64,000 nt of DNA from Burkholderiaceae bacterium. Its GTDB lineage: Bacteria > Patescibacteriota > Saccharimonadia > Saccharimonadales > AQU-01. Below are positions 1 through 64,000 of the stretch, piece by piece. A program made the translations under genes and the position numbers. Numbering within the stretch: position 1 is the stretch's first letter; the number at the start of each line of letters is the position of its first letter. The notes beneath the pieces are model-generated. The model was not told the DNA's origin. It did no database searches and saw nothing but the letters and a program-made list of their open reading frames with translations. Where the stretch lies: NCBI GenBank assembly GCA_043788365.1, contig JAYVTZ010000002.1, forward strand, positions 51,208 through 115,207, given 5' to 3'.

Positions 1-1369
1 AGAAATAGATTAACACCATTTGTGATAGAGCTAGGTACTGTGCGACAGATGCTTTTGGAAAACGCGACATGGCCGAGACAATATCTAACATATAGGTTAG
101 TAAAATACGTCCCGGCAGTGCTAACCAGCCAGAAATAGGCGCAATGAACATACCTGCCAGCCCAGCGACTAGACAGAATAACATGGCTAGTGGCACAAGC
201 GGTACTATTAATAAGTTTGCGAGCACTGCCACCATCGAGAATTTTCCGAAACTATACATAATGATTGGAAATGTCATAATCTGAGCAGCTAGTGTTTCAA
301 ACAATACTAGTATCAAAATTTTAGGTTTTTTATCTCTATAAAACTTTTTATGGAGCAAAGGCGCTATAACTAGAATCCCAAAGAAGGCCAAAAAAGATAA
401 GTACCAACCGACGTCATGCCAAACATATATTGGATAGGCGTAGCTCGTTATCGTCGCCGCTAGCATTATCAATACTATTGGGTTGAATGTTCTGCCGTAA
501 TACCAAGCCCAGAGACCCAAGACCCCAACAATCGCTGCCCGAACGATAGAAGCACTCAGACCGGCAAATAATAGAAACGCCTGTATCAACACCAGTGATA
601 AAATAGTACTTTGATATTTTGATCTTCTTTTTAGAAATAATCGTGCGGCATAAATTATTATCGTCAAATTGTATCCAGACACTGCCACTACGTGCGTCAA
701 CCCAACTACCGATAATTGTGTACTGACATATTTAGGGATTGTGGTGCGCTGACCAATGAGGAGCCCTAGGCCAAAAGATGCAATTGGCTCTGGTAGTGCC
801 GTACTAAGTCCAGATTCAAACCTTCTCCGCGATGACTCAATTATTGATTGGGAGTGTTCTATAAGGCTTACTTGTGAAAATGTCATGTTGGCCTGTTTCG
901 ACCCAAAACCTTTGCCCAGCCGACCAGTCACCTCTACCCTGTCACCGCGATAAATCATCGGTACCCCAAAACCTTTGACAGATATTTTGCCTGGCAATTG
1001 TACTAGTTCTGGCTCGACTAACCCTACATTACCGATATCAAATGCAATTTGCGAATGATCACTATAAATCGCATTGCTATCGCTCACCCCAATTATCTTA
1101 ACTGTATGATACTTGTATCTATCATATTTGAGTATACGACTCTTGAAGTTCTCGCCTCTAGCAATCCCGAGTAGTGAACCAATTACCATCACACTAATCA
1201 GAAATCTGCCCTTATAGCCCATTAGTCGTGGCAATAATGCAAGCGCCAGTATAGTCACAAACATCAAATAATACCTATAGCTTATATATACAAAAGCAAT
1301 ACCGATAGTTGTACTTAGCAGAAAGCTAGTAATAATGTAATTAGTAGGCAGCTTTTTAACATGCGTCAT
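1..1369 (-). CDS. comEC: ComEC/Rec2-family DNA-uptake channel, N-terminal ~456 aa; the gene continues past the window start
   Basis: Own translation of the minus strand from ATG at 1369 (MTHVKKLPTNYIITSF...) is open to position 1. It is multi-TM and carries a competence-domain-like motif GLTHVVAVSGYNLTI. It is absent from the ORF track because it is open-ended. Confidence 0.7.
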   Translation of the reverse strand, partial: MTHVKKLPTNYIITSFLLSTTIGIAFVYISYRYYLMFVTILALALLPRLMGYKGRFLISVMVIGSLLGIARGENFKSRILKYDRYKYHTVKIIGVSDSNAIYSDHSQIAFDIGNVGLVEPELVQLPGKISVKGFGVPMIYRGDRVEVTGRLGKGFGSKQANMTFSQVSLIEHSQSIIESSRRRFESGLSTALPEPIASFGLGLLIGQRTTIPKYVSTQLSVVGLTHVVAVSGYNLTIIIYAARLFLKRRSKYQSTILSLVLIQAFLLFAGLSASIVRAAIVGVLGLWAWYYGRTFNPIVLIMLAATITSYAYPIYVWHDVGWYLSFLAFFGILVIAPLLHKKFYRDKKPKILILVLFETLAAQIMTFPIIMYSFGKFSMVAVLANLLIVPLVPLAMLFCLVAGLAGMFIAPISGWLALPGRILLTYMLDIVSAMSRFPKASVAQYLALSQMVLIYF

Positions 1370-1445
1370 CCTACTAGGAACACTATATAAAAACGAGCGT
1401 GTTTAAAAACAGTTAAGCTTAATTAGTGCTAGAATTCATATTTTA

Positions 1446-2309
1446 TTAATTATGTGGGCTGCGTACGTAATTGACTACAACCGTTCCAACCGACTTAGCA
1501 ATCATCTCGCTACCAACAAATGTCGGCAACAACGGAGCTGGCTCAGTAAAAGTCTGTACCCAAGGCGAGACCGTGCAGAGTTCATGGTCTGCAAAGTTAA
1601 CATCAGCATACCTTGCGAACGAATAGTCCTTAACTACTTTTTTAATTGCTTCGTTTAAGGCGAATGTCCTGATTCTCCAAGCTGCAATTTCGGTTTCGTC
1701 AAAGCCTTTTAATTCCAAGCAACCGTTGTTATTTGCAGGAAGAATTTGATAATAGCCAGTAACTACTGTTAACGGTCGCTTGTCGTTATAATGCGCCTTT
1801 ATTTTGTCTAGTACCGTCTTCATTTCGTTACTCACATCATTAACTGTACTTTTGTAATTACTCAGGTCGCAGACGTTTTTCCTACAGTTTGTAAAGTCAC
1901 TTAGCAGCGAAAAGTTATTAACTCCAGCGGTGATTGATAATAAATCAGGCTTTGATTTTTCAAATACCTGTTCTAGTTGTGACTTAATCTTTGAGCTATT
2001 TTGACTTTCAGAATCAATCAAACCATCTTTTAGTTTTGCACCGCTACAAGAAACATTTTCAACAGTAAGATCAAGAGCAGTTGCCAAAATTGACGGATAA
2101 GCCAACCTGGTTCTACCACAGACATCTGATGTATTAGTATTGTCCAGTCCTCGACCGGTCGCAACCGCATCGCCAAGTGCGTAGTATATTTTTTTACTAC
2201 TTCCAGTATCTTTACTGCCATTAGAACTAAATATTCTTACTACAGCAACAAGGCAGACTATAACAATAATGATTGCAACCGCTCGCTTACCCTTTGACAC
2301 CTCTTTCAT
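1446..2309 (-). CDS. Membrane-anchored/secreted SGNH (GDSL-like) hydrolase-fold protein with degenerate catalytic motifs
   Basis: N-terminal TM helix. Block order is YYALGDAVATG / SCSGA / ITAGVNNF / ADHELC / LLPTFVGSEMIA, typical of actinobacterial-type SGNH lipases, but with GDS->GDA and HP->LP. Confidence 0.7.
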   Translation of the reverse strand: MKEVSKGKRAVAIIIVIVCLVAVVRIFSSNGSKDTGSSKKIYYALGDAVATGRGLDNTNTSDVCGRTRLAYPSILATALDLTVENVSCSGAKLKDGLIDSESQNSSKIKSQLEQVFEKSKPDLLSITAGVNNFSLLSDFTNCRKNVCDLSNYKSTVNDVSNEMKTVLDKIKAHYNDKRPLTVVTGYYQILPANNNGCLELKGFDETEIAAWRIRTFALNEAIKKVVKDYSFARYADVNFADHELCTVSPWVQTFTEPAPLLPTFVGSEMIAKSVGTVVVNYVRSPHN

Positions 2310-2394
2310 GTATAAAATAATACCATTAATGCTTATAAATTAACACAAATTTTTATATCTAGTTTAATCGTCATATTGGCACTATAATAATCTG

Positions 2395-2841
2395 ATGACT
2401 ACTGTAACTATCTGTTCAAGTGCAAACTTTTATAAACAAGCCGTCGAGCTGCAAGCCCTGCTAGAAAAAAAGGGCTTTAATGTTATTATTCCTGCCACTG
2501 CTGAAAAGATGAAACAATCCGGTGATTTTGACGTCGACCATTATAAAACTTGGTTTGGCGATGCCGAGGACTAGCACAAGAAAACAGCTCTGATGAAAGG
2601 TCACTTTAATGAGGTCGTAAAAGGTGATGCAATTTTAGTTATTAACAATGAAAAGCACGGCATTAATAATTACATCGGTGGTAATGTACTTATGGAAATG
2701 GCCCTTGCCTTCCATCTCGATAAACCAATTTATATATTAAATGAATTGCCCGACGAGTCATCATTCCTCGAAGAGATTATTGGTATGAACCCAACTGTTT
2801 TGCATGGCAAATACGAAAATTTAGATCACCAGCTAACTTAG
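2395..2841 (+). pseudogene. Nucleoside 2-deoxyribosyltransferase-like protein interrupted by one in-frame TAG at 2572..2574
   Basis: ATG 2395 (MTTVTICSSANFYKQAVELQ...GDAED*HKKTALMKGHF...) is in frame with track ORF 2593..2841. The C-terminal part (ILVINNEKHGINNYIGGNVLMEMALAFHLDKPIYIL) is family-typical. Confidence 0.6.
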
Positions 2842-3438
2842 TAAAATAGAGCCTCCGTCTATCTTTTTGATTAAATTTGAGTAAGTAGCTTCAACATCAT
2901 CAAGAATTGGTTCTATCTTAATGACATGGGCTCTTTCAGTTGCAACATCAATCATGTTGTCATACATTTCTGCCAATTTACGTTCCCTGCCGCTGCTGTC
3001 AATGATTCCACCAGACCTAAAGCCAGTTGGATTACCTTGCTTTTGCCCGCGTTTGATGAACCTATCTATAGCTTCTTCATTACTAACGATTAATAAAACC
3101 TCGTAGTAATCAGCATTACAGTTTTTTGCTAATCGTTCGAAGCGGTCAGCAAGTTCAGCAGTTTGGAGTATCTGCGGGATTACAACGTCATGTCCTGCAC
3201 GCAAGCTAATACGTGCCATCGCAATGGCCATTTTTTTAGAAAGGGGTGCTGATATATCTTTTTCTTGACGCCAATGACTCAACATAGCCCAAACATTGTC
3301 GACATCGAGGACTAGCGTTAATGGGTGTTCTTCGCCATAAAATTTGGCGAGCGTGGATTTGCCTATGCCAAGAGGCCCGTTAAGAATAATTAATTTTGGC
3401 TTCATCATGTTAATCATAACAAATAAAACGATTTCCAA
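2833..3438 (-). CDS. P-loop NTPase / small kinase-like protein
   Basis: Walker A in LIILNGPLGIGKSTLA. The true start is probably at the MMKPK/MKPK methionines (3408/3405). Confidence 0.6.
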   Translation of the reverse strand: MEIVLFVMINMMKPKLIILNGPLGIGKSTLAKFYGEEHPLTLVLDVDNVWAMLSHWRQEKDISAPLSKKMAIAMARISLRAGHDVVIPQILQTAELADRFERLAKNCNADYYEVLLIVSNEEAIDRFIKRGQKQGNPTGFRSGGIIDSSGRERKLAEMYDNMIDVATERAHVIKIEPILDDVEATYSNLIKKIDGGSILLS

Positions 3439-3474
3439 AGATGTATTAGTTAAGCTCCTGACTTCTATATGAAA

Positions 3475-3522
3475 CCCCAGTGAGACAGCGTCGGGCTACG
3501 CGCGGGCTAACTCACGATGTCG
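3475..3522 (-). repeat. tRNA-Lys 3' fragment (T-arm plus acceptor 3' strand) with a 23-nt insertion in the T-loop
   Basis: Plus strand ccccagtgagac[agcgtcgggctacgcgcgggcta]actcacgatgtcg compared with the intact gene gcccagtgagacttgaactcacgacaccc. Same sense as the tRNA. Confidence 0.6.
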
Positions 3523-3550
3523 TTTAGTTCAAGCCAGTGAATCAACCATT

Positions 3551-3581
3551 TAAAAAGACCCATCAAAGATGAGTCTTTTTA
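3551..3581 (-). terminator. Rho-independent terminator after tRNA-Lys
   Basis: Minus-sense AAAAAGACTCATC-TTT-GATGGGTCTTTTT, an 11-bp stem with one G-U, followed by a U-run. The arms are identical to the hairpin after tRNA-fMet at 38084..38111. Confidence 0.7.
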
Positions 3582-3583
3582 AA

Positions 3584-3660
3584 TGGAGGGCCCAGTGAGA
3601 CTTGAACTCACGACACCCTGCTTAAAAGGCAGGTGCTCTAACCAGCTGAGCTATGGGCCC
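3584..3660 (-). tRNA. tRNA-Lys (anticodon UUU), CCA encoded
   Basis: Cloverleaf read by eye: GGGCCCA TA GCTC AGCTGGTTA GAGC A CCTGC CTTTTAA GCAGG GTGTC GTGAG TTCAAGT CTCAC TGGGCCC T CCA. Confidence 0.9.
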
Positions 3661-3765
3661 GAATTTGGCATGTACTTCTCAGATTTTCCTTAAACGTTTA
3701 GTCTTTGCTGGTTTTTGGTTAGAGCACCAAGGTGCACATAATTTATTTTGTCCGCCTCGGCGGAC

Positions 3766-3785
3766 GCCAGCTGAGCTATGGGTTC
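3766..3785 (-). repeat. tRNA-Lys 5' fragment (acceptor 5' strand plus D-arm start)
   Basis: Sense GAACCCATAGCTCAGCTGGC compared with GGGCCCATAGCTCAGCTGGT (17/20). It is followed by hairpin GTCCGCCGAGGCGGAC. An inverted 13-mer tggttagagcacc lies at about 3716..3728. Confidence 0.55.
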
Positions 3786-3883
3786 TTGTTAGGCTGAGTT
3801 GTACTTATGTAACATTGCCGTAAAGGCGAAATTAACACCTTATATTATCTTGATTTTGGGTAAAAAGTCAATTATTTAACAGA

Positions 3884-4378
3884 TTACTTGTGACCTTTTT
3901 TCTTGCCGGTTTCAGGTTTTTTATGGGTCGACTTCATGAATAGTAGACTGACAAACACGCCTGAAGATACAATAAAGCCCTGCATGGCGTCTAGGAATGT
4001 CCATGCCTGAGTGTGCATAATGTTATCTCTAGTAGTGACTGAAATAAGCGGAATGACAGATAGCGCGACCAAAAGGCCAACTAACACTGACGGTAATAGA
4101 TTTAGAACCACTTTTGGACCAGTTGATCGTTTACGTAAGAGAAAGGTTGCGATTAAGGCTGGTAAAACTACCAGTGTAATGTTTAACGCTGAGGTTAGTA
4201 CCCCACCCTGGTGCGGGAAAGTTGAGTTGAGCACCAAATTAGCATCTTCACCAACAAATTTTAATAAAACTATTCCCGAACAAAGAGTCAAAAATACCGT
4301 TGCCGAATTAGTTCTAATTAGAAAAAGTAGTAACGTGGTTAAACCGACTATAAGCCCAATAATAATTAACGGCATCAT
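3884..4378 (-). CDS. Hypothetical multi-pass membrane protein
   Basis: 164-aa ORF with 4-5 hydrophobic helices and a lysine-rich C-terminus. Confidence 0.6.
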   Translation of the reverse strand: MMPLIIIGLIVGLTTLLLFLIRTNSATVFLTLCSGIVLLKFVGEDANLVLNSTFPHQGGVLTSALNITLVVLPALIATFLLRKRSTGPKVVLNLLPSVLVGLLVALSVIPLISVTTRDNIMHTQAWTFLDAMQGFIVSSGVFVSLLFMKSTHKKPETGKKKGHK

Positions 4379-4414
4379 ATCTATATGATAGCATGAGCGT
4401 TTTTAACAGTATCC

Positions 4415-4906
4415 CTATGGTAAACCTACTAGATCACCAACTTCGATGTTGTCGCTCAGTATATGTCCAGCATTCACTTCAATAACATACTTTGCCGGTG
4501 AACTTGGGCAATATGAATTTGGATATGTTTTTGGACTCAGGGCCTTCTCCATATAAACAATCTGTTTTTTATCATTTAGCCAAATAATGTCGAGTGGGAA
4601 ATTCATATCTTTCATCCAAAAACAGGCTAACGACGGGGTCTGAAAAATGAATATCATAGCCTTGTTATCTTGTAATGATTTTCGGCCTGATAGGCCCTTC
4701 TCCTGTAAAAAAGCAGTGTCTGCCCGCTCATAACGATAGGTCTTGCCGCCCATTACTAATATGTTGGGGTGTGAGACAAGCCCAAACTGATTATTACCAA
4801 CAATAAATAGACCAAGCCCACATATTATTATCAGTAGGCTAAGTAGTTTACGCGCCGATACGGTCTTTGCGACGCTTGCCTTTGGCATTCTGTTCCACGT
4901 ATTCAA
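4415..4906 (-). CDS. DUF192-domain protein with N-terminal membrane anchor
   Basis: MIFIFQTP...FWMKDMNFPLDIIWLNDKKQIVYMEK...YVIEVNAG matches the DUF192 (COG1430) pattern from memory. The 5' end overlaps the end of rimK. Confidence 0.65.
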   Translation of the reverse strand: MNTWNRMPKASVAKTVSARKLLSLLIIICGLGLFIVGNNQFGLVSHPNILVMGGKTYRYERADTAFLQEKGLSGRKSLQDNKAMIFIFQTPSLACFWMKDMNFPLDIIWLNDKKQIVYMEKALSPKTYPNSYCPSSPAKYVIEVNAGHILSDNIEVGDLVGLP

Positions 4907-5750
4907 TTATTTTTTCGGCAACATTGTGACCGGTAATTTTCTCAATAGCGAAACCTGGGCTAGCATTAACTTCTAGTACTAGTGGCCCACGGTCAGAGCG
5001 AATAATGTCGACACCAGCAATCGATAGGCCCATGGCTTTAGCAGCCTTGAGAGCAGCTTTACGCTCTTCATCGGTCAACTTTACGGGCGTACCCTCACCA
5101 CCAAGATGGATATTTGAGCGAAAATCGTCATCTAGACTTTGGCGCTTCATACTAGCAACAACTTTTCCACCAACCACAAAAGCACGAATGTCGGTACCGG
5201 CCGACTCGGCAATAAATTCTTGGACCAAAAAGCTCACACTCTCAACATAAAAAGCTTGCATTACCGCTTGGGCTGCCTTGCGAGTTTCGGCTAGTACTAC
5301 ACCATTGCCATGAGTACCGCGGGCCACTTTTATGATTAGGGGTGTTCCGCCGGCTTGGTCGATAACAGCGTCAAGGTCGGCAGTTTCACGGGCGAACACT
5401 GTCTTTGGGATATCAACACCGGCCTGCGCTAGTAGCTGGCTTGAGCGCAACTTGTCACGAGTACGATTGATAGCGATTGATTTTGAAGTTGTGAATATGC
5501 CCTGCATCTCAAATTGGCGCGAAATAGCCGTACCATACTTGGTTAATGCCGAGGATATGCGCGGAATAATCGCATCAATATCGTCTAGGTTTTCACCTTC
5601 ATAATGCACGACTGGGTTATTCTGTTCAATCGTTACGTAACACTTGGCATAGTTAACTACGATGACTTCATGGCCGCGCTTTTCGGCCTCTTCCTTTAGC
5701 CGTTTGGTCGAATAATTACCTGGGCCTTTAGATAAAATAGCAATTTTCAT
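4848..5750 (-). CDS. rimK: RimK-family ATP-grasp alpha-L-glutamate ligase
   Basis: 300 aa with the ATP-grasp layout: MKIAILS...STKRL, PLIIKVARGTHGNGVVL, DIRAFVVGGKVVASMKR, VLEVNASPG. Confidence 0.85.
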   Translation of the reverse strand: MKIAILSKGPGNYSTKRLKEEAEKRGHEVIVVNYAKCYVTIEQNNPVVHYEGENLDDIDAIIPRISSALTKYGTAISRQFEMQGIFTTSKSIAINRTRDKLRSSQLLAQAGVDIPKTVFARETADLDAVIDQAGGTPLIIKVARGTHGNGVVLAETRKAAQAVMQAFYVESVSFLVQEFIAESAGTDIRAFVVGGKVVASMKRQSLDDDFRSNIHLGGEGTPVKLTDEERKAALKAAKAMGLSIAGVDIIRSDRGPLVLEVNASPGFAIEKITGHNVAEKIIEYVEQNAKGKRRKDRIGA

Positions 5751-5768
5751 AATATGGAATCCTTTCGA

Positions 5769-6188
5769 TTACTTCGTAACAATATCACCTGCTTGATTTA
5801 CGTCAACTAGAAATTTATTTTTCCGTAAAAATCTGCGCCCAACTAACACTGGCCACTTCATATCACTTCGGTCGGCTAAACTAAGTTCGATTTTATAAGT
5901 CTCGCCTTTGATTTTTAGATCAGTCGTAATAAAAAAGCGGTGCTCGCTGCTACCATTAGAACTTTTAACTTTCTTAGTTACGTAGTCTGAGGTGGTAATA
6001 ATAATCTCTGGGTGGTCAAACGGCGAGAATCGTAGCGTCTTAATATTATCTAAAAAGAATTCTTCAACTTTGGTACTGTGCAATGCACCTGTGAAGGCAC
6101 CAGTATCAATCTTGGCCATGACGCGATCCATGCCGTACTCTGGGAAGTCGACGTACTCAAAGGTTTTTATGATGTTGACTGTGTCCAT
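5769..6188 (-). CDS. RimK-associated protease-like protein (COG4067, ATP-dependent zinc protease / retropepsin-like family)
   Basis: 139 aa: VDFPEYGMDRVMAKIDTGAFTGALH...WPVLVGRRFL. Sits immediately upstream of rimK in the same orientation. Confidence 0.65.
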   Translation of the reverse strand: MDTVNIIKTFEYVDFPEYGMDRVMAKIDTGAFTGALHSTKVEEFFLDNIKTLRFSPFDHPEIIITTSDYVTKKVKSSNGSSEHRFFITTDLKIKGETYKIELSLADRSDMKWPVLVGRRFLRKNKFLVDVNQAGDIVTK

Positions 6189-6233
6189 TACTAGAGTATA
6201 TTATGTCAGATTATAAGATATTAAGCGATGGGA

Positions 6234-6350
6234 TTATCGGTGAGCTTTCAAGACGCGCAAGAAAACTAGCACAAGCACCGTTACGACAATAACCAGTAAT
6301 GTAATCATCATAGGTATAAAGCCATCCTGCTTAGTCGTAAGCTTTTTCAT
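6234..6350 (-). CDS. Possible 38-aa single-TM peptide (MKKLTTKQDGFIPMMITLLVIVVTVLVLVFLRVLKAHR)
   Basis: Own translation; below the ORF-track size cut-off. The N-terminus is loosely pilin-leader-like (G-F-I-P...) but lacks Glu at +5. Confidence 0.3.
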   Translation of the reverse strand: MKKLTTKQDGFIPMMITLLVIVVTVLVLVFLRVLKAHR

Positions 6351-6394
6351 ATCTTAATTATTAACCACTGACTAGGTTTTGTATAGTGAGCTCT

Positions 6395-7120
6395 TTAGCT
6401 GAGGTTACGCTCATCTTCAAAAACAACACCCTCTTCCCTGAGCGCATCGTAACGTTGTCGTTTAGCGGCCTTCATTCGTTCCTGAGCTCTTACTAAGAAT
6501 GTCTCTGGGGTGTCGTCATCTTCAAGTGTAGTAATGCCGATATCCAGCCCTACTTTCAAGTCCTCAGACAAGCCGCTTTCTCTAACATTTTCCATAAAAC
6601 TACTGCTTAAACGCGCACTGGTTTGTTCGTCCAATTCTGCCTGTGTCTGATCTGGCATAGGTTCATATCCGAGAAATAACGCTGCATACTCGTCGCCACC
6701 AAAAGAAAAAGCTTGATCACCTTTTCGTAATATTGCCACAAAGGCAGAAGCAGCGTCGGTCTTCACCCTGTCACCAGCCGGATAACCGGCTCGTTCGTTA
6801 GTTCGGTGTAGGCCATTTACATCTGCAAAAGCAATTCCAATCGGAATTTTATTGCTTTTAGCAAATTCAATCACCTCAGGCAACCTTTCATCCAGTTTCC
6901 TTCGATTCCCAAGACCGGTCAGCATGTCTGTGTGGGCTACCTCTATTAAATCTCTGTTTTCATCATTTAACGTCTGAATAGCCAAGGCGGCCTCACCCAT
7001 AATATGTGCATAGCGACGGCGCTCATTATTAACGGCAGCGCGCACTTCTAATGGAGGAGTTGGAAGCAACTCAACTGGTATTTGGCGGGGCTCGTGATCA
7101 GTAGATGTCATTACAGACAC
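6395..7120 (-). CDS. GGDEF-domain protein (putative diguanylate cyclase, GGDEY variant)
   Basis: DMLTGLGNRRKL, ADVNGLHRTNERAGYPAGD, FSFGGDEYAALF and RAQERMKAAKRQR are in canonical GGDEF order. No recognisable sensor domain. Confidence 0.75.
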   Translation of the reverse strand: MSVMTSTDHEPRQIPVELLPTPPLEVRAAVNNERRRYAHIMGEAALAIQTLNDENRDLIEVAHTDMLTGLGNRRKLDERLPEVIEFAKSNKIPIGIAFADVNGLHRTNERAGYPAGDRVKTDAASAFVAILRKGDQAFSFGGDEYAALFLGYEPMPDQTQAELDEQTSARLSSSFMENVRESGLSEDLKVGLDIGITTLEDDDTPETFLVRAQERMKAAKRQRYDALREEGVVFEDERNLS

Positions 7121-7164
7121 ATTATATCATAATACTTATGTTTACACAAGTATTGGCTGACGAT

Positions 7165-8265
7165 TTACTTGAATAAACCGTGTTTTTTGTTGCCCTTGAA
7201 CTCTTCTAACAATTCTTGTTGTTTTTTGCTAATTTTAGTTGGTGTATCGACTGTTATCGTCACGATGTGACTGCCTCTTGACGTACCTTTTAGGTGTGGC
7301 ACGCCGTGACCAGAGAGCTTAAAGTCGGTACCACTCTGTGTGCCGGCCGGGACCTTCATTTTGATTGAGCCATCGACCGTTTCGACCTTAATTTCAGTAC
7401 CAAGCGTGGCGTCAACCATGTCGATATGTTCTTCACTTAGGACCAAGTCACCTTCGCGGGTGAAGTTTTTGTGGGCTTTAACGCGAATATTTACATACAA
7501 ATCACCTTTTGGTCCGTTGGCCACGGCTTCACCGTGTTCTCTGAGTCTAATTGTGGCGCCATCATCAATGCCGGCCGGAACTTTGAGACGAATTTCTTGG
7601 CGTTTTTCCTGAACGCCCTTACCTTTACAGACGCTACAGACCTTCTCAGGCACCTTGCCAGTGCCTTTACAGGTCGCACAAACACTGGCTTGCTGAATAT
7701 TGCCAAAGACTGTGCGCATGACACGCATAACTTGGCCCGAACCACCACAGGTATCACAGTTTTTCAGTTCATAGCCAGGCTCAGCAGTCGTGCCCTTACA
7801 GTGCTCACAAGTATCGTCTAGGTTTATTGGCAGGGTCTTCTCAGCTCCAAAAATCGCTTCTTCAAAACTTAGCTCGATTGCAGCTTCAACATCACGGCCT
7901 CTAGCCTGTCGACTTTGCCCCTGGCTACCGTCACCAAAACCACCACCGAAAAAGCTACCCAAAATATCACCAAGGCCGAGGTCACCGAAGTCAAAATTTG
8001 TGCTACCGCCACCAAAACCGGCGTAAGGGTTACCATCACTAGCGGCGCTACTACCGACACCGGCATGACCAAACTGATCGTAACGTTGGCGCTTGGATGA
8101 GTCTTTTAGCACCTCGTAAGCTTCGTTGATTTCTTTAAATTTAGCCTCATCACCACCCTTATCTGGATGATGTTCAACCGCAGCTTTTCTAAAAGCCTTT
8201 TTAACTTCATCAGCACTAGCTGACTTGCCAATACCTAATACTTCATAATAATCACGTTTTGCCAT
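7165..8265 (-). CDS. dnaJ: Chaperone DnaJ
   Basis: J-domain HPD (VEHHPDKGGD), G/F-rich linker, four CxxCxGxG zinc-finger repeats and the C-terminal domain. Confidence 0.95.
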   Translation of the reverse strand: MAKRDYYEVLGIGKSASADEVKKAFRKAAVEHHPDKGGDEAKFKEINEAYEVLKDSSKRQRYDQFGHAGVGSSAASDGNPYAGFGGGSTNFDFGDLGLGDILGSFFGGGFGDGSQGQSRQARGRDVEAAIELSFEEAIFGAEKTLPINLDDTCEHCKGTTAEPGYELKNCDTCGGSGQVMRVMRTVFGNIQQASVCATCKGTGKVPEKVCSVCKGKGVQEKRQEIRLKVPAGIDDGATIRLREHGEAVANGPKGDLYVNIRVKAHKNFTREGDLVLSEEHIDMVDATLGTEIKVETVDGSIKMKVPAGTQSGTDFKLSGHGVPHLKGTSRGSHIVTITVDTPTKISKKQQELLEEFKGNKKHGLFK

Positions 8266-8654
8266 CAGTTAGTATCTCGTTTCTTGTTGCTAGTATCTCG
8301 TATATGCCTAGACAGACCGTTTATCAATTTATGAACCTCTATTGACTGATTGCTAAGACTTAGAAAATATTTTTTTGAAATCAACTTCAATTCAGCACAT
8401 AGAATAAGCTGGTCCTGTACTTCAGTCAATGAACCCCTGGCAATATTATAGAAATTTAGTTTTTCCTTGGAGCTGTTACGCCCAAACCCCTCGGCAATAT
8501 TTGAAGCCACTGAAATCGATGAACGCTGGAGTTGCGTTCCCAGACCATATTGGTAAACTTGCGGGAAGGTTGCTGTGTGCTGAATTATCTCTATGCGTAG
8601 TGTGTGAGATTTCTTCCAGGCATTCAAATCAACAAAACTCTTTATTGTACTCAT
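8265..8654 (-). CDS. Four-helix-bundle protein (23S rRNA intervening-sequence protein family)
   Basis: LNAWKKSH...QLQRSSISVASNIAEGFGR...FYNIARGSLTEVQDQL is family-typical. Its TGA overlaps the dnaJ ATG (TGATG). Confidence 0.75.
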   Translation of the reverse strand: MSTIKSFVDLNAWKKSHTLRIEIIQHTATFPQVYQYGLGTQLQRSSISVASNIAEGFGRNSSKEKLNFYNIARGSLTEVQDQLILCAELKLISKKYFLSLSNQSIEVHKLINGLSRHIRDTSNKKRDTN

Positions 8655-8693
8655 ACTAAATACTAGAAACTAGCTCCTATATACTGTTATATT

Positions 8694-8720
8694 CTAGCAC
8701 TCTATGAGCCTGAGTGCCAG
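8694..8720. promoter_or_regulatory. CIRCE-like HrcA operator upstream of the four-helix-bundle/dnaJ operon
   Basis: CTAGCACTC-N9-GAGTGCCAG compared with the consensus TTAGCACTC-N9-GAGTGCTAA. Confidence 0.7.
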
Positions 8721-8721
8721 T

Positions 8722-11616
8722 CTATCTATCTTGATATTTTAATATTTTGGCGACCGCTAGACCAATCAAAAATAGTGCCAGAACAGTCAATGCCGCCCAA
8801 CCTAAGCCGCGCAGTTGATAAAGCACTGCAGCAACTGCCACATATAGCCCCCACATCGTCACAAATCGCTTACCTATAAACATACCTATTATCATGAAAC
8901 AAACCTCTTCAAGCAGTAACCACCAACCATAAAGACCGCCGGAGACTCCTGATAATGCCTGCAATACCAGAGGCAAAGTAGCAACGCTTAGCATCATATA
9001 AAGATATTGGTCAGATTGACTAGTTTCGCTGCGTAAGTAGCGCCAGTACGAATAAAGCGCAAATTGAATCACCAGCACATGGCTATAGGCCTGAATGTTG
9101 TTAATACCTACGTAGCCCATGAACCAAAATATTGACAAAGTAAATAAGCCGCCGGCTAGTTCTTTATTTTGTTGTTCGGTGTCACGCACGTGGTAGTAAA
9201 CAAGTATGGCAGCAACCAATAGTCCGATCGGCATTGGCCAAAGTGTCCTGGCAATAAACATGATACACAACGGATTCAAAAAGCTAGCTACTAACGCCCC
9301 TGATTTCTGTGAGTTTGCTCGGGCTCTAAGTATTTTACTGGTCTGTTGATCGCTGAGCGCAAAGTAGCAAACCACCGCCAAAACTGAGCTTAGTATTAGA
9401 TAGCCATAGACCATGCCGGAAGTAGGGTGAGGCCGCAAAATACTTGCTAAAATAGCCTGGATCATAATCGGCAATAACATGTATAGAGTCGGTTCTTTCT
9501 CGACTTTTCGTCCCAAGAGCCAAATCAGTAAGGTCACGGCTATTAGTATGGCGCTGGAGTGAAGCTGACTGTTCGATGACATAAGTGATAACATCACTGC
9601 AGCCAAAGCGGCCGACCAATAACCGACAACATACGAATAGCTGGCTGTTCGAGCATAACTCGCCATCGGCACTTTGTAAGATACGAACGTAACCCCTCGT
9701 GCTATTGCCCTTGATAGAATAAGGCCTATCATGACTACTAAGTATGCCCAGGCATAGGCAGCCGAGCTCCACTGCCCACCCAATAGCCCGCGCCCTAAAG
9801 CTACTGGCAGAATCATCCAAAGAATAGTACTTACCCATCTGTTTGGCTCGACTCGGTAACGTAGCGAAATGGCTATATTAGCTAGTAGTGCTATAAGAAC
9901 TGTTGCCAGCAATGCGCCCGGCGACAACCACACTCTAACGAGCGGTAAGGTCACAAATAGACCAGAGATGATTGCCCAATTTTTGTCACGTTTTACTTTA
10001 GCAAGATAGATAGTCGTTGTCGCAATTAATAAGCCGGTGAACAAACTAAACCATGGTCCAGCAAATATACCCACAATAACTACTGCTAGGGCGCTTGCCA
10101 TATATACTTGTCCAGCGGTATTTTGCCAGTTAGCACGTAACCCCCGCCGTTTTGGCGAAACTAAAACTAGTAATTGAAATAATAGGCTCGATGCCATTAA
10201 CATCGTTTGGGATTCGGCAGACATTATCGGATCGGCGACCAACTGAGCAAAAATCAGTGGTAAAGACATACAAGAAATGGCAGCAACAGCGTAAAAGCCA
10301 GTTCTGTTTTGTTTAAGCCACGCAAGCACCGACATCAAGAAAAGTACAAATGTAGAGAATAGGATCGCAGTGTGGTGCTGAAAGCCTACGGCTAGCGCCA
10401 TCATCTGTGAAAATATGACAACTGACGCATAGTTCTGCCAAATAGTGTCTTGTTTGGTAGTAAACCATAGAATAATCATCTCAACTGCGTTAATCAGCGT
10501 TAGTGCAACTGCGGCTGACAATAATGAGTGTCCGGCGCTGTAGAACAACAAGCCCACTCCGATATTAAACGAAAGATGAGCGGCTAGAGCATTGTTCTGT
10601 TTGGCTTCTCCAGATGATGACATGATTTCGAGACCGTAAAAGGCTGCAGCCAGCAAAAACGAGACCCCTAGCTGACCAAAACCTTGAGTGGTTACGATAC
10701 CAAGGGAGACAATGATTGACAGTGGTAAATAGATCATCGCACTCATCTTGCTTGACTCGTTGATTTCGGGCCAACGACTATTAAGGTGGCTAATAGCTGA
10801 TAGGACAATTCCAACTAGTGCGAGCATCCAGCCAAAGTAATAAATTGGTGCCGAAGTTATCGATACTGCCGATTCAAATAATGACAAAAATGTGAATATA
10901 AATACGTAGTTCATCAGTGGCTTATGTAACTTCATGACTGCGTGTGAATACATTACTAGGCAGAGTAGTGACGTAATAAACCAGATTATCTTGGCATCGG
11001 CCGGTCCAAGCAAATATTTATAGACTGTCAGCCCAATAAGAGGCGCAATAGCAACCCCGATGCCGGCAAAAGCAATTCCGGCCTGCTCTAAACGTTGCCT
11101 ATTTTCATAGAGCCATATTCCGCTCATATACATTGTGAGCGTAACCACTGCAACAATTAGACTCCTCAGGCCACCAGACAAACCACCAAACGCCACAAAC
11201 AATCCAGCAGAGGCGACAAATAAAAATGCTCCGAAATAAAGTAATAGCGAGGCGTTATCAAGCTGGATTTGGTTTTTGGCTTTTTCTTGCGTGAATACGT
11301 CATCATTGGCTACCGTGAGTTCGGCTTGCTGATTTTCAGGCTGCCCTTCACTGTCAAAAAACTGGTCGTCATCGATATAGTCAAGTTCTGGTACAGGTAC
11401 ACCCGAATCTCTAATGTCTTCTAGGATTAAGCCAAGTATCTCTTTTTGGGCCTTATTTTTAGCATTTTTTAGATATCCAGCGATAAACACTGCCCATTCA
11501 CGGTTTCTTTCATTCAATTTATCGTCTAATTGCCGAGTTGTGGCCGTGCCTTTAGCTGGCCTTTTTATTATCCAGACCAAAAACAACAAAAACAAAATAA
11601 CTGTAAGCGCGCTCAT
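8722..11616 (-). CDS. Large polytopic membrane protein (964 aa, >20 predicted TM helices), function unknown
   Basis: Long ORF, almost entirely hydrophobic helices after an ~110-aa cytoplasmic N-terminus. Confidence 0.7.
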   Translation of the reverse strand: MSALTVILFLLFLVWIIKRPAKGTATTRQLDDKLNERNREWAVFIAGYLKNAKNKAQKEILGLILEDIRDSGVPVPELDYIDDDQFFDSEGQPENQQAELTVANDDVFTQEKAKNQIQLDNASLLLYFGAFLFVASAGLFVAFGGLSGGLRSLIVAVVTLTMYMSGIWLYENRQRLEQAGIAFAGIGVAIAPLIGLTVYKYLLGPADAKIIWFITSLLCLVMYSHAVMKLHKPLMNYVFIFTFLSLFESAVSITSAPIYYFGWMLALVGIVLSAISHLNSRWPEINESSKMSAMIYLPLSIIVSLGIVTTQGFGQLGVSFLLAAAFYGLEIMSSSGEAKQNNALAAHLSFNIGVGLLFYSAGHSLLSAAVALTLINAVEMIILWFTTKQDTIWQNYASVVIFSQMMALAVGFQHHTAILFSTFVLFLMSVLAWLKQNRTGFYAVAAISCMSLPLIFAQLVADPIMSAESQTMLMASSLLFQLLVLVSPKRRGLRANWQNTAGQVYMASALAVVIVGIFAGPWFSLFTGLLIATTTIYLAKVKRDKNWAIISGLFVTLPLVRVWLSPGALLATVLIALLANIAISLRYRVEPNRWVSTILWMILPVALGRGLLGGQWSSAAYAWAYLVVMIGLILSRAIARGVTFVSYKVPMASYARTASYSYVVGYWSAALAAVMLSLMSSNSQLHSSAILIAVTLLIWLLGRKVEKEPTLYMLLPIMIQAILASILRPHPTSGMVYGYLILSSVLAVVCYFALSDQQTSKILRARANSQKSGALVASFLNPLCIMFIARTLWPMPIGLLVAAILVYYHVRDTEQQNKELAGGLFTLSIFWFMGYVGINNIQAYSHVLVIQFALYSYWRYLRSETSQSDQYLYMMLSVATLPLVLQALSGVSGGLYGWWLLLEEVCFMIIGMFIGKRFVTMWGLYVAVAAVLYQLRGLGWAALTVLALFLIGLAVAKILKYQDR

Positions 11617-11670
11617 CGTTAATACTGAATATACATCAGGGACACAAACTACACAAACCGCTTGTGCTAT

Positions 11671-12357
11671 TTAGAATCCGAGTTTTGGGCCGTAGTAATA
11701 CCAAAATTCCCTCAGTATGAAGAAAAGTAACACTAAGTAAACAGTGACCAGTATCTCACCGTAGTGTTTACGCAGCCATTCAGCCCGTTTTAGTTTAATT
11801 GATTTGATGTGTTTTTGGTCGAGCATGTAGAGGAAGGTATACCAAGAGCTAAGTATCAAAACAATCCATACGCTCAAGCAGTAAATACAAATAGCCTTGA
11901 TGACAAATAGGCTCTCGTACATCAGGTAAAGCATGAAGCCGAGACTACCGATTATGCTCAGAGAATACAGCTTCCAAAACCAACTTTTCATTTTGCCACC
12001 AGCCAAAATTACTAGTCCCAAAAAGCCCATGACTGCAAAACTAGCTAGCCCCATAATTGGATTCGGAAAGCCAAGTACTGTAGCCGGTTTTGACAACATA
12101 ACTGGCCCACAGGCAAGCACTGGGTTAAGGTCACAAATTAAGCTTTTCGACGGGTTTTTGATAAGCTCGATATGGTCTTGAATCAGTATAAACGAAGCCG
12201 AAAAGCCAATAATCGCACAAAATATCAAGATATACGGGAAAACTTGAGACAGAGTTAAGCTTTTAGCTCTTTTAAAATAACTATGCTTTTTTGTCTTTTT
12301 CACCATCGCCTCGCCAGTATAACTGCTTAATGGTTTTCCGGCCATAACTTTGGTCAA
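11671..12357 (-). CDS. Vitamin K epoxide reductase (VKOR) family protein
   Basis: Loop cysteine pair CDLNPVLAC and CxxC (CIYC) in a 4-5 TM scaffold. Confidence 0.7.
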   Translation of the reverse strand: MTKVMAGKPLSSYTGEAMVKKTKKHSYFKRAKSLTLSQVFPYILIFCAIIGFSASFILIQDHIELIKNPSKSLICDLNPVLACGPVMLSKPATVLGFPNPIMGLASFAVMGFLGLVILAGGKMKSWFWKLYSLSIIGSLGFMLYLMYESLFVIKAICIYCLSVWIVLILSSWYTFLYMLDQKHIKSIKLKRAEWLRKHYGEILVTVYLVLLFFILREFWYYYGPKLGF

Positions 12358-12680
12358 GTTTGGTCTTTTAATTGGTCATTTAGCCACTTCTCGGCGGCTT
12401 TTGAAGTCTTAATTACTGGTGTGGCCTGTAGTACAAAAGTTTCGTAACAATGAAGTTTTGCTACTTCAGTCTCAATCTCATCAAACAAATCTTCTCGGCT
12501 GTCCATGATTAATAAGATTTCTTCGTTGTGGTCGACCTTGCCCCGCCACAAAAAATCCGAACTAACTGGCACCTGCTTGGCACAGGCGATAAGATGTTTT
12601 TTTATTAATACTGAAGTGATTTTATCCGCTTCAGTTTTATCAAGACATGTCAGATAAAGCTGCAGAAATGTCTGTTTCAT
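12354..12680 (-). CDS. cutA: Divalent-cation tolerance protein CutA
   Basis: LIACAKQVPVSSDFLWRGKV...EEILLIMDS...LHCYETFVL. Start moved to MKQTFLQLY (12680), which abuts the upstream stop at 12682. Confidence 0.7.
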   Translation of the reverse strand: MKQTFLQLYLTCLDKTEADKITSVLIKKHLIACAKQVPVSSDFLWRGKVDHNEEILLIMDSREDLFDEIETEVAKLHCYETFVLQATPVIKTSKAAEKWLNDQLKDQT

Positions 12681-12681
12681 T

Positions 12682-13362
12682 TTACTGCTCAACGACCATA
12701 AACTTATGATCATCTATAGTTACTTCATCGGGCTCTATATCTTGCCAGGATGCGCCATAAGCCCTTACTAATTCAGCATACTCTGGTGTTCCATATTTAT
12801 ATACTCGGGCTTCACTATTAAATCCCGCCCCCGCTATCATCTCTTCAATGTTGCTAGGCACCCAATGCGGTGTAATGTTTTCTCTGATTGTTAGCCTCCC
12901 GGTTTCTCCGATTACTCTTTTGGCTTCACTAAGCAAGGCCTCAATACTGTTGTCCACCATTTGAGAGCCGATTACATTGCTCATATAAATTTCAGAGACC
13001 GAACCGTCGGTTAGAGGTAACTTATGTCCGTCAGCTACCAAAAAATTAAACGAATCATTTGGCCTGTATGGAAGAACCCTGTCACGAACAATGCGTAGAT
13101 CGTCACATATCTTAGGTGATTCCTCCTTAGCATCTTCGTCTATGTCCAGATTGCCATCTGGCATAAACCATTGATGAAGGCCGCGATAGTAGCGATTACC
13201 CTGAAGTGGCATGTCGATACCAATATATTGATTACCACCACTGAAATCAAAAGCTGTAGCTTGACGATCTACGCCTACAAGCGGAGTTGGCATGGCGTTG
13301 AAGTCATTTGCTCCAACGCCTATCTCTAAGAAAAGCCCTTCCTTCTGTTGAAAGGAAAACAA
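12682..13362 (-). CDS. Class I SAM-dependent methyltransferase-like protein
   Basis: Motif I-like FLEIGVGAN and FLVADGHKLPLTDGSVSEIYMSNV. Sits directly after the dnaK stop. Confidence 0.5.
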   Translation of the reverse strand: MFSFQQKEGLFLEIGVGANDFNAMPTPLVGVDRQATAFDFSGGNQYIGIDMPLQGNRYYRGLHQWFMPDGNLDIDEDAKEESPKICDDLRIVRDRVLPYRPNDSFNFLVADGHKLPLTDGSVSEIYMSNVIGSQMVDNSIEALLSEAKRVIGETGRLTIRENITPHWVPSNIEEMIAGAGFNSEARVYKYGTPEYAELVRAYGASWQDIEPDEVTIDDHKFMVVEQ

Positions 13363-15270
13363 TTATTTCTCCTCGTCGACGACTTCACCTTCTACTGGTT
13401 CTTCTTTTTTGTCATCTTCAGATTTTTCTTCACCTTCTTTGCCGGCTTCGGCCTTGGCAGCCTCTTCGTACATTTTGGCACCGATTGGCATAGTTTTGTC
13501 GATTAGGGCCTTAGCTGCGGCTTCAAGGGCATCTTTGTCAGCACTTTCGTCGGCAATTACCTTCTTGGCTTCTTCAATAGCTTCATCAAGGGCTTTAGTG
13601 TCTTCTTCAGCTAGTTTGTCTTTGTTGTCATCTTTCATCTTTACGGCCTGATAGATGGCGCTATCGAGATGATTTTTGGCTTCAATCGATTCACGCAATT
13701 TCTTGTCTTCCTCGGCGTGAGCTTCGGCGTCTTTGGCCATTTTTTCGACTTCTTCCTTGCTTAGACCCGAGCTACCTTGAATAGTAATGCTCTGCTCTTT
13801 GCCAGTGCCCTTGTCTTTGGCGGTAACGTTCAAGATACCGTTGGCATCGAGGTTAAAAGTAACTTCAACTTGTGGCACGCCACGTGGTGCTGATGGGATG
13901 CCATCGAGCACAAAGCGGCCTAGGCTCTTATTATCAGCAACCATTTCGCGCTCACCTTGGACAACGTGGATTTCGACTGAACTTTGGTTGTCGGCAGCGG
14001 TCGAGAATACTTCGCTCTTGCTAGTAGGGATGGTTGAGTTACGCTCAATTAATTTGGTTGCAACACCACCTAGAGTTTCAATACCTAGTGAAAGTGGTGT
14101 AACATCTAGCAATAGCACATCCTTGACATCACCTTGTAGTACACCACCCTGGATAGCGGCACCAACAGCTACAACTTCATCAGGATTAACACCCTTCATC
14201 GGTTCTTTACCGAAGATCTTCTTAACCTTTTCAACGACAGCAGGCATACGGGTCATACCACCAACAAGGACGATAGCATCGATGTCGCTGGCTTTTAGGC
14301 CAGCATCTTTGAGGGCTTTCTCGCATGGCGCACCAGTTTTTTCAATTAAGTCAGCCACTAAGCTTTCTAGCTTAGCGCGGGTCAGCTTGTACTCAAAGTG
14401 CTTTGGACCTTCAGCGTCAGCAGTTAAGAAAGGTAAGTTGATGTTAACTTCTTGGGCACTGGATAGTTCGATTTTGGCTTTTTCGGCTTCGTCGCGCAGG
14501 CGCTGCATGGCAGCTTTGTCGCTAGAGATATCAATACCGGCTTCTTTCTTGAATTCATCAACAAAATGATTAACAAGTACGCGGTCGAAGTCGGCGCCGC
14601 CCAGGTGAGTGTCACCATTGGTACTCTTTACTTCAAAAACGCCATCACCAAGTTCCAAGATTGAGACGTCAAAAGTTCCACCACCAAGGTCGAAGACGGC
14701 GATCTTTTCATCGCCCTTCTTCTCTTTGTCTAGGCCGTAAGCCAAAGCAGCTGCAGTTGGCTCATTAATAATACGTTTAACTTCTAAACCGGCGATTTTA
14801 CCGGCGTCTTTGGTAGCTTGGCGCTGTGAGTCATCAAAATAGGCAGGCACGGTAATCACCGCCTCCGTTACTGGCGCACCAAGAAAGGCTTCGGCGTCAG
14901 CCTTAAGTTTGCCCAGTATCATGGCGCTAACTTCTTCGGCGCTGTATTCCTTATCGCCCATTTTTACTTTGGCGCTGTTGCCACTTTTAACGATTTCGTA
15001 GCCCATAAGCTTCAAGTCTTTTTGGACTTCTTTATCTTCAAAACTACGGCCAATTAGGCGCTTTACTTCATAAATAGTGTCTTTGGAGTTAGTAACTTGT
15101 TGGCGTCTTGCGACTTGGCCAACCAAGCGTTCGCCTTTTTTGTTGATAGCAACTACGCTCGGAGTAGTGCGTGCACCCTCGGAGTTAGCGATAATTTCCG
15201 CCTTACCCGACTGCATAACAGCCATGGCTGAGTTAGTTGTTCCTAGGTCGATGCCGATAATTTTGCCCAT
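13363..15270 (-). CDS. dnaK: Chaperone DnaK (Hsp70)
   Basis: [27 protein letters not shown] and an acidic C-terminal tail. Confidence 0.97.
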
Positions 15271-15307
15271 ATTTCTCTCCTTTTAGTAGTTCAAATTTGA
15301 TTAATTT

Positions 15308-15334
15308 CTAGCACTCATTATACCACAGTGCCAA
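15308..15334. promoter_or_regulatory. CIRCE-like operator 38 nt upstream of dnaK
   Basis: Minus sense TTGGCACTG-TGGTATAAT-GAGTGCTAG. The spacer contains a TATAAT -10-like box. Confidence 0.65.
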
Positions 15335-15353
15335 TATCATAAATTATAGAAAA

Positions 15354-15380
15354 TTGGCAGTCTCATGTCAAGAGTGCCAG
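15354..15380. promoter_or_regulatory. Second CIRCE-like operator upstream of dnaK
   Basis: TTGGCAGTC-N9-GAGTGCCAG. Confidence 0.6.
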
Positions 15381-15388
15381 AATTTTTG

Positions 15389-15521
15389 TTAACTGGACTG
15401 ATTTATGGGTGCATATAGTTCGTATAATTATGAAGCACGCAAGCTAGTTGTAGCATAGCTACTACTGCCGCGTACTGGAGTGATTAGACGAAATATATGC
15501 CCCAGAAACTGTCCAGTTAGT
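15389..15521. repeat. ~130-bp segment bounded by an imperfect ~28-bp inverted repeat
   Basis: TAACTGGACTGATTTATGGGTGCATATA ... TATATGCCCCAGAAACTGTCCAGTTAG. Lies between the grpE stop and the dnaK operators. Confidence 0.4.
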
Positions 15522-15620
15522 GAAAATTACTGGAACTCTTGACATGGTCAAGAATGCGCTTTGTGTGCTTTTAACTTTCCTTCAAATTATTATTTTCATT
15601 CCCGAACCAAGATGACAATG

Positions 15621-16085
15621 TTATTGCATTGTCACTTTGACCATAGCATGGCGGATGATTTCGTCGCCGACTTTATAGCCAGCTTGGAGTTCTTCGGTCA
15701 CGACTTCTGTATCACCGTCGCCTTCTTCCATGCTGATAGCTTCGTGTAATTCTGGATTAAAATGCTCACCGACAGTTTGTATGCGTTCCACGCCAATTTT
15801 TTCTAATGCCTGCTCAAGCTGCTTGCGCACACCCACTAATCCGCTAAACCATTTCTCCCAAGCTACATCTTTGGATTTTGGTGCATGAATAATAGCGCGG
15901 TCAAGATTATCTATGAATGTTAGCAAGTCACGAATAACATTGGCTTTATAGAAGCCACTGAACTTAATTCTGTCTTCTTCAGCACGACGGCGTACATTAA
16001 TAGCATCAGCTCTTTCACGTAAAAGTGCGTCAGTAAGCTCTGCAACTTGTTGTTCAAGTTCTTTTAAAGTTGGCTTTTTAGACAT
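15621..16085 (-). CDS. grpE: Nucleotide exchange factor GrpE
   Basis: GrpE C-terminal pattern (FNPELHEAI...VVTEELQAGYKVGDEIIRHAMVKV). Start set at MSKKPTL (16085), which has GAAGGAG 9 nt upstream; the track ORF extends to 16109. Confidence 0.9.
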   Translation of the reverse strand: MSKKPTLKELEQQVAELTDALLRERADAINVRRRAEEDRIKFSGFYKANVIRDLLTFIDNLDRAIIHAPKSKDVAWEKWFSGLVGVRKQLEQALEKIGVERIQTVGEHFNPELHEAISMEEGDGDTEVVTEELQAGYKVGDEIIRHAMVKVTMQ

Positions 16086-16293
16086 CTTGCGGCACTCCTT
16101 CAACTTCAACAGTATTTTTTCCTACAAGAGAGATAGCGTGTGGTAATGGAACTCTTTTTACATAGATTAAGTTATCTAGAGCACTTAATCTCCTTACGAT
16201 TTCTAATTCATCTGGAGTTGATTCGACTAATAAATCACGGACCAACTCATCACCACCCAACAAATCACCGAAAGAAGAGCCCTTACTACTCAT
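16078..16293 (-). CDS. 71-aa acidic hypothetical protein wedged between hrcA and grpE
   Basis: The start overlaps the hrcA stop (ATGAGTAG) and the stop overlaps the grpE start (ATGTCTAA), which suggests translational coupling. Confidence 0.5.
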   Translation of the reverse strand: MSSKGSSFGDLLGGDELVRDLLVESTPDELEIVRRLSALDNLIYVKRVPLPHAISLVGKNTVEVEGVPQDV

Positions 16294-16990
16294 ACATTGC
16301 CTCTTCCAAAGTATTACCGGCGCGTTCGACGAGATTCATAACATCGCGGTAACTTTGGCGGGTTGGGCCGAGCACACCTATAAAACTACGGTCACTGAAA
16401 GGGCTGCGGAATTTGCTAATAATTAGACTGCAGCCAGAATTGCGGCCAATTGGGTTCTCAGCACCAATGTAAACGCTCAGCGCTTCGTTTGGAGCGGCTT
16501 CGCGGAGCCATGGTTCGAGGTTATCTAAGAGCCTGGCGACTTCCTGCACTTGAGCTGGATGAATAAATTCTGGCTGACCGAATAAGTTACTAAGTCCACT
16601 CATATATAGCTGATCACCAATCGTTGCCAGGCCTAGGTTGTGAGTAAGCTCAACTAAGGTATCTACAGTATTACGAATAACTCTATCTGGTAATCCGCCA
16701 CCCTGAGCGCGAGCAGCCAGGGCGCGCTCGACACGTGGACTAGTAATTTTTTGTGATTCTTCGCCGACTTGATTGACATAAAATCGATATCCCTTATCTG
16801 TTGGCACGCGACCGGCACTAGTGTGTGGTTGAGCGATAAAGCCAAGTTCTTCAAGATGAGCCATCTCAGCCCTAACTGTAGCGCTTGAAACATTAAAAAG
16901 TTTAGCCAGCAGGCTAGAACCAACTGGACTGGCCACTTCGGCGTACTGCTCAATGATAGCGTTTAGGATTTGAACTTGTCGCTCCGTCAT
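16286..16990 (-). CDS. hrcA: Heat-inducible repressor HrcA (short form, 234 aa)
   Basis: N-terminal winged helix (ILNAIIEQY...VSSATVRAEMAHLEELGFI..PHTSAGRVPTDKGYRFYV) and C-terminal GVLGPTRQSYRDVMNLV. Confidence 0.85.
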   Translation of the reverse strand: MTERQVQILNAIIEQYAEVASPVGSSLLAKLFNVSSATVRAEMAHLEELGFIAQPHTSAGRVPTDKGYRFYVNQVGEESQKITSPRVERALAARAQGGGLPDRVIRNTVDTLVELTHNLGLATIGDQLYMSGLSNLFGQPEFIHPAQVQEVARLLDNLEPWLREAAPNEALSVYIGAENPIGRNSGCSLIISKFRSPFSDRSFIGVLGPTRQSYRDVMNLVERAGNTLEEAMYE

Positions 16991-17009
16991 ATGAACATAT
17001 TATACTGTT

Positions 17010-17036
17010 TTAGCACTTGAGTATCAAGACTGCCAA
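17010..17036. promoter_or_regulatory. CIRCE-like operator upstream of hrcA
   Basis: TTAGCACTT-N9-GACTGCCAA, 20-46 nt upstream of the hrcA ATG at 16990. Confidence 0.6.
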
Positions 17037-17774
17037 TTACTTATATAAGTATTCCCTGACGTCTTCAAGTAAGTGAGCGGCATATTCGCGGGCGGCCTGC
17101 TCTTTGTTGTCATCCAAAATATCGTTCTGAAAATAATTATCTAGAAGTTCGGTGCAGGCATGGAATTCATCATTCACAACTAGTTTATAAAACGGCTCGG
17201 TTAGAGCACGGTCAATTTCATCAAGCGCACTGACGAGGCGTATACGTACTTCATCTTCCGGCATATGGCCGCGGTCACGCAGTCTTTGCATCCAGACTTC
17301 AAAACTTGGTGGCAAAATAAAAACAATTTTGGTATCAGGTTTAATGTCGTGAATTGTTTTAGCACCGTCAGGCTGGACCTCGTTTATAGCAATTTTACCA
17401 GCTTGATTTGCCTTAGTTAACTCTTCGATCCTGACGCCAGAAACTTGTTGACCATGAATAATGGCAGATTCTAAATACATACCGGCTTTTAAATCGTGTA
17501 AATACTCTTCTTCGGTGCGGAAAATATATTCGACACCATCTTGCTCCCAAACACCATTGTTTTGACGTTTTGGCCTGGTAGTATCAGACACCATGTAGTG
17601 GTAATCACCAGATTTTAACAGTTCAGAGATTATTGTGTTACGTCCGGAAGAAGTAGTGCCGACAAGCAGAACAAGACGAGTTTTGGTCAAAATTTCTTTA
17701 GCATCGTTGCTTGGATGATAATTGGCGAAAGTTGCCTGAAAGTCATTTAGAAGTTTTAGTTTTGGTCGTTCCAT
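17037..17774 (-). CDS. Guanylate kinase-like protein with a non-canonical P-loop
   Basis: SDTTRPKRQNNGVWEQDGVEYIFRTEEEY matches the Gmk GMP-binding region. Walker A reads GTTSSGRNT (K->R, S/T->N). Has a ~40-aa N-terminal extension. Confidence 0.65.
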   Translation of the reverse strand: MERPKLKLLNDFQATFANYHPSNDAKEILTKTRLVLLVGTTSSGRNTIISELLKSGDYHYMVSDTTRPKRQNNGVWEQDGVEYIFRTEEEYLHDLKAGMYLESAIIHGQQVSGVRIEELTKANQAGKIAINEVQPDGAKTIHDIKPDTKIVFILPPSFEVWMQRLRDRGHMPEDEVRIRLVSALDEIDRALTEPFYKLVVNDEFHACTELLDNYFQNDILDDNKEQAAREYAAHLLEDVREYLYK

Positions 17775-17838
17775 ATATTATTATAAACAGATTTCACCCC
17801 AAAAAGCAAACGCTTAACCATAGCTTGGTCTCACTTCT

Positions 17839-17912
17839 TGTCATCCTGAACTTGATTCAGGATCCATAATATAGTCGTATCACGTGGATACTGAAACAAG
17901 TTCAGCATGACA
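17839..17912. repeat. Small palindromic element: two inverted 28-nt hairpin units
   Basis: TGTCATCCTGAACTTGATTCAGGATCCA ...18 nt... TGGATACTGAAACAAGTTCAGCATGACA; arms match 24/28. Confidence 0.7.
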
Positions 17913-17961
17913 GTGATGACTTAATATACCCGCTACGAAGTAACTGACACGTCCGTCCACT

Positions 17962-18468
17962 ATGCTTTGTTATACTAAAGGTCTAATGCCACATATCCAC
18001 GAGAAAATTGATTTCGCAGTTAGTATACTTATTGTCAATGACGATAAGGTTCTTTTAGTCAATCATCCTAGGTATGATTTATGGTTACCGATTGGTGGAC
18101 ACATTGAGCTCGATGAAGATAGCGACCAGGCACTATTCCGCGAAGCTAAAGAAGAGTCAGGACTGGACATAGAAGTCATGAGCCATAAACCAAGTCAAAA
18201 AGACAAGACCATAAAGCCGTTATATGCACCCCATTACGTCGACATCCATGAGGCTAACCCGCCACATAAACACCTTGGATTAATTTACTTTGCAAAGTCC
18301 AGGAGCAATAAATTTATTAAGTCGGACGAGCACACCGATATGAAATGGTTTAGCACTGCGGAGCTCGCAGATCCAAAATACAAAATATCTGAGACTGTAC
18401 AATTCTATGCGAGTGAGGCAATACAGCTTGCCAAAACCTTCAAATCTACTAGTCACGCTTCAGCATAA
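17962..18468 (+). CDS. Nudix hydrolase
   Basis: Nudix box GGHIELDEDSDQALFREAKEESGLD. A more likely start is MPHIHEK at 17986. The 3' end overlaps lepA convergently. Confidence 0.8.
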   Translation: MLCYTKGLMPHIHEKIDFAVSILIVNDDKVLLVNHPRYDLWLPIGGHIELDEDSDQALFREAKEESGLDIEVMSHKPSQKDKTIKPLYAPHYVDIHEANPPHKHLGLIYFAKSRSNKFIKSDEHTDMKWFSTAELADPKYKISETVQFYASEAIQLAKTFKSTSHASA

Positions 18469-20230
18469 CGGTAAATGCCTCGGCTGGGATCTCGACTTTG
18501 CCAAACATTTTCATGCGTTTTTTGCCTTTGGCTTGCTTGGCCAATACTTTTTTCTTTCTGGATACGTCGCCACCATACAACCCAGTCGTGACATCTTTGC
18601 GGTAAGCGCTGATGTCCTCGCGGGCGATGAATCTACCGCCAATTGCTGCTTGTAGTGAAACTTGGAAATTTTGGCGTGGGATGACTTCTTTAAGTTTGCC
18701 GACAATATCTCGGCCAATCCTCATTGATTCAGAACGGTGAACCATAATGCTGAGTGCATCAACGCGCTCACCTGATACATAGAAGTCCACTTTGACTAAA
18801 TCTTCGGCGCGGTAATCATCAAGTTCATAATTAAATGAGCCGTAGCCGCTGGTGACGCTTTTGAGCTGGTCATAAAAATCCGTCAGTAAATTGGCGAGCG
18901 GTGCTTCAAAACTAATCAGTGCTAATTGGGCGTCGACGTATGATAAGTTCTTTTGGATGCCACGCTTGCTGATAATTAATTGAATTACAGCACCTACATA
19001 ATCTTTAGGTACGACGACTTCGCCCTTAATCCACGGCTCGCGAATTTCAACAATATTGGCAGGGTCGGGCAAATCGGCGGCTGATTTAATATCTAATTCG
19101 TCGCCATTTGTCATCGAAACTTCATAATCAGTTGAGGGATTAGTGACGACGAGGTCTAGGTCGTATTCCCTTTCTAGTCGTTCGCGGACTATGTCCATGT
19201 GTAGCAGCCCAAGGAAGCCGACACGCACGCCAAAGCCAAGTACGGCTGAGTTTTCTGGGGTAAATTGCAACGCGGAGTCGCTGAGTGATAACTTCTCAAT
19301 CGCATCTTTTAACTCCTGATAGTATTCGTTACTCTGCGGGAAGAAGCCGGCATAAACAAATGGCTTAACTTCTTTATAGCCCGGTAGTGAGCCCTTCGCC
19401 TGATTATTAGTTAGAGTTACGGTGTCACCAACCCGAGCCTCGCGGGTGCTTTTCAGGTTAGTCACGATGTAGCCAATTTCACCCGACTGCAAGCTACCGA
19501 GTGGTGACATTTCGGGTTTTAACATACCAACTTCCAAAGCTATGCCATTGGCGCTGGTGGCCATCATGGTTATTTGATCGTTCTTGGTAATTTTTCCGTC
19601 AACAATCCGCACGTATAAAACGACACCACGGTAATCATCATAATAGCTATCAAATATCAGCGCCGTTGTTGGTGCCGCTGGGTCAGCGCTCGGGCAAGGC
19701 ACATCATCAACTATTCGATCTAAGACCTTAGCAACGCCCTCGCCAGTTTTGGCACTAATCAACAAAATATCTTCAGGACTGCAGCCAAGCAAATTAACTA
19801 CTTCGGCTGTAACCCTCGGCACGTCGGCCGCTGGTAAATCTATCTTGTTAAGAACTGGGATAATCGTCAAGTTAGCAGCCATGGCGAGATAAACGTTGGC
19901 TAGTGTCTGGGCCTGAATCCCTTGCGACGCGTCGACGATTAGTAGCGCACCTTCGCAGGCCTCTAAACTTCGTGACACTTCATAACTAAAGTCAACGTGC
20001 CCAGGAGTATCGATTAAATTAAGCTCATAGTCCTTATAAGCCATCCTGACTGGAGCCAGCTTGATGGTAATTCCTTTTTCACGCTCCAAATCCATTTTGT
20101 CGAGTAACTGCGCCTTCATATTACGCTTTTCAACCGTGCCAGTAATTTCCAGCAACCGGTCAGCCAAAGTCGACTTACCGTGGTCTATGTGCGCTATTAT
20201 GCAGAAATTACGAATGTGATCTTGTTTCAT
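18449..20230 (-). CDS. lepA: Elongation factor 4 (LepA)
   Basis: IIAHIDHGKSTL, DTPGHVDF, NKIDLP and the LepA-specific C-terminus. Confidence 0.95.
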   Translation of the reverse strand: MKQDHIRNFCIIAHIDHGKSTLADRLLEITGTVEKRNMKAQLLDKMDLEREKGITIKLAPVRMAYKDYELNLIDTPGHVDFSYEVSRSLEACEGALLIVDASQGIQAQTLANVYLAMAANLTIIPVLNKIDLPAADVPRVTAEVVNLLGCSPEDILLISAKTGEGVAKVLDRIVDDVPCPSADPAAPTTALIFDSYYDDYRGVVLYVRIVDGKITKNDQITMMATSANGIALEVGMLKPEMSPLGSLQSGEIGYIVTNLKSTREARVGDTVTLTNNQAKGSLPGYKEVKPFVYAGFFPQSNEYYQELKDAIEKLSLSDSALQFTPENSAVLGFGVRVGFLGLLHMDIVRERLEREYDLDLVVTNPSTDYEVSMTNGDELDIKSAADLPDPANIVEIREPWIKGEVVVPKDYVGAVIQLIISKRGIQKNLSYVDAQLALISFEAPLANLLTDFYDQLKSVTSGYGSFNYELDDYRAEDLVKVDFYVSGERVDALSIMVHRSESMRIGRDIVGKLKEVIPRQNFQVSLQAAIGGRFIAREDISAYRKDVTTGLYGGDVSRKKKVLAKQAKGKKRMKMFGKVEIPAEAFTVMLKRD

Positions 20231-20272
20231 GTAGAGAGCATTATAACAGAGGTGGAGCCGATATCCTATTGC

Positions 20273-20773
20273 TTAAGCAAAGAACTTCTCGTAATAATGC
20301 GCACCTTCAATGTAGTTTTCTGGCGACGTGGCAATATCGACAAACAACTGGGCTTTGTCGACCCATTTTATGGCATTGACTTCGGACTTGTCGACAATAA
20401 ATTTATTGATTGGTAGGTCAACCTTGGTCTTAAACATCACCATATAAAAATTATTACTTTTCAGTTCAACCGGCAGTCTGGCGACTTCTACCAAGTCGAC
20501 TGCTTCCAGGCCCAGTTCTTCATAGACTTCCCTGACGGCATTCTGTAGATACGACTCGCCAGCTATAACTGTTCCAGCAGCAGCCGAACCCCAAAGTCCG
20601 GGGTTGCTCTTTTTCGCCAAACTTCGCTGGGCAATGAGTACTTGCCCCTGACTATTTTCAATCCAAATTACAGCGATTCGGTGGCGAAGCGACTGACCGT
20701 GTGCCTGCCGCCTGGTCATGTGATTTAGGACAGAATCATTCTCATCGACTACAACAACAACTACTTCATCCAT
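20273..20773 (-). CDS. Nudix hydrolase
   Basis: Nudix box GTVIAGESYLQNAVREVYEELGL. Confidence 0.8.
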   Translation of the reverse strand: MDEVVVVVVDENDSVLNHMTRRQAHGQSLRHRIAVIWIENSQGQVLIAQRSLAKKSNPGLWGSAAAGTVIAGESYLQNAVREVYEELGLEAVDLVEVARLPVELKSNNFYMVMFKTKVDLPINKFIVDKSEVNAIKWVDKAQLFVDIATSPENYIEGAHYYEKFFA

Positions 20774-20776
20774 CGC

Positions 20777-22369
20777 TTAATAGTCGATTCTGACTGGCTT
20801 CATTATTAGCTGGCGAATTTTGCGTAAAGCTGGTCTAGGCTCATTTAGCCCGAAGAGTAATGACATACCGACATGAACAATTATCGTCGCACCGGCAATA
20901 GCGCCAAACTTAAAACCTAGGGTCACAAAACCACGGTCAGTAATTTCGAGCGGCAGCAACGAAACCATGATAAACGCCGTAGTCACGCTAAAACCCGTAA
21001 CCGAAACAATCCTAACCATCGAGCCCCAAAAAGCTCGGTTCAAAATATATCGATCACGTATAAACATAATTAGGAAGAGCATTGTCACCTCAATTACTGC
21101 AGTTGCTGATTGTGCCAAGGCTAGACCGGCCATACCATAGACACTTGGTTTGGCTAAATTGAATACCAACACAATATTTATGCCAATCGCAAATAGAGAT
21201 ACAAACAAAGGAGTCTTTGTATCTTTCTGGGCATAGAAGTAGCGCGAAACGATGCTATAGACTATTCTAAACAAAATAGCGATGGTTAGATAACCAAAAA
21301 TTAATGAAACTTCAGGGGCTACGTCACCAAACAGTAGACGAGCCAAGTATCCACGAGCGAAGTACGATACAACTACGACCGGCATGGCCAGCCAAATCAT
21401 CAGGCGCATTATTCTAAAAAAGTCCTCGTGAAACAAATCTTGCCTGCCCTCCGCCAAACGATTAGCTAGTCGTGGGAATGCGGCTGTGGCAATAGCATTA
21501 CCAAATAGCATGATTGGTACGTTTGCGAGTGTGGTGGCAAAGTTATAGTAACTGACTGTACCGTGGGCCAGTAAGTTGGCACGATTAGTTTCGACAATAC
21601 TGTTTATCGAGTCAATGCCTTGGTCGATTGAACGCGCCGGTAGCGCGTGCACAACTTGATTGAAGTCGTTGCTTTTGAAGTTAATCTTTGTCTTATATTT
21701 GAAACCTAGTCCCCAGAGTCCGAAAGTCGCAACTATTAGTTGTATCGAAGCCCCAATCAAAGCGCCAACACCAAGCCCCACGACACCTAAATGATATTTG
21801 AAAACATAGACACTGATAATGATCGAGACATTGTAAAAAAGTGGCGCAATTGCATAGAAGAAGAATCTTCCATATGTTTGCTGAACGCTAGTGATGATGC
21901 CTGAGATGGTGAATAGCAGTGGATTCAGCGAAATAAGTCGCATGATTTGGACAGCCTGATCGAGATGCTCTGGCGATAAGCTCGGTGCCACGACGTGTTG
22001 CAAAAGTGGGCGGGCAAAAATAAAAATAACAGCCGCCACCACAGCCATAATAATGCCGAGAAGATTAATCAGGCTACTGGTAATCTCCCACATACCCTCA
22101 TCATCACCTTTATGTAATCGATCAGCTAGAACCGGCACCACTGCAACACCAAGCGCACCAGCTGCAATCGTCAAGAAAAAGAAGTCTGGTATCTGGAAAG
22201 CCGCAAAAAAAGCATCAGTACTGCCCGGATCAATGAAGGTAAAGTTAGTACTAACTAAACGATTGCGGAAAAAGCCTAGCGTTTGACCAAACAAAGCCAT
22301 GATAATCAGCATCATTGTTGCACCACCAAATGACACTCGCCCGTTAGCTTTGTTTATCCAGTGTTTCAT
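20777..22369 (-). CDS. murJ: Lipid II flippase MurJ (MviN family)
   Basis: 530 aa, ~14 TM, N-terminal FFRNRLVSTNF...TDAFFAAFQIPDF pattern. Confidence 0.8.
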   Translation of the reverse strand: MKHWINKANGRVSFGGATMMLIIMALFGQTLGFFRNRLVSTNFTFIDPGSTDAFFAAFQIPDFFFLTIAAGALGVAVVPVLADRLHKGDDEGMWEITSSLINLLGIIMAVVAAVIFIFARPLLQHVVAPSLSPEHLDQAVQIMRLISLNPLLFTISGIITSVQQTYGRFFFYAIAPLFYNVSIIISVYVFKYHLGVVGLGVGALIGASIQLIVATFGLWGLGFKYKTKINFKSNDFNQVVHALPARSIDQGIDSINSIVETNRANLLAHGTVSYYNFATTLANVPIMLFGNAIATAAFPRLANRLAEGRQDLFHEDFFRIMRLMIWLAMPVVVVSYFARGYLARLLFGDVAPEVSLIFGYLTIAILFRIVYSIVSRYFYAQKDTKTPLFVSLFAIGINIVLVFNLAKPSVYGMAGLALAQSATAVIEVTMLFLIMFIRDRYILNRAFWGSMVRIVSVTGFSVTTAFIMVSLLPLEITDRGFVTLGFKFGAIAGATIIVHVGMSLLFGLNEPRPALRKIRQLIMKPVRIDY

Positions 22370-22479
22370 GCAGCTAAACCTCTATAGACGTTAAATAGTC
22401 AATAATCGGTTGATAGTCGAACAGCAGTTCGGTCGTCGGTTGACTTGATATGGTCTTTTGAGGTCTAGCGGGATTCATC
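22370..22479 (-). promoter_or_regulatory. 110-nt conserved leader (copy A) directly upstream of the murJ ATG
   Basis: The reverse complement aligns without indels to 28987..29096 (90/110 identical by hand count), ending at the start codon in both copies. Confidence 0.7.
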
Positions 22480-22579
22480 TGCTAATAAGTATAAAGTAAC
22501 TAGTTGTTAGTAACTAGTATGAATAAGAGCAAATAGTAAAAAATTTGAATGAGTGAAGCCCCAGCAATCGCCTCGATAT

Positions 22580-22724
22580 TGTCATTCCGGCCTACGAGCC
22601 GGAATCCAGTCTTTAGCAATCAGTAATTAGTACTAATTAAGTCACTCACTCGTTGCTGACCTAATTCTAGCTACTACCTACTCGCTACCTTAGTACTGGA
22701 TCCCGTATCAAGTACGAGATGACA
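22580..22724. repeat. 145-bp MITE-like element bounded by inverted ~30-nt hairpin units
   Basis: Left TGTCATTCCGGCCTACGAGCCGGAATCCAGT; right ACTGGATCCCGTATCAAGTACGAGATGACA. Same TGTCAT...ATCCAGT end motifs as 17839..17912 and 40372..40401. Confidence 0.65.
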
Positions 22725-22764
22725 TGGAGAGGTTTTCGACCAAGATGTGCGAAATACAAAAGTC

Positions 22765-24639
22765 TTAGTAGAGTTCGGCGGCTTTTGGTAGCGTCGTACC
22801 TTTAAGAACTTCTAACACCTCTGGGGCTTCAACCGTTTCTTTTTCAATAAGCTTATTTTTAAGCGCTTCTAGTTGCTCTAGATTGGCTTTAATAACAAGT
22901 CGAGCTCGCGTGCCGGCTTCAGTAATTAGGCTCTCAACTTCGTCATCAATAACTTTAGCAGTTTCATCCGAATATTGGCGTTCATGCATGATTCTCTCCA
23001 TCATGATGCCATCTTCAGTATGGAATACTTGGTCGCGCAGCTTTTTACCCATACCTTGATTAACAACCATCTCTCTTGCGAGTTCAGCGGCTTTTTGGAG
23101 ATCGCTACCAGCACCAGTTGTAACGCGGTCTGGCCCGTAAATAACTTCCTCAGCCACACGACCACCCAGCATTCTTGCTAGAACGTCTTTGTACTCAATG
23201 ATTGAGTGATAGCTTTTATCTTCAGGTGGTATAAACCAAGTCACGCCACCAGTACCACCACGCGGAATAATGGTAACTTTGTGGACTGAGTCGCTGTCAG
23301 GTAAAACGTGACCGACAATTGCGTGCCCGGCCTCATGATAAGCAGTTAATTCTTTTTCCTTGTCGTTCATTACTTTGCTCTTGCGTTCTGGGCCAATCGC
23401 TACGCGTTCAAAAGCATTAGTGACGTCTTCTTGTGTTATTTCCTTGCGGCTATTACGGCCAGCAATAATGGCCGACTCGTTAGCTATGTTAGACAGGTCA
23501 GCACCAGATGAACCAGCAGTCTTAGCAGCTAAAGCGTCAAGGTCAACGTTTTTAGCTAGTGGCTTCTTGGCAAAGTGTATTTTAAGAATCGCTTCGCGGT
23601 CTTTTCGATCAGGCAAGTCGATGTTAACCCGACGGTCAAAACGACCTGGGCGTAGCAAGGCTGGGTCAAGTACATCGGCGCGGTTGGTAGCAGCAATTAC
23701 GATTACGGTCGTGCCTTGTTCGAAACCATCCATTTCAACCAAAATCTGGTTAAGTGTCTGTTCTCTTTCGTCGTGACCACCACCCATACCGCTGCCGCGC
23801 TTACGACCGACGGCGTCAATTTCATCAATGAAGATGATGCATGGTGAATTTTTCTTGGCTTTAGCGAATAAGTCGCGTACGCGAGATGCACCAACACCAA
23901 CAAACATTTCTACGAACTCTGAACCAGAGATACTAAAGAACGGCACATTGGCCTCGCCGGCAACGGCTCGGGCCATCATAGTCTTACCAGTACCTGGAGG
24001 CCCAATTAGCAATACGCCTTTTGGAATCTTAGCACCGACCGACTCGAACTTTTTCGGAAACTTCAAAAACTCAACGACTTCCTGAAGGTCGGTCTTAGCC
24101 TCGTTAGCACCAGCGACATCTTTGAATACGACTTTATCTTTCTCGTTACCGTAGAGGCGAGCCTTACTCTTACCAAAACTCATCGCCTGGTTACCTTGGC
24201 CTTGTGCGCTACGCATCATGAAGAAGATAACAAAACTAATTAGTAAGACTGGCACGATTGCACTGGCGAGAGTTAGCCAGATATTGCTCGTATTCGACTC
24301 CGGCTTAACCTCTACAGAAACGTCCCGATTACTAAGACCCTGCTCGTAAATACTCGACCCGGGTTCTTTGCGTGACTTTTCGGTTGGCTTGCTCTCACCC
24401 TTTTTAGTGATTTGTAGGTCGTTGCCCTGAATTGTGATTTGCTGGATTTGACCAGCATTGGCACCTCTAATAACGTCAGAAAAAGCAATGGTTTTAAGTG
24501 GTGATGGCTGGCTAAACGAACTGGCAACGACTAGGCCAATTAATACTAGTAAAGTTATAAATCCAAAATTTTTAAAACCTTTGCGGCTTTTGCCTTCTGG
24601 GTTCAACTTAGTCTTCGGTTTGAATGATTTCTTGTCCAT
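22765..24639 (-). CDS. ftsH: ATP-dependent zinc metalloprotease FtsH
   Basis: [16 protein letters not shown] region and HEAGH zinc motif. Confidence 0.97.
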
Positions 24640-24674
24640 ATCCCAGATATTATACAGAACCTGTTTAATGATTG

Positions 24675-25604
24675 CTAGCGCTCATGGCTATCGAGTGCCA
24701 AATTATCGGTTTTTACGATCAGCGAGAACTGTTTATCGACTGATAGGCTACGTTCTGGTGGCAGCGTTTTAGCACCATGAACCAACCGCTCAATCTGCTT
24801 TTTGTCAATATTTGTCACGCCTTGGCCGCGCAACCAGCTAATCATGACCTCACGCGCCACCACATGTGGCAACATAATGAACCAGTGTCGATCAAGTTTG
24901 TTGGCTGACGGATGAATATCCAAATAATTCTCTAGTTCTTTGTTAATTTTGACATTTAATTCCGACAACTTATCGATATGTTCAAACAGCTGACTCTTAT
25001 CCTCTGCCGAAAACTTAGCCACTAGGTTGTGCCTTATGTAATTGCGTAGATACTTAGTGTCCAGATTGGTACTATCTTCACGCCACTGTATATTATTGCT
25101 CGTAGCGTAGTTAGTGATATCTTCCTTGGTCTTGCTAAGCAGTGGCCTTATCAATTGATTGCCAGATTTTAATGATGTAAGGCCACGTCTACCAGTACCC
25201 CGTACAATATTAATAATTGCCGTTTCGAGCATATCGTCTTGGTGATGGGCAGTAATGATGGCTTTAGCACCTGCAGTCTTCCGAACCTGTTCTAAAAATT
25301 GATAACGCGCATGCCTAGCTTTTTGTTCACTGGCATCTGTTCCCAAATAACCCTTGTCATAAACAAACGGTAGACCATATCCATTTGCCATCTTTTGTAC
25401 AAATAACCGATCTTCGCCGGAATCTATTCTAATACCGTGGTCAAAGTGAGCTACAATCAGTTTTAGTTTTCGGTGTTTAGAACTACGGCTTAGAATATCC
25501 AGCAGAGACATCGAGTCAATTCCGCCCGATGCCGCAACAACGTAAACTCCCGGTTCAATCTTGACATCCATAGATTTGCTAACATGAGCCCTGCTTAACA
25601 CCAT
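24675..25604 (-). CDS. tilS: tRNA(Ile)-lysidine synthase TilS
   Basis: PP-loop ASGGIDSMSLL and AHHQDDMLET. Alternative start MDVKIEP at 25571. Confidence 0.85.
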   Translation of the reverse strand: MVLSRAHVSKSMDVKIEPGVYVVAASGGIDSMSLLDILSRSSKHRKLKLIVAHFDHGIRIDSGEDRLFVQKMANGYGLPFVYDKGYLGTDASEQKARHARYQFLEQVRKTAGAKAIITAHHQDDMLETAIINIVRGTGRRGLTSLKSGNQLIRPLLSKTKEDITNYATSNNIQWREDSTNLDTKYLRNYIRHNLVAKFSAEDKSQLFEHIDKLSELNVKINKELENYLDIHPSANKLDRHWFIMLPHVVAREVMISWLRGQGVTNIDKKQIERLVHGAKTLPPERSLSVDKQFSLIVKTDNLALDSHER

Positions 25605-25608
25605 ACTT

Positions 25609-25650
25609 TGGTAGCGGCGACAAGATTTGAACTTGGTGACCTTGAGGCCT
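25609..25650 (-). repeat. tRNA-Met 3' fragment (variable loop, T-arm, acceptor, CCA)
   Basis: tggtagcggcgacaagatttgaactt (26 nt) is identical to 25761..25786; the next ~16 nt are diverged. Confidence 0.75.
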
Positions 25651-25760
25651 ATATTGCTTCAAGCCATGAACGACTTTTTTGATAAGGCCTGTCGTTCTTG
25701 GTTTCTTCATATAATTTTTGTTAATCATAATAATTATGAGTCCTACTTAACGCACAATTT

Positions 25761-25837
25761 TGGTAGCGGCGACAAGATTTGAACTTGTGACCCCAGGCTT
25801 ATGAGTCCTGTGCTCTAACCAACTGAGCTACGCCGCC
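25761..25837 (-). tRNA. tRNA-Met (anticodon CAU, elongator-like), CCA encoded
   Basis: GGCGGCG TA GCTC AGTTGGTTA GAGC A CAGGA CTCATAA GCCTG GGGTC ACAAG TTCAAAT CTTGT CGCCGCT A CCA. Resembles the E. coli elongator Met tRNA in the D-arm and variable region. 31:39 is an A-G mismatch. Confidence 0.85.
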
Positions 25838-25857
25838 CCCAAAATTGTGTGTTAAGT

Positions 25858-25888
25858 GTCGCTCTTTAACCAACTGAGCTACGCCGCC
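25858..25888 (-). repeat. tRNA-Met 5' fragment (acceptor 5' strand plus D-arm)
   Basis: Sense GGCGGCGTAGCTCAGTTGGTTAAAGAGCGAC compared with the intact GGCGGCGTAGCTCAGTTGGTTAGAGCAC. Also shares the TTTGGGG leader. Confidence 0.75.
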
Positions 25889-26001
25889 CCCAAAGTATAA
25901 TGTCAACGTTCCAAACAACAGGGGTAAATATAGCATATTGGGCTGAATAAATCAAAAGAGTCCTCGGACTTACCATAGGGACTCTTTTGATAATAGTAGA
26001 T

Positions 26002-26100
26002 TTATAGGGCTGCAATGACTGAATCGAGCTCTAATATTTTACTGTCTGAGGTCGCAGCTAGCTCGTAAGCTAGGCCACCTAAGTTACTAAATAATGACAC
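26002..26100 (-). CDS. Candidate 32-aa peptide gene (MSLFSNLGGLAYELAATSDSKILELDSVIAAL)
   Basis: GTG start 6 nt after AGGAGG. The stop is followed by a hairpin AAAAGAGTCC...GGACTCTTTT. Own translation; below the track cut-off. Confidence 0.35.
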   Translation of the reverse strand: MSLFSNLGGLAYELAATSDSKILELDSVIAAL

Positions 26101-26368
26101 TTATCCCCTCCTGTTTTTTTATTTTGTTGTTTTTGTTTGTGATCACTAACAACTATTATTATACATAACTTTGTGTTTTTGTCAAGCTAATGCTTGTCTT
26201 AAATGCACTAGTGTGGTTTAATTACTCCTGCAGGTCCTTAGCGGTTCTAGTGCGATGAAAAACTTTCGAAAACTTCCTTGATTCAAGGCTCAGGTTCGGT
26301 AAGATTGATTAGCAAAAAGACGTTTTAAGCGGTCGAACTTGCGCTTTAAGTAATCAAGGAAACATTAC

Positions 26369-26668
26369 ATGTACAAATTGTTTGTAGGTGGATTGCCATT
26401 TAGCACCACTGATGAAGAAATGGCTCAATTATTTAGCCAGCACGGTACAGTTGCTTCTGCTGTTGTGGTCAAAGACCGCGACACTGGTCGTAGCAAAGGT
26501 TTTGGTTTCGTCGAGTTTGAAAACGATGACGAAGGCAAAGCTGCCGAAAAAGCTCTTAATGGATCTGACATGGGTGGCCGTTCAATTACGGTTAACCAAG
26601 CTCGTCCTAAAGAGGATCGTCCACGCCGAGACTTCGGTGGTGGCGGTGATCGCCAACGCAGCTGGTAA
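26369..26668 (+). CDS. RRM-type RNA-binding protein
   Basis: RNP-2 LFVGGL, RNP-1 KGFGFVEF and a Gly/Arg-rich tail. Confidence 0.9.
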   Translation: MYKLFVGGLPFSTTDEEMAQLFSQHGTVASAVVVKDRDTGRSKGFGFVEFENDDEGKAAEKALNGSDMGGRSITVNQARPKEDRPRRDFGGGGDRQRSW

Positions 26669-26686
26669 TTTATTACCTAGCTAGCT

Positions 26687-26719
26687 AAAAACTCCCGTAC
26701 TTGTTACGGGAGTTTTTTA
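26687..26719. terminator. Bidirectional rho-independent terminator
   Basis: AAAAACTCCCGTA-cttgt-TACGGGAGTTTTTT between the convergent RRM and cls genes. Confidence 0.75.
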
Positions 26720-28183
26720 TTGCAATGAGGCCGTAAGACGCGCCAGATTATCTAGTAGTTTGGTACGTTTAGGTCTTGCCTGCCAGCTTGATAAACTCAG
26801 TGATTTTGATTTAGCTAGATATTTGGTAGTCATTTTATTTAAGTCAGTGATTACCACTTTGTCATAAATTAGTAAGGTAACCTCTAGGTCAAGCTGGAAT
26901 GAGCGCATATCTAGGTTGCTCGAACCAATCGTAGCTATGTCGTCATCGATTGTTATATATTTAGAATGCAGTAGAATCGGCCGATTATAAAGATAGATTT
27001 GGACCCCGGCTTTTAATAATTCTTCGTAATATGATCTTTGGGCGTGACCAACCATTCTCTGATCCATAATTTCTGAATTTATCATGACCACCTCCACGCC
27101 GCGTTGGGCGGCGCTAGTTAAAGCAATCATCAATGAGTCATCCGGCACGAAATAGGGGTTAACAATAACCACTCTTTTGTCGGCGGTATGTATGAGCGAC
27201 GTAAACAGTTTTAGATTATTGTCATTATCATAACCAGGCCCGCTCGGTACTACCTGTGCGAGCGTAGTTCCAGTTAGCTCAATCGTAAACTCAAAATCGG
27301 AGTCTTCTTCCCTTATCAGCAGCTCATCAGATTCCGAATACCAATCGGTTATAAAAGCGGCGTGTAATTGGGTTACTACTGGACCAGTTACTCTGACCAT
27401 TAACTCGTCATAGTACAGACCGTCTCGTCGATGATAATTACGACGAATTAGGTTTTGCGAACCGGTATAGCCAATTACACCGTCAATTACGACGATTTTA
27501 CGATGATTACGTAGATCTGGTCTATTAAAATTCTTGCCAGGAAATTGGAGGGGCAACATCGAGTACCATTCAACTCCAATTTCAGTTAAAAGCTTTGTCA
27601 CATTACGGTAGCCATGCAGCTTCTTGGTGCCAAAATAGTCAAATAATACTCTTACTTTCACTCCACGCTTGACGGCTTCGGCCATTGCATCAAATAATGG
27701 CTGAGTAGAATCGTCTAGAACAATAATGAAAAATTCAATATGAACAAACTTCTTGGCTTTGGCGATATCTTCCGCGAGTCTGACAAAATTATCGTCATAT
27801 TCTGGTAAAAGTTCGATTTTATTACTACTAAATGCTGGCAGACCGCTAAGATTAGTTGCAAGCTTAATTAAATGATTGATTCGACTCGTGACCTCGAAGT
27901 GGACAAACTTTCTAAGTACTGGGTCAGTACTAGCCTCATCAACGGCTTTCTTAATAATTTTATCCATTGTGTGCTGTTTAGATCGTCGCGATTTGGACAA
28001 TTTTGGGCTACCAATTAACCAATAAGACAAAAAGCCGATCGTCGGCAGTATCATAATGTAAAATAACCACGCCATAGCTGACGATGGCTTACGGTTCTTA
28101 GGCACAAAGTAAACGGCTACTACCCTAAGAACCCACTCAAAGAAAATAAATAAAAGTAGTACCTGTTGGAAATCGAGTTTCAT
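26717..28183 (-). CDS. cls: Cardiolipin synthase (two PLD HKD motifs)
   Basis: HRKIVVIDG...GSQN and LHSKYITIDD...GSSN, with two N-terminal TM helices. Confidence 0.9.
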   Translation of the reverse strand: MKLDFQQVLLLFIFFEWVLRVVAVYFVPKNRKPSSAMAWLFYIMILPTIGFLSYWLIGSPKLSKSRRSKQHTMDKIIKKAVDEASTDPVLRKFVHFEVTSRINHLIKLATNLSGLPAFSSNKIELLPEYDDNFVRLAEDIAKAKKFVHIEFFIIVLDDSTQPLFDAMAEAVKRGVKVRVLFDYFGTKKLHGYRNVTKLLTEIGVEWYSMLPLQFPGKNFNRPDLRNHRKIVVIDGVIGYTGSQNLIRRNYHRRDGLYYDELMVRVTGPVVTQLHAAFITDWYSESDELLIREEDSDFEFTIELTGTTLAQVVPSGPGYDNDNNLKLFTSLIHTADKRVVIVNPYFVPDDSLMIALTSAAQRGVEVVMINSEIMDQRMVGHAQRSYYEELLKAGVQIYLYNRPILLHSKYITIDDDIATIGSSNLDMRSFQLDLEVTLLIYDKVVITDLNKMTTKYLAKSKSLSLSSWQARPKRTKLLDNLARLTASLQ

Positions 28184-28231
28184 TTTATAGTCATATTAGC
28201 ACGTTACAGATACGCTTATGGTAATAATGGT

Positions 28232-28882
28232 TTAAAAGTCTTCGTCCAAAGACTTTTGTAATTCATCCAAATTATTGATTTTTATGAGCTTATTTTCGAT
28301 GGAAATAATTTTTTTGGCTTTCAACTTGTTGATTTCGCGGCTAATTGTCTCACGGCTAAGCCCAGCCCTTGCACCTAAATCCTTTTCATTAATGTGTATA
28401 TCAATAACACCGTTCTTGCCTGGCGTACCAAACCTTTTGGCTTCGAGGATAATTTCAAAAACTAAGCGGTTACTGGCATTACTCGACATTAGGTGTGCCA
28501 TTCGTCCAAGTACACCGTCAATCCCAGCATAAATTCTTTCTAGTAAGCTCATCATCACATCTGGGTTAGCTTTCAAGAACTCAAAAACAGCCTCAATGGG
28601 CGCCTGTCGAACCTCTATATCAGTCTCGGCTTCAAATATAAAGCGATTGATTGTTTTGTCAAAGGCATGAGACAACGGGAAATAAGCCGGATGACGAAAA
28701 ATGTTCACAATTACTTCGTCACCACGTGAGTTGACGTCATATTCTTTGACCTTGCCTTTGATTATAAAAAATAAATCTTTGGATTTTTCGCCATTATGAA
28801 TCAGGATTTGGCCTTTTTCATAGGCCTTCAAGCGATACGCACTAAAGAACAGTTCTACTTTTTGCGTAATAGCGTCAGTCAT
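28232..28882 (-). CDS. Crp/Fnr-family transcriptional regulator
   Basis: cNMP-binding beta-roll (FFIIKGKVKEY) plus C-terminal HTH (LSRETISREINKLKAKKII). Confidence 0.8.
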   Translation of the reverse strand: MTDAITQKVELFFSAYRLKAYEKGQILIHNGEKSKDLFFIIKGKVKEYDVNSRGDEVIVNIFRHPAYFPLSHAFDKTINRFIFEAETDIEVRQAPIEAVFEFLKANPDVMMSLLERIYAGIDGVLGRMAHLMSSNASNRLVFEIILEAKRFGTPGKNGVIDIHINEKDLGARAGLSRETISREINKLKAKKIISIENKLIKINNLDELQKSLDEDF

Positions 28883-28986
28883 GTGGTGTAAATATTAGTT
28901 GGGCCTCAGCTTTCTGACCCTATATTCCCTTCTTAATTTGTAGTATAACATCCCGTTCCTTAAGAAATTAAATGTTAAGATATAGT

Positions 28987-29096
28987 GATGAATCCCATTA
29001 GACCTAAAATGATCGTATTAAGTCAGCTGACAACCGAACCACTGTTCGACTGTCAACCGATTATTGACTATCTAACGTCTGTGGAGGTCTAACGGG
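28987..29096 (+). promoter_or_regulatory. 110-nt conserved leader (copy B) directly upstream of the bcp ATG
   Basis: See 22370..22479. Conserved hairpins CGAAC-NNNN-GTTCG and GTCAA-CCGATTA-TTGAC; GGAGG lies 9 nt before the ATG. Confidence 0.7.
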
Positions 29097-29549
29097 ATGA
29101 AAGCACCAGATTTTAATTTACCCGACCAAAACGGCCAAATCCATTCACTCAAAGATTACGCCGGTAAATGGTTAGTTATATATTTCTACCCTAAGGACGA
29201 CACTCCTGGCTGTACCAAAGAAGCTTGCGCATTCAGAGATGGTCGCGATTTACTGGCCGGTCTCGGCGCTGAAGTTGTCGGCATAAGCAAAGACACGTCT
29301 CGTTCCCACGCCAAGTTTGCCGACAAACATCAACTGAACTTTACTATCTTAAGTGATGAATCAACGGATATAATTAACGCTTTTGGCTCTTGGAAGCCAA
29401 AAAAATTTATGGGTCGAGAATTTGTGGGTATTCACCGCGACACTTACTTAATTGATCCAAGTGGGGAAATAGTAAAAAAGTACGAAGGTGTTAACCCCTT
29501 GACTCATTTTGACGAAGTCTATAAAGACCTAAAAAGCCTGACCAGTTAA
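29097..29549 (+). CDS. bcp: Thiol peroxidase / peroxiredoxin Bcp
   Basis: FYPKDDTPGCTKEAC peroxidatic-Cys motif. Confidence 0.9.
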   Translation: MKAPDFNLPDQNGQIHSLKDYAGKWLVIYFYPKDDTPGCTKEACAFRDGRDLLAGLGAEVVGISKDTSRSHAKFADKHQLNFTILSDESTDIINAFGSWKPKKFMGREFVGIHRDTYLIDPSGEIVKKYEGVNPLTHFDEVYKDLKSLTS

Positions 29550-29582
29550 AAACAGACAGGGCTTATTTGCCCTGTCTGTTTA
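29548..29582. terminator. Rho-independent terminator (bidirectional)
   Basis: AACAGACAGGGC-ttattt-GCCCTGTCTGTT flanked by A/T runs. Confidence 0.75.
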
Positions 29583-29602
29583 CGATTGACTCGTTAATTA
29601 TT

Positions 29603-30022
29603 CTACTGAACTGTAATTGAGCCCGTGTCACCAGCATTAAAGTGGTTGTGAAAACCAAAAGTTCCCATTTTTGTAACCGTAAATGTAACCGTTTGACCCT
29701 TGCCAACTGTACCAACGTTCAGGTCGGCATCATCCGAGTGGGCTGGGTGTGGATTGGAATCAAACTGTAGGCTCGATGATGAGTTGTTAGTAATAGCCAC
29801 CGTGTCCCCAGTTTTGACTGTAGTCTTGCTTGGACTGAAGCCATTATTCGAGTACGTGATTGTAGCTGCGGCCGTTTTGTCACTAGCGGTCGTACTTGTT
29901 GAGGTTGTCGTATTGGTTGTAGTCGCCTGACTTACATTAGTAGTCGATTTCTTATTCATTAATAGAAAGCCACCGCCTAGCACAACGACCGCTACGACGC
30001 CCACAATTATTCCCTTGTTCAT
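29603..30022 (-). CDS. Membrane-anchored cupredoxin-like domain protein
   Basis: TM anchor, Thr-rich linker and C-terminal beta domain ...TFGFHNHFNAGDTGSITVQ. Confidence 0.6.
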   Translation of the reverse strand: MNKGIIVGVVAVVVLGGGFLLMNKKSTTNVSQATTTNTTTSTSTTASDKTAAATITYSNNGFSPSKTTVKTGDTVAITNNSSSSLQFDSNPHPAHSDDADLNVGTVGKGQTVTFTVTKMGTFGFHNHFNAGDTGSITVQ

Positions 30023-30105
30023 ATCTGCTCCTCTAACTTAGTTGTAGATTAATAATACTATAGAATTACAAATGCAGTTGATTAAACTTAACACTCTTTG
30101 GGTTT

Positions 30106-30540
30106 CTAGAGGTATTGCCCGGGCACTGGTCTTTTATCAAAATCTTCAATTGCAACACCAAGCTTTTGAGCAACGCCCCTTGCAGAGCCAGGAACCATTT
30201 TTTCGTGTAACTCAACTAGTATACGTTTTAGGTCAAGCGTACCTTCATCAGCCGAAACTTCTATTGATGGTGCCTGCGTCCTTAATAACCTATCGAGAAT
30301 AGTGGCTACGCCCCTTAGACTATGGGTCTCTAAACTACGGATAGGTAGAGATAATCCAGACGGCTCCTGTTCAGTTAAAACACCCCATATTGAGTCGGTT
30401 AAATTTTGGGCCCTAGCTATTAGCACTTCTTTCGGTATGAAAAGACCATTGCTTTCAGGCAGCGTGAATATTCTAACCGTGTCTAGGTCTTGTTCTCTAC
30501 CTCTAGCTACAAGATATTCGTCGGGTGCTATTTCTGCCAC
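30106..30540 (-). CDS. Hypothetical protein (144 aa)
   Basis: ORF only; no motif recognised. Confidence 0.45.
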   Translation of the reverse strand: MAEIAPDEYLVARGREQDLDTVRIFTLPESNGLFIPKEVLIARAQNLTDSIWGVLTEQEPSGLSLPIRSLETHSLRGVATILDRLLRTQAPSIEVSADEGTLDLKRILVELHEKMVPGSARGVAQKLGVAIEDFDKRPVPGQYL

Positions 30541-30609
30541 GTTAACTCCAATAACATCACTCTCACAGTAACATAATTATCTGATTTGTAAATGTAATGT
30601 TTAATTACT

Positions 30610-31401
30610 CTATGAGAGCAGTGCGCCGCCGTCGACGACAATCTGGCTACCAGTCATATATGACGACATATCACTTGCTAGAAAGAGGGCAACTTTAGCA
30701 ATTTCGTCAGGCTCACCCATCCGGTGCATTGGTATACTGGCCATGAATATTTTCGTCGACTCGGCCATTTGCTCGGCCGATGCACCTTTACTCATGGCCG
30801 CCACACCAGGCGTCGCCACGCCACCGGGGGCAATCGCATTTACTTGAATATTGTACTGGGCGAGTTCTAGGGCTGAATTTTTTGTAAATCCCCAAGCACC
30901 GTGCTTTGAAGCATCATAGTGAGCAAGTCCGATCATTGAGGGGTGTAAGGCGTCAATTGAAGTGATATTGATAATCTTGCCACCACCCTCGGCTTTCATT
31001 ACCTCAGCCGCGTATTTAGTGGTCAGAAAAACACTCCGTAAATTGACATGCATGACACGCTCAAACTGGGCCTCGGTCATTACTGAAACTGGTGCCGGTG
31101 GATAAATACCCGCGTTATTTACCAAAATATCAACTGCACCAAACTTTTCCTTACACTCGGCTATCATGTTTTTAATGTCTTCTTCGTTTGCGACGTCGAC
31201 ACTGTAGGCGAGGGCCGTCCAGCCTTCACCAATCAACTCTTCAGCTGTTTTGTAGGCAGCTTCTCTGTCTAAATCAGCCACCATGACTTTAGCACCTGCC
31301 TCGGCCAGACGATATGCAATACCCTTGCCGATGCCCATCGCACCACCAGTTACGATTGCCGTGTTGCCATTTAGATTAAGTAGGTTTGATAGTTGTTCCA
31401 T
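30610..31401 (-). CDS. SDR-family oxidoreductase (FabG/glucose dehydrogenase-like)
   Basis: TGGAMGIG, NNAG and YDASKHG catalytic motifs. Confidence 0.9.
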   Translation of the reverse strand: MEQLSNLLNLNGNTAIVTGGAMGIGKGIAYRLAEAGAKVMVADLDREAAYKTAEELIGEGWTALAYSVDVANEEDIKNMIAECKEKFGAVDILVNNAGIYPPAPVSVMTEAQFERVMHVNLRSVFLTTKYAAEVMKAEGGGKIINITSIDALHPSMIGLAHYDASKHGAWGFTKNSALELAQYNIQVNAIAPGGVATPGVAAMSKGASAEQMAESTKIFMASIPMHRMGEPDEIAKVALFLASDMSSYMTGSQIVVDGGALLS

Positions 31402-31673
31402 GACGTCCTCCTATTAGTTATTTCTGTGTCAGCCTCGGCTTCCATTTTGGCTAGCCTGGTGTAGTAATCTGGGATTTCTTTCAAATACGCCCAAGCAATT
31501 TTTCCAGTTATAGTCATGTCACTATTAGTAACATTTGTTTCTGCATCAACTGTGCCGTGTTCTAACTCAACTGCTAGCCCTTGGCGAAATTGCTCTAAAT
31601 CTATAGCCTCCAAGCTAATGCCTAGTTTGACTGCAGTGGTCTTTGCCTCTTCATTGGTAAATATTTTCTTAAT
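31371..31673 (-). CDS. Small conserved protein with ELEHG motif; probable AUU start
   Basis: Track ORF starts at a TTG (31613) with no SD. An in-frame extension IKKIFTNEEAKTTAVKLGIS begins at ATT (31673), 7 nt after AGGAGG. An in-frame TAG lies 7 codons upstream. Confidence 0.55.
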   Translation of the reverse strand: MKKIFTNEEAKTTAVKLGISLEAIDLEQFRQGLAVELEHGTVDAETNVTNSDMTITGKIAWAYLKEIPDYYTRLAKMEAEADTEITNRRTSWNNYQTYLI

Positions 31674-31777
31674 GACCTTGCCTCCTAGATGTAACTATAC
31701 GCAGAGAAAATTAAACAAGCTGTGACCAATTCGGCATAACAATGAATAAAGTCGATTATTAAATCCTGAATTAGCGT

Positions 31778-33406
31778 CTATCTCGTACCGTCGGCTTGAC
31801 CCAAAAGCGCACCATAATCAGACTTCAGAGCGGTTGGCGATTTGCCGACTTCGTAACTATAGTTAAATATTTGGTTTTTATTATTAAGACTGTAGGTTAT
31901 TTTAGAATTATCAATCCAGTTAACACTCTTATAGCTAACGTCAAGTAACCCTGACGGTTCGACCTTGCCACTTTCGCATTGTATCTCATGAGACTTCTGC
32001 TCAGATAGATTTATGTAGTACAGGCAACTTGTAGGTACCTCGTCAATAAATAGTAGTTTTTCGCCGTCGGGCGAGAACATTGGGTCAAGCGTAGTCGTCC
32101 TGCCAGTAAATGCCGCATCTGGACGCGTGTTAGCCTTAAGGCTCGGGATTACACCCTCTTTGCCTGTAGCTAAATCAGCATATGTGATACCAAGTTGGGT
32201 GTTGGGCGTATCCGCAATCATATATTTTTCAGAGGGTGACAGCCAAAAACGAGTGCTCCATGAACTTCCAAGTGCTATCGATTGTGTCTTATTGACCTTG
32301 CCCAATGCAATATCGATGCCAACTATATAAACATTTGGTTGTTTGGGGGCAGTTGGTGCAGAACCTTTGGTCTGTGCTTGTGAATACTGCGCAAAAGAAC
32401 TACTTATATACGAATTATAGTCGTCTTTTTTAAGACCAACGAACAGTAGTGATTTTTTATCAAGACTAACGGCAGAAAGGTCTATGACATAATCATCGAG
32501 GGAGCTATACGATAGTTCTTCTTCTTTCTGTGATGAAATATCGTATCTATAGTATTTGCAGCCTCTTGAACCGGCGTCAAGCGCATGCCTATCTTTACAA
32601 TTCTCATAAACAACACTGGTTTCGCTTAGCGTAAATATCGGCTGGGCTAGTGGCAAATGTGTGGTAGAGCCAGTTATATCAACAAAGCCTTTAGGCGTAT
32701 AAAGTAACTCTTTTAGACCACTGCTTAGCAAAGAGCCGGGGGCTGAGACTTCCTCAACTATGAAGTTGCCCTTGCCAAGCACCGCCAATACTCTAACGCT
32801 TAGGCCATGGACGTCTTGACGAACTTTACTGCCAGAACCATCTGTCAAAGTTAATGTAGCCGTCGCACCCTTAAGCCCTGAATAACTTTGATAAAGACTA
32901 TAGGAATTATCGATGTTCTTCGCCGCTCCTGATATCGCCACAAACTTTGTGTTGGCGCCTTTTGACGAGCTACTACCGGCTAGGCTTGATGATTTATGAT
33001 GCTTACTTACAAGAACATAACCAACTGCAAGTCCAATAACAACCACTGCCGCCAAACCAATAATTAGGAAAAGCTTGGAGCGACTCTTTGGCTTAGTTTG
33101 CAATGGGGCATTTGTTGTCACTACAATATCACCTACAACAGGTTGAGGCGACTCAACTGGCGGTGCAGCAGCACTCATGGCCTCAAGCTCTTTTGCAATA
33201 AGTGGGTTTATAGTGGCCTTTTGGGTCACTGGTACAGCCGGTATAGGTTGTGTTGGTGTAGCTGGTAGATTTACGCGTGGTACTACAGGTGCTTGTTGAG
33301 TTGCTGTCTCAGGAAGACTCGCGGGCGCGGCCGGTAATGTCGGCTGATTTGGAGTGAGTTGTTGAGTTGGGGCCGAGGTCTGCGGACTACTGCTTTCGTT
33401 ATCCAT
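31778..33406 (-). CDS. Single-pass surface protein: Pro-rich N-terminus, TM, beta-propeller-like ectodomain
   Basis: PD40/TolB-like repeat signature (DPMFSPDGEKLLF). Architecture shared with 35652..37016 and 57686..59647. Confidence 0.6.
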   Translation of the reverse strand: MDNESSSPQTSAPTQQLTPNQPTLPAAPASLPETATQQAPVVPRVNLPATPTQPIPAVPVTQKATINPLIAKELEAMSAAAPPVESPQPVVGDIVVTTNAPLQTKPKSRSKLFLIIGLAAVVVIGLAVGYVLVSKHHKSSSLAGSSSSKGANTKFVAISGAAKNIDNSYSLYQSYSGLKGATATLTLTDGSGSKVRQDVHGLSVRVLAVLGKGNFIVEEVSAPGSLLSSGLKELLYTPKGFVDITGSTTHLPLAQPIFTLSETSVVYENCKDRHALDAGSRGCKYYRYDISSQKEEELSYSSLDDYVIDLSAVSLDKKSLLFVGLKKDDYNSYISSSFAQYSQAQTKGSAPTAPKQPNVYIVGIDIALGKVNKTQSIALGSSWSTRFWLSPSEKYMIADTPNTQLGITYADLATGKEGVIPSLKANTRPDAAFTGRTTTLDPMFSPDGEKLLFIDEVPTSCLYYINLSEQKSHEIQCESGKVEPSGLLDVSYKSVNWIDNSKITYSLNNKNQIFNYSYEVGKSPTALKSDYGALLGQADGTR

Positions 33407-33507
33407 AAGAGGAATTATAGCAACTAACTAAACTATATCCACTCAATTAGGCACTATTCGCCAGAGACGCCCTCGTCAGTACCGATTATTTAGTAAAACT
33501 TCGCCAC

Positions 33508-34161
33508 TTATGGCTCGAACTTGAGAGTTTTAGTAATCATTAAATCGAAGTCTTTAAGAACGTCAGGGAAACTGCTGTTAATATTATAGACCGCAGTATA
33601 TGTGCGACCGTTAGTGTGAAATATATACTGGACCGTTTTTGCACCGTCGACTGGGCCAGGACCATCACCGCTAGCTTTGTAAGTTCCAGTCTGACGCTTG
33701 CCGACTACTCCCGTTACCGTAACAGCCTCAGTTTTCATGTCTGGGTAACTCGTGGCATTTAGCTCACCATTATCTGTCAAAGTTTCGGTCGTTGACGTCA
33801 CATACATTTGACCAGTGCTTTCTGATGCGCATGTACCGACAGACTTAGCGTCGGCGCCGACCAAAAATAACTCAGGGCCGCAAAGTGATGGGTTCGTAGC
33901 GGTAACCCAAGTACTGGGGTATTTTAAGGAGAACTTTCCGGCCGCGTTTGAATAAGCCTTCCAGTCTTTGGTCGGATCGGCCGCCTTAACTATAGCTTTA
34001 TCAGTCGCAATGCTTTCGTTTAGCTTAGTCGTGTTGTCTAAAATTTTCTTGGTGTCGTTATTAGTCTTAAGAACGTAATAGCCCGTTCCACCGATAATGG
34101 CAGCAATTACAATCATTAAAGCAATTTGTGGGAAACCAAACCCCCGTTGATTCATTTTCAT
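33508..34161 (-). CDS. Pilin-like N-terminal anchor protein
   Basis: MKMNQRG|FGFPQIALMIVIAAIIGGTGYYV. Paralogous N-terminus to 38323..39024, but with Gln instead of Glu at +5. Confidence 0.55.
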   Translation of the reverse strand: MKMNQRGFGFPQIALMIVIAAIIGGTGYYVLKTNNDTKKILDNTTKLNESIATDKAIVKAADPTKDWKAYSNAAGKFSLKYPSTWVTATNPSLCGPELFLVGADAKSVGTCASESTGQMYVTSTTETLTDNGELNATSYPDMKTEAVTVTGVVGKRQTGTYKASGDGPGPVDGAKTVQYIFHTNGRTYTAVYNINSSFPDVLKDFDLMITKTLKFEP

Positions 34162-34243
34162 AGAAACTCCTAGTTACAAATCCTAGTATGCGACTACTAG
34201 CTTTTAATTTAAAGATGATTTTTTATTTTTGTACCGTGTAGCC

Positions 34244-34912
34244 TTAAAATTTGTCAGCGGCTAAAGCATCTCTAACTAACTCAAGCATCCCCGATCTATA
34301 TTCGTCTGTAAAGTCATGATTGCCTGGAATTTGGATTATTTCAATTTTTTCGTTCGTACGATCAAAATTTGTCTCCCCTAAAATTTCGTCAGAATTAGCA
34401 ATGTAAAATCTTACCTGATTGTCCTCAGACATCCTGTTGTATAGTTTTATTACGTTCAATCGTTTTATACTTTGCCAGTAAGTCTTTGGGATTATTGTCA
34501 TACTACCGTCGCGCCGAGGTACTTTCGATATCCCGTTAAGATTAATCTCGGCACCTGGTCGTTGACCAAACAACTTTTTAATCTGTGATTCGCTGATTGA
34601 ATCGGGTGGAGCTAAACAAATTATTTTCCTAGTTCCCTTTGGGTGTGCAAGTGCAGCAACAATACACCCCTGAGAATGAGCCACTATATCTACAACATTT
34701 TTACTAACATCAATTTTATTTAACGATTCTTTCAAGCGTTCTACTTGTTCTGGTAAAGAACTAACTGTTAGCGTGTTAAGCTGGTCATCATATTCGTTAA
34801 AATCAATCATGACGTTCTCAGCACCAGGTATTGTCTTTGCAATATCGGTGAATAAGCCTCTGCCGTCCTTCTTAACACCGAATCCGTGCGAGTATACAAC
34901 GTAATGTTTCAT
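34244..34912 (-). CDS. Alpha/beta hydrolase
   Basis: Nucleophile elbow AHSQG and N-terminal HGFG oxyanion-type motif. Confidence 0.65.
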   Translation of the reverse strand: MKHYVVYSHGFGVKKDGRGLFTDIAKTIPGAENVMIDFNEYDDQLNTLTVSSLPEQVERLKESLNKIDVSKNVVDIVAHSQGCIVAALAHPKGTRKIICLAPPDSISESQIKKLFGQRPGAEINLNGISKVPRRDGSMTIIPKTYWQSIKRLNVIKLYNRMSEDNQVRFYIANSDEILGETNFDRTNEKIEIIQIPGNHDFTDEYRSGMLELVRDALAADKF

Positions 34913-34914
34913 TA

Positions 34915-35349
34915 CTAATCCTGAAAGTAGTTTTGTTCAGGATTAGTAAAGTGCGTGAGCCTAAACATCTGTTTCATTTCTTCGGGCGTATTCAGACGGA
35001 TAATTTTGTACGCACCTGACGTCTCCTGTTTTTCATAATTGTGCTCAATACTCAATATGTAACACAGTCCCCAATAAACCCACCTACCGTCAACATCTTC
35101 AACCAAAAAATTTCTAACCGGCGGAACCTTATAAACCCGTATATTTGACTTGCCATAAAACTTAAAAACTCTATCTTTAACGGCGTCGATTATGTATGGT
35201 TCCGATAGATGTTTAATCAATTCGAGCTCTGCAGGAAAGCCCTGCTGCTTGGTAATTCTTAGCGTGTCGTTAATTTCTATAAATGATCCCATAGCTACAT
35301 CATAGCAAATAAAAAACGCCCCACTTTGAGCGTCTTGTCGAAAATTCAA
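34915..35349 (-). CDS. Hypothetical protein (144 aa)
   Basis: ORF only; likely start at MGSFIEIND. Confidence 0.45.
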   Translation of the reverse strand: MNFRQDAQSGAFFICYDVAMGSFIEINDTLRITKQQGFPAELELIKHLSEPYIIDAVKDRVFKFYGKSNIRVYKVPPVRNFLVEDVDGRWVYWGLCYILSIEHNYEKQETSGAYKIIRLNTPEEMKQMFRLTHFTNPEQNYFQD

Positions 35350-35583
35350 CTAGTTATAATGGTTTTGTTCTTCCGAAGCGTCTTTGACGGCTTCAATTGC
35401 CATTTCTGCTAAAAATAGCGCGCCGGTGCCAATCATCTGAACTTTAAGTGAAGCGGGATTAAATACCTCTTTAAGTAGGTAAACCTCTACTTCTCCCAGG
35501 CTATCACCCGGGGGTGGTTGCGGTCGTTCGAGTAGTTGGTTTGGACTTGCCATTTGCCTCCTTAACCAATCTGATAATAACAC
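35350..35583 (-). CDS. Hypothetical protein (77 aa)
   Basis: ORF abutting the downstream gene with no gap. Confidence 0.4.
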   Translation of the reverse strand: MLLSDWLRRQMASPNQLLERPQPPPGDSLGEVEVYLLKEVFNPASLKVQMIGTGALFLAEMAIEAVKDASEEQNHYN

Positions 35584-35651
35584 TTGTGCTAGTGTTTGTC
35601 AACCATAAGCACTGCAAAGCTGAGCGTACCACCACCCCACCAGTTAATTGA

Positions 35652-37016
35652 TTACTTTACGGTCGTCTGCTGTTCTAGTTTGTCTGTTTCGGTATTGTAG
35701 ATTGCAATATGCTCGATGGGCTTAACTCCGTCGCTACCAGTAACCTCAAGGATCATTTTGTTGTCACCGAACCAGCCCTTTGGTAATATTTGTTCAATCT
35801 GCTTCATATCACTCGGGGCTGGGTGTAATGTCTTACCGTAGCTCTTAGTCGCGACATCAAACGCAACATAGCCACCCGAAGCATGCAGAACCGGGAAGAT
35901 AATAACCGTATCGCCTTTCGGGGATATGCTTAGATTGTTATTAATCATCCCTGACAGTAACAGGTTAATCCCCGCCGAATCTATCATCGTTAGCTGGACA
36001 TCAAAGCCATTAATAGGCACTTCATTGATGAATATTTTATTACCGCCATCACGAACATATATGTTATAGATGCCTGTATCGCCAGTTTGGATCTGCTCGC
36101 TCGTACCATCCGTTAAACTGAGCTTAGATAATTTTGTCACGACTGCTGGTTTTGTTGTTGCGCCACCAACTACAACATACTTAGTGGCTGGTTTATCGGC
36201 ATAAATTATCGTATCATTGTCCTTCCAAGCAGGCCTGGCATAACTCATTTCGACAGCGTAATCATTGGCCGAAGTACGGCTAAAACCCTCACCAATTGGG
36301 TTGAGTACAGCTTGATAATCCTTTATCTCATCACTGCGAATGTCCCAAACACCAATTTTATTTTTTTGAGCGACCGCTAATTTGAAACCATCTAGCGAAA
36401 CGCTGCAGCAAAAATCACCGGCTACGTCTTCTGGTGGGGCGGCAAATATGGTCTTTGTCTCTCCAGTTTGCAAGTTCAGCAGTTTTGCATTGAGCCTTTT
36501 ATCGCTTCCACTACCCTCTGCAGAACCGTATACCAAAAAGTGGTCACTCATGATGCGCGGGTCGCCACCGCCAGAGGTAAGTTTGAATGTCTTATTTGTG
36601 GCTAAATCGTATAAATAAAGCCCACTATCGCCATAACTCACTACATTGGCGCTGATAATTACGACATTGACATCTGGGCTGTCACTTTGAAACTGGGGCA
36701 CACCAATTGTTTTAACTTCTTTAAAAAGCTTTGCATCGTAGTTAATGTAGCCAGCGACCGAATCATTGTTCGGGAATTGAGGCTTAGCGCTATTTAACAC
36801 TACATCGGCTGGTTTATTGACTGGTTTAGGCTTACTTATTTGCTTATATACGAGGAAACCAGAGACGCCAGCTAGTAGCACGACTACTGTTATTAATATT
36901 AACTTACTTGTTTTGCTAGACTTTGGCTTTTCTGGGCTAGTTGGTGTTGACTCTGGAGCTTGAACTCCATCAGGCTGGTCTGTGGTTTTACTTAAGTTTT
37001 CAATTTCTTCACTCAT
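35652..37016 (-). CDS. Single-pass surface protein with beta-propeller-like ectodomain
   Basis: N-terminal cytoplasmic tail, TM (LILITVVVLLAGVSGFLVY) and a repetitive beta-rich ectodomain. Confidence 0.6.
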   Translation of the reverse strand: MSEEIENLSKTTDQPDGVQAPESTPTSPEKPKSSKTSKLILITVVVLLAGVSGFLVYKQISKPKPVNKPADVVLNSAKPQFPNNDSVAGYINYDAKLFKEVKTIGVPQFQSDSPDVNVVIISANVVSYGDSGLYLYDLATNKTFKLTSGGGDPRIMSDHFLVYGSAEGSGSDKRLNAKLLNLQTGETKTIFAAPPEDVAGDFCCSVSLDGFKLAVAQKNKIGVWDIRSDEIKDYQAVLNPIGEGFSRTSANDYAVEMSYARPAWKDNDTIIYADKPATKYVVVGGATTKPAVVTKLSKLSLTDGTSEQIQTGDTGIYNIYVRDGGNKIFINEVPINGFDVQLTMIDSAGINLLLSGMINNNLSISPKGDTVIIFPVLHASGGYVAFDVATKSYGKTLHPAPSDMKQIEQILPKGWFGDNKMILEVTGSDGVKPIEHIAIYNTETDKLEQQTTVK

Positions 37017-37046
37017 AGCTACATGATAGCAAATGCTGTGCGTTTT

Positions 37047-37242
37047 TTAATTAAACTTAAAGCTGTCTATCATTTGGGTGGCAGCAATACCGACTCCGTA
37101 TTTTTTATGCTCCAGCGTAAAGCACATGTTTTTAATAAGTTGTTGCACTTCGTCTGAAAAAAACATCTTTCGCTGTTAAACGCTTAGCGATGGAACGTAG
37201 AATCGGGTTGCCAAACTCAGTTTTATTTAGGATATTAGTCAT
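37047..37242 (-). pseudogene. def: Peptide deformylase remnant (frameshifted and truncated)
   Basis: MTNILNKTEFGNPILRSIAKRLTAKDVF, then after a T7 run and in another frame SDEVQQLIKNMCFTLEHKKYGVGIAATQ (the GxGxAAxQ motif), then stop. The EGCLS and HExxH motifs are absent. Confidence 0.6.
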
Positions 37243-37271
37243 GGTCGTATCATAGCAAAAACTTGGATTGG

Positions 37272-37715
37272 TTAACGAAGAACTGTCCCGAATTCCTCGC
37301 GAACTATGTCTGGTACATCTCGGGCCATATCCTCATAACGTCGGAACCTTATGTCTACAAAACTTGTGGCACCAAGTGCTAGTCTAGTAATCTTCGAGTC
37401 TTTTTGGGCCACAAGTAGTGCCGGTTTGCCTAACATTACAGCCTCGCGAGATTCCCAGCCTAGACCCCAACTCGGTTCATCCATAACACCGACAAATGCA
37501 TCACAGCCACCTACGTTTTTAACAATGTCAACTTCGTAGACATCAACTTCTGTACCAGCAGTAGTACCAAGAAACTGCATGATTTCCCAGTCACGAGCTA
37601 ACTCTTCCTTGGTTCGCTCGACTTCATCTTTAAATGCCTGGCTAGCAAGTGTAAGGCCGCAGCCAACATAAAGTTTTTTCTTTTCAACTATAGTTAAAGC
37701 TTCAGGACCTGACAT
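37272..37715 (-). CDS. Nucleoside 2-deoxyribosyltransferase-like / Rossmann-like protein
   Basis: KLYVGCGLT...CDAFVGVMDEPSWGLGWESREAVMLGKPALLV pattern; weak call. Confidence 0.45.
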   Translation of the reverse strand: MSGPEALTIVEKKKLYVGCGLTLASQAFKDEVERTKEELARDWEIMQFLGTTAGTEVDVYEVDIVKNVGGCDAFVGVMDEPSWGLGWESREAVMLGKPALLVAQKDSKITRLALGATSFVDIRFRRYEDMARDVPDIVREEFGTVLR

Positions 37716-37819
37716 ATCTACTCCTTATTGAACCTAACTATAGTAATTTATTTACCTATTGCAAGCATGAGGGGAATATATCGTTAAAAAATATTCCCAA
37801 CATTTGTGTTTTCAACGAA

Positions 37820-37848
37820 TTGACATTTCCCCCCTGTTAAGGTATTAT
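37820..37848 (+). promoter_or_regulatory. Near-consensus sigma70-type promoter
   Basis: TTGACA, 17 nt, TATTAT, about 155 nt upstream of tRNA-fMet. Confidence 0.6.
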
Positions 37849-38003
37849 CTAATCTGTTCTTTTGTCTTGAATGTTCGATGTCTTGTTCGATTTCGAGAGA
37901 GGATTCTCGAAATCGGGAGGAGATGGCTTGGTGGGGTAACTAGAACTGACGGTCAAACTTGTTTTGCCGGCGGTTCAGTTACCCAACCATCACACATCGA
38001 CGA

Positions 38004-38078
38004 CGCGGGGTGGAGCAGCGGCAGCTCGCGTGGCTCATAACCACGAGGTCCCAGGTTCGAGTCCTGGCCCCGCTACCA
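38004..38078 (+). tRNA. Initiator tRNA-fMet (anticodon CAU), CCA encoded
   Basis: CGCGGGG TG GAGC AGCGGCA GCTC G CGTGG CTCATAA CCACG AGGTC CCAGG TTCGAGT CCTGG CCCCGCT A CCA. Has a 1:72 mismatch and A11:U24. Close to the E. coli initiator tRNA. Confidence 0.85.
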
Positions 38079-38083
38079 AAGTA

Positions 38084-38111
38084 AAAGACTCATCGTAAGA
38101 TGGGTCTTTTT
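38084..38111 (+). terminator. Rho-independent terminator after tRNA-fMet
   Basis: AAAGACTCATC-gtaa-GATGGGTCTTTTT. Same stem arms as the tRNA-Lys terminator. Confidence 0.7.
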
Positions 38112-38230
38112 CTTTGGTACAAAGTCCGGCTCGGTTCTGGGACTCGACAGTCTAAGCTGGCGATAGTCCCATAGTTCGCTAATCCCCCGTCCGCTTTAGC
38201 GGATAAACGGGCGAATTATACCTTAGTATT

Positions 38231-38246
38231 CCTGGCCCCCTACCAA
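38231..38246 (+). repeat. Partial copy of the tRNA-fMet 3' end
   Basis: CCTGGCCCC-CTACCAA compared with CCTGGCCCCGCTACCAA at 38063..38079. Confidence 0.55.
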
Positions 38247-38260
38247 GCATAAGCAGCATG

Positions 38261-38285
38261 GAACCTCTCTGTGGGGGTTCTTTTT
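38261..38285 (+). terminator. Second rho-independent terminator
   Basis: GAACCTCT-ctgt-GGGGGTTC followed by TTTTT. Confidence 0.6.
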
Positions 38286-38322
38286 ATTGCAAATAAACTT
38301 CTCTAAGCTTATGCTTCATCTT

Positions 38323-39024
38323 ATGAAGAAAAATCAAAAAGGTTTCAGTGCGGTAGAAGTAATACTCTTGGTCGTTGTCTTAGGGTTGATTGCCGGCGTC
38401 GGCTATTATGTATTCAGTCAAAGGTCAGGTAAGGTCGTAGATAATGCAAGCACTTCGAGTTCTTCAAGCGACCAGAAAGCTGATACGACGGTGGAGGATA
38501 AATCGGCTGATAGCGATGCGCAATCCTGGGTGCTACTTACATCAGGCAAAGGCGGATTTTCAATAAGGATTCCCGATGGATGGGAAATTAGTAATTACAA
38601 AGGTGAAGATAATGTTCAGTCAAATAGTTTAACGTATAAGAAGGGAACGCCGGCAAAAGTAACTAATCAACCCTTCCCATATGGTGGTGACTCAAGCTTT
38701 AGATTTTCAGTCACAAAATTTGATAATACTGAAAATTTCAAGTTCATTAATGGTGACGAGCAAAAAACTGAGTTCAATATCGGTAGCCAAAAAGGAACGC
38801 GATATTACAAGAAATATCCTGTTGAACCCGTTGAAGGGATTGGTCCTTACCCAGGCGAAGAAATTTATATTTACGAATTTAAAACAGCTAGCACTACGAC
38901 CTACATTTCTTACGGTATCTATAACCATAATCAATACTCGGATAGTATAGGCATAAAGGAATCTGACCAGAATCAAGTAGAGCTTATTGAAAGGGCTGTT
39001 AAAACATTAAAAATTAAAGATTAG
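38323..39024 (+). CDS. Type IV pilin-like (prepilin-type N-terminus) protein
   Basis: MKKNQKG|FSAVEVILLVVVLGLIAG, a class III signal with Glu at +5. The track start at 38287 (TTG) overlaps the terminator, so the start was moved to 38323. Confidence 0.7.
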   Translation: MKKNQKGFSAVEVILLVVVLGLIAGVGYYVFSQRSGKVVDNASTSSSSSDQKADTTVEDKSADSDAQSWVLLTSGKGGFSIRIPDGWEISNYKGEDNVQSNSLTYKKGTPAKVTNQPFPYGGDSSFRFSVTKFDNTENFKFINGDEQKTEFNIGSQKGTRYYKKYPVEPVEGIGPYPGEEIYIYEFKTASTTTYISYGIYNHNQYSDSIGIKESDQNQVELIERAVKTLKIKD

Positions 39025-39036
39025 TGTCTTCTGGTT

Positions 39037-39411
39037 TTGGCCCTGCTGGGTTACCAAGTTAAAGTTTTCAGATCGAGATTAGTTCCAGCAGAGCCAGTTT
39101 CGCAACCATCTAAAGAAAAATTCGGACTTGCTGAATTAGGAGTTGTAAGGGCAGATCTACACCCCAAAATTATCGAATTAAACAAAAAAGCCGGCATGCC
39201 AAAACCCGAACTTATGGGTGGCAGCGTGAGGGTACATCATTCATGCGTTTATAGGCCAGGCAACATACCGCCAATGACAATGATTACGGGAGACGCAATC
39301 GTAGAGGGCCAGCAACTTTTTATGGGCATTTCACATCCTACAGCCGAGCGTCCTATGCAAGGCTTTGAATATAATGCTCATGTTTTATACGCAGAGGCTT
39401 TTCCTGCCTAG
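39037..39411 (+). CDS. Hypothetical protein (124 aa, TTG start)
   Basis: ORF only. Confidence 0.35.
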   Translation: MALLGYQVKVFRSRLVPAEPVSQPSKEKFGLAELGVVRADLHPKIIELNKKAGMPKPELMGGSVRVHHSCVYRPGNIPPMTMITGDAIVEGQQLFMGISHPTAERPMQGFEYNAHVLYAEAFPA

Positions 39412-39495
39412 GGTTAGTGCCATCTGTTCAAATCCTCTGGCAACATAGCAGTTACAGACAAAAGGCCTAGACCTCTAAATTCCCTCGATATTCGC

Positions 39496-40317
39496 CTACA
39501 ACCGCATCAAACCCGTAACATTTCCTGCAACCATTAGTTTGTCGTGCAGTAATGAAGTTGGTGGGGTTTTTGTAAGCTGTTCTTGAACTTTTTGAGCGTT
39601 GAGTGCTCGTTGGACCAGGCCATCTACTGCTACACCGCCATAGCTTACATTGCCAAGTATATCGACCTTGCTATCTTCTCCTTTAAGATCGGCCCAACTC
39701 GGAAACGAATCTACCGTAGCAATTGCTCTAGAATGACTATCTTTCAACAGTTTAATCCTAGCTTCGATACGAGACCGGTGCGAGGGACCATCCATATAAC
39801 CCACTAACTCATCCGCCTCTTCGTCAGTCACGCCACTGCTCATTTCAAAGTCGACCATAAAATCTCCAAGTTCTACAATTCTGGTCTTTTGGGTCGAATG
39901 ACTACCAACAAGATAGTCTGTCAATGTGGTTTTTGGCAGCGCAGGACTATCACGTTTAGACGATGGAGCTTCGCGTTTAACTTGCCTGAGCAGAAAGCGC
40001 CGTTCGTGCGTAAGAGTGTCGTTCTTTTTAATTCTATGTACCCAGCTTGCTATCAACAATTCGGACGAAACATCAACCTTATCACCCGTCATCGGCTGTT
40101 CTTCTAAGGCATTGCCCTGATATACAAGATATGGCTGCACCTTGGGTATTGCACCTTTATCTTTTTCAATTTGCTCTAATGGATCATCGGTATCGGCAAC
40201 TAGTTGATAGTCTCTACCCAGACGTGCCCAGGTGAGCTGAAGCTGGGCATGAAAAAGGGGAGCCGAGCCCCCCTGTTTTCGATCCAGTACATCTGGTACT
40301 TTAAGTCTATCTGACAT
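39496..40317 (-). CDS. Hypothetical soluble protein (273 aa)
   Basis: Long ORF, visibly more GC-rich than its neighbours; no motif recognised. Confidence 0.5.
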   Translation of the reverse strand: MSDRLKVPDVLDRKQGGSAPLFHAQLQLTWARLGRDYQLVADTDDPLEQIEKDKGAIPKVQPYLVYQGNALEEQPMTGDKVDVSSELLIASWVHRIKKNDTLTHERRFLLRQVKREAPSSKRDSPALPKTTLTDYLVGSHSTQKTRIVELGDFMVDFEMSSGVTDEEADELVGYMDGPSHRSRIEARIKLLKDSHSRAIATVDSFPSWADLKGEDSKVDILGNVSYGGVAVDGLVQRALNAQKVQEQLTKTPPTSLLHDKLMVAGNVTGLMRL

Positions 40318-40371
40318 TGCGATGCATTATGGCTTGATAACATAAAGCTGTCAAGAAGAAGGCTCCTTTCG

Positions 40372-40401
40372 ACTGGATTCCCTGTCGCAGGAGGAATGAC
40401 A
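40372..40401. repeat. Solo palindromic unit of the TGTCAT...ATCCAGT family
   Basis: ACTGGATTCCCTGTCGCAGGAGGAATGACA. Confidence 0.6.
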
Positions 40402-40408
40402 ATAAGAG

Positions 40409-40861
40409 CTACTCGGCTTGTCGGTGGAGGAAGAAATTAACCCAAGCCTGAAGATTTTGACGATAAACTGGCTGGTCTTTGGCCACAACTACACCGCTAG
40501 TACTGACTACTTGCGCTAGGTCAACGGTATGGGCTAAGGCTACCTTATTTGGTATTAGATAAACCCTCTCGCCGGGAGCGGCCAGACCAAACTGCCTGCG
40601 AGCAGACAGCTCAAGAAATTCATCGGTATTTAGATACTGATTTTTAAGATCTAGGTTCTTGTTCTCAAGCTGGTGTAGTTGATTCTCTTGTTCTAGAGTT
40701 GCGATCTGTTTTTGTAAGGAATAGTTAGCCTGTATGGCTTTTATGCCGCTCCAACTGACTAAAATTGCAATCACACCAAAGCCAAGCAACATCAGCACCC
40801 TGACATCACTGAGGTCACGGTAGATGTTGTTAAATTTGGTTTTACTTATTTTTATTCGCAT
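40409..40861 (-). CDS. Septum formation initiator (FtsB/DivIC-like) protein
   Basis: N-terminal TM, then a coiled coil (LQKQIATLEQENQLHQLENKNLDLKNQ) and FGLAAPGERVY. Confidence 0.65.
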   Translation of the reverse strand: MRIKISKTKFNNIYRDLSDVRVLMLLGFGVIAILVSWSGIKAIQANYSLQKQIATLEQENQLHQLENKNLDLKNQYLNTDEFLELSARRQFGLAAPGERVYLIPNKVALAHTVDLAQVVSTSGVVVAKDQPVYRQNLQAWVNFFLHRQAE

Positions 40862-40944
40862 TAGCAGTTTAATTATACCAAAATTCTGCTAACCTAAAAT
40901 TAAGTGCTTCAAGATATAGGACTCTTAACTAAAGGAGGGTTTAT

Positions 40945-41403
40945 ATGTCTACAGATATCAGCGGTGAAATATTAAGAGCTGACCCTACGACCACAGTCTA
41001 TTTGGAAGACATTGGCGGCATATTGGATGACCTAACGATTCTTGGCGAATTAGATAGCCATGCCGCAAATACGGAAATCAAAAGTCGACCCGACGGTATA
41101 GCCAGGTCTGTTAAAATCACCAAAGGTATTACTGCTGCCTTGAGACTCAATCCGGAATCTTCTCAGTCTTGGCAAGATCAGGCAAACTGCTTAGGCGTAG
41201 ACCCTGACCTGTTCTTCCCTAAACGTGGTGCTAGTACAAAAGAGGCAAAGGAGGTTTGTGGACAATGTGATGTTCGCTTGGTTTGCCTGGAATACGCTCT
41301 TGTTAACGGTGAAAAAGTTGGTATATGGGGCGGATTATCCGAACGAGAGCGAAGAAGAATCCGTGGTCAAAGGTTTAGAGACTCCAAACGAACTCAGGCT
41401 TAA
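40945..41403 (+). CDS. WhiB-like (Wbl) Fe-S transcription factor with ~75-aa N-terminal extension
   Basis: C-X27-C-X2-C-X5-C: ANCLGVDPDLFFP...CGQCDVRLVCLEYALVNGEKVGIWGGLSERERRRI. Confidence 0.8.
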   Translation: MSTDISGEILRADPTTTVYLEDIGGILDDLTILGELDSHAANTEIKSRPDGIARSVKITKGITAALRLNPESSQSWQDQANCLGVDPDLFFPKRGASTKEAKEVCGQCDVRLVCLEYALVNGEKVGIWGGLSERERRRIRGQRFRDSKRTQA

Positions 41404-41461
41404 TCTGTTATAATCGTTTTGTTATCGTTGAAAATGAGAAGAATATTTGGGTCCGCACAAA

Positions 41462-41503
41462 GTCTCAGTCGTTAAAGCAGTCGGCTCATAATCGACTGAT
41501 TAA
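41462..41503 (+). repeat. Partial copy (D-arm plus anticodon arm) of the downstream tRNA(CAU)
   Basis: GTCTCAGTCGTTAAAGCAGTCGGCTCATAAtcgaCTGATTAA compared with GCTCAGTGGTTAGAGCAGTCGGCTCATAACTGATTGG. Confidence 0.7.
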
Positions 41504-41606
41504 GGAGATTATATGCAGAGCCCAAGGAAACCTTCTGATAAAATAATAGTTTCCCTGGAGCGAAGCTATATAACTGATCATTAAAAATACATTGGTAAAT
41601 TATGGA

Positions 41607-41682
41607 GGGGGTATAGCTCAGTGGTTAGAGCAGTCGGCTCATAACTGATTGGTCCTTGGTTCAAATCCAAGTACCCCCACCA
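41607..41682 (+). tRNA. tRNA with CAU anticodon, Ile2 (lysidine)-like, CCA encoded
   Basis: GGGGGTA TA GCTC AGTGGTTA GAGC A GTCGG CTCATAA CTGAT TGGTC CTTGG TTCAAAT CCAAG TACCCCC A CCA. The Ile2 assignment rests on resemblance to ileX-type tRNAs and is tentative. Confidence 0.8.
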
Positions 41683-41700
41683 TAATTTCCCAATATTGTT

Positions 41701-41735
41701 CTTGGTTCATCTGTCAGCCGACGGACCAAGTACCC
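41701..41735 (+). repeat. Partial copy (T-arm plus acceptor 3' strand) of tRNA(CAU) with a 16-nt T-loop insertion
   Basis: CTTGGTTCA[tctgtcagccgacgga]CCAAGTACCC. Confidence 0.7.
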
Positions 41736-41825
41736 AATAGCAAAGGTTCTGTTTTATCAATATGCTTATGCTGTTATTTGTTATATTATTTACTTGAAAC
41801 AACATCTAAAAAGTAAAAGGTAAAA

Positions 41826-42479
41826 ATGAACCCTCAGGAACCACTGAATATCGTACCTGGACAGCCCGCGAGTCAAACTCCATTAGTGGTTGAGCCACAA
41901 AGTACACCTCCCGCACCAATAACCGTCCAGCCAATGATAGTAACTGGGCCACAGAATATCGTGCCAGGCACGCTAGGCTCGGCGACCATACCTCAGCACT
42001 TCGTTCCCGGACAGGTCCCAGGCCAACAAACAACCTCTGCGGAACCAGCCAAACTTGGTATGTTTGAGCGCAGAATGGGACGGATGGATTACTTCATCGG
42101 TGGTTTGTATGCCGTAGCATTGTTAATATTGCCTTCGATAGTTATGTTTGGATTGTCACTTTACGCTAGCCGTAGTTCACTATATAGTACCGGTACTTCC
42201 AGTAATCATTTAGTAACGGTAAATATAATTAGCCTACTCGTCGGACTTATTGTTATCGTGGTACTTATACCTGTGTCTTTGTCGCTTAGTATCAGACGGC
42301 TACACGACCTCGATCGCCCCGGAATTCTTGCTCTATTAGGCTTTGTGCCATATGCTGGGGCGCTATTTAGCCTTTACCTACTATTCGCACCAGGCACTAT
42401 TGGGCCAAACAAATACGGCAACCCTATTACTTCTAAAAACTTTTTCGTAGTCGTTGGGCTCAAACGACCGTTGAGCTAA
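41826..42479 (+). CDS. DUF805-family membrane protein with Pro-rich N-terminus
   Basis: RRMGRMDYFIGGLY...SIRRLHDLDRPG pattern. Confidence 0.7.
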   Translation: MNPQEPLNIVPGQPASQTPLVVEPQSTPPAPITVQPMIVTGPQNIVPGTLGSATIPQHFVPGQVPGQQTTSAEPAKLGMFERRMGRMDYFIGGLYAVALLILPSIVMFGLSLYASRSSLYSTGTSSNHLVTVNIISLLVGLIVIVVLIPVSLSLSIRRLHDLDRPGILALLGFVPYAGALFSLYLLFAPGTIGPNKYGNPITSKNFFVVVGLKRPLS

Positions 42480-42480
42480 T

Positions 42481-42512
42481 AAAAAGAGCCACCGTCCGTG
42501 TGGCTCTTTTTG
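42481..42512. terminator. Rho-independent terminator (bidirectional)
   Basis: AAAGAGCCAC-cgtccgt-GTGGCTCTTTTT. Confidence 0.75.
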
Positions 42513-42524
42513 AATTTTATATGT

Positions 42525-43491
42525 TTAGTGAACGACTAAATTACCCCTTGTTATAGCAAAAGGACCGTCGCCTGGAGTGCTCATATTGGCAACACCAATC
42601 TCAGCCACACTTTCAGTCGTAAAGCTTCCCCATATCAGGTCGCCATTATTGCCAGGAGTACCGCCGTCATGGGCCTTAACAAATACCCAATTTCCTACCC
42701 CAACATTACCCTTTGTAACTAATCCAGCGAACCAAACATCATTTCCAACAATATTCACCAACGAAACTTTGGCTTCATAATGTTGACCATTTACATCTGA
42801 ATAGTGAAACTCACCCTTGCCTTCGCAACCAACAACCGTTTGAGCGGCAGTACCATGTGTGCTCGCCCATGTTCCAGTCCTAACACCACCAGTTACATCG
42901 TTCCAAAGACCACTAACACTACCATTACTAGCTATTACGCCAGTAAAATGAGCCGTTAGACTCGGGACTGAATTAAAAAATCCACTAAATTCGAACATAT
43001 TACTTGTCACTGAACCTGCTGTAATCGTCCATGGGCTACCGCCACCGACCAACTCAATTGACCCAGTTAAACTCGTTCCAACTTGAGCCAAAACAAGATT
43101 TTCTGGATAGTTGACGCCTAAATATTCAACATTAATAACCCATTTATTACTCACGTCGGCGCTATAGGTGCAAACACAACGGTTTTGACTATGCTCATTG
43201 TCTGATTCACGTGTGTTTCTATTTGATAGACCACCTTCTTCTGAATCGTGTTGGCGATCCTCGGACGTTTTACAGTTCTGCCTAAGATCAAATTCTGCGC
43301 TGCGTTTCAAGCCGTATGCGGTGTACTTAACCTCGCCTGATGCTCCTCTTGAACCACCCCCCCTCTTCAGCTAAAGCCGGCACAGCGAGACCACCTATGA
43401 GCACTAGTATTGCCAGACTGCTAAGAATATACTTCTTGACATTTGACCGAATACGCACGGCACCGTCTTTAAGGTTGTATCTATATCGCAT
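42525..43491 (-). pseudogene. Secreted protein gene split by a frameshift at a G7 (plus-strand C7) tract
   Basis: A signal-peptide ORF (start MRYRYNL at 43491, 4 nt after AAGGAGG) ends shortly after the tract at 43357..43363. Removing one G fuses it to track ORF 42525..43310. Confidence 0.65.
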
Positions 43492-43585
43492 AACACCTCC
43501 TTGCTTAACTACTAATTCCATTATGCACCATGTGTGCAAATTTTAGTTGTGCGAATAATCACATCCCTGATTGAATTTGCGCTCT

Positions 43586-43987
43586 CTAGCGCTCGATTTG
43601 ACTTTGCAGAGCGTGCCGAACTATTAAGATAGATGGGTCAATAGCTTTAGGAAGGTCATCAAGCGGGAACCAACCGACATTAGCAATCTCTGATTTTGAC
43701 GGTGTTAATCTAGTCTTTGGGTCAACTTCAGCCGTAAAACAACGGACATTATCGTTAGCACCCCGTAAGTATCTCTCAAAGTCTACGAGGTGCCTAAGGT
43801 CAAGCCCTTGCACTCCTAGCTCCTGACCAACTTCACGGTTGGCGGCTAGTATAGCTCCGGCGTGTCGACTAGCTTTATCGAGCTTTCTTTCTCGCCGCGT
43901 CAAGCCTCCACCAGGCAAACGCCACTCGTCCCGACCACTATAAGTGTTCTGAATCATTAAGATTTGCTCTAAGTCTGGGCTAGTCAA
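43586..43987 (-). CDS. Nudix hydrolase (possibly 5'-truncated)
   Basis: WRLPGGG...REVGQELGV Nudix-like box. TTG start. An in-frame TAA lies 8 codons upstream and an in-frame ATG at 44062. Confidence 0.6.
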   Translation of the reverse strand: MTSPDLEQILMIQNTYSGRDEWRLPGGGLTRRERKLDKASRHAGAILAANREVGQELGVQGLDLRHLVDFERYLRGANDNVRCFTAEVDPKTRLTPSKSEIANVGWFPLDDLPKAIDPSILIVRHALQSQIER

Positions 43988-44147
43988 GGCAATATGGGCG
44001 CCATGAACTTATGGGTTTACGGCCTTCCAGTATGCATCACGACCATGACCTGCGGCTTGCATTGCTATGCTTCTAGAACTCAAGATAATCTACTTCTCAG
44101 TTAAATAATACCTATATTGTATAATATTTATGTGCTAAAGTCTAGGG

Positions 44148-44885
44148 CTAGTTGGCGTCGCGTCTAAGAAATAGCTGCCAAGCTATAAATAATCCAACTG
44201 TGATGTAGCCAAACGATACAAGGGCTGCTCGTTGGTAAGATATCATCTGGATGTGATTATGGCTAAGTACGCCTTGTAAGGCCATGAACGGTAAGTAGAC
44301 AACATCTTTCTTGAATAGTAGGCCCAGCAGCGGCTCAATCGTCCCCGGCAAGAATAATAACGCCAAAAATGTACCTACTTGAGCTCTAATTATCAGCGCA
44401 AAAATCATCCCCATCATTGAATAGCCCCACGAGAAGTAGATTGACCGCCAGAATAGGTCAGCCAGAGGGAAAACTTGGTGCGCTAAGTAGCCACCCTGAA
44501 TTTTAAGCCCCAGATCAGTTAAGGCTGGCGCCAACGCGCCAACAAACAACGCCATAACGACGGCCAGAGTAGAGATGGCAATAATTTTGGCAAAAAATAC
44601 CTGAGTACGGTTACGTGACAAAGTTAGGGTGTAGCTGATTGTGTTGTACCTGTATTCGTGTGTGACAAGCAAAACACCGATGAAACTTACGATTCCGGTT
44701 ATGATTCCAACTGACGAAGTTACCTCGCCGGCGAGCTTATTTGGGTCAAAATTTATGAAGTCACCTTTAAGACCATCGATATAAAATGAGACAAGGCCGA
44801 CAATTAGTAGTGCAATCGCAATCAACACATAGGTCGAGCGAACGGTCAGGATTTTTCGATATTCAGCCTTGATTGCGTTAATCAT
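44148..44885 (-). CDS. ABC-2 type transporter permease
   Basis: 245 aa, 6 TM, overlaps the upstream ATPase gene by 8 nt. Confidence 0.7.
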   Translation of the reverse strand: MINAIKAEYRKILTVRSTYVLIAIALLIVGLVSFYIDGLKGDFINFDPNKLAGEVTSSVGIITGIVSFIGVLLVTHEYRYNTISYTLTLSRNRTQVFFAKIIAISTLAVVMALFVGALAPALTDLGLKIQGGYLAHQVFPLADLFWRSIYFSWGYSMMGMIFALIIRAQVGTFLALLFLPGTIEPLLGLLFKKDVVYLPFMALQGVLSHNHIQMISYQRAALVSFGYITVGLFIAWQLFLRRDAN

Positions 44886-45789
44886 TACTTTTACCCGCTT
44901 TGTATTCTTGACTAGAGGATGTTAGCTCCAAAAATGCGTCTTCTAATGATGCTGAACGCGCAGTCAACTCTAGTGTCGTAACCCCGGCCTTAAATGCCAG
45001 TTGCCCGACCTTATCAACATTTAAGTCATAAATTATTAGCCCGTCGTCTTGCTTTTCAAATTTTACCTTTTTAGTTTTTAAAAACTTGGCGAGTTTGGTC
45101 TGGTTAGACGACCTGACAAATACACTTGGGTTAGAATTGCTAGCGATAATCTTGGCGACCGAAGAATTAGTAATCATCTTGCCCTTACCAATTACGATAA
45201 TGTCATCAGCCATCAATGCCATCTCACTAAGCAAGTGACTCGATACCAAAACGCCATTGCCCTCTTTGGCATAGTTTTTGATAAATTTCCTAAGCCAGGC
45301 GATACCTTCTGGATCGAGTCCGTTAGCCGGCTCATCGAGTAGCAGATACTTTGGCTCACCAAGTAAGGCAGCAGCGATGCCAAGGCGTTGACTCATACCA
45401 AGAGAGAATTTGCCTGGACGTAGCTCGGCTACATCACTAAGTCCAACAATATCGAGGACTTCATCGACCCTATCCTGACTCATGCCACCAGCCGTCGCCA
45501 GGACCGACAAGTGGTCATAGGCAGTCCGCGTAGGGTGAAAGGCCTTTGCCTCTAGTAAGATGCCGACAATTGATGATGGCTTTTCATAAGATGTCAGTGG
45601 CTTGCTGTCATATAGAGTGCTACCCTTGCCAGTGCTAAGACCCAACATTAACCTCATAGTCGTCGACTTGCCCGAGCCGTTTGGTCCCAAAAAGCCAGTA
45701 ACCTTGCCAGGTTTAACTCTAAAACTAAGGTTATCGACTGCTAGTCGGCCTCGATATTTCTTACTAACTCCTGTGACTTCAATCATCAT
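44878..45789 (-). CDS. ABC transporter ATP-binding protein
   Basis: GPNGSGKST, LSLGMSQRL and LLLDEP. Confidence 0.9.
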   Translation of the reverse strand: MMIEVTGVSKKYRGRLAVDNLSFRVKPGKVTGFLGPNGSGKSTTMRLMLGLSTGKGSTLYDSKPLTSYEKPSSIVGILLEAKAFHPTRTAYDHLSVLATAGGMSQDRVDEVLDIVGLSDVAELRPGKFSLGMSQRLGIAAALLGEPKYLLLDEPANGLDPEGIAWLRKFIKNYAKEGNGVLVSSHLLSEMALMADDIIVIGKGKMITNSSVAKIIASNSNPSVFVRSSNQTKLAKFLKTKKVKFEKQDDGLIIYDLNVDKVGQLAFKAGVTTLELTARSASLEDAFLELTSSSQEYKAGKSND

Positions 45790-45824
45790 ATCTAATTATA
45801 TACGAGCTATGCGCAAACGAGCTA

Positions 45825-46814
45825 CTAATTAGAAAGTATTGCAACCAATTCTTCAGTCGACTGGGCCACCATAAGTTGCTCACGTAACTCCTTGGCACCA
45901 TCAAAACCATTGATGTATATCTTGCAGAATTTGTTGAGTGTGACCAATTTACGTTCGTTATTTTGCCAGGTTTTAGCGAACAGTAGGACGTGCTTTTTAT
46001 AGAGCTCAATTTTAGCCTCTTTCGTAACATTTACCCAAGGAGATATGCCGTCTTCATTATGAGCAAAAAGGTAAGGGTCATGGAAGATACCACGGCCAAC
46101 CATAACTCCGTCTAGCCCATGCAGAACAGCCAGTTCTTCGCCTTGTTTCCTAGTCAGAACATCGCCGTTACCAACGATCAAGGTGGCCGGCGAGATTTTA
46201 TCACGTAGCTCTCTGATTTGCTGTATTACATTCCAATCGGCCGGGACCTTGCTCATCTGTTTCCTCGTCCGACCATGGATTGTTAACATGTTAAGATTTT
46301 GCTTAAGTAGTAGCTCATGCCAAGTTAAGTCGATGGCACTAAAGCCAATGCGAGTCTTGGCACTAAGCGGCAATGGCTCGTCTAAACCGAGTTCTTTGGC
46401 GGCGTCTTCAAGACCTTTTTGGGAGGCCTTGATAATCTCGACAGCTAGGTCTCTATTCTCGGGCAGTATGAAGGCCGAACAAACACCACTGCGGACGACG
46501 TTCTTCTCAGGGCAACCGAAGTTTAAGTCCATGCCGTCAAAGCCAAGTTCTGTAATCAACTTAGCGGTCTTATAAAAGTTTTCTGGTGTCTTGCCCCAAA
46601 CTTGAGCGACTAACGGCCGTTCCTTGTCGGTAAAGTATAGTTTTGGCATCAATTTATCACGACCAGCGCTATGCAAGCCATCAACGTTTACGAATTCGGT
46701 GAAATATAAATCAGCTGGCGCTGTAGTCGCAATAATTTGCCGAAAAACTGTATCAGTGACATCATCCATCGGTGCCAGCACAAAGAAAGGCTTAGGTAAG
46801 CTATGCATATTCAT
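45825..46814 (-). CDS. tRNA-dihydrouridine synthase (Dus family)
   Basis: LAPMDDVTD, NFGCP and LTIHGRT motifs. Confidence 0.85.
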   Translation of the reverse strand: MNMHSLPKPFFVLAPMDDVTDTVFRQIIATTAPADLYFTEFVNVDGLHSAGRDKLMPKLYFTDKERPLVAQVWGKTPENFYKTAKLITELGFDGMDLNFGCPEKNVVRSGVCSAFILPENRDLAVEIIKASQKGLEDAAKELGLDEPLPLSAKTRIGFSAIDLTWHELLLKQNLNMLTIHGRTRKQMSKVPADWNVIQQIRELRDKISPATLIVGNGDVLTRKQGEELAVLHGLDGVMVGRGIFHDPYLFAHNEDGISPWVNVTKEAKIELYKKHVLLFAKTWQNNERKLVTLNKFCKIYINGFDGAKELREQLMVAQSTEELVAILSN

Positions 46815-46820
46815 GTTAGT

Positions 46821-47576
46821 TTAATGCCTAGACCGGTCTGCAATCAACTGAATTAAGTCTGGCTGCTCTTGAAACTCTCTTGGTCTACTAATAATATATC
46901 TCATCAATTTTTCTCTAGTTCCAGCCGTAACTCGACCTTTTTCAAAACCTTTTGTGACTGAGGCTAACTGGTCGGCATAGTGTATGACTTTCTTCATACT
47001 ATTCTTACCAGCTAAAACCGTAAGTTTTCTAGCAGCATCCTCTGAAGTATCAAACTTATCCCGAATAGTTCGCGTTAGTCTATCGGCGGCTGCATTTCGA
47101 ACAATCCTCGTCTCACGACCGGCGACCATAAGGTCGGTTACATAGTCGCCAACACGATGCGTGACAGTTTCTACGGTATCGTCCTTAAGTACGGGCACAA
47201 ATTCACCGCCAGTGGCGACACGATATAGTGACTGACAGGTGTCTGAAGCAAAGGTTGCTGTCATGACTCGGTCAACAAACATGTCAGATTTCTCGCGCCG
47301 TACGATCGCCCTGCTGATCTGCATTTTTCTGGCTAATTCGTCTCTTGTGAGTTCGCCTGTTCTTAATCTTTCAAGAGCGTCAGCTGGAACACCACCTTGT
47401 GAAACCTGATCAAAAAATCGGGCGTCATCGATAATCGCTAGATCATCTTCGTTATTAACTAGTAATGGGCCATTATTCGGGCTATCTAGATAACGACCGA
47501 TCTTGGCCATAACTGGTATTTCGAAAGAGTTAAATGGTGATGGTTGTCGAACCGGGGCTGGTCTAGCTTGTGTCAT
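46821..47576 (-). CDS. Hypothetical protein with HTH-like segment
   Basis: LTRDELARKMQISRAIVRR resembles a helix-turn-helix; otherwise unrecognised. Confidence 0.45.
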   Translation of the reverse strand: MTQARPAPVRQPSPFNSFEIPVMAKIGRYLDSPNNGPLLVNNEDDLAIIDDARFFDQVSQGGVPADALERLRTGELTRDELARKMQISRAIVRREKSDMFVDRVMTATFASDTCQSLYRVATGGEFVPVLKDDTVETVTHRVGDYVTDLMVAGRETRIVRNAAADRLTRTIRDKFDTSEDAARKLTVLAGKNSMKKVIHYADQLASVTKGFEKGRVTAGTREKLMRYIISRPREFQEQPDLIQLIADRSRH

Positions 47577-47585
47577 ATCTATTTA

Positions 47586-47927
47586 TTAACGTTGGCGTCT
47601 TATTTCGGTCATTTTTTCACTCAAAGTTAGTGGTTTTTTCGAGACTTTTTGGTGAAGACCTTCAGTCTGTAGCCTGATATCATCTGGCATAGCGACAGCT
47701 GGGGTTGTAGGGTCAACTTTAGGAACAACTTCAGTACTTACTTCTACCGGAACAGGTTCAGCTATAACAACACTTCCAAGATTGCCGACAATCTCTGCGA
47801 ATTCTTCGGGGGTGGCATAGCCCAGTTCTTTAGCCGCTTCTGGTGTGATACCATCGTCCGGACGACCAAACTGAGTGTTATGCATGTTGTCGGACTGAGC
47901 TCTTGCTAAATCTTTTATCGAAGTCAT
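47586..47927 (-). CDS. Hypothetical protein (113 aa)
   Basis: ORF only; co-oriented with and 9 nt upstream of 46821..47576. Confidence 0.4.
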   Translation of the reverse strand: MTSIKDLARAQSDNMHNTQFGRPDDGITPEAAKELGYATPEEFAEIVGNLGSVVIAEPVPVEVSTEVVPKVDPTTPAVAMPDDIRLQTEGLHQKVSKKPLTLSEKMTEIRRQR

Positions 47928-48038
47928 ATTATTATTATTATATCACACTTATGCTTGTAAGTCTACCCCTTTACGGCTATATATTTGTGATTTGGACTAT
48001 GAGACAATGTTGTTAATTAACCATAAAGGAACAATATT

Positions 48039-48740
48039 TTGAAAGCTCTACCGCGTCACAAGACAAAGACACATCACCATACAGTATTCCCAGTAAGCTC
48101 CAGCTCGCTGTTCGAACCTAGCAAACAGGCATTCATGAGAAATATTAATAGCTTTATCGTACTGCTGGCCCTACCATTTTTGTTTACTATCAGCAACGCC
48201 GGTTCTGGTGGTAAAGGGCCGAGCATTGGCAATATGACAATAAATGGCTTAACCGCAATCCTATCTGGAGCCGTGGTAGTTGGCGTAATCTTAGTCATAC
48301 TAGGTGTTATGACAACAAAGCTCGAGCTTGAAGCCGCAAAAGGTAACGTAGTAAGTATTAGTGAGCTATGGAATAGCACTAAGTCACGCATGTTGTCGTT
48401 TATCCTACTAGGCATCGCTATCGGCGTCATTGTATTTCTCGGCTTTTTAGCGCTAGTCATACCTGGCTTTATACTTTTAAGGCGCTATGTTTTTGCCCCT
48501 TATATTTTCCTAGATGACGATAAGATTACCGTCACTGACGCCATGCGTAAGAGCGCTGAACTTTCTAAGCCCTTCTCTGGTTATATTTGGGGAGTAATTG
48601 GCATTACTCTACTCTTAGCCCTTACCGGCATCCTGCCACTTATTGGTTCAATCGTTTCTTTTGCCCTGACATCGCTGTATAGCGTCGCCATGCCACTACG
48701 CTACCTAGAAATAAAGAAACTCGTAGAAGAAGAGTTTTAA
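48039..48740 (+). CDS. Hypothetical polytopic membrane protein
   Basis: Several TM helices. The likely true start is MRNINSF at 48135. Confidence 0.55.
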   Translation: MKALPRHKTKTHHHTVFPVSSSSLFEPSKQAFMRNINSFIVLLALPFLFTISNAGSGGKGPSIGNMTINGLTAILSGAVVVGVILVILGVMTTKLELEAAKGNVVSISELWNSTKSRMLSFILLGIAIGVIVFLGFLALVIPGFILLRRYVFAPYIFLDDDKITVTDAMRKSAELSKPFSGYIWGVIGITLLLALTGILPLIGSIVSFALTSLYSVAMPLRYLEIKKLVEEEF

Positions 48741-48742
48741 AT

Positions 48743-49843
48743 TTACTCCCAACGGAAGACGCGAAAAGCAATCAAATAGATAACGACCGTCCAGATACCG
48801 ATTAAACCAAGTTGGGGGCCGATTTCACTCAAGTGCTTGCCCTCAGTGGCAATTAGGCGTATGCCGTCAATCACTGGCGTCAGGGGCAAATAGGTGGATA
48901 CGTGCTGCAACCACTCCGGCATGGCGTAGCGCGGGAAGAACGTACCTGACAGAAACATCATCGGGAATACAATCAAGTTAGATAATGGCGCAGCTTGGCG
49001 TTCATTCTTTGACCAGCCACCGATGGCTAGGCCAATACCGTAGATGGCCGTTATGCCAAGAGCCAGAAATGCTGCCAGTTCAAACCAATTACCGACGACT
49101 TTTAGATGGAAAACCAGAATAGCCACAATAAACGAAGCGCTAAGTGTGATGATGCCAATGATGGCCTGGGCAATCACGCTCGAAACAAAGTACTGCCAAA
49201 CTTTTAGTGGTGTGGTGTGGAGGCGACGCAGGATTCCTTGCTTCTTAAGTTCAGGGAAAACGTTAACTGGACCAAAAATACCGAGACCGATGATCGAGAA
49301 GCCTAGTAGACCAGAGAAGGTGTAGTCAAAGCGAGATAGACTTTTCTCGTTATCACGGCTGGCGCTGACGGTAAAAGGCTCTTTGGTGGCCACGAATTGG
49401 CCGTTGATGCCCTTAAACTGAGTCTGTAGGACAGATATCAAGGTCTGGGCCGATTGCTCATTATTGGCCGTATAAATGACCTGGGCCTGACCGGCAGGCG
49501 AACCGTCTTTGATGTCGCCAAAGTTTGCTGGCAAAATAATCGTGGCATCAATCTCACCGCGTTTCATCTTCTCTTTTGCCTGTTCTAGATTAGCGACGCT
49601 AGTATTAATCTTAAATAGCTTATTGGTCTTGGCCCCGTCAACATAGCTTTTAGCAAAGCTGCTCGATGACTCATTAATTAGCCCGACCTTGAACGACAAA
49701 TCACCGCCCTTACTCATAGCACCGAAGATAAACAAGAAGATTAGTGGGAAAATAACCGTGAAGAAAATCGCTAAGCGGTCCCGAAAGAAGCGCTTGGTGC
49801 CGATTTTGATGAATATCCAGACCGTAAATAGTTGCTTCTTCAC
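48743..49843 (-). CDS. ABC-2 type transporter permease
   Basis: 366 aa: N-terminal TM, large loop and 5 C-terminal TM helices. Confidence 0.75.
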   Translation of the reverse strand: MKKQLFTVWIFIKIGTKRFFRDRLAIFFTVIFPLIFLFIFGAMSKGGDLSFKVGLINESSSSFAKSYVDGAKTNKLFKINTSVANLEQAKEKMKRGEIDATIILPANFGDIKDGSPAGQAQVIYTANNEQSAQTLISVLQTQFKGINGQFVATKEPFTVSASRDNEKSLSRFDYTFSGLLGFSIIGLGIFGPVNVFPELKKQGILRRLHTTPLKVWQYFVSSVIAQAIIGIITLSASFIVAILVFHLKVVGNWFELAAFLALGITAIYGIGLAIGGWSKNERQAAPLSNLIVFPMMFLSGTFFPRYAMPEWLQHVSTYLPLTPVIDGIRLIATEGKHLSEIGPQLGLIGIWTVVIYLIAFRVFRWE

Positions 49844-49846
49844 TTC

Positions 49847-50605
49847 TTAGCTCCTTAGGTGTTTACCAGTTAGGTCAATAAAGACGTCTTCAAGGTTGGC
49901 CTGCTCGACCAGCTGCTCCTTCTTAAAGCCACGAGCTAGTAACTGCTTGACTAACTTCTTGGGCGAATCTATCGTCACAATCTTGCCTTCGTCCATAATC
50001 GCTACTCGGTCACAAAGCAACTCGGCTTCTTCCATATAATGTGTCGTCATAATAACTGTAATCCCTTTGTCTCTAACCTTCTGGACGAGTTCCCAGAGGT
50101 TTCGCCTGGCTTGGGGGTCGAGCCCAGTCGTTGGTTCATCCATAAAGAATACTTTTGGGTTATGCACTAGAGCGGCGGCAATACTGAAGCGTTGCTTCTG
50201 GCCACCCGACAGCTGCTCGATATAAGAACTAGCTTTAGACTCTAGATCAACATCTTTAAGAAACGCCATGGCGTCAACTCGCTCGCCGTAAGCGGCGGCA
50301 AACAACTCTAGCAGTTCGGTTAGCTTAGTCTTATCCTGAAAAGCTGGGCTCTGCGGCTGGACGCCAATAATCTGTCGAATCCTGGTCGGATTCTCGGCCA
50401 CGTTGATACCATCAAGCAGCACCGTGCCGCCGTCAATTTCGCGAATTGCTTCTATCATTTCAAGTGTAGTTGTCTTACCGGCGCCATTAGGGCCCAAGAT
50501 ACCAAATATCTCTCCCTTTTTAACTTCAAAGTTAATACCATCGACGGCTGTTTTGTCGCCATAGTTTTTGGTAAGATTGCTAACTTTTAGTATCACATCT
50601 GCCAT
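49847..50605 (-). CDS. ABC transporter ATP-binding protein
   Basis: GPNGAGKTT, LSGGQKQR and FFMDEPTTGLD. Confidence 0.9.
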   Translation of the reverse strand: MADVILKVSNLTKNYGDKTAVDGINFEVKKGEIFGILGPNGAGKTTTLEMIEAIREIDGGTVLLDGINVAENPTRIRQIIGVQPQSPAFQDKTKLTELLELFAAAYGERVDAMAFLKDVDLESKASSYIEQLSGGQKQRFSIAAALVHNPKVFFMDEPTTGLDPQARRNLWELVQKVRDKGITVIMTTHYMEEAELLCDRVAIMDEGKIVTIDSPKKLVKQLLARGFKKEQLVEQANLEDVFIDLTGKHLRS

Positions 50606-50741
50606 ATCGCTCTCTACTATATCGTATTTTTGACTCGATTGGCTAGATAAAACCCGGGCAAGTCCGTTGTACTATAATCTTCACTAAATAAAAAGTTCCC
50701 AGCCGTTGCTGACTGGGAACTTTAACTTTATAGTTTTTAAA

Positions 50742-50939
50742 CTATTTGTCGCGCTTGATTGTCAAGAATCCATTGCGTGGATTTTCGTTGACTGAGAAAC
50801 CAGCTGGCAAATCAGTTGCCTCTGGACGATCGTCCTTGCTGAAGTAGTAAATCATCTGCTGCTTGCCACCACGTAGTGTGACATTCTTTGAGTTTAGATG
50901 ATATGTTACGCCCTTTGAATTGGTGTGTTGATAACCCAT
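50742..50939 (-). CDS. Small conserved hypothetical protein (65 aa)
   Basis: KGVTYHLNSKNVTLRGGKQQMIYYFSKD... resembles a widespread uncharacterised small-protein family (from memory). Confidence 0.5.
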   Translation of the reverse strand: MGYQHTNSKGVTYHLNSKNVTLRGGKQQMIYYFSKDDRPEATDLPAGFSVNENPRNGFLTIKRDK

Positions 50940-51232
50940 TGTGCTACAACCTCTCCCTCTCTCTTATAGTTAGTAGTAGTACCCCTAACATACTCTGTAG
51001 TGTTTTGGCTTGTCAACCCTATAGAGTCAATTTATAGGCATAATTTGTAAAAATAACAGCATTTTGTATCTTGTCGGCCGCTTTCTTATCAGATTGAATA
51101 AATCAGCCCAAAAGTAAGTAAGGACTGAGGCTTCATAGTCAAAGGACAAATCTACAAAATACATTTGCATAACAATATGCTTATGTATTACACTGTTATG
51201 AGAAATTATAAGAGTAAAAAGGTGGAGTAATT

Positions 51233-51814
51233 ATGGAATTTGCCCAACGCGGTACCAATCAAACAACAACTAACCCTATGCCTGGTCACAGTGCAGGCCA
51301 CACTAAGTCTGCCGACATGGGCAAGAACAAGTTAATAACTTTGCTTATGCTTGTATCGACAGGTGTTCTACTAGTAAGTCTAATTTTCTACGCCGTAACT
51401 GGCAACACATTAGTCAACAACCGAGAAGTTGCCTATGTAGCTGGTGGTCAGTACCAGGCAGTCTTCCTAAATGGTGGCCAAGTATACTTTGGTCAGGTTA
51501 CAAACCTAAACACCAAGTATCTTCGTCTTCAGGACATTTACTACTTGCGCGTAAACCAAACCGTACAGCCAAACCAAGCATCTAGCGCTGCATCAAACGA
51601 TGTCTCACTAGTCAAGCTAGGCTGTGAGCTACACGGACCAACCGATGCAATGCTTATCAACCGCGATCAGGTCATCTTCTGGGAGAACCTAAAGACAGAC
51701 GGTCAAGTTGCTAAGGCAGTAGCTGAATACAAGAAGCAGAATCCAAACGGTCAAAAGTGTGACACAACTGCTACTACTACTCCAGCTCCTACTACGACTA
51801 CTACTAAGAAGTAA
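51233..51814 (+). CDS. Single-pass membrane/secreted hypothetical protein
   Basis: TM LITLLMLVSTGVLLVSLIFYAV and a Thr-rich C-terminus. Confidence 0.55.
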   Translation: MEFAQRGTNQTTTNPMPGHSAGHTKSADMGKNKLITLLMLVSTGVLLVSLIFYAVTGNTLVNNREVAYVAGGQYQAVFLNGGQVYFGQVTNLNTKYLRLQDIYYLRVNQTVQPNQASSAASNDVSLVKLGCELHGPTDAMLINRDQVIFWENLKTDGQVAKAVAEYKKQNPNGQKCDTTATTTPAPTTTTTKK

Positions 51815-52042
51815 TTGCTCTTTAGGTGATAGTAATAAAAACGTCCCTTCCGAGGGGTGTTTTTATATAGGAGATTGACCATTTGTCATTTAACATTGAC
51901 GCATTAATTTACCATTTAGTCATTTTGACATTGTAGGAGAGGCTGTAGCTTCAACGATAAATGGTTAATGCCCAAATAAATGTCGGATTTGAGGCTTTCG
52001 GCTTTTGACTAATTCCTAATTACTACTTACTATTTGCTGGTT

Positions 52043-52633
52043 CTAGTTACGAATTCTTGGCCTATTCGCAATAAATAGCACAATATAGGCTGACAGGGAC
52101 AGACCAGCTAGAACTAGGCTCCAGCCGGCTAAATCAGGCGACCAGGTTGGCGAAGTGAAATCAAATTTGTACAAGCTACTATCGACTAGATTGGCTTTGA
52201 CGTTATGCGAAGTCACATACGAGGTAATGCACGGTACTCTAGGACCACCAGAGAAACTCTGTGGTAGTTGTTTCTGGCAATAATCTTGAGCATCGGTATA
52301 GATCTTGCTTTTTTCGGTCGTAACTCTTGCCTGTTCATCGCTTTGTGCTCTGTCGTAACTATATTTAAGCTGAAGCGGTGGCTTTATTGAATTTTGTCCA
52401 CTGACGAGATTAGTATTCATGTGAGAGTAGACATAAATACGCAAGTTTCTTAAAGCTTCTTCGGTGTTGCCGTTAGCTTGGTCCGCCTGGATTACCTTAT
52501 CTCTTAAGCTAACCATATGTAAATTATTTTGTCTCATCGCATAGATGGCTATGACACCAAACAACAAGCTAGCAACCAACAAATACCATGGCTTTATCGT
52601 TTTAGATTTCAACAACTGAGATTGTTTGCTCAT
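52043..52633 (-). CDS. Bitopic membrane hypothetical protein
   Basis: N- and C-terminal TM helices flank a soluble domain. Confidence 0.55.
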   Translation of the reverse strand: MSKQSQLLKSKTIKPWYLLVASLLFGVIAIYAMRQNNLHMVSLRDKVIQADQANGNTEEALRNLRIYVYSHMNTNLVSGQNSIKPPLQLKYSYDRAQSDEQARVTTEKSKIYTDAQDYCQKQLPQSFSGGPRVPCITSYVTSHNVKANLVDSSLYKFDFTSPTWSPDLAGWSLVLAGLSLSAYIVLFIANRPRIRN

Positions 52634-52724
52634 TTCTAGTTATGATTATAGCCTCTTTAAAAAGTACGAACTAGCACTACGACTCATCTAGCTACTGGCC
52701 CCTAGCTCCTATATACTACTTGTC

Positions 52725-54035
52725 ATGCATATCTACTTTTCCGGCATAGGTGGCACAGGCATTGGGCCCTTAGCCTTAATTGCTAAGAAAGCCGGCTATG
52801 ATGTTAGTGGCTCAGATAAGCAAGATAGTCAGTATATCAAACATCTTGAAAAGCACGGTATCGAAGATATTAACATTGGTCAATCCGAAGATCACATCGC
52901 CAGAGTTCATGCCAGAAGGCCAATTGATTGGTTTGTTTATTCATCGGCTCTGTCAAAGGAGAATCCGCATCACCCTGAACTCGAATTTGTAATTAGCAAA
53001 CAGATTAAACGCAGCAAGCGCGATGAGTTCATTAACGAATTTATGCGCGAAAATCACCTTAAACTCATCGCTATCGCCGGTACCCACGGCAAAACCACGA
53101 CTACAGCTATGGTTATCTGGTTAATGAAAGAGTTAAAAATACCGCTTAGTTATTCGGTAGGTGCCAAGATTAACTTTGGCGAGATGGGTGATTTTGACCC
53201 TGAAAGTAAATACTTCATTTATGAGTGTGACGAATTTGACCGTAACTTTTTGGCCTTCATCCCCCACCTCAGCTTAGTTACTGGGGTAACTTGGGACCAC
53301 CACGAAATTTATCCGACCAGAGACAACTACAAGCGCGCATTTTCGGACTTTATCAGCCAGAGTCATAAAACTATCCTCTGGGAAGAAGATTTCGACTATT
53401 TGGGCCTGAACCTACGCGATAACCTACTGGTTCAAGACTCGTCAATTATCAAAAGAGAACAACATAAGATCAATTTAGCTGGGCTATATAACCGACTCGA
53501 CGCATGGCTAGCAATTGTGGCGGTTCAAAAGCTAACTGACGCTTCGCTTGAAGATTTGACCGAAATTATCAACCGGTTCCCAGGTACTAGTCGTCGAATG
53601 GAGAAAATTACAGATAACCTCTATAGCGACTATGCCCATACCCCCGAGAAAATCATTGGGGCCATGAGTGTGGCAATGGAAATGGCCGAGCGAAATGGCC
53701 AAAAAGTCGTTGTTATCTACGAACCACTAACCAACCGGCGCATGCATTACATGGCAGAGCAGCATTACAGCGTCTTTGACGGTGCCAGCAAGCTATACTG
53801 GGTTCCAAGCTATTTAGCCCGTGAAGACCCAAGCCAGCACATCCTGACACCTTCGCAATTAATAAAAAGCCTTAGTCCAGAGCTCCAGAGTATCGCCGAA
53901 CCGATGGAATTTGACGATAGGCTTGAAGTAGCTATCAGGCATCATCTTCATAACGGCGATATGGTCGTTTGTCTATCTGGTGGAGGTGGTAATAGCCTAG
54001 ACGAATGGCTGCGCGAAAGGTTCCCCGGAAAATAA
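52725..54035 (+). CDS. Mur ligase family enzyme (MurC/Mpl-like)
   Basis: MHIYFSGIGGTGIGPLALIAKKAGYDVSGSD and AGTHGKTTTTAM. MurC and Mpl cannot be distinguished by eye. Confidence 0.8.
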   Translation: MHIYFSGIGGTGIGPLALIAKKAGYDVSGSDKQDSQYIKHLEKHGIEDINIGQSEDHIARVHARRPIDWFVYSSALSKENPHHPELEFVISKQIKRSKRDEFINEFMRENHLKLIAIAGTHGKTTTTAMVIWLMKELKIPLSYSVGAKINFGEMGDFDPESKYFIYECDEFDRNFLAFIPHLSLVTGVTWDHHEIYPTRDNYKRAFSDFISQSHKTILWEEDFDYLGLNLRDNLLVQDSSIIKREQHKINLAGLYNRLDAWLAIVAVQKLTDASLEDLTEIINRFPGTSRRMEKITDNLYSDYAHTPEKIIGAMSVAMEMAERNGQKVVVIYEPLTNRRMHYMAEQHYSVFDGASKLYWVPSYLAREDPSQHILTPSQLIKSLSPELQSIAEPMEFDDRLEVAIRHHLHNGDMVVCLSGGGGNSLDEWLRERFPGK

Positions 54036-54036
54036 G

Positions 54037-54603
54037 ATGCCAGCTACTCAGGAGCTAGTCGACTACTATGATGAAACCGGCCAGTTGATTGGCCACTGCA
54101 CGCGTAGTCAAGCAGAAGATAATAACTATACGACTCCAAACGCCATTATTTTTATTTTTAACACCTCCGGCAAAGTCTTACTTCAAAAACGGGCCGATGA
54201 TAAGAAACACTATCCTGGCCTCTGGGACACTTCAGCTTGTGGCGGACTTGAACACGGCGAAGAGCCAGAACTGGCGGCCGAGCGTGAATTATTCGAGGAA
54301 ATCGGAATCAAGACTGACCTTATGTTAGTTGAGAAGTTTATCAATCCCTTTCCATCAGAAGATGGCAAACTGATTCGAACCCGGCTCAGCCACTTATTTA
54401 TCGGTGTTTCTGACCAAATGCCGACCCATAATCACGAAGTTTCAGAAATTCGGGCTTTTGACCCGGACAAACTACTTAAATTGGTGGCTGATAAACCTAG
54501 TGATTTCGTACCTTCATTTGAACTAGAAATTAGCAAAGCCTTAGCTGATTATAAAAAATTAATTGGCGGGTGGCCGGAAAGCGCCGTCACGAATAATCTC
54601 TAG
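54037..54603 (+). CDS. Nudix hydrolase (Idi-like)
   Basis: GGLEHGEEPELAAERELFEEIGI. Confidence 0.8.
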   Translation: MPATQELVDYYDETGQLIGHCTRSQAEDNNYTTPNAIIFIFNTSGKVLLQKRADDKKHYPGLWDTSACGGLEHGEEPELAAERELFEEIGIKTDLMLVEKFINPFPSEDGKLIRTRLSHLFIGVSDQMPTHNHEVSEIRAFDPDKLLKLVADKPSDFVPSFELEISKALADYKKLIGGWPESAVTNNL

Positions 54604-55140
54604 ACCGCCCTCTATCAGCCTAGCGATGGTCGAGGCTTGACGTCCCGACAGGTCGCCGCCATCAACATAGAAATCTACTTTATCACTAAACAAGGCTTGG
54701 GCTGCTTCTACGGTCGTTACAACTGCTTGGTCAGCGATGTTAGCGCTAGAAGACACCAGTGGTCCAGTTATTGATAGTAATTTGGCAACTACCTGATTGT
54801 TGGTTACTCGGACGGCTACTGAGCCGAGACCAAAATCAAGCTGAATAGCCTTCGGGTTAGAGGCAATTACTATGCTCAGCGGGTTTGGCCAATAGCTTGC
54901 GGCTATACTCAAATCATGATTATTGAGGCCTAGGGCGTAGAGCTGTGCCACAGACGAAGCAATAATAGTTCCTGGTTTGTTTGAGCGTTGCTTGAGTAGA
55001 TTGATTCTGGTTAGCGTATCACTCCTACTCGCCAATCCAACTAACCCATAAACAGTATCAGTCGGAATGACCCCAACAGCACCAGACCGGATGAGCTCAA
55101 TCAGCTCAGGGTCTACAAGGCTTGTGAATAGTTTGGCCAT
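54559..55140 (-). CDS. tsaC: L-threonylcarbamoyladenylate synthase (TsaC/YrdC family)
   Basis: GVIPTDTVYGLV, SSSAN and RQASTI patterns. Confidence 0.8.
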   Translation of the reverse strand: MAKLFTSLVDPELIELIRSGAVGVIPTDTVYGLVGLASRSDTLTRINLLKQRSNKPGTIIASSVAQLYALGLNNHDLSIAASYWPNPLSIVIASNPKAIQLDFGLGSVAVRVTNNQVVAKLLSITGPLVSSSANIADQAVVTTVEAAQALFSDKVDFYVDGGDLSGRQASTIARLIEGGLEIIRDGAFRPPAN

Positions 55141-55150
55141 ATTCGAACTA

Positions 55151-55690
55151 TTATAGTCCGAGAGCAGTTGTACTTAGATCATTGGCGGTAATATCACCGG
55201 CTGCATCTGCCTTGGTAATACTAGTGTCAACATCTTTAGCTAACTGGCTAACATCGGTCGCAGTGGCTGGTTTAGCTGCTGCTGCCTGAGTAGTTGATGA
55301 CGAAGCAGTTGTGGTGGTCTTGGCTGGCTTCTTGGTTGAACTCATATAGAAGAAAATTGCACCAGCTGCGAGTACTAGAGCTATGACAACAATAATAATC
55401 ATACCCATTTTAGACTTCTTCTTAGGAGCTGCAGCGGCTGGCATGACAGGATGAGCCATAGCTGGCTGGTCGGCAGTAACTGTCGGCATCGGCATTGAAG
55501 CCGGGGCTGTCTCTGGCATACCAACTGAATTTGGGGCTTCTTCGACGGCAAAATTATTGGCAGGAGCTGGCGCTGGAGTTGCAACCACTGGTGTGGCAGT
55601 AGGCATAGCGTCAACTGGTACTGCAGCTGGTTCACTTGTCACGTTGATAGGTGTTCCAACTGATTCTGGTGCTGGTTTTGGTTCTTCCAT
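55151..55690 (-). CDS. Pro/Ala-rich single-pass membrane protein
   Basis: Low-complexity N-terminus and TM MGMIIIVVIALVLAAGAIFFY. Confidence 0.5.
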   Translation of the reverse strand: MEEPKPAPESVGTPINVTSEPAAVPVDAMPTATPVVATPAPAPANNFAVEEAPNSVGMPETAPASMPMPTVTADQPAMAHPVMPAAAAPKKKSKMGMIIIVVIALVLAAGAIFFYMSSTKKPAKTTTTASSSTTQAAAAKPATATDVSQLAKDVDTSITKADAAGDITANDLSTTALGL

Positions 55691-55692
55691 GA

Positions 55693-56424
55693 CTAGTTTG
55701 CTCCTGTTTTGGTAGTTGAGTTAGTTGATGATTCGTTTGATGAAGCCTTTTCACTTGCTTCAAGAGTACTTCTTATCTTTTCAAGAGTTGGCTTGATAGT
55801 AGCTTTGATGTAGGCCTTGATGTCAGCAGCATCCTTTAAGACGACCCCGTTAGCGGTACGAGCTTTCTCAAGAGCTTCCTTAAATGCGTCTGGACTAGTG
55901 ACGCAGTCGATAGCCTTAAGGTTAACCATCGCTACTTTGTAAGCGGCTAAGTCGGTAGTGAACTTGGTGACTAGCGCCTGCAAAGCTGTAATTTCTTTCT
56001 CTAAATCAGTAGTATCGACATTCTTGGCCTTGAGCTTAACGACAATGCCGTTTAGGCGATCAATGATTTCGCCATAAGCCTTGGTACGATCTTTAACTTT
56101 TTGTTCAGTGTTACTGCCAACTGCTTTTACGATTATCTGGGCTGGCTTACACTTGGTCTTGATTAATAGTGTTTCCTTGGCATCAAGCTTGATCTTGAGA
56201 GCGCCTTTTTCTTTTTCAATTCTAGTCGTTCGCTCGGCAATATCAGCAGGAGTCTCGGTGGCTTCTGGTGATGTCTCAGGTGACGACTCGGGCTTTTTAA
56301 CAGTGTTGGTGCTACCACCACCACTATTGGTACTTGGTGCTGCCATAGCCGCTGGTACTATAATTAACGTACCGAGAGCAATCGCTGACAAGATTAGACT
56401 TTGTAGTTGTTTGATCTTTCTCAT
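55693..56424 (-). CDS. Secreted coiled-coil protein
   Basis: Signal peptide MRKIKQLQSLILSAIALGTLIIVPAAMA. Start moved from the track position 56472 to ATG 56424. Confidence 0.55.
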   Translation of the reverse strand: MRKIKQLQSLILSAIALGTLIIVPAAMAAPSTNSGGGSTNTVKKPESSPETSPEATETPADIAERTTRIEKEKGALKIKLDAKETLLIKTKCKPAQIIVKAVGSNTEQKVKDRTKAYGEIIDRLNGIVVKLKAKNVDTTDLEKEITALQALVTKFTTDLAAYKVAMVNLKAIDCVTSPDAFKEALEKARTANGVVLKDAADIKAYIKATIKPTLEKIRSTLEASEKASSNESSTNSTTKTGAN

Positions 56425-56520
56425 TAGTTTTCCTTTATTATTTGAATAATAACATTCTACCATAAGCGGCATAATAATAGATTAATTTACAATGGAATAG
56501 GCTATTCTTAAACTAGTCAT

Positions 56521-57366
56521 ATGATCTCATCAATAATTCGCCAATTGAAACGTATCGTAGTGCTGGTGCCTGGCCTTGTCATGGCCTATGTTGGTGTTCG
56601 TGACATATTTCCCGCTCTCGATAAATTCATACCGAGTGACGCTCTGGCAATTATAGCTACATACGTCATAACTGCTTATATTCTGATACCGGCATTACTC
56701 CGGCTACTCCGACTAGTCATCAGGCCAAGGCACGTGCCAATGTATTGCACGACACCAGACGGTTTTGCCAGTGACCCAATCAACATTGGCGTCGTTGGCA
56801 CAAAAAAACAATTAATAAGCGCTATGACTAGCGCTGGGTGGTACCAAGCCGACAAGAGAACAGTTCAAAACTTGACCAAAATGATCGCAGCCATTGTGTT
56901 TAAGCGAGACTACCGAAATGCTCCTTTTAGCCCTTTATTTCTATTTGGGCGCAGTCAGGACCTAGGCTTTGAAATACCACTCGATAGTAACCCCTTGCAC
57001 CGCCACCACGTTAGATTTTGGGCGGCCAGCCATAATGCCGATTCATCACAGCTCGAACACACTACCTTCTGGGAAAGAATTCATAAATCCAATCTAACCA
57101 GTGGCAGAGTACTATGGGTTGGGGCGGCTTCGCTCGACAGTGGTTTTGGAATAATTAGGCATAGCGCTCAGTTTACCCACCGTGTTCATCACGACACCGA
57201 TGCCGAGAGAGAACTAATAGCTAAACAGTTAATAGCAACTGGTTCGGTCGAAAAAACTCGTAGCGTAACTATAGGTAAGCCGATAAAAATTAATAATCGA
57301 GTATTTAGAAGTTATTTACGAGCTGACGGAAAATTAACAATTTGCGAATTAGTGGCTAGTAGCTAG
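56521..57366 (+). CDS. LssY C-terminal domain-like membrane protein
   Basis: Two N-terminal TM helices, then PINIGVVGTKKQLISAMTSAGWYQAD...HHVRFW. Confidence 0.6.
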   Translation: MISSIIRQLKRIVVLVPGLVMAYVGVRDIFPALDKFIPSDALAIIATYVITAYILIPALLRLLRLVIRPRHVPMYCTTPDGFASDPINIGVVGTKKQLISAMTSAGWYQADKRTVQNLTKMIAAIVFKRDYRNAPFSPLFLFGRSQDLGFEIPLDSNPLHRHHVRFWAASHNADSSQLEHTTFWERIHKSNLTSGRVLWVGAASLDSGFGIIRHSAQFTHRVHHDTDAERELIAKQLIATGSVEKTRSVTIGKPIKINNRVFRSYLRADGKLTICELVASS

Positions 57367-57437
57367 TAGCTTGTTTCTCGTATTTAGCGCCCCCACAAAC
57401 CTGGCTTTAATACTAGTTATTAGTAGCTAGATACTGA

Positions 57438-57683
57438 TCAGCTCTTACGGCTAGCGATGTAAGTCATCACGACGGCAGCCGCCACCCATTGTGGGAAAAC
57501 CATGTAGAAGACATCACTTATTGAGTTCTGGGTTCTGAAGGCTGCGATTAGGACCGATACCAAAAAACCCGTAAAAGGAATATAGGTCAACCAAGCTTGC
57601 CATGTCGCAGGCAGATAACTGCCGCGCACTTTATAAAACCAAGCACCTTTTTTAACTTTTGGCATTTTTTTATTCCAATTCAT
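57438..57683 (-). CDS. Small two-TM membrane protein
   Basis: 81-aa ORF, 2 nt downstream of 57686..59647. Confidence 0.5.
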   Translation of the reverse strand: MNWNKKMPKVKKGAWFYKVRGSYLPATWQAWLTYIPFTGFLVSVLIAAFRTQNSISDVFYMVFPQWVAAAVVMTYIASRKS

Positions 57684-57685
57684 AG

Positions 57686-59647
57686 TTAGTAATACCCCTG
57701 TTCTATATTAATCGTGTTAGTTACGTCACTAATTTTCTTAGCATCACCGCCATCAACGCTAAGGACGTAATCGGCTGTTTCTTGATCGGTATGAATACGG
57801 TAAATTATCGTACTGTTATTTAGCCAACGGACTGAGCTGGTGATACCGCTTTGAGTCTTGATAATCTTGTCTGTTTTGGTGACCGTATCGTAACTAAGTA
57901 ACACGCCTTTGCCGTCACGGTCGTCGACCCATAGACTGTGTTTTTTGTCTGGACTATCGACATAAACAAAGCTCTTCAGAGCTGATGGCTGACCACTAAG
58001 CTTAGTAGTGGTCAGACTACCAACTTTGTTGTCATACCAATCCTGACCAACTGAAAGTGTAAATTTATCGTAAGATGTTCTGTAAATACTCCAGACTATC
58101 TGATTGATAATCTGTTGTTTGCTGCTACCGTCAACTGTAATTCTACTGAAACTGCCTTCATTTTGACCCAGTCCAGTTAGGGAGTAATAGACATTATTGC
58201 CAATCAATTTGGCGTCGTTGAAATAGTTAGCAGTAGCAAGCTCGCGCTTATCGGCAGTTTTGTAGTTATAGCTAACTAGTCGATAGCGTTTTGGGCTAAA
58301 AGCGCTCGTCCCGGCCGTAATTTGTAGATAAACCAAGTAGTCACCCGACCAGCCAAGTAGTTGAACCCGTTCCGACTGGACGATATTCTTGACCGAATTG
58401 TCGCCCAAATCTACAAGTAATAAAGTGCTTAGTAAAAACCCGTCTTTATTATGGACATTGTCTCTGGTGGATACGTAGGCCAAAACTTCATCACTAGGGT
58501 GTACTGACAGCACCATATTATCTTGTTCTAGCCCAGTGCCCTTTAGAACTACCTCTTCATTTTTACCATCAACATTGATTTTGTATAGGTCGTACCTGCC
58601 TGTTCGTTTAGAGATAAAAGCATCTTTGCGAACTGGGACTAAGCTAACTTTTTGGTCAGCTTTGCTGTTACTAGTCAGTGTCACTTTTTGGCTACGATAT
58701 GATTTAGCGTTGATACTCACAACTAAGGACTGAGTACCCGAATCAATCGATAGTATAATTTTACCCGTCTTATCAGCGGTAGATACTGCTTCGCCAACTC
58801 CCGCCTCAGCATCAGTGATTGGTTGGCCCGACAAAAAATCTTTGACGACTATTGTGTACTGCGTGCCCGTAGCTTTGAGCGTAAATCCGCCCAGCGGGTT
58901 ACTGCCCCAACCAACTGTTATAGTCTTAGTGAAGTCCGCGTATGCTCGTTTATGAATTAGTAAGTTGTTCTTGCCAAGACGAACGCGACTAAGCCTAACC
59001 TTACCATCACTATCAGTCGAGGCCGTGTCGTTGCCAATCGTAACTTCAATGTTCTTGAGGGGCTGCTGGCTAGAATCATCAGTTACTACAAGATTGACAC
59101 TGGCTCTAACGCCTAACAAATTCAAAATATAATATCGGCTAAGTGGCAGCACGGCCAAGCCAATTATGAGCACAGCCAGGACGATTAACGTGGCCCACTT
59201 GCCTAGTTTGGATTTAAAGAACTGCCCAAGACTAATGCCAGACTTTTTCTTATCTGGTACAAAAGCCTTGGTAATCTCCGCATCTTCAGAAGCCAACACC
59301 ATATCGGCTTCGTCGGCCACGATATCATCAACCGCGTCGCTAGTTGTTCTATCTTCGATGATATCAGCGTCTGACTCGCTGATTTCTGGCTCAACAATTT
59401 GCGGATTAGTTCTGGTCAATTCATTTTTACCCATTTCTTTAGTAACCGGTCCAGGCGTTAGGCTCAACGGTAGGGATTCAGCTGGTTTGGTGGCAGGGTG
59501 CAGGCCTCTTGCATCAAGAATTTCGGCTTGAGTAGCTTCTTGTGGTGGTGGGCCTAACAATTCGCGAAGTTTTTGCTCAATTTCTTTTTGGTTAGCTGCT
59601 TCCGGCAGTTCTTCGGGTAGCGGTTCAGCCGGTGTCTCTTCTTTCAT
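57686..59647 (-). CDS. Single-pass surface protein with Ig/carboxypeptidase-regulatory-like and beta-propeller-like regions
   Basis: Acidic N-terminus, TM WATLIVLAVLIIGLAVLPL and a long beta-rich ectodomain. Confidence 0.6.
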   Translation of the reverse strand: MKEETPAEPLPEELPEAANQKEIEQKLRELLGPPPQEATQAEILDARGLHPATKPAESLPLSLTPGPVTKEMGKNELTRTNPQIVEPEISESDADIIEDRTTSDAVDDIVADEADMVLASEDAEITKAFVPDKKKSGISLGQFFKSKLGKWATLIVLAVLIIGLAVLPLSRYYILNLLGVRASVNLVVTDDSSQQPLKNIEVTIGNDTASTDSDGKVRLSRVRLGKNNLLIHKRAYADFTKTITVGWGSNPLGGFTLKATGTQYTIVVKDFLSGQPITDAEAGVGEAVSTADKTGKIILSIDSGTQSLVVSINAKSYRSQKVTLTSNSKADQKVSLVPVRKDAFISKRTGRYDLYKINVDGKNEEVVLKGTGLEQDNMVLSVHPSDEVLAYVSTRDNVHNKDGFLLSTLLLVDLGDNSVKNIVQSERVQLLGWSGDYLVYLQITAGTSAFSPKRYRLVSYNYKTADKRELATANYFNDAKLIGNNVYYSLTGLGQNEGSFSRITVDGSSKQQIINQIVWSIYRTSYDKFTLSVGQDWYDNKVGSLTTTKLSGQPSALKSFVYVDSPDKKHSLWVDDRDGKGVLLSYDTVTKTDKIIKTQSGITSSVRWLNNSTIIYRIHTDQETADYVLSVDGGDAKKISDVTNTINIEQGYY

Positions 59648-59979
59648 GCCTTAGCTCCCAGTTGATTTTGGGCACTACGAGCCATTATCCAAGCCACAAA
59701 TAAACAAAAACAAATTACTACCCCTCCCAGAGCTAGTACCGGTAGGTGGTTTGATGGACGTTGCTTTGGCTGATTTATGGTCGTCGTGACTGTTTGGTTG
59801 GGGTCAAAAGATTTAAACGTACTGTCGCCAATGCTAGTTATCTTGGCCTGACTAGCGGTGTTATTGATGCTACTAGTGCTTGTCTGCAGATTTGATACCG
59901 GCGCGGTCAAATTCTGCCCTGCCTGAACTTGCGGGTTGGGTGACGTGGCCCCACTTGTAGATTGATTTTGTATATCCAT
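59644..59979 (-). CDS. Ser/Thr/Gln-rich membrane-anchored protein
   Basis: C-terminal TM; 4-nt overlap with the downstream gene. Confidence 0.45.
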   Translation of the reverse strand: MDIQNQSTSGATSPNPQVQAGQNLTAPVSNLQTSTSSINNTASQAKITSIGDSTFKSFDPNQTVTTTINQPKQRPSNHLPVLALGGVVICFCLFVAWIMARSAQNQLGAKA

Positions 59980-60048
59980 TACTCTGTCTTAGTATCAAGA
60001 GTTATTTGCCTCTAGTCAATAGTGCTAATGTTTAGAGATTAGTCTGAT

Positions 60049-60831
60049 TTAGGCTCGACGTCGATAGCCCGATATTGCCAAGGGAACGAATACGACAATA
60101 ATGCCAAAACACCAGAGTAAAAGTTTCCAGGCAGCGCCATCAGCAGGAATGCCAAGCGCGTAACCACGGGCGGCGTTAGCGGCAAAAGTTATTGGTTGAT
60201 TGTTTGCAAAATGCTGCAACCAGCTCGACATTGTCCTAACTGGCACAAAAGCCGCACTCGCAAAAGTAAGAGGAAAGACCATAACGAATCCGGCCAACTG
60301 AGCCGTTTCTTCATCTTTAACGGCTAAACCGATAAAAGCCGAGAACCATGAGAAAGCAAAGCCAAACAATAGTAGTAGCCCAACCATAGTAACGGCGTTA
60401 ACGAAACCATTAGTAAACCTGAAGCCAAGCACATAACCGTAGCTAAGCATAATAGCAATCACAACTACGTTACGGATCGTGTCTGCAAAGGTTCGACCAG
60501 CCAAAACGGCCGCTCGGCTCATCGGCAAACTACGAAAACGATCGATAATGCCACTGTTAAGGTCGCGGGCTAGACCAATGCCAGTCTGGAGACCTCCGAA
60601 GAGTGTGACCTGGACCATAATACCGGGCAATAAATAGTTAATGTACTTACCATGGATCGCACCACCGCTATTACCAATCGCGCCGCCAAAAACATAATTG
60701 AATAGCGTTAAGAAGATAATAGGTTGGATTGATGAGAAAAAGACCAGTTGTGGCAAGCGAATATAGCGTAACAGATTACGCCTGGCAATAACCCACGTAT
60801 CTGATAGTTCAAAATATAATTTACTAAGCAT
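60049..60831 (-). CDS. ABC-2 type transporter permease (DrrB-like)
   Basis: 260 aa, 6 TM, 1-nt overlap with the ATPase gene. Confidence 0.8.
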   Translation of the reverse strand: MLSKLYFELSDTWVIARRNLLRYIRLPQLVFFSSIQPIIFLTLFNYVFGGAIGNSGGAIHGKYINYLLPGIMVQVTLFGGLQTGIGLARDLNSGIIDRFRSLPMSRAAVLAGRTFADTIRNVVVIAIMLSYGYVLGFRFTNGFVNAVTMVGLLLLFGFAFSWFSAFIGLAVKDEETAQLAGFVMVFPLTFASAAFVPVRTMSSWLQHFANNQPITFAANAARGYALGIPADGAAWKLLLWCFGIIVVFVPLAISGYRRRA

Positions 60832-61814
60832 TATTTTGACCCTCGGCCGTGTTTAGGTTCTGGAACCTCTTCAACAACTTTTTTACCCGTCAAGGCTAGA
60901 AAAACGTCATCTAATGATGGTCGATGTAACGACAAGCTAACAGGAACAATTTCAGCATCATTTAAGGCTGTTACGACCTTCATAAGATCAGTTGGACCAT
61001 GACTAACTGGTGCCGTTACTGTTACACCGTCCTCGGCCACTACTGGTGTCTTAGCCGTAACTTTTGCCACAGCTACCATGGCTTTGTCGGCATCAGACTT
61101 ATTCTTCAAGGCAAACTCAACAACGTCACCACCCATTCGGGCTTTGAGCTCGTCGCTAGTGCCTTCTGCGATAACTTTACCATGGTCAATAACGGCAATC
61201 ATATCAGCAAGTTCATCGGCTTCTTCGAGATACTGAGTTGTTAATAGAATACTAGCGCCATCATCGACTAATTTTCTAATGATATTCCAGACATCTATGC
61301 GGCTACGTGGATCGAGTCCAGTAGTCGGTTCATCTAGGAAAAGTATTTTTGGTCTACAAACGAGACTTGCGCCAACATCAAGTCGCCGGCGCATACCACC
61401 AGAGTAGGTCTTAACTAGTCTTTTACCAGCATCGGATAAATCGAGTTGTTCGAGTATTTGATTGGCTCGTTCGGCAGCCTCACGACTACTCAAATGATAG
61501 AGTCGTCCAACCATGATTAGGTTTTCGTAGCCCGTCAGTAACTCATCAACAGCAGCGTATTGACCCGCCAGACCGATTAATTTACGAACTTTGTTGGGAA
61601 ATTTAGCGACATCAATTCCAGCTACCATAGCCGTACCACTATCGGGTGATAACAGGGTGCTAAGCAGTCTGACTAAGGTCGTTTTACCGGCTCCATTTGG
61701 CCCAAGTAGGGCAAAAATCTTACCGGTTTCGGCTTTTAGACTAACACCATCAAGCGCCCTTAGTTTGCCGTATCGTTTGACAACGTCTGTAACCTCGAAA
61801 GCATAATCACTCAT
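60831..61814 (-). CDS. ABC transporter ATP-binding protein (DrrA-like)
   Basis: GPNGAGKTT, YSGGMRRRL and LFLDEPTTGLD plus a C-terminal extension. Confidence 0.9.
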   Translation of the reverse strand: MSDYAFEVTDVVKRYGKLRALDGVSLKAETGKIFALLGPNGAGKTTLVRLLSTLLSPDSGTAMVAGIDVAKFPNKVRKLIGLAGQYAAVDELLTGYENLIMVGRLYHLSSREAAERANQILEQLDLSDAGKRLVKTYSGGMRRRLDVGASLVCRPKILFLDEPTTGLDPRSRIDVWNIIRKLVDDGASILLTTQYLEEADELADMIAVIDHGKVIAEGTSDELKARMGGDVVEFALKNKSDADKAMVAVAKVTAKTPVVAEDGVTVTAPVSHGPTDLMKVVTALNDAEIVPVSLSLHRPSLDDVFLALTGKKVVEEVPEPKHGRGSK

Positions 61815-61903
61815 TACTAATAATCTAGTCTAGAATACTTAACTTGTAAAGCATAAAGTAAAGTAATAAGTTATTTAAGACTCTAAGCTCTACCGGGGCT
61901 CCC

Positions 61904-62296
61904 CTAGTTACTGTTTAGCCAGTCGGCCACATTATCTGGCACTGGCATAACGCTAAGCCGACTATGTCTGACCAGTAGAAAATCTTTGCAGAGTGGATTG
62001 GCTTTTATTTCGGCAAGGCTGACTGGTTTTAGTCTCGACACAAACTTTAATTCAATCGCCCACGAGAATCTGGGATCTTTAGTGTTCAAAAATGGTTCAC
62101 CGACCACCTCTGCCAAGCCTACAATAGCTTTATCCGTCATCGATAAATATACGTAGACCTTATCGCCTGGCCTCATTGTCTTTATGACATTTATAGCCTG
62201 ATAATTATGGACGCCATCCCAGATTGTCTGTTTGTCCTTGATGAAATCATCGATACTATAGGTATCTGGGTCAGTTTTTACTAAAAAATAACTCAT
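61904..62296 (-). CDS. EVE (PUA-like) domain protein
   Basis: MSYFLVKTDPDTYSIDDF...WDGVHNYQAINVIKTMRPGDKVYVY. Start moved to 62296 (ATGA overlap with the upstream stop). Confidence 0.75.
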   Translation of the reverse strand: MSYFLVKTDPDTYSIDDFIKDKQTIWDGVHNYQAINVIKTMRPGDKVYVYLSMTDKAIVGLAEVVGEPFLNTKDPRFSWAIELKFVSRLKPVSLAEIKANPLCKDFLLVRHSRLSVMPVPDNVADWLNSN

Positions 62297-62607
62297 GATT
62301 TCGGCTTGTTTAGTCTGTGATGGATGATCTGCTTGTAATGCATTAGTAGGGCAACGCAAAATATCGCTATCGCTACTGAAATTCCGCCGATTACAATTTT
62401 GGAACGCCAAGTACTCGATGGTGCCGGCTGCGTGCTCGAGCCACTTGCCTCGGCGTTAAGAAAATTCATTACTTTGTCATTGTTCTGGGAGCTGTTTTGG
62501 GTGCTTGGAGCCGTAACGTCGCTGGTTGCCGTCTGTTGCAGACTAGATTGCGCTGACGTAACTGGTTGCTCAGACCCATTGCTTGATATTACGTTTAGTT
62601 GTGCCAT
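62293..62607 (-). CDS. Ser/Gln-rich membrane-anchored protein
   Basis: C-terminal TM IVIGGISVAIAIFCVALLMHY. Confidence 0.45.
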   Translation of the reverse strand: MAQLNVISSNGSEQPVTSAQSSLQQTATSDVTAPSTQNSSQNNDKVMNFLNAEASGSSTQPAPSSTWRSKIVIGGISVAIAIFCVALLMHYKQIIHHRLNKPKS

Positions 62608-62640
62608 GTCTCTATTCTAACGATAAATTTGCTTCTGTTC

Positions 62641-62674
62641 CAACTATAAAAAGCTTGACAGCTTTTTATAGTTG
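62641..62674. promoter_or_regulatory. Perfect 14-6-14 palindrome centred on TTGACA
   Basis: CAACTATAAAAAGC TTGACA GCTTTTTATAGTTG in a divergent intergenic region. Confidence 0.5.
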
Positions 62675-62801
62675 TCGTAACCTCGAATGATGGTTCATTA
62701 CACAACAAGCACTGCGATTAAGAATATTGCGATCGTGGCCCTTAAGCGGGGAGTGCTTTAGTTTGTAAAAATCGTAAATAAAATAACAAACGCAAAACCA
62801 C

Positions 62802-62834
62802 ACTCCCCGGACAAAAACCGGGGAGTTTTATTTT
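62802..62834 (+). terminator. Leader terminator (attenuator) just upstream of the SD of 62849..63157
   Basis: ACTCCCCGG-acaaaaa-CCGGGGAGT followed by TTTATTTT. Its 5' arm can alternatively pair with CGGGGAGTG at 62747..62755. Confidence 0.65.
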
Positions 62835-62848
62835 GCAAAGGAGAAATC

Positions 62849-63157
62849 ATGACCGCAGTAGAAATAAATAGTCAAAACTTTGACACCAGTGCCGAAACAC
62901 AAACATTTAGAAGTAGCGAGACAAGACAAAGACTAAGAACGTTTGCTAAGAGTGCTGGCGAAAAGCTAGTTGGCGCACTAAGTATGTTCCCTGCTGAAGT
63001 AGATACCCATTTGAGTGAACATAAGTTTGATCAGAACGGCACTATGCACAAGACGCATGATAGCCCTCATACCGAGACGCCTACATTCCTGGGAGAACAT
63101 CCATACTTACCAGAGAAAGTATTCAGGGAAACCGAACAGGCAAAATACAGCGACTAA
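62849..63157 (+). CDS. Hypothetical protein (102 aa)
   Basis: AAGGAG lies 5 nt upstream of the ATG. Confidence 0.5.
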   Translation: MTAVEINSQNFDTSAETQTFRSSETRQRLRTFAKSAGEKLVGALSMFPAEVDTHLSEHKFDQNGTMHKTHDSPHTETPTFLGEHPYLPEKVFRETEQAKYSD

Positions 63158-63245
63158 ATGAACAGAAGATGACAAATTCAAATAATAGTGGCTTAGCTGG
63201 CTTTTTCCTCCTATACTAAAATTGGCGTAAGTGGAGGTAGAACAG

Positions 63246-64000
63246 ATGCAGCTATTATCAAAACCTTGGTTATTGATATACTCAAGCCTACTAATAACAG
63301 TAACCCTGTTAATAATCAAGCCGCCCTTGCAGGTGCTAGCCACCACTAAATCACATCTAGCGTTATGCCCCTTAAATGCATTCACATCTCATTGTCATGC
63401 CCATATCGTCACTAACAGCGTTGGCATACCACTTGCCACCAGTGTTTACGGTGATGGTCTGACACCTGCGGACTTGCACAGCGCTTATAAATTACCATTA
63501 AGTAATAATGCTGGTTTTATCTGGAATGGCCAAACGGTCGCCATCGTTGACGCCTACAACAACCCTTTTGCCGCAGATGATTTACTAGCGTATCGTCAAC
63601 AGTTTGGCCTACCAGACTGCAAAACTGGTGGTGTGAACTGTATCCTGAGTAAAGTAAACCAAAATGGCACAACAGCCCTACCCCGGGCTAGTAGTAGCTG
63701 GGGTACTGAGATCAACCTCGACGTTCAGATGGTTTCAGCCATATGTCCCAATTGCAAAATTCTAGTCGTCGAAGCAACATCGCCTAGCCTTGCAAATCTA
63801 GCAACCGCCGTTGATACCGCCGTAAGACTTGGAGCGACAGTAGTATCTAACAGCTACGGCGGCCCAGAAGATGTGTCGATAGTTTCAGCCAACAACCACT
63901 ACAACCACCCTGGCACTGCCATCACAGCTAGTTCAGGTGACTCTGGTTATGGCGTTGAATTTCCAGCCTCGTCTGGCTATGTCACAGCTGTTGGTGGTAC
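63246..64000 (+). CDS. S53 (sedolisin/kumamolisin-like) serine peptidase, N-terminal part; continues past the window end
   Basis: Own translation from ATG 63246 is open to the end. Signal/TM, TPADLHSAYKLP, VAIVDAYNNP, WGTEINLDVQMVSAICPNCKILVVEA, VVSNSYGGPE and SSGDSGYG. Confidence 0.7.
   Translation, partial: MQLLSKPWLLIYSSLLITVTLLIIKPPLQVLATTKSHLALCPLNAFTSHCHAHIVTNSVGIPLATSVYGDGLTPADLHSAYKLPLSNNAGFIWNGQTVAIVDAYNNPFAADDLLAYRQQFGLPDCKTGGVNCILSKVNQNGTTALPRASSSWGTEINLDVQMVSAICPNCKILVVEATSPSLANLATAVDTAVRLGATVVSNSYGGPEDVSIVSANNHYNHPGTAITASSGDSGYGVEFPASSGYVTAVGG

Follow-up and report, generated by a model that had tools for sequence, protein, structure and literature searches.

Saccharibacteria have genomes of roughly 1 Mb and usually encode one gene per tRNA. 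In bacterial rRNA operons, leader-trailer helices are RNase III processing stems; in archaea, a box C/D RNA lies in the intron of pre-tRNA-Trp; and the small structured insertion elements of bacteria include Correia elements, Rickettsia palindromic elements (RPEs), and IS200/IS605-derived PATEs. One study describes rRNA leader-trailer helices as thought to organize folding and to give a double-stranded entry site for processing (PMC10250234). The tRNA-Met locus that we characterize here, part of a 64,000-nucleotide stretch of DNA (the window) from a Saccharibacteria (CPR) genome, is similar in that complementary flanks lengthen the terminal helix of the mature RNA, with compensatory changes maintaining the pairing, but it differs in that the flanks enclose a single tRNA and that pairing starts at C74. 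To our knowledge, bacterial tRNA genes seldom have a leader-trailer duplex of this length. With attL/attR fragments the locus shares a direct repeat of a tRNA 3' end downstream of an intact gene and a variable region beside the tRNA; unlike such fragments, it has a matching 5' fragment, a colinear nest, neither an element nor an integrase between the repeats, and a repeat that runs on into the trailer.

As a review sets out, archaeal tRNA genes may be disrupted by non-canonical introns, split, or permuted (PMC4090602). As in those systems, a functional RNA here lies inside a tRNA gene, insertions fall in the anticodon stem, at about 37/38, and in the T-loop, and related insertion sequences are common to different tRNA genes; the differences are the bacterial host, the lack of a bulge-helix-bulge, the decay of the outer exons in the window, and an intact duplicate that is always present. 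The group I introns described in Patescibacteria (PMC13011429) are from the same phylum and likewise interrupt tRNA anticodon loops without being caught by standard annotation, whereas the insertion found here (element E) is about 93 nt long and has neither a group I core nor a match to RF00028. A term search of that paper found no mention of tRNA-Met, pseudogenes, nesting, or duplication, and literature searches on nested tRNA genes, CPR MITEs, leaderless promoters of Saccharibacteria, and tRNA leader-trailer helices yielded no description of the arrangement, which is new as far as could be found.

Table 1. Features of the nested tRNA-Met locus, in 5' to 3' order of the minus strand
Feature	Positions in the window	Strand	Remarks
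Promoter-like site, whole locus	25927..25955	-	TTGATT, 17 nt, TATATT; TG before the -10 hexamer
Outer leader strand L', TTGACATTATACTTTGGG	25889..25906	-	Pairs with outer trailer R'; I3
Outer 5' fragment	25858..25888	-	Acceptor 5' strand, D-arm, start of anticodon stem
Inner leader strand L, ACTTAACACACAATTTTGGG	25838..25857	-	5' arm of extended acceptor helix; I1
tRNA-Met(CAU), intact, elongator type	25761..25837	-	77 nt, CCA encoded; ARAGORN
Inner trailer strand R, CCA + AAATTGTGCGTTAAGT	25745..25763	-	3' arm of extended acceptor helix; I1
Outer copy restart, AGGACTCATAA	25734..25744	-	Anticodon stem 5' strand and loop
Element E	25646..25738	-	~93 nt, two hairpins; covariance model R1
Outer 3' part	25609..25650	-	Anticodon stem 3' strand, variable loop, T-arm, acceptor 3' strand, CCA
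Outer trailer R' (CCA + AAGTATGGTGTTAAGC), then AGGGCTCATG	25583..25611	-	D1, I3
tilS (tRNA-Ile lysidine synthetase)	24675..25571	-	ORF; PF01171 homologues; context gene outside the nest

A sequence-only reading of the window had divided this locus into seven pieces on the minus strand, and a check of the sequence recovered all of them in place (Table 1). ARAGORN calls a tRNA-Met(CAT) at 25837..25761; this gene scores 68.5 bits against the Rfam tRNA model RF00005, is 100% identical to the single tRNA-Met of relatives L001 to L007, and is presumably the active copy. Around it runs a second copy in the colinear, nested order that had been claimed, with positions 1-28 upstream and 29-77 downstream of the intact gene. 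The outer 5' fragment comprises tRNA positions 1-28 with two 1-nt insertions and matches the inner gene exactly over positions 1-22 (22/22); together with the TTTGGGGG leader it forms repeat D2, in which 25894..25864 and 25843..25813 are identical at 30 of 31 positions. On the other side, AGGACTCATAA at 25744..25734 is an 11/11 copy of positions 29-39 (repeat D5), and a piece homologous to it also follows the trailer in three other contigs (L083, L086, and L202). The outer 3' part, which has one C inserted in its T-arm, shares 27 exact nucleotides with the inner gene up to the CCA end, or 29 when two trailer bases are counted. It belongs to direct repeat D1 (52 nt, 87%), and copies of the inner trailer and of the anticodon piece occur after it as well; AGGGCTCATG, which is anticodon-loop-like, is paralogous to 25734..25744. 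The junctions of the inner unit read GAC/ACTTAAC and GTTAAGT/AGGAC, and the outer copy is colinear across the inner unit with neither loss nor gain of bases, so that no duplicated bases, and hence no target-site duplication, are found at these junctions. No ORF of at least 60 amino acids lies within the nest. In the window, the D-stem region of the outer copy has gained an A and a G and its T-stem a C, so that this copy is, as judged from its sequence, dead.

The inverted repeat that bounds the intact gene (I1; 27-nt arms at 25857..25831 and 25771..25745, 89% complementary) does prolong the acceptor helix, as the sequence-only reading had proposed: leader positions -2 to -20 pair with C74 to +16 at 18 of 19 positions, with a mismatch only at -13. 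The outer leader (25906..25889) and trailer (25611..25593) pair in the same manner at 17/17 positions, including three G-U pairs (I3). Among the 176 distinct tRNAs whose loci we compared, the mode of leader-trailer pairing is 8 of 20 positions, with 6 to 8 in most genes, and pairing at 16 or more positions is confined to five tRNAs, all five of them at nested loci; a chance origin of the pairing is excluded. The 123-nt inner unit has a predicted folding energy of -50.5 kcal/mol (z = -5.9), with the leader-trailer helix present in its minimum free energy structure, and the 331-nt region folds at -115.8 kcal/mol (z = -8.3). Un-nested genes also have such a helix (14/16 in L211, 12/16 in L003/L011). 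Cognate leaders and trailers form 13.75 of 16 pairs compared with 9.9 of 16 for non-cognate combinations, and across eight units most positions from -8 to -16 show three or four pair types, demonstrating compensatory changes in the inverted repeat. The arms are wholly different between the Met and the Ile2-type nests. The proposal that the repeat marks the boundary of a mobile cassette does not hold up, since un-nested genes have such a helix, the outer copy has its own, and the arms covary. Taken together, comparison across these genes indicates that the inverted repeat forms the leader-trailer helix native to this family of tRNA-Met genes and is no transposon end, and that the helix is under selection and maintained through compensatory changes. 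A transposon or MITE with terminal inverted repeats was rejected on the same grounds, as the arms covary and have no transposon-end-like sequence conservation; in the loci compared, the helix-flanked unit was found at the cognate tRNA locus only and not at unrelated sites. A long leader-trailer helix on a bacterial tRNA gene leads to a concrete hypothesis on pre-tRNA processing in CPR bacteria.

The atgctatatttacccctgttgtt block around the -10 hexamer of the promoter-like site is conserved upstream of tRNA-Met in L001/L003 and L211. No terminator-like site was found in 25450-26400, hence none between the promoter and tilS, which lies immediately downstream of the nest; the adjacency is repeated in L211 and L163. 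In the collections searched, L211 is the closest TilS relative (64% identity), no closer relative is present, and the exact 298-aa TilS has no record. At the same site, L211 shares the upstream hairpin and the promoter block with the window, and between these and tilS it has a single tRNA-Met that nothing interrupts; the nearest relative thus carries a counterpart of the outer copy without any interruption, the empty site that the first reading had proposed to look for. The L211 leader is 76% identical to the outer leader of the window and its trailer is 69% identical to the outer trailer, while within the window the inner and outer leaders are 60% identical and the trailers 75% identical.

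The arrangement is not a one-off, in agreement with the sequence-only reading. The tRNA-Met nest recurs in three other Saccharibacteria (L086, L083, and L202) with junctions that look homologous at position about 28/29, and analogous nests are found at Ile2-like and fMet genes, these CAU-anticodon loci being window positions 41450-41740, L187, L157, and L140. The breakpoints of the outer copies are 28/29 in the window, 30/31 in L086, 27/29 in L083, 28/29 in L202, 46/47 in L187, and 43/43 in L140. In all four Met nests, the left junction consists of GAGC.., a linker of 2 to 4 nt (purine-rich in L083 and L202), and a TTAAC-type leader, and the right junction of ..GTTAAG followed by (A/C)GGACTCATA. 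As we read its sequence, L202 contains at least two nested layers, and the window nest is probably layered as well. Because it recurs in other species and in other CAU-anticodon tRNAs, the gene-in-gene layout is, on this comparative sequence evidence, real and heritable, and neither an accident nor an assembly error. Partial self-copies at the other three tRNA loci of the window, which had also been reported, were found again: they are strong at the Lys gene and at 41607 (a 16-mer at each) and weak at 38004, where a 10-mer extends to 17/18 in our reading of the alignment.

The approximately 83 nt that had been set aside as AT-rich filler turn out to be a conserved structured element of 93 nt, which we call E. 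It interrupts the outer copy in its anticodon loop, between the loop and the 3' stem (the exact position is ambiguous, from 35/36 to 38/39), and each of its hairpins carries a tandem G.A internal loop. Covariance model R1, which was built without the window copy, scores that copy at 60.0 bits (E-value, 9e-12) over all 92 model positions. Across the family, 92.2% of cells are paired, compared with 76.4% in shuffles; the covariation score is 0.448 versus 0.152 when shuffled, with none of 500 shuffles reaching the observed value, and it falls to 0.08 or less when partners are slid by 1 to 3 columns. The score against R1 identifies the window filler as a member of this widespread structured family, and we recovered at least 120 matches in metagenome contigs. 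No Rfam 15 family corresponds to it, either at the gathering threshold (window, L076, L049, L086, and L083) or in an E-value search (L161). In many cases, E lies 10 to 12 nt upstream of the start codons of varied, often translation-related genes, whose N-termini look like those of Frr, CysRS, EF-Tu, release factors, ArgRS, LepA, HisRS, Ndk, L25, TilS, and pilin-like proteins; it also occurs in the T-loops of mere 3' tRNA fragments and just upstream of many unrelated ORFs. Each of the nine copies located in anticodon loops has an intact tRNA nearby, at a distance of a few hundred nucleotides at most.

The sites of E are A/T-rich (TATAAT boxes, CAU anticodon loops, and T-loops), and its ends are imperfectly similar. 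Neither a transposase linked to E nor a clear target duplication at E was seen. The copies are old and divergent. E thus resembles the Correia elements, RPEs, and PATEs in its length of ~95 nt, its A/T-rich sites, its imperfectly similar ends, and its presence inside RNA-gene copies and right before ORFs; it is unlike them in having two separate hairpins, whose G.A loops are conserved and whose stems covary strongly, not one TIR-TIR hairpin. We rejected a viral origin (0 matches in IMG/VR viral contigs), and also a coding mini-ORF, for which an ATG in TATATG and an upstream AAGGAG in some copies might have spoken, as, in our reading of the copies, the hairpin length varies and breaks the frame, and as the stems covary. 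A role as a riboswitch-like regulator of one pathway is unsupported given the diversity of the downstream genes. E deserves study in its own right.

The reading that we favor, at a probability of about 0.55, is a DNA-level gene-in-gene replacement in which a live tRNA-Met unit lies inside a decaying resident unit. The inner unit, composed of leader strand, tRNA, and trailer strand, sits at 28/29 of the older copy, in the 5' strand of its anticodon stem, and the older copy would be the resident gene of this chromosomal site, now a pseudogene with indels in the D- and T-stems and E in its anticodon loop. The single promoter at 25955..25927 would transcribe the whole locus, probably into tilS. 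Within such a transcript, the 19-bp leader-trailer duplex would define and insulate the inner pre-tRNA by lengthening its acceptor stem to about 26 bp, and this clamp would keep the inner 3' strand off the outer 5' fragment, which is identical. If it acts like the leader-trailer helices of rRNA, the clamp would probably also provide a first, double-strand-specific cleavage site, used ahead of RNase P and of trimming at the 3' end. Gene conversion seems to keep the inner and outer tRNA segments partly homogenized, and the nest, which can be layered (in L202 and probably in the window), could in principle collapse through recombination between the direct repeats. As for its origin, we favor a scenario in which an allele of the complete unit that had diverged beforehand was inserted by recombination, with the invariant tRNA sequence supplying the homology. 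The combination of diverged flanks (60% and 75%) with identical tRNA segments (22/22 and 27/27) would be expected if separately diverged working units were joined fairly recently. Likewise, the restriction of E-type insertions to redundant copies is as expected if insertion into the sole essential copy of a tRNA is lethal.

If this gene-in-gene replacement is correct, the three CAU-anticodon tRNA genes have repeatedly come to consist of a live gene within its own dead copy, which would show how a single-copy gene that is essential can be interrupted and exchanged while its function is kept. These loci would also single out the tRNA genes of these organisms as places where recombination is frequent and where small elements can insert safely. 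For annotation, the consequence is that tRNA finders report the inner gene only and the relics are missed.

Several observations fit gene-in-gene replacement less well. The outer copy of L086 looks like a perfectly good tRNA, with its own acceptor pairs (GGCAAGG/CCTTGCT), T-arm, CCA, and terminator, which a purely "dead" reading of outer copies does not predict. The leaders and trailers, which are very short sequences, give mixed signals on the source of the inner unit, which could be foreign or have arisen locally as a paralogue; each of the two window trailers is most closely related to the other (75%). Copies of the 5' part alone occur in L117 and L107, and such one-sided copies imply that partial tandem duplication does occur at loci of this kind. 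It is also surprising that non-functional relics should persist across species in genomes of roughly 1 Mb, and the outer RNA or E could have a function.

Two other accounts of the nest at the DNA level are possible, albeit less probable. In the first, which we hold only tentatively, the replacement tRNA gene and E together would form a self-compensating selfish block that spreads between Saccharibacteria by homologous recombination. Such a block would need no enzyme of its own, being flanked by the halves of the universally conserved tRNA that it interrupts, and it would home into any intact cognate tRNA gene, its own inner copy included, producing Russian-doll layers. This would explain why the outermost leader and trailer in the window are of the resident type, why the junctions of four species are alike, why L202 is layered, and why the distribution among relatives is patchy. 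Natural uptake of DNA by Saccharibacteria, which we assume may occur, would help the block to spread. In a bolder variant, the outer halves and E may act as a functional two-piece tRNA-like RNA after excision of the inner tRNA.

The second account, which we consider doubtful, is that two independent partial tandem duplications placed a copy of the leader and tRNA positions 1-28 upstream and a copy of positions 29-77 and the trailer downstream, that E was inserted later into the redundant downstream piece, and that the nesting results from breakpoints that happen to coincide. Tandem units are compatible with the repeat spacings of 51 and 152 nt, and the close relationship of the two window trailers and the one-sided 5' copies in L117 and L107 are consistent with local copying. 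Copies of the 3' end are also common, as 53 of 176 tRNAs have one downstream, 44 of these 53 without a 5' fragment, and L163 has two serial 3' fragments with no 5' fragment. Nonetheless, the 5' copy stops precisely, or almost so, at the start of the 3' copy in the four Met nests and in L187 and L140, and local copying predicts initially identical leaders, whereas the leaders are 60% identical beside a tRNA segment that matches at 22/22 positions. A simple tandem duplication, for its part, fails to explain the colinear nested order, as the sequence-only reading had noted.

It is improbable that the locus records integrase scars, that is, attL/attR duplications left by mostly deleted mobile elements. 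The 3' direct repeat from T-arm to CCA (D1) is the classic signature of such events, Saccharibacteria often have such 3' copies about 145 to 177 nt downstream, in some cases several in series, and the stretch between tRNA-Met and tilS is variable, with one or two cupredoxin genes there in relatives. However, classic att duplication explains neither the 5' fragment nor the colinear nesting, in which the parts 1-28 and 29-77 flank the intact gene, and on this point the first reading stands. The D1 repeats are separated by only 125 nt, consisting of the trailer and E and holding no ORF, and the repeat takes in about 25 nt of trailer. Pfam searches of 10 ORFs near the other tRNA loci found no integrase or phage domains, and E is absent from the viral contigs scanned.

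A further alternative places the rearrangement at the RNA level: the outer tRNA would be functional, and the inner pre-tRNA and E would be lost from it as intervening sequences by cleavage and ligation, giving two tRNAs or a two-piece tRNA-like RNA. Folding of the entire region is predicted to give a perfect Russian doll in which the outer acceptor stem, D-arm, and T-arm all form; the outer halves of L086 retain compensatory acceptor and T-stem pairs, along with the CCA and the terminator; E lies at or beside the canonical intron position 37/38; and outer segments covary with the inner gene of each genome, for example, in the CCGG anticodon stem of L083. Against this, the outer copy of the window has D- and T-stem indels, that of L083 ends in ATTA without CCA, and the junctions lack a bulge-helix-bulge, the predicted helix being continuous with single mismatches and no 3-nt bulges. 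A group I core is lacking, an intact gene adjoins each of the tRNA copies that bear E, E also occupies the T-loops of 3' fragments and sites before unrelated ORFs, and the introns described in PMC13011429 are group I introns only, at other positions and in other tRNAs. A tRNA-containing intervening sequence, one of the explanations first offered for the locus, is therefore very unlikely. A group I intron, considered both for the 215 nt in the outer copy of L086 and for the window filler, was rejected: RF00028 gave no match at either locus up to an E-value of 10, nor at the gathering score, E, at 93 nt, falls short of the approximately 200 nt or more of a group I intron, and the exons that splicing would need intact carry indels in the window and are split by the inner unit.

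An assembly artefact, in the form of a collapsed or chimeric repeat, is scarcely credible: although Logan contigs L008 and L009 (SRR23617268) each end within the inner tRNA, near position 28-30, these two independent contigs reproduce the left and right halves of the locus base for base and so support the architecture, the exact repeats (22 and 29 nt) fall below the k-mer lengths generally used in assembly, the same arrangement is present in other species that were assembled independently, and a tRNA common to co-occurring relatives can by itself explain such breaks in the graph.

The tRNA-Met locus lies in a saccharibacterial genome (TM7, CPR/Patescibacteria), and the best 80 relatives of the RRM protein encoded beside it come nearly all from Saccharibacteria MAGs. 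All of the pieces listed for this locus in the sequence-only reading are present (the tRNA call, direct repeats D2 and D5, inverted repeat I1, and the outer 3' part; see table), and no terminator was predicted between the promoter-like site and tilS. In the inner unit, which comprises the intact gene with its own leader and trailer, 18 of 19 leader positions from -2 to -20 pair with C74 to +16, far beyond chance; the mode among 176 distinct tRNAs in our collected loci was 8/20, and pairing of at least 16/20 was found in only 5 of the 176, all five of them nested loci. The predicted fold of this unit has an energy of -50.5 kcal/mol (z = -5.9), and the 331-nt region as a whole is predicted to fold in Russian-doll fashion (-115.8 kcal/mol; z = -8.3).

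The outer copy, the broken tRNA-Met around the inner unit, has flanks of its own. The inner trailer and the anticodon piece behind it are present as previously described but are not confined to the inner copy, since a 52-nt direct repeat (D1; 87% identity) carries them again after the outer 3' fragment, which is followed by its own trailer version, AAGTATGGTGTTAAGC-AGGGCTCATG. A separate leader, TTGACATTATACTTTGGG, directly precedes the outer 5' fragment and pairs with the outer trailer at 17 of 17 positions, three of them G-U (inverted repeat I3). Because the outer copy has its own pairing leader and trailer, it was formerly a whole leader-tRNA-trailer unit of the same design as the inner one. 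Its damage is light, amounting to single-nucleotide insertions (two near the D-stem and one in the T-stem) plus substitutions in positions 39 to 50, and its tRNA segments are identical to the inner gene over 22/22 and 27/27 positions, whereas the inner and outer leaders are only 60% identical and the trailers 75%. Among the trailers compared, these two are most similar to each other.

The inverted repeat had been taken for a cassette boundary, but the same helix flanks un-nested genes (14/16 pairs in locus L211; 12/16 in L003/L011) and its arms covary. Across eight tRNA-Met units (window inner, window outer, L086, L083, L202, L003, L011, and L211), cognate leaders and trailers pair at 13.75 of 16 variable positions versus 9.9 for non-cognate combinations, and most positions from -8 to -16 show three or four Watson-Crick pair types. 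The leader-trailer helix is a native, selected trait of this tRNA-Met gene family, with the leader-trailer helix of rRNA operons as its nearest analogue. It probably serves the inner gene: the transcript would also hold a perfect copy of the first 22 nt of the tRNA, and a 19-bp clamp below the acceptor stem would force the right pairing. The analogy with rRNA suggests that it may also offer a double-strand cut site ahead of RNase P and 3' trimming.

Close relatives (loci L001 to L007) encode an RRM protein and a tRNA identical to those of the window, with a single tRNA-Met, no relics, and a partly decayed helix (15 to 16 of 20). What lies between tRNA-Met and tilS varies, with one or two cupredoxin-like genes on the opposite strand in these loci (e.g., L001 2539-3385) versus window positions 25572-25760. 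An empty counterpart of the outer copy, as sought by the sequence-only reading, was found in L211, the locus with the nearest TilS relative (64% identity), where the upstream hairpin and promoter block seen in the window are followed by one uninterrupted tRNA-Met at the corresponding site and then tilS; its leader and trailer are 76% and 69% identical to the window outer pair. The window outer copy is thereby identified as the gene resident at the site.

The tRNA-Met nest also occurs in three other species (L086, L083, and L202), with outer 5' and 3' parts meeting at tRNA positions 30|31, 27|29, and 28|29, respectively; the junctions look homologous. By our reading, the 5' fragments of L202 form two or more layers, accompanied by 3' fragments of different allelic types. 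The outer halves in L086 retain compensatory acceptor and T-stem pairs of their own, as well as CCA and a terminator. Analogous arrangements exist at the other CAU tRNAs, Ile2-like and fMet (see table), in which a 5' copy (positions 1 to ~46) with a structured element, E, in its anticodon loop precedes a full gene, often followed by a 3' relic starting near positions 44 to 49. The full Ile2-like gene of the window and of L187 sits between the arms of a separate, unrelated inverted repeat, and the layout of the window nest is matched in L187, L117, and L157. In the variable hairpin, the E copies from the Ile2-type nests of the window and L117 share 83% identity, a value beyond the 99th percentile for all pairs, so this nest type was inherited rather than reinvented.

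Features of the tRNA-Met locus, related arrangements, and other tRNA genes (window positions unless a locus is named)
Feature	Position	Strand	Remark
Divergent RRM-protein gene	26369..26668	+	one flank of tRNA-Met locus
Promoter-like site, extended -10 hexamer	25955..25927	-	predicted
5' copy, 31 nt (D2)	upstream of intact tRNA-Met	-	identical TTTGGGGG leader
Intact tRNA-Met(CAU)	25837..25761	-	
Inverted-repeat arms, 27 nt each (I1)	around intact tRNA-Met		89% complementary
11/11 copy of tRNA positions 29-39 (D5)	directly after inner trailer	-	
Outer 3' part		-	27 nt exact match to intact gene, CCA at end
tilS-ftsH-murJ	other flank of tRNA-Met locus	-	same strand as nest
E copy	25646-25738	-	
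E copy	41486-41576	+	
Other E copies	L086 1809-1901; L076 7253-7347 (-); L049 3772-3863 (-); L078 2131-2226; loci L091-L210		
Ile2-like arrangements	41450-41740; L187; L157; L117	+ (window)	
Window 5' copy of tRNA(CAT)	anticodon arm 41464-41491	+	decayed, positions ~11-44; arm intact; E in anticodon loop
Window intact tRNA	41607-41682	+	16-bp leader-trailer helix around gene
Window T-arm relic	41701-41735	+	15-nt insert in T-loop, 41710-41724
fMet arrangements	L107; L140		
tRNA-Lys	3584-3660 (region 3476-3782)	-	
tRNA-Lys upstream direct copy, 16 nt	3782..3767	-	positions 4-19, then GC hairpin
tRNA-Lys upstream inverted copy, 13 nt	3728..3716		D-arm region
tRNA-Lys T-arm relic	3517..3509 + 3486..3476	-	downstream of terminator; ~23 nt inserted in T-loop
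tRNA-fMet	38004-38078		
tRNA-fMet 3' relic, weak	38230-38245	+	TCCTGGCCCC-CTACCA; ~150 nt downstream, behind terminator

What had been described as AT-rich filler in the outer tRNA-Met copy proved, by covariation and a covariance-model match, to be a copy of E, which is placed in the anticodon loop between CTCATA(A) and the 3' strand of the stem; a model built without the filler recovers it at full length (60.0 bits; E value, 9e-12). The ~93-nt element folds into two hairpins that both contain a tandem G.A internal loop; its consensus is (T)ATAAT-TCGAGCGrTyAGCGAGAAT-TATATGmCGAGCCCAAG-[hairpin]-CCTGGCGCGAAGCTATA. In 42 copies, 92.2% of cells are paired versus 76.4% in shuffles, and the covariation score is 0.448 versus 0.152 (0 of 500 shuffles reach 0.448; at most 0.08 with partners slid); the stems are old and covarying, not recent copies. 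A search pattern based on four copies gave at least 120 matching stretches in metagenome contigs and no match in viral contigs. The covariance model finds exactly two significant copies in the window, both in CAU-tRNA nests. In the L086 and L202 nests, too, E is found at the anticodon loop of the outer copy; the model did not detect it in the L083 nest. Each of the nine anticodon-loop copies found is accompanied by an intact tRNA no more than a few hundred nucleotides away, and the ten T-loop copies with a 3' flank repeating upstream sequence belong to 3' fragments that follow an intact gene. Among the copies found, E-type insertions were seen only in redundant tRNA copies, as expected from survivorship when an element lands in the tRNA-like loops of genes that are both essential and single-copy. 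Many copies follow a (TGn)TATAAT box, at times directly behind an upstream terminator hairpin, and end 10 to 12 nt before the start codon of a gene. This spacing holds for 14 of the 31 copies that have an ORF starting no more than 40 nt downstream, and the genes concerned are diverse and often related to translation. E would fit either an insertion element favoring TATAAT-like sites or a cis-acting 5' element.

The tRNA-Met locus is most likely, at the DNA level, a live gene unit within a decaying resident unit, because the empty site exists in L211, the breakpoints are exactly colinear in the four Met nests, L187, and L140, the flanks have diverged while the tRNA is conserved, and decay of the outer copy is light. 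The two units would have diverged as working genes and then been joined; local duplication followed by drift would fit the contrast between flanks and tRNA less well. Tentatively, and with the odds against it, a block composed of E and the replacement tRNA may pass from one lineage to another by homologous recombination, using the tRNA halves on either side, as a self-compensating selfish insertion. Two independent partial tandem duplications plus insertion of E are likewise unlikely: one-sided copies and serial 3' fragments do exist, and the mutual closeness of the window's trailers speaks for them, but the breakpoints match and the leaders have diverged.

Scars of integrase activity would account for the common 3' copies lying 145 to 177 nt downstream of Saccharibacteria tRNA-Met and fMet genes. 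They leave the 5' relic and the nest unaccounted for, however; the nest holds no element and no ORF of 60 aa or more, and a Pfam test of ORFs near the other tRNA loci found no integrase, making this origin decidedly improbable. Splicing at the RNA level to yield a functional outer tRNA is at least as doubtful; the predicted Russian-doll fold and the L086 outer halves, with their compensatory pairs and CCA, would suit it, but the window outer copy carries indels, that of L083 has no CCA, BHB and group I features are absent, and E occurs in many non-tRNA contexts. Misassembly is very unlikely, since two Logan contigs from SRR23617268 (L008 and L009) match the left and right halves of the nest exactly and the assembly is therefore not at fault.

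L008 ends and L009 starts within the inner tRNA, near positions 28 to 30 (window ~25808-25810), the same tRNA position as the nest junction; this may simply reflect graph branching with co-occurring relatives, or could point to alternative alleles within the population. The literature searched yielded no account of tRNA genes nested in colinear order in disrupted copies of themselves, nor of E, which also matches no family in Rfam 15. Pseudogene relics, leader-trailer helices, and small insertion elements are all of kinds already known; their combination and recurrence are new.

Relics also surround other tRNA genes. Those of the window tRNA-Lys have non-complementary breakpoints (19|48), and many Saccharibacteria fMet genes carry a 3' relic like that of the window fMet, often with a T-loop insert of ~65 to 100 nt (L018, L026, L027, L072, and L140). 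Overall, 53 of 176 tRNAs have their own last 16 to 27 nt (T-loop to CCA) copied downstream (loci L011-L090, e.g., L014, L021, L043, L054, L076, L078, L084, and L163), typically 145 to 177 nt away for tRNA-Met and fMet. Some of these 3'-end copies are serial, and behind each stands a terminator resembling that of the gene; terminator stems usually begin with CCA itself (CCA...TGG). Two further conserved relic-linked blocks, GCAGACTA..GTCAAAT-hairpin-CAGCATAGCGAGG-hairpin-CCGAGCATT just before GTTCAAATC and GTGAACTCAGA-hairpin-TCTTC just before GGTC, lie in the T-loop of 3' relics (L021, L043, L054, L084, and L202) or before the variable loop (L014 and L086). In many Saccharibacteria tRNA genes (e.g., L025, L026, L035, L067, and L078; window 37960-38003), the leader runs up to position 1 with the ending ..GACCGTCGGTTCTGACGA or ..CGACGA, in front of which GTCAAACTTGTTTTGC often stands, and the 15-nt T-loop insert of the window T-arm relic resembles the reverse complement of this leader motif.

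What the first reader, a model, noticed from the sequence alone, without database searches (positions are those of the whole stretch)
41462..41735. Second nested tRNA locus: Ile2-like tRNA(CAU) with a leader-trailer helix, flanked by an anticodon-arm copy and a T-arm copy
On the plus strand the locus contains:
- 41462..41503: a copy of the D-arm plus anticodon arm of the tRNA, with a 4-nt TCGA insertion just after the loop.
- 41513..41584: an SD-preceded 23-codon ORF (TAAGGAG-5 nt-ATG; MQSPRKPSDKIIVSLERSYITDH).
- 41591..41606: leader ATTGGTAAATTATGGA.
- 41607..41682: the intact tRNA.
- 41679..41694: ACCATAATTTCCCAAT, complementary to the leader. 14 of 16 positions pair, leader -1 is again unpaired with A73, and CCA is again base-paired.
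- 41701..41735: a copy of the T-arm and acceptor 3' strand, with 16 extra nt in the T-loop.

That T-loop insertion (TCAGCCGACGG) resembles the reverse complement of the tRNA anticodon stem (GAGCCGACTGC).

The architecture and the -1/73 geometry match the tRNA-Met locus 16 kb away, although the sequences are unrelated. Both tRNAs read CAU. The lysidine synthase gene tilS lies next to the other locus.
Basis: seen in the sequence. Interest (0 to 1): 0.65.

Follow-up and report, generated by a model that had tools for sequence, protein, structure and literature searches.

The report
tRNA-Ile2 gene nested in broken copy
A working isoleucine tRNA gene of an uncultured Saccharibacterium sits inside the wreck of an older copy of itself, clamped by a leader-trailer stem, next to a small undescribed hairpin element lodged in the dead copy's anticodon loop; the same layout recurs in other uncultured bacteria.

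Summary
The intact tRNA (41607-41682) is an Ile2-type CAU tRNA. A 15-nt leader pairs with CCA plus trailer, and partial copies of the tRNA lie on both sides. Three details need correction. The "TCGA insertion" is the start of an 80-nt structured element, X (41492-41571), which sits right after the anticodon loop CTCATAA of the upstream pseudo-copy. The 23-codon ORF lies inside X and is not conserved. The T-loop/anticodon-stem resemblance is statistically weak. I found X four times: here, at the tRNA-Met locus 16 kb away, and in two metagenome contigs (one Ile2, one fMet). It always follows CTCATAA in a non-functional tRNA copy, and its hairpin stems differ but stay paired. A whole-locus counterpart in another species (L100) keeps the promoter, fragments, X and a leader-trailer helix with 5 compensatory pairs. 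Such helices are discrete and rare (6 of 199 tRNAs) and covary at the tRNA-Met locus. The closest tRNA relatives lack the architecture. Best reading: the ancestral gene was killed by a nested duplication and later colonised by an anticodon-loop-specific insertion element, and the helix is a processing or folding stem. The origin mechanism and any function remain inferred.

The parts
41406..41414 (+). Extended -10 promoter motif TGTTATAAT, just after the WhiB stop codon. It probably drives one transcript across the whole locus.
   Evidence: The motif TG[CT]TATA[ACT]T lies within 70 nt upstream of 17 of 114 Ile2-type tRNAs, mostly 8-15 nt from +1, against a background of 0.06 per kb. The surrounding TCTGTTATA.TCGTTTTGT is conserved in L100. 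No terminator-like site was found in 41300-41900.
41446..41491 (+). Outer 5' pseudo-copy of tRNA-Ile2: a decayed acceptor and D-arm, then an intact anticodon-stem 5' strand and the loop CTCATAA (41485-41491).
   Evidence: 41464-41498 is 86% identical to 41617-41651 (D1). It lies at the normal distance from the promoter and is collinear with L100's outer copy.
41492..41571 (+). Element X, an 80-nt structured insertion directly 3' of anticodon-loop position 38. P1 pairs 41488-41493 (ATAATC) with 41507-41512 (GATTAT). P2 is a hairpin, 41522-41531 with 41549-41558. A conserved AGA/GAA internal loop is present. The 3' end is GAAGCTATAT.
   Evidence: Homologous copies occur at window 25733-25651(-), L100 and L154. 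The P2 inner stems all differ yet all pair: GAAAC/GTTTC, ACAAC/GTTGT, AACGAC/GTCGTT, CCCGC/GCGGG. P1 is compensated in L100 and in locus 1. No Rfam family matches.
41513..41584 (+). It lies inside X and is judged non-coding.
   Evidence: L100 has ATC in place of the ATG. L154's frame stops after 11 codons. The locus-1 frame runs 43 codons into the tRNA fragment (sequences). The variation follows base pairing, not codons.
41572..41579 (+). Resumption of the outer pseudo-tRNA (AACTGATC, positions 37-44) after X.
   Evidence: ATAACTGAT is repeated exactly at 41570-41578 and 41641-41649 (D9). In L154 and L100 the same piece matches each locus's own tRNA.
41591..41606 (+). Leader arm of the leader-trailer helix. 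41591-41605 pairs with 41680-41694, and A41606 (-1) is unpaired.
   Evidence: I1; in the MFE fold. It is conserved in L100 with 5 compensatory pairs.
41607..41682 (+). Intact tRNA-Ile2 (anticodon CAU, CCA encoded), the functional gene.
   Evidence: ARAGORN and Rfam detect it. It is 75/76 identical to the tRNAs of L145 and L154. Its best E. coli match is annotated tRNA-Ile. Its anticodon arm is the widespread Ile2 type.
41680..41694 (+). Trailer arm of the helix (CCATAATTTCCCAAT). It includes the encoded CCA.
41698..41735 (+). Outer 3' pseudo-copy: the T-arm and acceptor 3' strand, with a 16-nt insertion (41710-41725) in the T-loop and no CCA.
   Evidence: D4, D6, I4. T-loop-interrupted 3' fragments also occur in L128 and L095. 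The insertion's complementarity to the anticodon arm is weak.
41437..41450 (+). Possible outer closing helix. AGAAGAATATTTGG is complementary to 41689-41702, and TTGGGT (41446-41451) is complementary to ACCCAA (41731-41736).
   Evidence: I2: 14 nt, 86%. Not tested for conservation.
25651..25733 (-). Second copy of element X, between tRNA-Met and tilS. It follows CTCATAA (25740-25734) of a pseudo anticodon arm.

Best explanation
**What is there.** The only functional gene here is the inner tRNA-Ile2. It is embedded in the remains of the ancestral copy of the same gene. That outer copy still sits at the normal distance behind the native promoter.

**How it arose (inferred).**
1. A segment made of linker, leader, complete tRNA and trailer came to lie in the variable-loop region of the outer copy, which killed it.
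2. This was probably a replication template-switch or duplication event seeded by the palindromic acceptor stem. Such an event would also explain why the leader is the reverse complement of CCA plus trailer.
3. The dead copy's anticodon loop then became a safe landing site for X. X is a small structured insertion element that targets the 3' side of CAU anticodon loops (CTCATAA). It can persist only in redundant tRNA copies.

**How it works now (inferred).**
1. The whole ~330-nt region is transcribed as one precursor.
2. The 15-bp leader-trailer helix extends the acceptor stem to about 22-23 bp.
3. This clamps the true 5' and 3' ends together amid decoy half-tRNAs. It probably also serves as a double-strand (RNase III-type) processing stem.
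4. The unpaired -1/73 position then lets RNase P and 3' trimming finish at the encoded CCA.

**Shown:** the anatomy, the homology, the covariation and the rarity.
**Inferred:** the order of events, the template-switch origin, co-transcription and RNase III processing.
For: **Anatomy and non-randomness.**

**The outer copy is the in-situ ancestral gene.**
- The promoter motif lies 31 nt before the outer fragment but 192 nt before the intact tRNA. In 17 simple loci it lies 8-61 nt upstream, mostly 8-15 nt.
- L100 and L161 share the promoter. L161 has a plain gene there.

**The outer copy is dead.** Its acceptor and D stems have decayed in both the window and L100.

**X is an element in its own right.**
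- Four copies were found in 801 kb of loci, always right after CTCATAA.
- They sit in three different tRNA types: Ile2, Met and fMet.
- They are always in a partial or pseudo copy next to an intact gene.
- Flanks are conserved, P2 stems are fully covarying and P1 is compensated.
- In L154, whose Ile2 tRNA is 75/76 identical to the window's, X sits at fMet and not at Ile2. X has therefore moved or been lost on a short timescale.

**The helix is a selected structure.**
- The score distribution is bimodal: 6 of 199 tRNAs score 10 or more.
- At the tRNA-Met locus 84.6% of cells pair against 35-57% in slid controls. Ten pairs changed on both sides, and 0 of 500 shuffles reached this.
- Between the window and L100, 13 leader-trailer pairs are kept and 5 changed on both sides.
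- L109, L082 and L212 have the helix without fragments.

**Support for a template-switch origin.**
- L193 is a young-looking example in another CPR lineage. It has a perfect 21-bp palindrome including -1:73, and near-identical outer fragments.
- Direct and inverted tRNA fragment copies are common around CAU tRNA genes in these genomes (L106, and the fMet loci of L145, L095, L176 and the window).

**No mobile-element enzymes nearby.** No integrase, transposase or RT was found among 50 window ORFs.
Against: - There are no expression or processing data, so co-transcription and RNase III cleavage are unproven.
- No transposase or other mobilising enzyme was identified for X. X is rare, and its conserved purine internal loop and P1 pairing with the anticodon-loop mimic could equally indicate an RNA-level function.
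- The whole composite is collinear between two species with structure-preserving changes. That is unexpected for neutral debris.
- L100's fragments are 100% identical to its inner tRNA. This requires gene conversion or a recent origin.
- The closest tRNA relatives (L145, L154) lack the long helix, so at this locus its conservation rests on one relative.
- L161 has the 3' repeat without the 5' module, so the two flanks may come from separate events and not one nested insertion.
Confidence: 0.45

Rival explanations
1. The flanking fragments are classical att-site footprints. Integrative elements (phage, ICE or CIME-like) integrated once at the anticodon loop and once at the T-loop or 3' end of the tRNA gene. 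They restored the gene with their own tRNA segment and displaced the host fragments. X would be an attP arm left after the element interior was deleted.
For: - Direct repeats of tRNA 3' ends downstream of tRNA genes are common in the sampled loci (L161, L088, L128, L100 and the fMet loci).
- The fragment boundaries fall at the anticodon loop and the start of the T-arm, the usual integrase sublocations (established knowledge).
- L161 shows the 3' repeat without the 5' module, so the two flanks can arise independently.
- X's 3' end (GAAGC-TATATAA) mimics an anticodon stem-loop half.
Against: - The spacers between the tRNA and the 3' repeat are only 15-21 nt (window, L100, L161).
- No integrase or other element gene lies in or near any of the loci, nor among 50 window ORFs.
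- X was not found in viral contigs, phages or plasmids.
- X has a fixed length and a covarying hairpin, unlike random deletion remnants.
- The left and right junction "cores" are not identical (CTCATAA versus TATATAA).
- The model does not explain a leader that is complementary to the trailer.
Confidence: 0.15
2. The composite is a functional, selected precursor. The tRNA-like leader, X and the CCA-sequestering helix form a cis-acting RNA device. One option is a "safety catch" that keeps the 3' end of CAU tRNAs unavailable to MetRS until TilS or other steps have acted. Another is a decoy or sensor that presents an AUA/AUG-containing strand to a CAU anticodon loop.
For: - The whole architecture is collinear in two species, with compensatory changes in both P2 and the leader-trailer helix.
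- P1 pairs the anticodon-loop mimic (A35-A38 plus 2 nt) with GAUUAU. The next base, A, faces C34, so the strand reads AUA opposite C34-A35-U36.
- X keeps a conserved AGA/GAA purine internal loop, typical of protein-binding RNA.
- Every case involves a CAU tRNA. One X copy lies in the tilS 5' region.
- Unmodified tRNA-Ile2(CAU) is charged by MetRS (PMC3575796, PMC11301382), so delaying exposure of the 3' end would be useful.
- The region's predicted fold is more stable than shuffles, z = -4.56.
Against: - The architecture is absent from most Saccharibacteria Ile2 loci, including those with a 75/76-identical tRNA. It is therefore dispensable.
- The outer acceptor and D stems decay.
- Helices also occur at elongator tRNA-Met genes, where no such need exists.
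- No Rfam family, T-box included, matches.
- The loci sampled are mostly CAU tRNAs by design, so CAU specificity of the helix is untested.
Confidence: 0.15
3. X is an RNA-level intron, and the outer pieces form an intron-containing (or split) tRNA that is spliced to give a second functional tRNA. This would resemble archaeal disrupted tRNA genes or a miniature self-splicing intron.
For: - X sits in the anticodon loop with 2-4 nt of junction redundancy (ATAA).
- An internal strand (GATTATAT) can pair with either junction, giving alternative helices P1 and P3 reminiscent of an internal guide.
- Patescibacteria are rich in tRNA introns (PMC13011429).
Against: - 80 nt is far too small for group I, and no intron family matches.
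- The position, 38/39, is not among those reported (33/34 to 37/38).
- No bacterial enzyme is known for protein-dependent tRNA splicing.
- Every X-bearing copy is truncated or decayed and is accompanied by an intact gene.
Confidence: 0.05
4. The pattern is chance similarity or an assembly artefact that chains strain variants.
For: The source is a metagenome-assembled contig. The Logan unitig breaks inside the tRNA's anticodon loop.
Against: - The unitig independently confirms the order fragment, X, linker, leader, tRNA.
- Exact repeats within the locus are shorter than typical k-mers.
- The same layout appears in independent metagenomes.
- Empirical backgrounds show the features are outliers.
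Confidence: 0.03

Closest known systems
Leader-trailer processing helices of bacterial rRNA operons (RNase III stems)
   Same: A 5' leader pairs with a 3' trailer to enclose the mature RNA in a duplex of about 20 bp or more. The sequence varies while the pairing is kept.
   Different: Here the helix encloses a single tRNA and is coaxial with the acceptor stem. It sequesters the encoded CCA and leaves -1/73 unpaired. Cleavage by RNase III is untested.
Direct repeats of tRNA gene 3' segments left by integrative elements (attL/attR)
   Same: A displaced T-arm and acceptor fragment lies downstream of an intact tRNA gene, with boundaries at loop and arm junctions.
   Different: The spacer is 15 nt, with no element or integrase. 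There is also a 5' fragment, a complementary leader and a structured 80-nt element.
Group I introns in anticodon loops of Patescibacteria tRNA genes (PMC13011429)
   Same: The same phylum, and the same target region (the anticodon loop) of tRNA genes, including CAU tRNAs.
   Different: X is 80 nt, has no group I core and sits at 38/39. It is found only in non-functional copies beside an intact gene.
Disrupted archaeal tRNA genes: non-canonical introns and split or permuted genes (PMC4390854, PMC4090602)
   Same: A tRNA sequence is interrupted at unusual positions (about 26, 38 and 45). Complementary flanks bring the pieces together.
   Different: This is a bacterium (TilS, DivIC, WhiB). No BHB motif or splicing endonuclease is shown. 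The insert is itself a complete tRNA.
Small non-autonomous palindromic insertion elements (IS200/IS605-derived PATEs, Rickettsia palindromic elements, Correia elements) - from my own knowledge
   Same: Length is about 80-150 nt, dominated by an imperfect hairpin. Structure is conserved more than sequence. Insertion is at a specific short target, sometimes inside RNA genes.
   Different: No terminal inverted repeats and no partner transposase were identified. Copy number is very low, and the target is restricted to CAU anticodon loops.
Quasi-palindrome template-switch mutagenesis - from my own knowledge
   Same: It would turn a short inverted repeat (the acceptor stem) into a longer one, making the leader the reverse complement of the trailer. 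L193's perfect 21-bp palindrome fits this.
   Different: It has not been described as a generator of nested tRNA gene copies. In the older examples the -1/73 mismatch must be secondary.

Membership tests
tRNA-Ile2 (lysidine-dependent CAU tRNA) | CAU anticodon in a canonical cloverleaf | tested here: met
   ARAGORN and Rfam, 72.8 bits.
tRNA-Ile2 (lysidine-dependent CAU tRNA) | Body resembles known Ile2 tRNAs more than Met or fMet tRNAs | tested here: met
   The best annotated E. coli match is tRNA-Ile (87.7-89.5% over positions 8-64). The 25.7-kb tRNA matches tRNA-Met. tRNAscan-SE isotype models and TFAM were not available.
tRNA-Ile2 (lysidine-dependent CAU tRNA) | TilS encoded by the genome | tested here: met
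   24675-25604(-) has PF01171, and its homologues are named TilS.
RNase III-type leader-trailer processing stem | Leader and trailer form a duplex of about two helical turns enclosing the mature RNA | tested here: met
   7 bp of acceptor stem plus 14 of 15 further pairs.
RNase III-type leader-trailer processing stem | Pairing is conserved by compensatory change in relatives | tested here: inconclusive
   Met at the sister tRNA-Met locus. At this locus it is met only against L100 (5 compensatory pairs). L154 has a 6-bp vestige, and L145, L161 and L211 have none.
RNase III-type leader-trailer processing stem | Cleavage by RNase III in vivo or in vitro | not testable with these tools
   No transcript-end data are available.
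Integrative-element att footprint | Direct repeat of a tRNA segment bounding an element that carries an integrase | tested here: not met
   Repeats are present, but the spacer is 15 nt and no integrase was found among 50 ORFs.
Integrative-element att footprint | Identical core sequence at both junctions | tested here: not met
   CTCATAA at the left junction of X versus TATATAA at the right.
Group I tRNA intron | Conserved P1-P9 catalytic core, about 200 nt or more, detectable by Rfam Intron_gpI | tested here: not met
   X is 80 nt and has no Rfam hit even at E<=10.
Archaeal-type (BHB) tRNA intron or split tRNA | Bulge-helix-bulge motif at both junctions and a splicing endonuclease | not tested
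   No BHB was evident in the folds. The endonuclease was not searched for. The organism is bacterial.
T-box or other known cis-regulatory RNA | Match to a curated covariance model | tested here: not met
   Rfam at gathering and E-value thresholds returned only the tRNA and chance-level hits.
IS200/IS605-type miniature element (PATE) | Subterminal hairpin(s), no TIR or TSD, insertion 3' of a short specific target | tested here: inconclusive
   A hairpin and a fixed target (after CTCATAA) are present in all four copies, with no TIR. However, only one major hairpin is present, and the ATAA redundancy at the junctions is ambiguous.
IS200/IS605-type miniature element (PATE) | Cognate Y1 transposase in the genome | not tested
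   Only a 64-kb window is available. None was found among the ORFs scanned.
Protein-coding small ORF (41513-41584) | Start codon, frame and length conserved in homologues | tested here: not met
   L100 has ATC, L154 stops after 11 codons and locus 1 runs 43 codons.

The most novel reading that the evidence does not exclude
X defines a new class of very small structured elements, about 80 nt, specific for the 3' side of CAU anticodon loops. The "tRNA-inside-tRNA" layout with a CCA-sequestering leader-trailer stem would then be a maintained precursor design and not debris. In that reading it is an RNA device that controls the maturation or identity of CAU tRNAs (Ile2/Met/fMet) in Saccharibacteria and other CPR bacteria.
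Probability: 0.22. Interest if true: 0.8.

Novelty: new variant of a known kind. Interest (0 to 1): 0.6.

Why it matters
CAU tRNAs are a weak point of bacterial decoding. The same anticodon serves initiator Met, elongator Met and, after lysidine modification, Ile.

This locus shows three things in ultra-small Saccharibacteria genomes. First, these genes carry conserved leader-trailer stems that hide the CCA end. Second, they are hotspots for nested and inverted self-duplication. Third, they host a previously undescribed 80-nt hairpin element that targets their anticodon loops.

If the stems are processing signals, they add a tRNA maturation route resembling rRNA processing. If X is mobile, it is among the smallest target-specific elements known, and it exploits dead tRNA copies as safe havens.

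The findings also matter for annotation. Such loci break assemblies and can yield spurious small ORFs and pseudo-tRNAs.

Tried and rejected
- **Genome-contig scan with the WhiB neighbour.** It returned only actinobacterial WhiB domains and no orthologous locus. That scan was wasted.
- **WhiB homologue search.** No full-length relative was found.
- **DivIC relatives.** The closest (77%, L206) lies on a 797-nt contig that ends before the tRNA. Others either lack a nearby tRNA or have a plain gene (L211).
- **Searches for X outside the sampled loci.** Three viral-contig pattern scans plus phage and plasmid BLAST found nothing.
- **Rfam at a permissive threshold.** No family covers the flanks. Ribozyme, T-box and tmRNA-like readings are rejected at that sensitivity.
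- **Group I intron reading.** Rejected on size and on the lack of a model match.
- **Coding reading of the 23-codon ORF.** Rejected for lack of conservation.
- **X as a promoter or terminator.** No consensus sites were found.
- **T-loop insertion as an "antisense" to the anticodon stem.** Kept only as a weak observation.
- **TIR-type MITE reading of X and of the inner cassette.** Rejected. The termini of X are not inverted repeats, and the cassette's inverted repeats differ completely between loci.
- **Literature searches.** They did not find a description of this layout.
Full report
**Context.** The window is cellular DNA of about 43% GC. TilS homologues are named Candidatus Saccharibacteria or Saccharimonadales, and the best non-self hits are 61-64% identical. 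Neighbours of the locus are divIC (40409-40861, -), a WhiB-like gene (40945-41403, +) and a DUF805 gene (41826-42479, +). The window holds four tRNAs, three with anticodon CAU. Their best matches among annotated E. coli genomes are as follows:

| tRNA | Coordinates | Best match / classification |
|---|---|---|
| t2 (this finding) | 41607-41682 | tRNA-Ile (ileX-type) |
| t1 | 25761-25837 (-) | tRNA-Met |
| third CAU tRNA | 38004-38078 | initiator-like (C1 mismatch read from the sequence) |

The anticodon arm of t2 is a very widespread Ile2 signature.

**Observation.** All listed features are present.
- The upstream copy 41464-41498 is 86% identical to 41617-41651.
- The inverted repeat 41591-41613 / 41672-41694 is 23 nt and 91% complementary.
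- The downstream T-arm halves are 41698-41709 and 41726-41735, around 16 extra nt.
- The helix pairs 14 of 15 positions beyond the acceptor stem. It includes CCA and leaves A(-1)/A73 unpaired. It also appears in the minimum-free-energy fold of 41420-41745 (z = -4.56).
- An independent Logan unitig is identical from WhiB through the fragment, linker and leader into the tRNA.

I used the fetched loci as an empirical background. Of 199 tRNAs, only six have a leader-trailer score of 10 or more: both window loci, L193, L100, L109 and L082. The next best scores 6. Flanking self-similarity of the window's size is seen in only a handful of 111 Ile2 loci.

The upstream copy ends exactly at the anticodon loop CTCATAA (41485-41491). 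The next 80 nt (41492-41571) are homologous to a stretch at the tRNA-Met locus (25733-25651, -). They are also homologous to stretches in two metagenome contigs:
- L100, upstream of a tRNA-Ile2.
- L154, upstream of the initiator tRNA. There the preceding 38 nt are an exact copy of that tRNA's positions 1-38.

In all four cases X starts right after CTCATAA (CTCATAT in L100). It is followed by the local tRNA's own positions 37-44/46. The X-bearing copy is truncated or decayed and lies beside an intact gene.

X has these conserved features:
- Conserved ends: TCGAS...GATTATATGCAGA.CCCAAG at the 5' side and CCTGG.G.GAAGCTATAT at the 3' side.
- A hairpin P2 whose inner stem differs in every copy yet always pairs (GAAAC/GTTTC, ACAAC/GTTGT, AACGAC/GTCGTT, CCCGC/GCGGG), with the same mismatched A.
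- An AGA/GAA internal loop.
- A helix P1 between the loop's ATAATC and GATTAT, which is compensated in L100 (ATATTC/GAATAT) and in locus 1 (ATAATT/AATTAT).

A structural descriptor search of 801 kb of loci found only these four copies, plus the Logan duplicate. X has no Rfam match and no match in viral contigs, phages or plasmids. The 23-codon ORF lies inside X. Its ATG is ATC in L100, and the frames differ in length in L154 and locus 1, so I reject it as a gene.

**Comparative picture of the locus.**

| Locus | Relation to the window | What is at its Ile2 gene |
|---|---|---|
| L100 | Collinear over about 340 nt | Conserved promoter TCTGTTATA.TCGTTTTGT, decayed outer 5' copy, X, linker, leader, intact tRNA (67/76 identical), trailer, outer 3' copy |
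| L161 | Shares L100's promoter and the divIC synteny | Plain tRNA gene plus only a perfect 3' repeat 19 nt downstream |
| L145, L154 | Ile2 tRNA 75/76 identical to t2 | No fragments and no long helix. L154 keeps 6 bp, two of them G-U |
| L211 | DivIC relative | Simple gene |

RNAalifold on the window and L100 keeps 13 leader-trailer pairs, 5 of them changed on both sides. L154 carries X at its fMet gene and not at its Ile2 gene.

So the architecture is shared by at least two species but is patchy. X differs in location between close relatives. The extended -10 motif (41406-41414) lies 192 nt from the intact tRNA but at the normal distance from the outer copy. In 17 simple loci it ends 8-61 nt, mostly 8-15 nt, from +1. 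This marks the outer copy as the original gene position.

**The helix as a feature in its own right.** At the tRNA-Met/tilS locus the helix is present in the window, in L082 (TilS 61%) and in L212 (TilS 64%). L082 and L212 have no fragments. On the four-species alignment 84.6% of cells pair, against 35-57% when partners are slid. Ten pairs show changes on both sides, and 0 of 500 shuffles reach the observed values. L109 has a helix at a simple Ile2 gene. L193 comes from a different CPR-like lineage. It has a perfect 21-bp palindrome including -1:73, near-identical outer fragments (positions 1-29 and 43-76), and an inner tRNA ending ACCC. It looks like a young instance of the same process.

**Interpretation.** I read the locus as follows.
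1. The outer copy is the ancestral tRNA-Ile2 gene.
2. It was inactivated when a segment containing a full tRNA copy with leader and trailer came to lie in its variable-loop region.
3. The leader is the reverse complement of CCA plus trailer and is exactly contiguous with the acceptor stem. A replication template switch seeded by the acceptor-stem palindrome would produce this. That origin is my inference, based on the known quasi-palindrome mechanism, on L193, and on the many direct and inverted tRNA fragments around CAU tRNA genes in these genomes.
4. Covariation shows that the pairing is then maintained. This is plausible as a double-strand processing stem and as a clamp. The clamp would stop the real tRNA halves from mispairing with the decoy halves in the same transcript.
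5. X is best explained as a small insertion element specific for the 3' side of CAU anticodon loops. It survives only in redundant copies, because hitting a sole essential tRNA gene would be lethal. That logic accounts for its exclusive association with pseudo-copies.

No integrase, transposase or reverse transcriptase was found among 50 ORFs of the window.

**Rivals.**
- *Integrase att footprints.* These explain the 3' repeats in general. They fit poorly with the 15-21-nt spacers, the absence of any element genes, the non-identical junction cores and the complementary leader.
- *A functional composite precursor* (a CCA "safety catch" or anticodon-loop decoy). This is attractive because unmodified tRNA-Ile2 is charged by MetRS (PMC3575796, PMC11301382), and because structure-preserving changes span the whole composite. 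But the layout is absent from most relatives, and the outer stems decay.
- *An RNA intron or split-tRNA reading.* This is unlikely given X's size, its position (38/39, against the 33/34-37/38 reported for Patescibacteria group I introns, PMC13011429) and the decayed host copies.
- *Artefact or chance.* Excluded by the independent unitig and by the independent metagenomes.

**Limits.**
- Only four X copies and one whole-locus counterpart were found.
- My single genome-collection scan was wasted on the WhiB domain.
- The sampled tRNAs are mostly CAU by design, so CAU specificity of the helices is untested.
- No transcript data exist.
- I could not run tRNAscan-SE isotype models.

Noticed in passing
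window 38004-38240 (+); also L145, L095, L176: The initiator-type tRNA(CAU) is followed by a terminator whose stem includes the CCA (ACCAAAG...CTTTGGT). Next comes an inverted, diverged copy of the tRNA's 3' half. A direct copy of the 3' end (TCCTGGCCCCCTACCAAG, about 38222-38239) lies roughly 150 nt downstream. The same three-part layout recurs in relatives, in L095 with a hairpin inserted in the T-loop copy.
   Followed up: partly
window 37890-38003 versus L145 (upstream of its tRNA-Ile2): The ~110-nt structured leader upstream of the window's fMet tRNA (GGAGATGGCTT...ATCACACATCGACGA) is homologous to the leader of the tRNA-Ile2 gene in L145. Leaders appear to have been exchanged between different CAU tRNA genes.
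   Followed up: no
window 40945-41403 (+): A WhiB-like protein in a Saccharibacterium. Its C-terminal domain is 70-85% identical to WhiB of Acidimicrobiia and other Actinomycetota. No full-length homologue exists among 5.8 billion proteins. The closest divIC relative (L206) seems to start a similar gene (MATDGP...). This may be a gene acquired from an actinobacterial host.
   Followed up: partly
L193 (contig of 2226 nt; tRNA on the - strand 1988-2065): A non-Saccharibacteria-type Ile2 locus with a perfect 21-bp palindrome around the tRNA. The inner tRNA ends ACCC and not ACCA. A 64-nt GC-rich hairpin is inserted in the D-loop of the outer 5' fragment.
   Followed up: partly
L081 (Logan unitig), end at window 41641: The independent unitig stops inside the anticodon loop of the intact tRNA. 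This could reflect a branch in the assembly graph, meaning a strain variant or the repeated 16-nt anticodon-arm sequence.
   Followed up: no
window 25560-25610 (-), and L084 about 9050-9075: A tRNA-like trailer motif GTTAAG.AGG.CTCAT follows the tRNA-Met gene. It occurs twice in the window, the second copy abutting the tilS start codon, and in diverged form in L084. It may be an old partial tRNA duplication or a tilS-proximal signal.
   Followed up: no
window 8265-8654 (-): A gene for a 23S rRNA intervening-sequence protein family member (PF05635, E = 8.5e-34) lies next to dnaJ, away from any rRNA gene.
   Followed up: no
L115, L095, L154: In several Saccharibacteria-like contigs the terminator after a tRNA is built as CCAAGAAAA-hairpin-TTTTCTTGG. 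The encoded CCA is therefore routinely drawn into the terminator stem. This is a different way of pairing the 3' end.
   Followed up: no
window 41779-41787 (+): A second extended -10 motif (TGTTATATT) lies 39 nt upstream of the DUF805 gene. Transcription of that gene is therefore probably independent of the tRNA locus.
   Followed up: no
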